From IMG/VR virus record IMGVR_UViG_3300017730_000004: a stretch of DNA of 20,000 nucleotides. One strand, written 5' to 3'. The DNA is from an uncultured virus (IMG/VR IMGVR_UViG_3300017730_000004) (taxonomy: Duplodnaviria; Heunggongvirae; Uroviricota; Caudoviricetes). Under the pieces are notes generated by a model, which saw nothing but the letters and a program-made list of their open reading frames with translations, was not told the origin of the DNA and searched no databases. Below are positions 1-20,000 of this stretch, piece by piece (the stretch's first letter is position 1; each line of letters opens with the position of its first letter). The position numbers and the translations under genes are program-made.

Positions 1-187
1 CAGCATATAGTCCAGTTGTATTGTGTACAACGGTACCACCTATAGAAAATGCTGGTTGATTGCCTTGTGAGACACCTCTCCATACATAATCTGAATCATA
101 ACCTATTTCACCTGTAAAGTCGAATGACTGAGCTGAAACTCCTAAACTCATTATTGAAAACAATAATGTACATAATATATTTCTCAT
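1..187 (-). CDS. TorF-like (TIGR02001/Gcw_chp-type) putative outer-membrane beta-barrel porin, N-terminal part, runs off the left edge
   Basis: Not in ORF track. Manual translation from ATG 187: MRNILCTLLFSIMSLGVSAQSFDFTGEIGYDSDYMWRGVSQGNQPAFSIGGTVVHNTTGLYA. Signal peptide ending VSA|Q, then SDYMWRGVSQ matching the SDYxxRGxSQ family signature. RBS AGGAG upstream. Confidence 0.8.
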   Translation of the reverse strand, partial: MRNILCTLLFSIMSLGVSAQSFDFTGEIGYDSDYVWRGVSQGNQPAFSIGGTVVHNTTGLYA

Positions 188-213
188 ATATTTCTCCTGT
201 TGTGGATAGAGAC

Positions 214-289
214 TGGTGGAGCTGACAGGGGTCGAACCTGCGACCTACTACGTGCAAGGCAGTCGCTCTCCCAACTGAGCTACAGCCCC
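214..289 (-). tRNA. tRNA-Ala(TGC)
   Basis: Reverse complement GGGGCTGTAGCTCAGTTGGGAGAGCG-ACTGC-CT-TGC-AC-GTAGT-AGGTCGCAGGTTCGACCCCTGTCAGCTCCA-CCA: 76-nt cloverleaf, G3:U70 Ala determinant, encoded CCA. Confidence 0.97.
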
Positions 290-296
290 AAAAATC

Positions 297-479
297 TTAT
301 CCGTTATTATCTATACTGGGTTTGTAAGATTTCTTCTTGGTTCTACTCTTATAAACTCTCTTCTTAGATTCATCAACATCGGGTGTTGATTTATCATCTG
401 CAACGTAACGACCTTTTGAGTCTCTTGCTCTGACAGTTTCGAAACCAAGGAAATCTGTAAATTTTGTCCAAAATCCCAT
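297..479 (-). CDS. Small basic phage hypothetical protein with RARDxKGRYxADDxSTPDVDE motif
   Basis: 60 aa, RBS GAGGA, late promoter TATAAATA just upstream. Motif recalled from marine phage hypotheticals; function unknown. Confidence 0.75.
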   Translation of the reverse strand: MGFWTKFTDFLGFETVRARDSKGRYVADDKSTPDVDESKKRVYKSRTKKKSYKPSIDNNG

Positions 480-493
480 AATTTATCCTCTCA

Positions 494-1114
494 CTATTTA
501 TAGTGTATATTACCAGCCACCGATATCCTTTCACCTTTAGGGTCATGGAATGGATAGACTGAATGATTTAACCACGATGGGAAGATAAGTATATCTCCCT
601 TCTCGGGGTAATGTGACATGGAAGTCCAATTCATAAAATTGTTCTCTCCATAATGTAAGTCTATATGACCAGCTAGTGGTTTAGACTCTGTGTTGATATT
701 ACTATCGAATTCATTGTCGATTGCAGTATCACGTAAAATTGTGTTTTTTGTGTAGAATACAAAACTAAACAAACCATCATGTGCATGGATAGGATTATAC
801 TCAAACTCTTTTTGTAGATTGACCCAAAGGTTGTCTATTTGCAGCTGTTCATTGACAACTTCCATACCAGTCCCTTGGGCCCATGTCACTGCATGGTCTA
901 GAATATGGTTCTTTGTCGTATCAGACATCACATCTACAATAGATATCTGAGAGTGGACTCTACCAGCAAGTAAGTTGGAACCTATTTTATGTTCTTTACT
1001 GTACCTGCGTGATTCTATCTGTTCATTGACTTCATCAATAACAGACATGTCCATCTTTCCAACCCATACTGGTGGGCCAAAAGGTGTAATTAGATTACCA
1101 TCAACCATTTTCAC
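494..1114 (-). CDS. Putative 2OG-Fe(II) oxygenase, TIGR02466-like
   Basis: WVN..EYNPIHAHDG (HxH), FSFVFY, GDILIFPSWLNHSVYP, RISVAGN: typical DSBH motifs of this family. Confidence 0.85.
   Translation of the reverse strand: MKMVDGNLITPFGPPVWVGKMDMSVIDEVNEQIESRRYSKEHKIGSNLLAGRVHSQISIVDVMSDTTKNHILDHAVTWAQGTGMEVVNEQLQIDNLWVNLQKEFEYNPIHAHDGLFSFVFYTKNTILRDTAIDNEFDSNINTESKPLAGHIDLHYGENNFMNWTSMSHYPEKGDILIFPSWLNHSVYPFHDPKGERISVAGNIHYK
495..502 (-). promoter_or_regulatory. T4-type late (gp55) promoter TATAAATA
   Basis: Perfect T4 late consensus overlapping the last codons (TAT AAA TAG) of the upstream gene, ahead of the RBS of ORF 297-479. Confidence 0.7.
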
Positions 1115-1340
1115 TTACTGGTTCTCTAAAGATTGCATATGGCAATCCTTTCTTTTTTCTTCGTGCAAACTCATTAGATATTTTTTGCCTTAATTTCCCT
1201 TTACCCTTGGTACTTTTAATTTTGTTGTACTCATCAATCAGTTCTTGTAATGGTGTTGACTTGATATAGTAATGAGTTGTGGTTACTACTTTTGTTCCAC
1301 GTGCAACAGTTTTTTGGGTTGGTTTAAATTTTATCGGCAT
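1101..1340 (-). CDS. Basic hypothetical phage protein
   Basis: Likely start MPIKFKP at 1340 (AAGGAG RBS upstream) rather than the ORF-track start at 1409. Lys/Arg-rich. Confidence 0.7.
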   Translation of the reverse strand: MPIKFKPTQKTVARGTKVVTTTHYYIKSTPLQELIDEYNKIKSTKGKGKLRQKISNEFARRKKKGLPYAIFREPVSENG

Positions 1341-1500
1341 TTCTCTCCTTGGTTCGGGGTTTATTTCTAACATGCCAGTCGTGACTACAATATGCATCAC
1401 AAAAGACATGCACTGGTGACTGTTTAGGATTTGTGTGGTATTTGATTTTTTCCATTTCTAATTCTTTATCACATTCACTGCATTTAAGTTTCGTTGTCAT
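1324..1500 (-). CDS. Small zinc-finger protein (CxxC...FCxxxC, TRASH/MYM-like)
   Basis: From ATG 1500: MTTKLKCSECDKEL...VFCDAYCSHDWH. Four Cys in treble-clef spacing. Fills the gap between neighbours with short overlaps. Confidence 0.7.
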   Translation of the reverse strand: MTTKLKCSECDKELEMEKIKYHTNPKQSPVHVFCDAYCSHDWHVRNKPRTKERNADKI

Positions 1501-2122
1501 GGGTTTGGTCTTCCTCTGCCCTTTTAAACCATATTGCAAAAACGTATCTCTCGCCTGCAAATATGGGTTCTACACTATGCCATCTCTCCGTTGAGTTGTT
1601 AAATGCTACCATAGTGCCTCTTCTTGGTAGTATTGTATGTCCTTCAACATTCAACCTACCCCCTTCGTATTCTTCATTCAACATGAAGATACAAGTTCCT
1701 GTGTCTTGCATATCAGCTGAGTCTTTATGCCAATTAAACATAGTATCCTTTGGATACTGCATTATAGTTGCATATGTAACCTCACCAAAATCTCTGTTCT
1801 TTGGCATATAAGGTTCTACTAACTGCATCACTATTTCAAACTGTGATGTTCCCTGTTCTAAAACTGCAACATCATGACCAGTCTGTGGATGTGTATATCT
1901 CCAAGACCTATCCAATGCAGATAAATCATCGGGACATATCTGTCCGTTCTCTTCTTGTTGTACATTCTCTACTGGTAATAAAGACAACTGTTCTATTATA
2001 ACATCACATGTGTCTATCGTCAATACACTATCTGCAATCATTAAGATATTAGAACTAGATTCAGTTTCTTCGACTGCATCCTTTTCTTGTTGAGATTGTA
2101 CTACTATCTTTCTTTTAGGCAT
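1484..2122 (-). CDS. 2OG-Fe(II) oxygenase, prolyl-4-hydroxylase-like
   Basis: WHKD (HxD), LNEEYEGG, WHSVEPI, GERYVFAIW (distal His and 2OG-binding Arg). Confidence 0.88.
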   Translation of the reverse strand: MPKRKIVVQSQQEKDAVEETESSSNILMIADSVLTIDTCDVIIEQLSLLPVENVQQEENGQICPDDLSALDRSWRYTHPQTGHDVAVLEQGTSQFEIVMQLVEPYMPKNRDFGEVTYATIMQYPKDTMFNWHKDSADMQDTGTCIFMLNEEYEGGRLNVEGHTILPRRGTMVAFNNSTERWHSVEPIFAGERYVFAIWFKRAEEDQTHDNET

Positions 2123-2816
2123 TGTTACGTCTATCGTTATTAGGATGGAAGAATCTTACATATGAGTATCTCCATGAGTCCTCACAATATTTCTTGTAGT
2201 CATCTATCCATGCACCATGTAGTTTGTTACCTGTAAAGATAACACATGTATTGAATTTGGCTGGTATTATATAGTCTATCTCGAAGTCTTTCTCTACTTC
2301 ATAGAGAACACCCATATGTTCCATGTTAGTAATCCATTCACCTTTATATACTGCAGTCCCGCCAGACTCTTCTTTGTCCATATAGACTAACATATTCAGT
2401 GTAGATTTATCGTCGGGTGTAATGAATGCACTATCAATGTGTGGATAGTGTTGCATCTTTGGGTCAAACTCTGTTATGGTTTGGAAACAATTGAACTCAT
2501 GAATCTGTTGATAGTCATAATCACCTTTCCACCAATATCGTCTACAGATGTCCAGTATTCTCTCGTTCTCATTGATACCTATTCTAGTAGGATGTCCTAT
2601 CTTGTCTGTAATACGGCAGTCATTGTATACAGTACCATTAGGTGAATCTCTCTCTGTAGAATATTTCCACATAGGATATTGTCTACTAGATATGTGTTCG
2701 TATAGGTCTTCGGGGTTTTCAAAGAAATCGTGTATAGTAATAACACCATTCTCATATGTGTGTTCAAGCTTAGGGTTTATTGCATAAAGTTCATCTAGTG
2801 CGTATGTCTTTTTCAT
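2115..2816 (-). CDS. Putative 2OG-Fe(II) oxygenase (DUF6445-like)
   Basis: IHDFFENP N-terminal motif, YPHID (HxD), LVYM..GGTAVY, KFNTCVIF..LHGA, R..VRFF. Start reassigned to ATG 2816, which forms an ATGA overlap with the upstream small ORF. Confidence 0.8.
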   Translation of the reverse strand: MKKTYALDELYAINPKLEHTYENGVITIHDFFENPEDLYEHISSRQYPMWKYSTERDSPNGTVYNDCRITDKIGHPTRIGINENERILDICRRYWWKGDYDYQQIHEFNCFQTITEFDPKMQHYPHIDSAFITPDDKSTLNMLVYMDKEESGGTAVYKGEWITNMEHMGVLYEVEKDFEIDYIIPAKFNTCVIFTGNKLHGAWIDDYKKYCEDSWRYSYVRFFHPNNDRRNNA

Positions 2817-2974
2817 AACCAATCCATTATAATGTTTACCATAATTAGAAGACCACATAGGATGTTAATTCCTACTATGATTGTTCTGATTATCGCAATC
2901 TTGTTCTCGTTTTGAGGGTTGTATCCATCCTCTTCGTCAAATGCTCCAAGAGCATGTTTCCATATCTCCCACAT
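2813..2974 (-). CDS. Small (53 aa) membrane protein
   Basis: Not in ORF track. MWEIWKHALGAFDEEDGYNPQNENKIAIIRTIIVGINILCGLLIMVNIIMDWL. Starts 2 nt after the upstream stop and ends in an ATGA overlap. C-terminal TM helix. Resembles the WxxALG...AIIRT small proteins of marine T4-like phages. Confidence 0.8.
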   Translation of the reverse strand: MWEIWKHALGAFDEEDGYNPQNENKIAIIRTIIVGINILCGLLIMVNIIMDWL

Positions 2975-2976
2975 AT

Positions 2977-3729
2977 TTATTCACCAAATACATCACTATA
3001 ATATAGTGCATCCCCTGTTTCATTGTCATTAAGTTCTTGTCTATGTTTTAAGTTAAATGACACGGAATATCTGAGTTCTTCCTGTTCGCTATTTCCAGTG
3101 GGCGGAACCGAGTGCATCAAATAAGACGGCCAAAGTAAGAAATCACCAGCCGATGGTTCAAACATCATTTCTGATTGAAACCCTTGACAACCTGTGAATC
3201 CCATATTAGGTAAATCATCAAACTTAATCATATCTTCAGTACCATTATGTGCATATTGAGCTGCCATGTTTGGATTCCAAAACTTGATTGGTCTATCCGA
3301 ATTGTTTACATAGTAGGTTCCACTGATATGTGAGTCAACATGATTGTGGACTTGATGGTCATGTTCTGCATCATATCTATTAATCCATGCAAACAGATGT
3401 ATATCCTTTCTAGATAGATGTCTAACCTCTGTGTTGAATTGTGTACGTATGAATTCAATATAGGTATCTTTCATGATGTTAGCAAAGTCATTAAACCATG
3501 GTAACTTATGTGTCATTTCTCTTATATCATTATCAAAATAAGATGTGTAGTTACAGAGTTTGTCTTTGTTATCTTTGTCTGCAACCATATCAATGAGTCT
3601 ATCTATATCTCTGATAATTTGGTCAGGCGGAAATCCTATGTGACCTCTTAGAAATGGTGTTGGGAATAATTGTAATATTCTATGTTGTGCAGGCTGATAA
3701 AAAGACTGCTTGTATGTCGCTGGTTTCAT
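2977..3729 (-). CDS. Putative 2OG-Fe(II) oxygenase, TIGR02466-like
   Basis: LFPTP N-terminus, AWINRY, HNHVDSHISGTYY, GDFLLWPSYLMHSVPP, RYSVSFN. Confidence 0.88.
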   Translation of the reverse strand: MKPATYKQSFYQPAQHRILQLFPTPFLRGHIGFPPDQIIRDIDRLIDMVADKDNKDKLCNYTSYFDNDIREMTHKLPWFNDFANIMKDTYIEFIRTQFNTEVRHLSRKDIHLFAWINRYDAEHDHQVHNHVDSHISGTYYVNNSDRPIKFWNPNMAAQYAHNGTEDMIKFDDLPNMGFTGCQGFQSEMMFEPSAGDFLLWPSYLMHSVPPTGNSEQEELRYSVSFNLKHRQELNDNETGDALYYSDVFGE

Positions 3730-3923
3730 AATTTAATTGCCAATAGTAAAAGTATTGCAATGAGAATGACGTTTGACATGAAGATACCTATTGCAAGAAT
3801 AGTGTGATACCATATCCATCTTGTCTTGTATGCATTATCTACTGTAATGTCATCGGGGTCAGGCCCATGGTCAATATCAGTCTTGGGATTCTGTTTCCAA
3901 AGTATCTCCCACCACTTAGTCAT
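3726..3923 (-). CDS. Small membrane protein
   Basis: 65 aa with a long hydrophobic C-terminal segment (ILAIGIFMSNVILIAILLLLAIKL). Overlaps both neighbours. Confidence 0.75.
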   Translation of the reverse strand: MTKWWEILWKQNPKTDIDHGPDPDDITVDNAYKTRWIWYHTILAIGIFMSNVILIAILLLLAIKL

Positions 3924-4476
3924 TCTTTTTCTCTATCTGTACTGCAACCCCCTTTTCGTTACCCTTGGGTGTTTTGATAGTTACGTCTCTGTAGTATACA
4001 ACTACTTCTCCTAACTGTTTGATGTATCGTTTGAGTTCTTGCATATTTGCACTCATGACTTGATAATCACCTATAGTCGTTGCAACAAATACAACCTCAC
4101 CACCATTCTGTTCTTTCATTTCATCTAAGAAATAGTCAAGATGTGAGTAATCGACTGGCCACTCGGGATTGTCTCTGTCCTCAAGGTTACATGTCTTAGG
4201 ACGTTTAAGTTTTTCTACTTGTACTCCGTCTTTCTCTTCGAATCTTTTAGGGTCATACGATAATGTTGCAACACATAGATTGTCTTTCTTTGCCTCAGAT
4301 ACGACATACCAATTAGGTGATGTCATTTCAATAGGTCTTGGAAGTGTAGGTTGAATTATATCTATTTCTAATGGTTTAGATACTATCTCTACTTGTTTCG
4401 TTCCAATTAACGAGCATCCACTAATCGTTATCAGTGCGATTAGACTCATCAAGGTTATATATTTCCTTTGTATCAT
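3916..4476 (-). CDS. o-spanin-like outer-membrane lipoprotein (Rz1/PseT.2 equivalent)
   Basis: From ATG 4476: MIQRKYITLMSLIALITISG|C lipobox, Pro-rich linker (PTLPRP), C-terminal DYQVMSANMQELKRYIKQL helix. Overlaps the 3' end of the upstream TM/coiled-coil gene. Confidence 0.78.
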   Translation of the reverse strand: MIQRKYITLMSLIALITISGCSLIGTKQVEIVSKPLEIDIIQPTLPRPIEMTSPNWYVVSEAKKDNLCVATLSYDPKRFEEKDGVQVEKLKRPKTCNLEDRDNPEWPVDYSHLDYFLDEMKEQNGGEVVFVATTIGDYQVMSANMQELKRYIKQLGEVVVYYRDVTIKTPKGNEKGVAVQIEKKND

Positions 4477-4810
4477 CTTCGATTCCCTCAAATACTCTAT
4501 CCGTTGCACGATTGACCTTTCCTGTCATTATGCCAGGCTTTGCAACTGCAAGAGCGCTTAAATTATGTCTTTGGAATATTTGTAGATACTCCGCCTTTTC
4601 TGCTTCAATCGATGCATTTTTACGACTCATGTTCTGCAATGCTTTCCCTTGTTTTTCAAAGTTCTCTTTCATCACTTCCATGGCACGTTGTTGTTCTTCT
4701 ACTGCAGCTTCTAACTTAATGTTATTTTGTGTAAGTGTTTGATTCTCATTATACAAAAAGAAACAAAACAATCCCACTGCTACTAGAAGACCCATAGTTA
4801 ACTGATTCAT
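4421..4810 (-). CDS. i-spanin-like protein (Rz/PseT.3 equivalent)
   Basis: Single N-terminal TM helix (LLVAVGLFCFFLY) followed by a Gln/Glu-rich coiled coil, directly upstream of a lipoprotein. Confidence 0.78.
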   Translation of the reverse strand: MNQLTMGLLVAVGLFCFFLYNENQTLTQNNIKLEAAVEEQQRAMEVMKENFEKQGKALQNMSRKNASIEAEKAEYLQIFQRHNLSALAVAKPGIMTGKVNRATDRVFEGIEDDTKEIYNLDESNRTDND

Positions 4811-5082
4811 TAATCTATCTCCTCAATTTTTACTTCAAGTCCTAGAACTGAACGTATTTCTATAACGTTCTTAGTTTCATAGTCTTTGAATTTTAAATGT
4901 TTCGGTCTATTTACCATGATATTTCTTGACATATATTCCGACTTGTACATGTTACCACCCTCAGATTGTCTGTAAATGGTAATCTTGTATTCTGCTTTAA
5001 AGAGATGTTTAATCCATGTCCAAATGAACCAAAAAAATCTCTTCAGTAATTCTTTTATCTTATTCCATAGTTTGTTAAGCAT
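4810..5082 (-). CDS. Hypothetical protein with amphipathic aromatic N-terminus
   Basis: 90 aa, coupled to both neighbours (TAATG junction at 4810). Confidence 0.7.
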   Translation of the reverse strand: MLNKLWNKIKELLKRFFWFIWTWIKHLFKAEYKITIYRQSEGGNMYKSEYMSRNIMVNRPKHLKFKDYETKNVIEIRSVLGLEVKIEEID

Positions 5083-5698
5083 AGTCTATCCATCCTGTTA
5101 CTATATATTTCTCTCCTTTGAGAGGTGGATTACCTCTATGCATATGAGTGAAACCAGCAGGCCACAATACTATGTCACCTTTTTTGGGTTTGATACGTAA
5201 TGATTGGTATAGGAATTCTAACTCTCCACCTTCCTCAACGTCATTAAGGAAGATTGCCCATGCAAGTAGGGATTTAGAACTAGATGGACAATTACAGTGT
5301 TCACAATGCCAGATATGATATCCTTGTTGTGGTAATGTCTTTTGAATTTTTGCACCACTGACCATAAGACCTCTGTAGTTATCTTGGACTGGGTACTTTT
5401 GAAACCACTCATCGATAACACCATCGGGTTCTTCAAAGATAGATAGTATTCTATTCATCTGACTACCGAAGTATGACTCGGGTACTGAAGTCATGCTGAT
5501 TGCGTCATCACTCTTTTTTGTTATTAAAGTTGTGTCGTAATGAGCTCTTGGAAGTGTTAAACCTCTGGCTTCACATTTTTTGTATATTCCCATGACATAG
5601 TCTATGAACTCGTCGTCTGTCCAACCACGATAAAGGAGAACATGTTCTCCAAGGTCTTCTATGTGTCTATCTTCTGCAAATCTATTTTGTGTTTCCAT
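5075..5698 (-). CDS. 2OG-Fe(II) oxygenase, prolyl-4-hydroxylase-like
   Basis: GYHIWHCEH (HxE), FLNDVEEGGELEFLYQ, FTHMHRGNPP, KYIVTGW. Start likely METQ at 5698. Confidence 0.9.
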   Translation of the reverse strand: METQNRFAEDRHIEDLGEHVLLYRGWTDDEFIDYVMGIYKKCEARGLTLPRAHYDTTLITKKSDDAISMTSVPESYFGSQMNRILSIFEEPDGVIDEWFQKYPVQDNYRGLMVSGAKIQKTLPQQGYHIWHCEHCNCPSSSKSLLAWAIFLNDVEEGGELEFLYQSLRIKPKKGDIVLWPAGFTHMHRGNPPLKGEKYIVTGWIDYA

Positions 5699-5708
5699 AA
5701 TATATACC

Positions 5709-5732
5709 AAAAAGTAAGGATTATTCCTTACT
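5709..5732 (-). terminator. Hairpin with short U-tract (probable weak intrinsic terminator) downstream of tRNA-Arg
   Basis: Minus strand AGTAAGGA-ATAA-TCCTTACT-TTTT: perfect 8-bp stem. Confidence 0.5.
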
Positions 5733-5734
5733 CT

Positions 5735-5741
5735 TATTTAG
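5735..5741 (-). promoter_or_regulatory. Late-type promoter CTAAATA
   Basis: Intergenic TAAATA core between tRNA-Arg and the oxygenase gene. Confidence 0.6.
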
Positions 5742-5756
5742 TGTGTTTAGAAATGG

Positions 5757-5833
5757 TGGCGGGACTGATAGGAATCGAACCTATAACCTACTGCTTAGAA
5801 GGCAGTTGCTCTATCCGATTGAGCTACAACCCC
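5757..5833 (-). tRNA. tRNA-Arg(TCT)
   Basis: GGGGTTGTAGCTCAATCGGATAGAGCA-ACTGC-CT-TCT-AA-GCAGT-AGGTTATAGGTTCGATTCCTATCAGTCCCG-CCA: 77 nt, A20 Arg determinant, encoded CCA. Confidence 0.96.
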
Positions 5834-6343
5834 TTAGTCACCATTTCTTAATACTTTAAGTTGTGCAATTGTATCAGCTGCACTAGTGTGTAGTATTCCA
5901 ATACCACCATGTTCTACCCATGCATCAAGGTTCTTTTGTCTGTCATCAATAAGGACACTTCCTTTGATTGCAAACATACCTTTCTGACTACCAGTCATAG
6001 TACAAGTAACAACAACAGTAGGACTAACATGTTCTTTAATCCACTCGTTCTTATCATACACAACCAACTCTCTGTTTATAACACCAGCTGCAGTGAGTAT
6101 TTCCCACGGTAGTTTAGTGTGTCTAACGTAACCAACCAATTCATGCATATCAGGCATAGGTGGTAACATTCTGAACAGTCTTTTGTTTGTTAACTCTTCC
6201 TTCCTTAAGTCATAGTCATTATGACCTTGGTCGGTGTTAGGGAATTCTCTCCCTGTTAGTTTTTCAACACCAGTGTTGAAATCGGCTAATACTCCATCCA
6301 TATCGATGAAGATTCTTTTTATCTTTACTCTCTTATTTTCCAT
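5834..6343 (-). CDS. HAD-family 5'(3')-deoxyribonucleotidase (NT5C-like)
   Basis: IFIDMDGVLADF motif I, ILTA motif II, VLIDD motif IV, W..HGGIGILH. Start reassigned to ATG 6343 because the ORF-track TTG at 6379 is the -35 box. Confidence 0.9.
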   Translation of the reverse strand: MENKRVKIKRIFIDMDGVLADFNTGVEKLTGREFPNTDQGHNDYDLRKEELTNKRLFRMLPPMPDMHELVGYVRHTKLPWEILTAAGVINRELVVYDKNEWIKEHVSPTVVVTCTMTGSQKGMFAIKGSVLIDDRQKNLDAWVEHGGIGILHTSAADTIAQLKVLRNGD

Positions 6344-6349
6344 ACGTAT

Positions 6350-6379
6350 AGTATAACACTCTTTCGGCCCTGTTGTCAA
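6350..6379 (-). promoter_or_regulatory. Sigma70-type early promoter
   Basis: TTGACA (6379-6374), 18-nt spacer, TG-n-TATACT (6355-6350). Confidence 0.8.
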
Positions 6380-6391
6380 GGCATTTCGGGC

Positions 6392-6802
6392 TTATTCCCA
6401 AAATATTTTATACAGTTTTTCTTCCTTTGCGTAGGCTTCTCGCTCCCAAGGTTGACGGCTATATGGTGCCTTAGAGTAGTCCTTTTTCTTCCATTTTTGA
6501 CGAACTGGACTGAGTTGTCCAGTTAAGAATTGTTTTGCATGAACTAATTCATGTGCAAGATTCAACATTTGGTCTTCTAGAGTGAATTCTAGTCCATTAC
6601 TACCACGTGCAATCTCTATAATGACCTCATCACGGTCACCCCAACATAAAGCATAGTGATTATTCTCACATCTAGTTATAACATTTAGTTCTATGGTTAT
6701 ATCCCTACGTAATTTAGGGGAAAGATAGGCAATACAGGACTTCACAAAGGTACGAATTCGACGTTTTTGTGCAATTTGACCATTTATTTGAATGTCAATC
6801 AA
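6392..6802 (-). CDS. HExxH zinc metallopeptidase-like protein
   Basis: LAHELVHAKQF plus PWEREAY (third-ligand Glu). Probable start is TTG 6802 behind an AAGGA RBS, since ATG 6835 abuts the -10 box. Confidence 0.78.
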   Translation of the reverse strand: MIDIQINGQIAQKRRIRTFVKSCIAYLSPKLRRDITIELNVITRCENNHYALCWGDRDEVIIEIARGSNGLEFTLEDQMLNLAHELVHAKQFLTGQLSPVRQKWKKKDYSKAPYSRQPWEREAYAKEEKLYKIFWE

Positions 6803-6835
6803 GGGGTAATGTTCCTTTCTTCTCAGTTGTGTCAT

Positions 6836-6865
6836 ATTATATCAAAAAATCTACCCTGTAGTCAA
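6836..6865 (-). promoter_or_regulatory. Sigma70-type early promoter
   Basis: TTGACT (6865-6860), 18-nt spacer, TG-n-TATAAT (6841-6836). Confidence 0.8.
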
Positions 6866-6869
6866 GGCC

Positions 6870-7022
6870 CTAATCGTCGTATTCAAATACCTCTTCTATT
6901 GTATCTTCATCCATTTGTGCGCCACAAAATGGACAATGTTCGATTCCATACTGGTGTGAATCCATTTCATGTTCTACTATGCACTCTGATTTACAGTCGT
7001 TGCAGTGTAATCTAATCTTCAA
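6870..7022 (-). CDS. Small zinc-ribbon protein (CxxC...CPFC) with acidic tail
   Basis: Not in ORF track. TTG start behind AGGAG: MKIRLHCNDCKSECIVEHEMDSHQYGIEHCPFCGAQMDEDTIEEVFEYDD (50 aa). Fills the gap exactly. Confidence 0.82.
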   Translation of the reverse strand: MKIRLHCNDCKSECIVEHEMDSHQYGIEHCPFCGAQMDEDTIEEVFEYDD

Positions 7023-7251
7023 CTTTATCTCCTACGATTTCCTTGAAAAAGTTATCATTTGATTTAGCTTTACCATCAATCATTCCGAATGGTAGTGGTC
7101 TATCAATATCTTTTTTAAAGAAATCTTCCCCACACGTGTAAATTCTAATCTCTACTAAATCTTTATCAAGTGTTCTTGCAATATGCTCAAGTCTTAAATC
7201 TATAGCTGTCTGGCTATGTTTTACATTGAGATATACATGAACTTGTTTCAT
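7012..7251 (-). CDS. Hypothetical protein, possible degenerate thioredoxin/glutaredoxin fold lacking CxxC
   Basis: Start MKQVHVY at 7251 (TAATG coupling). RPLPFGMIDGK resembles the Grx TVPQIFIDGK cis-Pro motif. Confidence 0.6.
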   Translation of the reverse strand: MKQVHVYLNVKHSQTAIDLRLEHIARTLDKDLVEIRIYTCGEDFFKKDIDRPLPFGMIDGKAKSNDNFFKEIVGDKVED

Positions 7252-7505
7252 TAGTCTTCCCAAACGTCTCCGTGTTTTACGAACTCTGCAAGTTTGTCAT
7301 ATCCACCTATGTAAGTCCAAGTATTTTCTGTTTCTCTGACTCTGATTTGTGGAAAGGTTCTTGCAGTTGGAAACTCTTCAAAGAGTTCTTCTCTTGTGAA
7401 GTCTGTGTCCAACTGTTTGTAAGTGTATTCTAGTCCTTCTTTCTCACATAAAGCTTTTGCTTTATCACAGAATGGACATTGTGTTTTTCCAAATATTTCT
7501 ATCAT
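7251..7505 (-). CDS. nrdC: Glutaredoxin (T4 NrdC-like)
   Basis: CPFC active site, ARTFPQI cis-Pro motif, YIGGY. Lies downstream of nrdAB. Confidence 0.93.
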   Translation of the reverse strand: MIEIFGKTQCPFCDKAKALCEKEGLEYTYKQLDTDFTREELFEEFPTARTFPQIRVRETENTWTYIGGYDKLAEFVKHGDVWED

Positions 7506-7506
7506 A

Positions 7507-8118
7507 TTAAAATCCCGATATTTTTGTTAAATGTTTATATTCCAAGCATTTGTCACATTCACCACATTGGTTTGGGTAACCTAATGCACATGAATTGACG
7601 TATTGTCTTATATCCACTGGTATTGATGACCACTGTTCCATCTTGGTCATTCCACCAAGAGGTGGATAAAGTCTGTAGTTGTGATTCTTGTTCATCAACC
7701 TTGCATAGAATTCAAATACTATTTGAAACTCCCATGCACGTGGCACCCATGGCCAATCAGAATAGTGTTTATGGTCATCTGCATAGTTTATCATCCCACT
7801 GTTCACACCCCAATAGTATTCTTCTATATGTGGGAACTGAGTCAATGCACTTAAACATGCAATTGACCAATGTCTAGCAGAATGAAAGTATTCTTCTGAC
7901 CTTTCATCATGGTCATATTTAGGATGCTCATGAGTAATCAAATCTACATCCAACATATCACATATCTGTGTAATATTACTATGTAGTTGATTTGCTGTTG
8001 TGATGGGGTTGTCCCATAGTGAATGTAGTGCAATAGGTTTCTTACCTTTCTCTACACACCAGTTTAATAAAGCAGTAGATTCAACCCCACCACTGAACAT
8101 GACAACACAATCGTGCAT
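7507..8118 (-). CDS. QueC-like PP-loop ATPase
   Basis: VVMFSGGVEST PP-loop, PPLGGMTK, C-terminal SC-x6-CGECDKC zinc site as in QueC. Confidence 0.8.
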   Translation of the reverse strand: MHDCVVMFSGGVESTALLNWCVEKGKKPIALHSLWDNPITTANQLHSNITQICDMLDVDLITHEHPKYDHDERSEEYFHSARHWSIACLSALTQFPHIEEYYWGVNSGMINYADDHKHYSDWPWVPRAWEFQIVFEFYARLMNKNHNYRLYPPLGGMTKMEQWSSIPVDIRQYVNSCALGYPNQCGECDKCLEYKHLTKISGF

Positions 8119-9215
8119 TACAACTCAAAGCCTTCAAACGTATCGTCGTCTACGTCCTGTTTTATACCCCCAATTAGATAGGATTCTATTTCCGTCTCTT
8201 GTGGTGCATTCTGTAATCCTCTACTGTTGAACCAATGTGATGTCCAAGGTAAAGGGTTGTTTGTTGAAGAGATATCAAACAATGGATTCAGACCCAATGC
8301 ACGTAATCTTTTGTTTGCTGTGTACTCTACGTATTGTCCAAGTAATGCAGTAGATAGTCCAATCATAGAACCATCCTTAAATAAGAAGTCTGCCCAATCC
8401 TTTTCTTGTTGGACTGCATCACGATACATATCATATACTTCCTCTTCACATTCTTTCATGATTTTTAACATCATTTTGTCGTTCTCTTGTTTCTTATAAG
8501 CTTTAAGAATGTGTTGTGTGATTGCAAGATGTTGTGCTTCGTCTCTTGCAATAAGAGATATGATTTTTGCACTTCCTTCCATCTGTTTTAACTCACCAAA
8601 TGCAAAAGAACATGCAAAGGATACGAAGAAACGAACTCCTTCTAAGATGTTAACTGATACCAATGCAAGGTATAATGCTTTCTTAAGCTCGTAATCATCA
8701 ACTTTAAGACCTAGTAATCTACGTCTTCCTAGTTGTATAAACTTATCATACTTTTCTGTTACCTGTTCTGCTCTAGCTACAATTGCTGGTTCGTCTAGGA
8801 TTGTGTCAAATATCTCACTAGGGTCACTATAAACATTCTTTATAATATGAGTATAACTTCGTGAATGAATAGTCTCCATGAAATCCCATGTGATAATACA
8901 AGACTCAAGTTCAGGCAGGCTCACAAACGGTAAGAATGCTATGGATGGAGCTCTTCCTTGAACTGAGTCGAGTAAAGTTTGATACCTCAAGTTAGAGGTA
9001 AAGATGTGTTTCTGTGCGTCAGAAAGTGTTTGGTAATCACCTCTATCTTTCTGTAGGGATACCTCTTCGGGTCTCCAAAAGAATGATAGTTGTGTCTGTG
9101 TTAGTTTGTCAAATATAGGATACTTGAATGTGTCAAATCTTTGCGTGTTTAATTCCTCACCGAAGAACATGGACTCTTTTGTAAAATCTACATTTTTTTT
9201 GTTAAATACTGTCAT
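8118..9215 (-). CDS. nrdB: Ribonucleotide reductase class Ia beta subunit
   Basis: FFWRPEEVSL, LLDSVQGR, ETIHSRSY (radical Tyr), LEGVRF, RDEAQH diiron ligands, APQETEIESY C-terminus. Uninterrupted. Confidence 0.98.
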   Translation of the reverse strand: MTVFNKKNVDFTKESMFFGEELNTQRFDTFKYPIFDKLTQTQLSFFWRPEEVSLQKDRGDYQTLSDAQKHIFTSNLRYQTLLDSVQGRAPSIAFLPFVSLPELESCIITWDFMETIHSRSYTHIIKNVYSDPSEIFDTILDEPAIVARAEQVTEKYDKFIQLGRRRLLGLKVDDYELKKALYLALVSVNILEGVRFFVSFACSFAFGELKQMEGSAKIISLIARDEAQHLAITQHILKAYKKQENDKMMLKIMKECEEEVYDMYRDAVQQEKDWADFLFKDGSMIGLSTALLGQYVEYTANKRLRALGLNPLFDISSTNNPLPWTSHWFNSRGLQNAPQETEIESYLIGGIKQDVDDDTFEGFEL

Positions 9216-10204
9216 TCCTTCACGGCCCTCTTTTTTCTTGTGTCTAATTCAAAATCATCATAATTATTTGCAAAGTTAGCTTTCTTATCTACTACGTTAT
9301 GATATATGTTTGCAAACTCTTTAAACCTTTTTTTGGTTTTACCTGTTTCTGCATCATTATATACACCAGTTTCAACATTGTATGTCTCATCTGCATATCT
9401 ATGTGGTCTTCCATCAAACGATAGTGCAAAATGGTCTTCCATATCTGTATGCATTTTGTCTATGTTCAACAACTTACTATCTTCATTGAAGAAGTGTAAG
9501 AAGATGTGATACGAGTAGTCACCTACTAAGTAATCTCTCCAGTGTATTACATTAGGCCCTTGATATAATAAAACATCACCAGGCTCTAAACTTATTGGAA
9601 TACCTCTTCTATTTCTATGTGATATCCCTTGAGATATATCATACACTTCATCCATGCAACCCATGTCGACATAGTTATCATCATTCTGTACCCATATCTT
9701 CCATGGTGCATTATCATCTGTTTTATAATCTAAACAGATTGTTGCACTTATTTCACATGATGGTCTATCAGTGTGAGCTCTTAGATATGCACCTCTTTCA
9801 TATTTCCGAGTGTAAGAGTATGTTTCTCTTAACCCCATATCAATTACGTTATCTAATTTTTCCTTTAGCCATCTATGTAGGGAAACTGCCATCGGAGTGC
9901 AGTAATTAGCTTTAGATTTTCCTAAAGAATCTTTAGGTGAGTTTTGAGTGATTTCATGTTCTCTTTTGAATATTGCTTCATCCCATGCACCATTGTGTTC
10001 AATAGTCTTCCATGTATCTAATGATAAGTTAATAATATCTTTAGGAATGAAATTACGTAAGACAACAAACCTGTCTTTCATTAAGTCCCAAGTTAGTTGA
10101 TTGGTTCTACCACTTATTCTTAAATGGTTCTCTCCATCCTTATCCATTCTCTCGTCGTCGGGATACGTATATATTACAGTCTTTTCATCATATGGCACAG
10201 GCAT
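9212..10204 (-). CDS. 2OG-Fe(II) oxygenase
   Basis: YSYTRKY, HTDRPSCEISATICL (HxD), PGDVLLYQG, HWRD, IFLHF. Start likely MPVPY at 10204. Confidence 0.85.
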   Translation of the reverse strand: MPVPYDEKTVIYTYPDDERMDKDGENHLRISGRTNQLTWDLMKDRFVVLRNFIPKDIINLSLDTWKTIEHNGAWDEAIFKREHEITQNSPKDSLGKSKANYCTPMAVSLHRWLKEKLDNVIDMGLRETYSYTRKYERGAYLRAHTDRPSCEISATICLDYKTDDNAPWKIWVQNDDNYVDMGCMDEVYDISQGISHRNRRGIPISLEPGDVLLYQGPNVIHWRDYLVGDYSYHIFLHFFNEDSKLLNIDKMHTDMEDHFALSFDGRPHRYADETYNVETGVYNDAETGKTKKRFKEFANIYHNVVDKKANFANNYDDFELDTRKKRAVKE

Positions 10205-12506
10205 CGCAATCTTCCTCATCTTCACTTGGTGCAGAATGCATCATTGGTGGTATGTAATCATTAGACGCTGAATTAGGGTCTGTAACTACATCCTCTACTT
10301 TACCATCCATTGTGTTTTGGTAATATGATGTCTTCCATCCATACTTGTATGTGTTCAACATGTCTTGAGCCATGACTGATACTGGTACTTCACCCTTGTC
10401 ATAATTTTCGGGGTTGTAAGACCAGTTACCACTAATCGCTTGGTCAAAGAACTTTTGCATCACTGCAAGTACTTTAATATATCCTTCATTACTAGGCATA
10501 TCCCATAGTAACGTGTAATTGTTTTTAAGTATACTATACTGTGGAACTACCTGTTTTAGGGTTCCTTTTTTACTTTTCTTGACTGAAAGGTAATCTCTAG
10601 GGGGTTCTACTCCATTCGTTGCATTAGAGACCACGCTAGAGGACTCTGAAGGCATCTGTGCAGTAAGAGTTGAGTGTCTTAGACCATGTACTTTGATGCA
10701 TGTTCTAAGTTTATCCCAGTCACATTGTAACTCATTTGGTGTGATACTGTCAACATCCTTTTTATAGGTATCGATGGGTAATATTCCTTGTGCATACTTA
10801 GTTTTATGGAAGTATTCACATGCACCTTTCTCGGATGCAATCTGATTAGATGATTTTAATAACTCGTACTGGAATCTCTCGGTTAGTTCATGTACTAATC
10901 TATGTGCTTCGGGGTCATCGTACTTAACCTTATTCTTTGCAAGGAAATGTGCAAGACCAATGTATCCTATTCCTAATGAACGTCTTGCTCTTGTTGATTT
11001 CTCAGCTGCAATCACTGGATATTTCTGATAGTCTATTAGTTCTTCTAACCCTCTAACTGCAAGGTCACATAAAGTACTAAGTTCATCAAAGTTCTTTAAG
11101 ATACCTATGTTAACTGCAGATAGGATGCACAACGCAATCTCACCTTCCCCATCAATATGACTGATAGGGTCGGTGGGTAGTGTTATCTCTTGACATAAGT
11201 TACTCATGTTAACCTTGTCGATAAAACTACTATGCGTATTGCAATGGTCTATATTCATAATGTAAATACGGCCAGTCTCTGCTCTTTCTTTTAATAAACT
11301 TGTAAATAATTCTCTTGCACCAATCTTCTGTTTAGGAATACTGGTTGCACGTTCATACTTTTCATAGAGTTCATCAAACTCTGGCGTTCCAAACGCCTCG
11401 TATAAACCTTTAACATCATGTGGTGAGAATAATGATATATCTTCATTCTTTAAGAATCTCTTATAGAATAGTTCTGATATCTGTATAGAGTAATCTAACT
11501 TTCTTACTCTGTTGTCCTCTGTTCCTTTATTGTTTTTAAGTACGAGGATATCTTCGATTTCTTGATGCCAGATTGGGAAATGTACCGTTGCACTTCCACC
11601 TCGGACGCCATTCTGTGTGCAACTCATAACCGTTGCTTCAAATTTCTTAAGAAAAGGGACAACTCCAGTATGTTGAACTTCTCCACCACGTATCTTTGAC
11701 CCAATTCCTCTAATTCTTCCTGCGTTAATTCCAATTCCAGCTCTTTGTGCAACGTATTTTCCGATTGCCATGTCACTCGAAAAGATTGAATCGAGTGTGT
11801 CGTCTGAGTCAACCAAGACGCATGATGCAAATTGTCTGAGTGGAGTTCTGACCCCTGCCATGATGGGTGTGGGTATGTTAATTTTAAACTGTGATATGGC
11901 ATCATAATATCCTTTGACATAACTTAATCTACTCTCTTTATAATCTTTAAATAACGTCATTGCAATCATCATGTACATGAACTGTGGTGTTTCATATAAT
12001 GTGTTACTTGACCTGTCTTGTACCAAATACTTGTCCACAATTTGTTGTAGACCAGCATATGTAAAGTCTAAATCTCTTTGGTGTCTTATAAACCTATTAC
12101 ACTGATTTATTTCATCTTCAGTATAATAATTAAGAATGTCTTTATCATACACACCGTAATCTATATTTCTATTGATAATATCCAATAATGGTGGATAGAT
12201 TTCTGAGTCTTTCCACTTGGTGTTAAAGACCTGTTTCTGTACACCAAATAGTAATAATCTTGCAGCTACAAACTGATAGTTTGGATTGTCCAGTGAAATT
12301 AAATCACTTGCACTTTTTACAAGGATTTGTTGTATGTCTTTTGTTGTAATACCATCATAAAATTGTAAACCACTATTCATCTCGACGGATGATTCTGATA
12401 CACCTGTAATATCTTTACAAGCTTTCTCCATCATTCTATGAATCTTTTCCAAGTCAATGTTCATTTTTGAACCGTCAGACTTGATTACCTTGAACTCTGC
12501 ATTCAT
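10188..12506 (-). CDS. nrdA: Ribonucleotide reductase class Ia alpha subunit with ATP cone
   Basis: VIKSDG ATP cone, PTPIMAG, QFASCVL, CTQNGVRGG, SNLCQEI catalytic motif, MPSESSS, KTSYY, terminal CDAC. No intron or intein. Confidence 0.98.
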   Translation of the reverse strand: MNAEFKVIKSDGSKMNIDLEKIHRMMEKACKDITGVSESSVEMNSGLQFYDGITTKDIQQILVKSASDLISLDNPNYQFVAARLLLFGVQKQVFNTKWKDSEIYPPLLDIINRNIDYGVYDKDILNYYTEDEINQCNRFIRHQRDLDFTYAGLQQIVDKYLVQDRSSNTLYETPQFMYMMIAMTLFKDYKESRLSYVKGYYDAISQFKINIPTPIMAGVRTPLRQFASCVLVDSDDTLDSIFSSDMAIGKYVAQRAGIGINAGRIRGIGSKIRGGEVQHTGVVPFLKKFEATVMSCTQNGVRGGSATVHFPIWHQEIEDILVLKNNKGTEDNRVRKLDYSIQISELFYKRFLKNEDISLFSPHDVKGLYEAFGTPEFDELYEKYERATSIPKQKIGARELFTSLLKERAETGRIYIMNIDHCNTHSSFIDKVNMSNLCQEITLPTDPISHIDGEGEIALCILSAVNIGILKNFDELSTLCDLAVRGLEELIDYQKYPVIAAEKSTRARRSLGIGYIGLAHFLAKNKVKYDDPEAHRLVHELTERFQYELLKSSNQIASEKGACEYFHKTKYAQGILPIDTYKKDVDSITPNELQCDWDKLRTCIKVHGLRHSTLTAQMPSESSSVVSNATNGVEPPRDYLSVKKSKKGTLKQVVPQYSILKNNYTLLWDMPSNEGYIKVLAVMQKFFDQAISGNWSYNPENYDKGEVPVSVMAQDMLNTYKYGWKTSYYQNTMDGKVEDVVTDPNSASNDYIPPMMHSAPSEDEEDCDACAI

Positions 12507-13540
12507 ATTTTCTTGTACTCCATAAGTTTTAAGTTTGCCGAAAGACCTTCAAATGTACAAGCATTAATGATATCTATTATTTCACTTTGACTCAATCCAC
12601 TCATTATCATATCGTTTATATCTTTACAGTTTGCAATACGTCTGTCGTCCCATATGCAAACTTTATATCCTAACTCAATTACTTCCTTAAGCTTCTTGAG
12701 TATCTCTTCATTACGAGGTTCATTATCATAAATGATAATTGCATTATCTTTTATACCATCGTCTATTTTCTTAAAGTCACTACCCCCGACTGCAATACTA
12801 TTGGGTAGGAATAAACTATCTATAGGGCCTTCGGTAACATAGATAGTTTTTGTCTTGTCCACATTTTCTATGTTATAGATGAGTGGAACATCATCTAGGA
12901 GCCTCATTGTAAGGTATCGTAATGGTGAGTCATTAATTGCTCTACCCGATACTCCTACGAGTTCCCCATCCTCTTTAAAGAATGGTAATATTATTCTTGG
13001 GTCTGTCCCAAGAACTCTGTCTTTATACTTCTCATGAAGAAGACCAAGAGTTTGTGCTGACTCTACAAACCATAGAGTGTCAATCTTGTCTTCGGGAACT
13101 TTCCTGTTCTGTAGATATTCTCTTGCAACTTGTTTCTCTCTAGCAGGAAACATAATCGCTGACAAGTCAACTTTAATCATATTTAGTAATTCTGTTTTTG
13201 GAGTGAACTTGAATTCATTTGCACTTGGCATCTTATGACCCGAGGCATGTTTTTTAGGTTTCTTACCACTCTCTGTTAACCATTCTTTAATGTACTCTTT
13301 ATGTAGTACAGGGAAATGGTCTTTGATAAAATTTACACTAGATGTGGATTTACCACAATTGTGACATTTGTATATAAAACTTTGTTCTACAACGAAATGA
13401 TACCCACGTGCTTTGTGTTTATTCTTTTGAGAATCTCCACAATATAAACACCTGTGATTCAGTGTTGTATCACCCTTCCATTTTGCAAGCTCTAGAGAAC
13501 CCACACACATAGAAAGATATTTTCTTTCTAACCATAGCAT
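12503..13540 (-). CDS. gp61: DNA primase (T4 gp61-like)
   Basis: RCLYCGDS...KARGY...YKCHNCG zinc-binding domain, RIILPF, GRA, TEGPIDSLF TOPRIM, YDNEPRN, KDINDM. Start reassigned to MLWLERKY at 13540. Confidence 0.96.
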   Translation of the reverse strand: MLWLERKYLSMCVGSLELAKWKGDTTLNHRCLYCGDSQKNKHKARGYHFVVEQSFIYKCHNCGKSTSSVNFIKDHFPVLHKEYIKEWLTESGKKPKKHASGHKMPSANEFKFTPKTELLNMIKVDLSAIMFPAREKQVAREYLQNRKVPEDKIDTLWFVESAQTLGLLHEKYKDRVLGTDPRIILPFFKEDGELVGVSGRAINDSPLRYLTMRLLDDVPLIYNIENVDKTKTIYVTEGPIDSLFLPNSIAVGGSDFKKIDDGIKDNAIIIYDNEPRNEEILKKLKEVIELGYKVCIWDDRRIANCKDINDMIMSGLSQSEIIDIINACTFEGLSANLKLMEYKKI

Positions 13541-13546
13541 ACATTC

Positions 13547-13575
13547 ATTATACATGAATACATGCTAAAATACAA
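13547..13575 (-). promoter_or_regulatory. Sigma70-type promoter for primase-nrd operon
   Basis: TTGTAT (13575-13570), 17-nt spacer, TATAAT (13552-13547), intergenic. Confidence 0.72.
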
Positions 13576-13593
13576 GGTGTTTTTTAAACTAAA

Positions 13594-13779
13594 TTAACCG
13601 TCGATTAGAGCTTGAACACGTGCTACTTCTGTGTCCCAAGCTGCTTTTGAAGTGTCATATGATGTCTGAGCAAGAGCTCTTCCATCTGTTCCTTCTGCTG
13701 GAGCTCCGTCCATACTTGGTTCTGTTGCTACCAATTCTGCCATAAACTCTGTTAGAGTCATAGAATCTGATATTGCCAT
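13594..13779 (-). CDS. Small acidic hypothetical protein
   Basis: 61 aa, TAATG coupling with upstream gene, GGAG RBS. Confidence 0.75.
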   Translation of the reverse strand: MAISDSMTLTEFMAELVATEPSMDGAPAEGTDGRALAQTSYDTSKAAWDTEVARVQALIDG

Positions 13780-14249
13780 TATACTTCTCCGTTATGTTCT
13801 GTTGTTGGTTCTTCTACTTGATGTTCTTCATGAGACATTTCTTCTTCCATTTCATGAATAGGAGCCATATAAGCTGCCCAGTCGTTTGACCAATCATCTT
13901 CTTCAGTTCTCATCCACTCACCTGCTACTGAGTCGTAACATGCATCTGTATCGATGTTAGTAGACAAGTTATACTCGTCTTCATCCATGTCATTTGGTTG
14001 CATCCAACACTGGTAGATACAATCCCAATAAGCATCTTCACCAAACCCTTCTGGGCATGGGTGAGTTGGTGTTTCGGGATGGATATAATCACCTTCACTA
14101 GACTCTGTGAATACTACAGAATAGTCCTCGACATTTTCTTCTTCGTGTGGTATATTACCAAGTGTATGTTCAATATCTAACAACATTCCACGAATGTCGT
14201 ATAGTAAGTGTTCGATTTTTAGACGAGGGTCTAAGTATTTGTCTGACAT
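13779..14249 (-). CDS. Highly acidic, His/Cys/Trp-containing hypothetical protein
   Basis: 156 aa, AGGAG RBS, late promoter upstream. Confidence 0.8.
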   Translation of the reverse strand: MSDKYLDPRLKIEHLLYDIRGMLLDIEHTLGNIPHEEENVEDYSVVFTESSEGDYIHPETPTHPCPEGFGEDAYWDCIYQCWMQPNDMDEDEYNLSTNIDTDACYDSVAGEWMRTEEDDWSNDWAAYMAPIHEMEEEMSHEEHQVEEPTTEHNGEV

Positions 14250-14264
14250 GATTTCTCCTAGAAA

Positions 14265-14283
14265 TATTTATAATTGTATTTAG
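14265..14283 (-). promoter_or_regulatory. Tandem late promoters CTAAATA (14283-14277) and TATAAATA (14272-14265)
   Basis: Perfect T4 late consensus just ahead of the RBS of ORF 13779-14249. Confidence 0.72.
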
Positions 14284-15455
14284 TCTTTTTGAAGTTTCTT
14301 CACTCTCTTTTTTGGTACTTGAAGCACAATTCTTTGTGTTTCTCTTAACTTTTTAGTATGTCCTTTTCCTTGTATCAATCCTAATGATGTAACCAATAAT
14401 AGAATTGCCAGCGGGTCAAATACAAAAATCAGCATGTAAATTACCCATCGAACCGCGTTGTCAAGGTACTTGACAGAATCCTCTTGTCCGTATATTACCT
14501 CTGCAATATACTTGATTGGGCCCACTTCACGTTCTAAATTGAGGATAATTTGTTTACTCTCAAACATCTCGTCTTTGTATTCATCTATTATATCATAGGA
14601 CTCATCAATCAACAAGTTGAATTCATCGGTCTTTGCAATTATCTCATTTGAATCACCTGTAGATGATTGTTGTAATCTCTTTATCTCTACATTTGCATCA
14701 TCAATAGTCTTCTGTGCTTGAGCTCTATAACGGTCAATGTTACTCTGTTGTTCTGCAATGTCATCTCTTATCTGTTCTCTTTGAGTTGATTGTTGGTCAA
14801 ACAACGTATTTGCCTGTTGAACATAGTCTATAACTTCTAACTCATCCTGTGTAAATACTCCCCCTTCTGAGGTAGTAATAGTCTCAATCCCTTTCTCTCT
14901 AAGATTGCTTACAGCCGTGTCTAGTGCAGTCACAGAACCCCTTAGAGATGTTATTTGACCCTTTGCATAGTCTATATCCCCTTGAACTCTGTCCCATGCA
15001 CCATCTCTAATAGTTTCTTGTTGTTTGATAGACTCTGATACATCTATCTTTGCACCCCCAAGATTGTCTATCCTGTCTTGATAGGTTTGTATCTTGTTCT
15101 CTTCCCTTGCAATCTGATTCTCGATTCTATCAACAATAGATTGTGCTTGTGCAGTATCCCCTGTTTGTTCTGAATGTGCTTTTGATAGGTATCCAAATAT
15201 ACCCAGTGATGTAATTAACATGAGAACGAATACTGAAAATACAAGATAGTATTTCATGTAATTGAGTTTTTCCCATGCAAGATGTAGATAAGCTGCAGTT
15301 ACGACTTTACCAAATTCTAAAGCACCTGCCATAATTACAACACCCATGAAGGCACCAGCAAATATTGTTGCAAGACCTAACACTGAGAAATATGCAGCTA
15401 TTGATGCAATTCCTAGGGACGTAATTACCGCGAGGTAATTCAAAAATCTGTTCAT
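14280..15455 (-). CDS. Membrane protein with three N-terminal TM helices, long coiled coil and C-terminal TM helix
   Basis: AAYFSVLGL, LEFGKVV, ITSLGIFGYLSKAH, EVGPIKYIAE, IFVFDPLAILLL. Recalled as a conserved hypothetical of large T4-like phages. Confidence 0.8.
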   Translation of the reverse strand: MNRFLNYLAVITSLGIASIAAYFSVLGLATIFAGAFMGVVIMAGALEFGKVVTAAYLHLAWEKLNYMKYYLVFSVFVLMLITSLGIFGYLSKAHSEQTGDTAQAQSIVDRIENQIAREENKIQTYQDRIDNLGGAKIDVSESIKQQETIRDGAWDRVQGDIDYAKGQITSLRGSVTALDTAVSNLREKGIETITTSEGGVFTQDELEVIDYVQQANTLFDQQSTQREQIRDDIAEQQSNIDRYRAQAQKTIDDANVEIKRLQQSSTGDSNEIIAKTDEFNLLIDESYDIIDEYKDEMFESKQIILNLEREVGPIKYIAEVIYGQEDSVKYLDNAVRWVIYMLIFVFDPLAILLLVTSLGLIQGKGHTKKLRETQRIVLQVPKKRVKKLQKD

Positions 15456-15458
15456 AAT

Positions 15459-16259
15459 CTATCTCTTGATGTTTCTACGCAAGAGAGTATATAAAGCATT
15501 TGGTTCATACTTTTTATTTCTTTTATATCTCTTCTTGAAACCAATACTACTTGCATCGGTTGAAACAGCTGCACCAGTGGCATTCATAGGTGCATCTTCT
15601 TTTAATTTTCCGAAGTTCATGAATTCCATGAGTTCGGATGCAAGTTTTACTCCTGCTTCATAATCTGAAGGATAGTGTAATCCTGCTATAACTCTACCAA
15701 ACCCACTAATCTTTGCACCGTTCATTAATCCAGCACGGTGTTGTGGGTATAATCTACTATAATACTCTGCAACTACAAATGGTTGGACTGTATGTCCACT
15801 TGGGTATGAAGGTGTCTTTGCAGTATCGGTTACATATCTTTCAAAATCCATACCTAATTCTTCTGCAACTTGATATGGTCTTGCACGATTGAAGTGATTC
15901 TTATGATGTTTGATTATAGGCTTACACTGGTCTTCAAGATACTCTACATCATCTACATCATAATCTAAGTCCTCTTTATTCATATATTCTTTGATATAAT
16001 AAGTTGAATCTTCATCACATTTAAGATATTCTTCTTTTTGTTCTTCTGTTGCACCTGTAACGTGTTTCTGTATTTCTTGCAATTCTTTAACAACTGCATT
16101 ACCTTTAGGAAACTGTCCTAACATTATAGTCTCCCAACCTTCACTCCATATCTCTAGGTTTTTGTACTTTGCTTTTTTAAGTTCTTCTTGTGGTTTGAAG
16201 ACCATATGGTCTATGTCTTCATCTAGAAAAACTGAGAGGTGTTTATTAGTATACGTCAT
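15459..16259 (-). CDS. PAP2-superfamily phosphatase (acid phosphatase/vanadium haloperoxidase-like)
   Basis: K-x6-RP (KNHFNRARP), PSYPSGH, R-x5-H-x3-D (RVIAGLHYPSD): all three PAP2 motifs. Confidence 0.9.
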   Translation of the reverse strand: MTYTNKHLSVFLDEDIDHMVFKPQEELKKAKYKNLEIWSEGWETIMLGQFPKGNAVVKELQEIQKHVTGATEEQKEEYLKCDEDSTYYIKEYMNKEDLDYDVDDVEYLEDQCKPIIKHHKNHFNRARPYQVAEELGMDFERYVTDTAKTPSYPSGHTVQPFVVAEYYSRLYPQHRAGLMNGAKISGFGRVIAGLHYPSDYEAGVKLASELMEFMNFGKLKEDAPMNATGAAVSTDASSIGFKKRYKRNKKYEPNALYTLLRRNIKR

Positions 16260-16830
16260 CTTCTGTTACCAAGACTCTATCTTCGTTGATATAACCAATG
16301 TAAACATCTATTCCAAATACTTTAGAATGATGTTCCATGATTGAAATTTCTGATTTGTGTGGATATTCTATATCTAACTGTTCTAATCTTCTACGTAAGT
16401 GATACACTCCACCAGCCTGTAATTTACCGACTGACATAGATTCTTCTAGAACCTCTGCATCTACCTTACCCAGTTCTTTTAGATGTCTATAGAACTTCTC
16501 ACATAGTTCTTCCATTTGGTCTTCTTCTAACTCATTCTGTTCCTTCAACATAAGAAGTGCAACAGCATAAGATGCAAATTGTGATTTACCAAATGGTACC
16601 TTGTTTATTATTTTCTTTAGATTGAATACTACACGATGTAGAGGTGTCAAGGAAGCTTTCTCTGCAGAAGTTTCGGGTTTGTTGTCAACCATCTTTCCGT
16701 CAACATCTATCTTTTTAATTCTAGTTCCTTTGTTGTCGATAAACCCAAATTTATATGCCTGCATCTTCTCCCAAGGTGTTGTCAACATCTTGAGCATTCT
16801 AAAGACTATTAAAGTATCTACTATTCTCAT
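16246..16830 (-). CDS. Conserved T4-like hypothetical protein
   Basis: FRMLKMLTTPWEK..AYKFGFIDNKG, TPLHRVVFNLKKII, ASYAVALLMLKE. Recalled as conserved in large T4-like phages. Confidence 0.8.
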   Translation of the reverse strand: MRIVDTLIVFRMLKMLTTPWEKMQAYKFGFIDNKGTRIKKIDVDGKMVDNKPETSAEKASLTPLHRVVFNLKKIINKVPFGKSQFASYAVALLMLKEQNELEEDQMEELCEKFYRHLKELGKVDAEVLEESMSVGKLQAGGVYHLRRRLEQLDIEYPHKSEISIMEHHSKVFGIDVYIGYINEDRVLVTEDDVY

Positions 16831-16835
16831 ATATC

Positions 16836-16842
16836 TATTTAG
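16836..16842 (-). promoter_or_regulatory. Late-type promoter CTAAATA, 5 nt before ATG
   Basis: CTAAATA-GATAT-ATG, no Shine-Dalgarno. Confidence 0.65.
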
Positions 16843-16855
16843 GTGTTTTGAGCAG

Positions 16856-16931
16856 TGGAGCTCCCAAACCGATTCGAACGGTTGACCTACTGATTACAAA
16901 TCAGTTGCTCTACCAGCTGAGCTATGGGAGC
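16856..16931 (-). tRNA. tRNA-Thr(TGT)
   Basis: GCTCCCATAGCTCAGCTGGTAGAGCA-ACTGA-TT-TGT-AA-TCAGT-AGGTCAACCGTTCGAATCGGTTTGGGAGCT-CCA: 76 nt, perfect acceptor stem. Confidence 0.97.
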
Positions 16932-17303
16932 TTACAATTCTCTCAATCTTTGTGCAATCACATCGTCAATTGGTAATTCGGGTTCGAAGTCCTGTGTGAT
17001 GTAATCTAGGTATAGTAGTAAGGTTTTGATTGAAGACCAATATCTATCTTCTTTTATTTTGAATTTCAACATTCTCATACATGGTTCGTATCCAAATACA
17101 TTGAATAGACATATAAGATGATTGAGTAACAGGCGTTCTCTTAGTTCACCACTCTCATGGTATCTGAATAGTAATCTTTTAAGATATCTGAATCTACGTA
17201 AATCCTCTTGGAAGTCTTCCATGTCCTCACATTGAGGGTCATCATAGTGCTTCATAGCATATGCAGAAAAGTTTTTTGCTGTTAGTTTGTCAAAAAGACT
17301 CAT
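16932..17303 (-). CDS. Conserved T4-like hypothetical protein
   Basis: NF..YAMKHYDDPQC..FQEDLRRFRYLKRLL..GELRERLLLNHLI.LFNVFG. Recalled as conserved in marine T4-like phages. Confidence 0.82.
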   Translation of the reverse strand: MSLFDKLTAKNFSAYAMKHYDDPQCEDMEDFQEDLRRFRYLKRLLFRYHESGELRERLLLNHLICLFNVFGYEPCMRMLKFKIKEDRYWSSIKTLLLYLDYITQDFEPELPIDDVIAQRLREL

Positions 17304-17321
17304 AATATAATTTTAAATAGT

Positions 17322-17346
17322 GGTCTACCATGGTATTTAGTAGACC
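17322..17346 (-). promoter_or_regulatory. Inverted repeat containing late-type promoter CTAAATA (17340-17334)
   Basis: GGTCTACTA-AATACCA-TGGTAGACC: 9-bp stem with one G:U. Confidence 0.6.
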
Positions 17347-17359
17347 TCTAAGGAAGGTT

Positions 17360-17758
17360 TTAGACCAATGAACCGTATACTTTGTAACTGTTGTTCATTA
17401 ACCTTTCGTATTTCACATTAAGTGAAACTAGTTTTTCTTCTTTTTCGAACTCATCATGTGGTGTATCCACTGATTTTCCAAATGTTTCACCATATCTTGA
17501 GAAAGAAAGGTCAAACTCTCCACTTTCGTTGAACTCAACATCATCATGTTTCATCATTGCAAGTCCAAGTTGTTCGAGTTTTGCCTTCATTTGTTCGACT
17601 GCAGCTTGTGGGTTCATGTATTCTGAACTTGCTGTATGTCCTAAGACAGCATTGATTTTAGCCTTAACTTCTGCATCATCAATGTCGTGTGGTATTTCTG
17701 TTGAAGAAAGTCCACCAACTTGTTTTGTTTCTGTTATGAATTGACTGAATTTTTTCAT
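17360..17758 (-). CDS. Putative internal head protein with capsid-targeting sequence
   Basis: N-terminus MKKFSQFITE matches the T4 internal-protein CTS (IPIII MKTYQEFIAE). Confidence 0.72.
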   Translation of the reverse strand: MKKFSQFITETKQVGGLSSTEIPHDIDDAEVKAKINAVLGHTASSEYMNPQAAVEQMKAKLEQLGLAMMKHDDVEFNESGEFDLSFSRYGETFGKSVDTPHDEFEKEEKLVSLNVKYERLMNNSYKVYGSLV

Positions 17759-17768
17759 AATTTTTTTC

Positions 17769-17996
17769 CTATTGTGCGTCGTAGTAATTTTTATTTAGTT
17801 CACCACGAACTATTGTTTCACCGACTTTTCTACATTTAATGTAGACTCTTTCTGTATTACCACCAATCGATGTAAATGTTCTAATACCGTTTGTTACAGT
17901 TCCGTTGGATTCGGAGTATGTTTCTGCATCTGATTTAGTTGCAGCGTTATCATACTCCCAAATTCCACCCGAACCTGTGACTGCTACGTACGCCAT
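17769..17996 (-). CDS. Small hypothetical protein, probably structural
   Basis: 75 aa, Gly/Thr/Ser-rich, in a late gene block. Confidence 0.65.
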   Translation of the reverse strand: MAYVAVTGSGGIWEYDNAATKSDAETYSESNGTVTNGIRTFTSIGGNTERVYIKCRKVGETIVRGELNKNYYDAQ

Positions 17997-18004
17997 TACT
18001 TAAC

Positions 18005-18577
18005 TTATGCTACTGCAGTAAGTGTACCAGCTGCAGTTCCAATACCTGCTATTGAGGTAATTGTTGATACAGTTGAAGTACCTTTGTCTTTAATGGTTCC
18101 ACTGTTTAGTGATACTGGGTTTGCACCAAAACTTAGTACATCATCAGCTGCAATCGCTGCATTCGCTGCACCGTATGTAATTGTGAATGTAAGTTCATTA
18201 GTACCTGTTCCACTTGCATATGATAATACATGTGGGCCTCTTCCACTTCCACTACCTTGGTTACCGTTAGTAACTGATAGTTGAGGTGTTCCAGTAACGT
18301 CTACTGCTTCGTTAAATATAACTTTTGCAGATAGAGTTCCACCAGCAGAAACGTCCCATCCAGTTGAAACCCAATCGATATCAGTGATATCAGCTGCTCC
18401 AAGAGCAGTTGTAAGTGCAGAACTAGACCATGCGACTAATACTTCAGTCAATGTTCTTGAACCCACTACTTTTTTTAATTCCCAACCATATGGTTTAGCT
18501 TGAGTATTTGTTTTGTCGGCTGCAGATAACCAGTTAGGTTTTGATTCTGAACCACTTGTATGTCCCCAAAGTGCCAT
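18005..18577 (-). CDS. Putative virion structural protein with Ig-like C-terminal domain
   Basis: MALWG N-terminus. VIFNEAVDVTGTPQL...YASGTGTNELTFT beta-sandwich motif. GGAG RBS and late promoter upstream. Confidence 0.72.
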   Translation of the reverse strand: MALWGHTSGSESKPNWLSAADKTNTQAKPYGWELKKVVGSRTLTEVLVAWSSSALTTALGAADITDIDWVSTGWDVSAGGTLSAKVIFNEAVDVTGTPQLSVTNGNQGSGSGRGPHVLSYASGTGTNELTFTITYGAANAAIAADDVLSFGANPVSLNSGTIKDKGTSTVSTITSIAGIGTAAGTLTAVA

Positions 18578-18597
18578 TTTATTTCTCCGTTATAGAT

Positions 18598-19143
18598 TTA
18601 TTTAGCGACTCTTAATATTGTATCAAAAGTCTTTTTAAAAGATTTTATATCTTTTTGTAAAAGTCGTGAGTATTTATCTCTTAAGGCGGGCTTAACAGAC
18701 ATTAATGCCTGATAAACTTTGGCTGCATCTTGATGCTTTACCTTCAACTTTTTCATATCATCCGTTCTTACTTCCGTATCTCGTTTAGTATCAATCATTT
18801 TTGATAACTGAACAAGAACGTTTGCATCGGGTCTTAATTGCATTCCCTTTGCTTTTGAGTTAAAAGCATCGATTGCTCTATCGATAACCTCATCCTCTTG
18901 TGCTTCTGAATACTTTCCACCAGCCATTGTACTGATTTTCTGTATCATCGCACGCAATTCTTTCTCTGATTTTGCCTTTGATACTGCACGTGCAATCTTC
19001 TTATTGCCACCGTCACTCATCATTGCAAAATCTGAAGCCTTCTCCATTACGGCATTGGTCTTCTTTGCAGCGTCTTTTACGTATCCTAACTTCTTAAGTT
19101 TCTCCTTAAAAAGTTTGTATCTCGCATCACCTTTGACGCTCAT
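18598..19143 (-). CDS. Lys-rich helical hypothetical protein, possibly head-internal
   Basis: 181 aa, starts immediately after the upstream stop. C-terminal domain resembles a domain of the upstream ORF. Confidence 0.7.
   Translation of the reverse strand: MSVKGDARYKLFKEKLKKLGYVKDAAKKTNAVMEKASDFAMMSDGGNKKIARAVSKAKSEKELRAMIQKISTMAGGKYSEAQEDEVIDRAIDAFNSKAKGMQLRPDANVLVQLSKMIDTKRDTEVRTDDMKKLKVKHQDAAKVYQALMSVKPALRDKYSRLLQKDIKSFKKTFDTILRVAK
18599..18605 (-). promoter_or_regulatory. Late-type promoter CTAAATA
   Basis: Overlaps the GCT AAA TAA end of the upstream gene, ahead of the RBS for 18005-18577. Confidence 0.55.
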
Positions 19144-20000
19144 TTACTTCTCGTCAAAGTGTGTAATTGTTGAAGGGTCACCATATGATGATTTACCTCT
19201 TGCAACTGCATCAAAGTCTCTGAGTTTCTTCTTAGTTCCACTCATAACGATTACTGTATCTTTCTTACCTTTATCCATAGTAATCTTTAAACCCATCATT
19301 TTTGCAGAACGAATAAATTTTTGTTCTTCGGGTTTCTGCATTCCTTTAACTCTGTAAGTAATCATCTCTTCTGAAATAGTATCTCCTTCCATGTTGTCAC
19401 CCATTTTCTGCATCATTCTTTGTGCAAGGTCGACAAGTGTAGAGATATTTGACTTCTCCATTTTCTTTTTGTTTTGGTCGTTTACTTTACTGTAGATTTG
19501 TGTAATCATTGATGCAGTAAACATATCAATCATTATACCACCAACTTTAGCTGCACCTTTAGTGTCAACAATCTTTTGAACATCTGGCATAAGGTTTTTA
19601 CCTTCTGAGATTGTTTCTTCACCTTTAAGTAATTTACCTGTTTGAAGTGTTCCGATAAGTGTAACGACTTTATCTCTTGCATCTAAAATTGATTTATAAG
19701 TATCGTTGTGTTTTGTATCTTTGAGTTCTTTATCACCCATTCCAGTGATTTTTTGATAACCTTTTAATACGCTTTGCATATCTTTAGAAAGTTTTTGTAC
19801 TGCTTTAATTTCTTTATCAGTTGTTTCTGATACTTCTTCTTTCTTATTCTTAAGAGACTTACCTTCTTTTAATCCTTTTAGATTACCACGGTATTTGATT
19901 TTATCTTTACCTTCTTCTACTTCGTCTTCTTTAACTACTGCTTGACTCCAACCACCACCGTGGTCTTCTGCAGTCTTTAGTTTACTTAATGCAACATATA
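19144..20000 (-). CDS. Large Lys/Glu-rich putative prohead core/internal protein, C-terminal part, 5'-truncated by the window edge
   Basis: Frame stays open from 19779 to the window end (...YVALSKLKTAEDHGGGWSQAVVKEDEVEEGKDKIKYRGNLKGLKEGKSLKNKKEEVSETTDK...). Repeated [ILV]xE motifs between small domains. Confidence 0.72.
   Translation of the reverse strand, partial: YVALSKLKTAEDHGGGWSQAVVKEDEVEEGKDKIKYRGNLKGLKEGKSLKNKKEEVSETTDKEIKAVQKLSKDMQSVLKGYQKITGMGDKELKDTKHNDTYKSILDARDKVVTLIGTLQTGKLLKGEETISEGKNLMPDVQKIVDTKGAAKVGGIMIDMFTASMITQIYSKVNDQNKKKMEKSNISTLVDLAQRMMQKMGDNMEGDTISEEMITYRVKGMQKPEEQKFIRSAKMMGLKITMDKGKKDTVIVMSGTKKKLRDFDAVARGKSSYGDPSTITHFDEK

Follow-up and report, generated by a model that had tools for sequence, protein, structure and literature searches.

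The gene of a predicted deoxyribonucleotidase in an uncultured phage, which we assign to the T4-like group, very probably starts its message leaderless on its own ATG, and its stop codon abuts a tRNA-Arg gene. We consider it likely that a compact T4-like marine phage combines at this one gene two economies that are independent of each other, and that the zero gap between stop codon and tRNA is mostly the result of genome compaction.

Genomic setting and gene product

The window, the whole stretch of 20,000 nucleotides analyzed here, sits in a viral contig of 45,649 bases that carries genes for a primase, NrdA and NrdB, a glutaredoxin, a spanin-like protein and many 2OG-Fe(II) oxygenases. NrdA of the contig was ~72% identical to cyanomyovirus enzymes; the nearest cultured matches were Synechococcus phages. 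A gp55 homolog is encoded in four related contigs (E 1e-19 or better); the window's own fragment has none. The NrdA identity and the gp55 homologs are the basis for classing the source as an uncultured T4-like phage. The RNA runs containing the contig were marine (21 runs). An assignment of the host from the 32-nt core of the tRNA was rejected, since many unrelated phyla were among the matches listed.

The features of the region are compiled in Table 1. The nucleotidase ORF exceeded the cut-off of PF06941 in a profile search (40 bits, cut-off 24.8) and matched phrog_2643 (E 4e-34) as well as structures of the human cytosolic deoxyribonucleotidase (E 3e-6); no cultured match above 40% was found among the matches listed. 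HAD enzymes carry the catalytic motifs DxD near the N-terminus and DD near the C-terminus. Here, DxD was present at residues 14-16, with IDMDGV (13-18) aligned to the human enzyme, and LIDD near the C-terminus, read from the translation, represents the expected DD motif. The ORF 6343-5834 is thus annotated as an NT5C deoxyribonucleotidase with predicted dNMP phosphatase activity.

The preceding gene on the same strand probably starts at TTG 6802 behind an SD-like AAAGGA, and the unit to which it belongs is the predicted source of read-through into the nucleotidase gene. Its protein (window 6392-6802) contains an HExxH-like motif, AHELVH, and matches phrog_10499 and phrog_16532. A role as effector was dismissed because the NCBIfam match of 19.4 bits against a cut-off of 150 is not meaningful. 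At 6386-6393, just upstream of the -35 box, the strain of RNA run X5 has 385 additional bases, and in locus L003 the upstream gene differs at the same site. Owing to this insertion and the different upstream gene, promoter and nucleotidase gene appear to behave as a cassette.

Table 1. Features of the window; positions count from its first letter
Feature	Positions	Strand	Remarks
tRNA-Ala(UGC) (289-214), 7 nt behind a 60-aa ORF	214..479	-	
Hairpin of 8-9 bp followed by a short U run	5713..5732	-	fold z -3.95; terminator scan lists + strand only
T4-type late box CTAAATA of the next gene (2OG-Fe(II) oxygenase)	5735..5741	-	kept in relatives, following the tRNA or the stop itself
tRNA-Arg(UCU), 77 nt, CCA encoded, G1 immediately past TAA	5757..5833	-	ARAGORN; Rfam RF00005 72.5 bits
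NT5C-family 5'(3')-deoxyribonucleotidase gene, 169 aa (predicted)	5834..6343	-	PF06941, phrog_2643, human structures
Predicted transcription start, A of ATG	6343..6343	-	inferred; 6 nt past the -10 hexamer
Extended -10 element TG-n-TATACT (hexamer 6355-6350)	6350..6358	-	
-35 hexamer TTGACA, host sigma70-type (early) promoter	6374..6379	-	same hexamer and 18-nt spacer in most homologous loci
Unit upstream of the nucleotidase gene: another strong sigma70-type promoter (6865-6836), gene of unknown function	6392..6865	-	
DUF7207 gene (17303-16932), then tRNA-Thr(UGU) (16931-16856), zero gap	16856..17303	-	

Promoter and start of the nucleotidase gene

On the minus strand TTGACA and TATACT are separated by 18 nt, the latter preceded by TG-n, and ATG 6343-6341 follows 6 nt behind the -10 hexamer. 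The promoter has 11 of 12 consensus matches, and no AGGA, GGAG or GAGG is found within 20 nt upstream of the ATG (read from locus L001, which is identical there). The sequence-only reading had described just this promoter, ending 6 nt before an ATG without a Shine-Dalgarno (SD) site, and the description is exact. Given the base composition, an 11/12 promoter is expected at a single fixed position with a probability of ~2e-5; weak promoter matches were not in excess across the window (63 versus 75.8 in shuffles). In the usual sigma70 geometry a 6-nt gap after the -10 box places +1 on the A of the ATG.

Comparative analysis covered 80 of 95 homologous viral loci. A promoter scoring at least 10 of 12 was present upstream in 70 of the 80, and the distance from the -10 box to the first in-frame ATG was exactly 6 nt in 62 of these 70 (34 of 41 without identical junctions). 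This gap was kept across homologs while the sequence of the 18-nt spacer and the upstream gene vary. For the SD comparison 53 distinct coding sequences were used, one truncated locus being excluded and the reading frame of one sequence corrected manually; 43 had an 11-12/12 promoter. An SD tetramer was found in none of the 36 genes with a 6-nt gap and in three of the seven with other gaps (Fisher p 0.003, with related rows), the three gaps being 25, 25 and 32 nt. Furthermore, 15 of the 36 six-nt-gap genes contained an in-frame stop inside the promoter spacer; there is therefore no conserved upstream start. No further in-frame ATG, GTG or TTG lies between 6343 and the catalytic aspartate. The TTG start at 6379 given by the ORF list was rejected, as it is the -35 box itself and relatives carry in-frame stops inside the promoter. 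The leaderless start proposed earlier is thus backed by comparison, and an N-terminus from an upstream start, named beforehand as evidence against it, is excluded in those 15 relatives. We regard a leaderless start at ATG 6343 as very probable.

RNA data were available as contigs from four of the 21 runs (X1, X5, X6 and X7), which show neither ends nor strand; they yielded no recurrent start or end positions. The promoter was crossed by the X1 and X5 contigs; the X6 contig ends at 6382 and X7 has a hole from 6319 to 6481, so that these two give no evidence on the start. The junction of stop and tRNA was bridged by the X5 and X7 contigs, both strain variants, with 48 and 33 nt, DNA carry-over being possible. 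The X1 contig extends 20 nt across the junction and X6 does not reach it. Two of the four runs thus bridge the junction by at least 31 nt, which is compatible with co-transcription of nucleotidase gene and tRNA, though the contigs may be DNA.

Leaderless layout within the clade

Six contigs, all incomplete, represent the clade: that of the window and five relatives. Sigma70-type matches followed by an ATG after 6-7 nt amounted to 34 of 198 in these contigs; T4 had 0 of 40 and S-PM2 had 0 of 56. Of the 391 late boxes (A/C)TAAATA in the six contigs, 67 were followed by an ATG at a distance of exactly 5 nt. For comparison, T4 had 1 of 96, S-PM2 1 of 80, Melnitz 3 of 60 and the SAR11 phage HTVC008M 12 of 64. 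These denominators also count chance matches within genes. In the available part of PMC2988020 the T4 late box is given as 8 bp beginning at -13, and a 5-nt gap therefore again sets +1 on the A of the ATG. Judged by this layout, the leaderless start appears to be a habit of the clade that extends over host-type early and gp55-type late promoters alike.

An example of the late form lies at 16843-16830 of the window, with the box 5 nt from the ATG, and about a dozen other such sites per 150 kb were seen in relatives. The clade shares the late leaderless layout with HTVC008M, not with T4 or S-PM2. A second class of late leader consists of box, hairpin, TAT(A/T)TT or TACATT and ATG, with no SD (window 17341-17303 and 5741-5700; L099, L105, L111 and L117). 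In several relatives the hairpin of this class encloses a CTATATA variant of the box, which recalls the read-through block of T4 gene e. The hairpin at 5713..5732 is possibly the 3' end of the precursor or a leader element of the late message.

The junction of stop codon and tRNA-Arg

The TAA at 5836-5834 on the minus strand is followed by G1 of tRNA-Arg at 5833 with zero spacer, precisely as first read. Of the 80 homologs, 13 had a tRNA following the gene, at distances of 0 (6), 1 (5) and 4 nt (2), and 67 had none there. The carriers correspond to 6 of 50 distinct junctions, and in the gene tree they are interleaved with tRNA-less relatives inside one well-supported group. Additionally, tRNA-Arg was located elsewhere in two related contigs. 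Variable stop-to-tRNA spacing in close relatives had been named beforehand as what would refute the sequence-only reading, and it was observed: with gaps of 0, 1 and 4 nt and the tRNA mostly missing, conservation of the zero gap has to be given up. It is likewise ruled out by the variable gaps at the tRNA-Thr junction and in the wider sample described below.

The tRNA itself looks functional, because pairing is intact across four very different acceptor stems: in the four tRNA-Arg versions compared, 84 of 84 cells were paired, with two-sided changes in 7 of 21 pairs. Phages whose nucleotidases are 87-93% identical differ completely in the first four acceptor pairs (window 5833-5827; L006, L015 and L028); the remainder of the tRNA is almost invariant among these four. 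AGA accounts for 326 of the 474 Arg codons of the contig (69%) and for 9 of 10 in the nucleotidase gene, and the three tRNAs of the contig correspond to the codons it uses most often for Arg, Thr and Ala. A promoter scan found no credible promoter between the ATG and the tRNA; the tRNA should therefore be cut from the nucleotidase transcript.

Other tRNA junctions and gap sizes

A zero gap is not rare: tRNA-Thr of the window likewise adjoins a stop codon. tRNA-Thr followed the DUF7207 gene in 32 of 55 homologous loci, with gaps of 0 (15), 1 (5), 3 (6), 5 (5) and 488 nt (1), and was absent in 23, two of them truncated. tRNA-Ala lay 5-19 nt behind its ORF in close relatives; in two contigs it shared 10 nt with another ORF. 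A wider sample started from 359 viral tRNA loci, of which 138 with short flanks, 21 duplicates and 50 in tRNA clusters were dropped; the 150 loci used included 96 with an upstream ORF of at least 100 codons, giving 67 combinations of upstream family and tRNA. The gap was 0-11 nt in 21 of these combinations and exactly 0 in 5, and 7 showed an overlap. A hard wall at zero is unsupported, given these overlaps of 1, 10 and 23 nt, some of which may be ORF-calling artefacts.

Other lone phage tRNAs were found at -10 to +11 nt from the stop, like ordinary gene gaps in these phages; the median ORF-to-ORF gap in three contigs was -0.5, 4 and 5 nt by crude ORF calls. A lone tRNA-Arg(UCU) with a gap of 0-11 nt occurred in 25 of 63 viral and 0 of 37 bacterial cases among the matches listed. 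We take the zero gap to be just one of a spread of short distances and probably no selected device. It is the commonest single gap at both junctions examined in depth (6 of 13 for Arg, 15 of 32 for Thr), and the two zero junctions of the window and L028 differ in both C-terminus and acceptor stem; this could reflect some preference.

At L582, L651, L609 and L592, where ORFs were called mechanically, position 1 of tRNA-Ala completes the stop codon (TA from the ORF, G from the tRNA). Cleavage by RNase P would there produce a message with UA as its last bases, which comes nearer to mitochondrial punctuation than the nucleotidase junction does. Other ORFs upstream of a tRNA take their TAG from tRNA bases 8-10 (G004:C1 near 67221, G003:C1 near 98935; L596, L599, L606 and L174) and are predicted to give non-stop messages after tRNA maturation. 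The ORFs ending inside a tRNA are alternative-oxidase-like and dioxygenase-like, names taken from reading their sequence. Where the gap was not zero, U was the commonest base at -1 (85 of 145 junctions). That RNase P requires this U was rejected, since most pre-tRNAs are without pairing of N-1 to A248 in the accessible text of PMC10465520, and a purine at -1 is no strong argument.

Proposed explanation

In the explanation that we favor, host sigma70 polymerase would initiate on the A of the ATG, a start site that we infer from a conserved layout, and the leaderless message would be translated without a Shine-Dalgarno site. The lone, promoterless tRNA-Arg(UCU), decoding the main Arg codon AGA, would ride on the early nucleotidase transcript, and deletions would have trimmed the spacer between stop and tRNA to 0-4 nt. 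RNase P cuts 5' of tRNA position 1. Host RNase P would thus have to cut at G1 for the tRNA to mature, leaving an upstream RNA that ends in UAA; with a start at 6343 this RNA would run from AUG to UAA. Such an RNA probably exists briefly. Having no protective 3' structure it would most likely be degraded fast, like secG mRNA, and protein would probably be made mainly from the uncut nascent precursor. It is the short life of secG mRNA after the RNase P cut that leads us to view the UTR-less RNA as a decay intermediate. The earlier claim of an mRNA running exactly from AUG to UAA holds in so far as RNase P biochemistry would produce this RNA at least transiently. It does not hold as the only form, because a strong upstream promoter, with no terminator found in between, means that longer messages from 6865 should be expected too.

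Alternative explanations

The gene might not be mainly leaderless, being expressed instead by read-through from the 6865 promoter or from a start few bases upstream, with A/U-rich, SD-free translation. The strength of that promoter, the lack of a terminator-like site on the minus strand from 6850 to 6343 and the X1 and X5 contigs spanning 6379-6343, which may be DNA, fit this idea. Nevertheless we give it a small chance: the promoter stays 6 nt away while spacer and upstream gene change, SD sites occur only at gaps of 25-32 nt, the spacer stops in 15 of 36 six-nt genes exclude an upstream start, and no alternative in-frame start precedes the catalytic aspartate. Even less credible, to the point of being very improbable, is that the tRNA has a transcription start of its own or is merely a decaying passenger, with RNase P never cutting the nucleotidase mRNA in earnest. 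In favor of this, the gene contains a weak 9/12 promoter match (6125-6096), two pairs of the acceptor stem are G-U, and the minimum-energy fold of the isolated tRNA is not a full cloverleaf. However, 9/12 matches are at chance level, four diverse acceptor stems that are all fully paired indicate a working tRNA, and the junction is spanned, by 48 and 33 nt, in contigs from two of the RNA-library runs, though these may be DNA.

The sequence-only reading had suggested that tRNA maturation might be coupled to translation termination or mRNA decay. As a selected function this would make the RNase P cut the working 3' end, and the zero gap would serve to link tRNA release with termination or to set when the early nucleotidase is shut off. 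While UAA occupies its A site, a ribosome would have the first bases of the tRNA in its mRNA channel; after the cut it would have 3 nt past the P site, and tmRNA or ArfA could compete with release factors. A length of 3 nt is within the range preferred by both, according to the part of PMC8012679 at hand, and a side effect of tmRNA or ArfA on the cut message is possible. Gaps of 1-5 nt behave much alike for tmRNA, and zero is therefore not special in that respect. Against such a function stand the absence of the tRNA from 67 of 80 homologs, in which the leaderless start is mostly kept, the frequency of gaps of 1-11 nt and of overlaps, which are as common as zero, the placement of tRNA-Arg elsewhere in two related contigs, and a search of the six incomplete clade contigs that found no phage tmRNA. 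We consider it unlikely, given the variable gaps and the mostly missing tRNA. No better is the standing of truly UTR-less messages, for which sigma70 or gp55 starts would fall on the AUG and RNase P would cut at tRNAs at or inside the stop, maturation timing the decay of early messages and part of the protein being tmRNA-tagged; this too is doubtful. The stops completed by tRNA position 1 and those at tRNA bases 8-10 would be its extreme form.

Comparison with known systems

With compaction as the preferred reading, the nucleotidase-tRNA arrangement is a modest variant of known things. The E. coli secG-leuU transcript is split by a single RNase P cut; secG mRNA retains a tail of 14 nt and has a half-life below 30 s (PMC2241853, in the part available). 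Both systems place an mRNA before a tRNA, so that one cut at tRNA position 1 makes the mRNA 3' end, and the phage gene likewise has an intact tRNA downstream of a CDS and without its own promoter. They differ in that tail and decay were measured for secG, whereas the 0-nt tail and the predicted leaderless 5' end here come from sequence alone. In T4 (NC_000866) the segB stop lies 5 nt before tRNA-Arg(UCU), the same tRNA species directly behind a protein gene of a T4-family phage; there, however, a spacer is kept, the tRNA belongs to a cluster, and the leaderless layout occurs at 0 of 40 sigma70-type and 1 of 96 late boxes. In 2031 genomes 250 upstream coding regions overlap tRNA or tmRNA genes, as stated in the portion of PMC4131195 consulted. 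tRNA maturation sets the 3' end of the upstream coding region in these overlaps as well, but their stop lies inside the tRNA and non-stop mRNAs are predicted, whereas the nucleotidase gene has a complete stop codon, the last base of which borders the cut. Further general background is given in the available parts of PMC2984593, PMC9004378, PMC7892883, PMC3014915 and PMC12801897.

Bacterial leaderless mRNAs have their -10 box 6 nt before the ATG and lack an SD. The same 6-nt, SD-free layout is found at the nucleotidase gene, with the difference that it belongs to an uncultured phage, includes early and gp55-type late promoters alike and concerns a predicted start. In animal mitochondria stable polyadenylated messages generally and necessarily arise by tRNA punctuation. 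A coding region abuts a tRNA in both cases, with little or no UTR, but here this is a single junction that is missing from most relatives: the tRNA accompanies 13 of 80 homologs, 6 at zero, and the 45.6-kb contig has three tRNAs. The likeness to mitochondrial punctuation drawn earlier is therefore a loose analogy, the more so as the E. coli mRNA freed by RNase P is destroyed and not matured. In a literature search of partial coverage, with no query aimed at stop-tRNA abutment alone, neither leaderless messages of marine T4-like phages nor a zero stop-to-tRNA gap in a phage were described.

If only compaction is at work, the gene neatly illustrates the loss of both leader and trailer in streamlined marine phages, and the leaderless habit of the clade, seen at late promoters, is extended to early ones of the host type. 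Were the AUG-to-UAA RNA stable, or protein output governed by the cut, no bacterial message could be smaller, and it would offer a natural test of the competition between release factor and tmRNA at a stop codon with nothing behind it.
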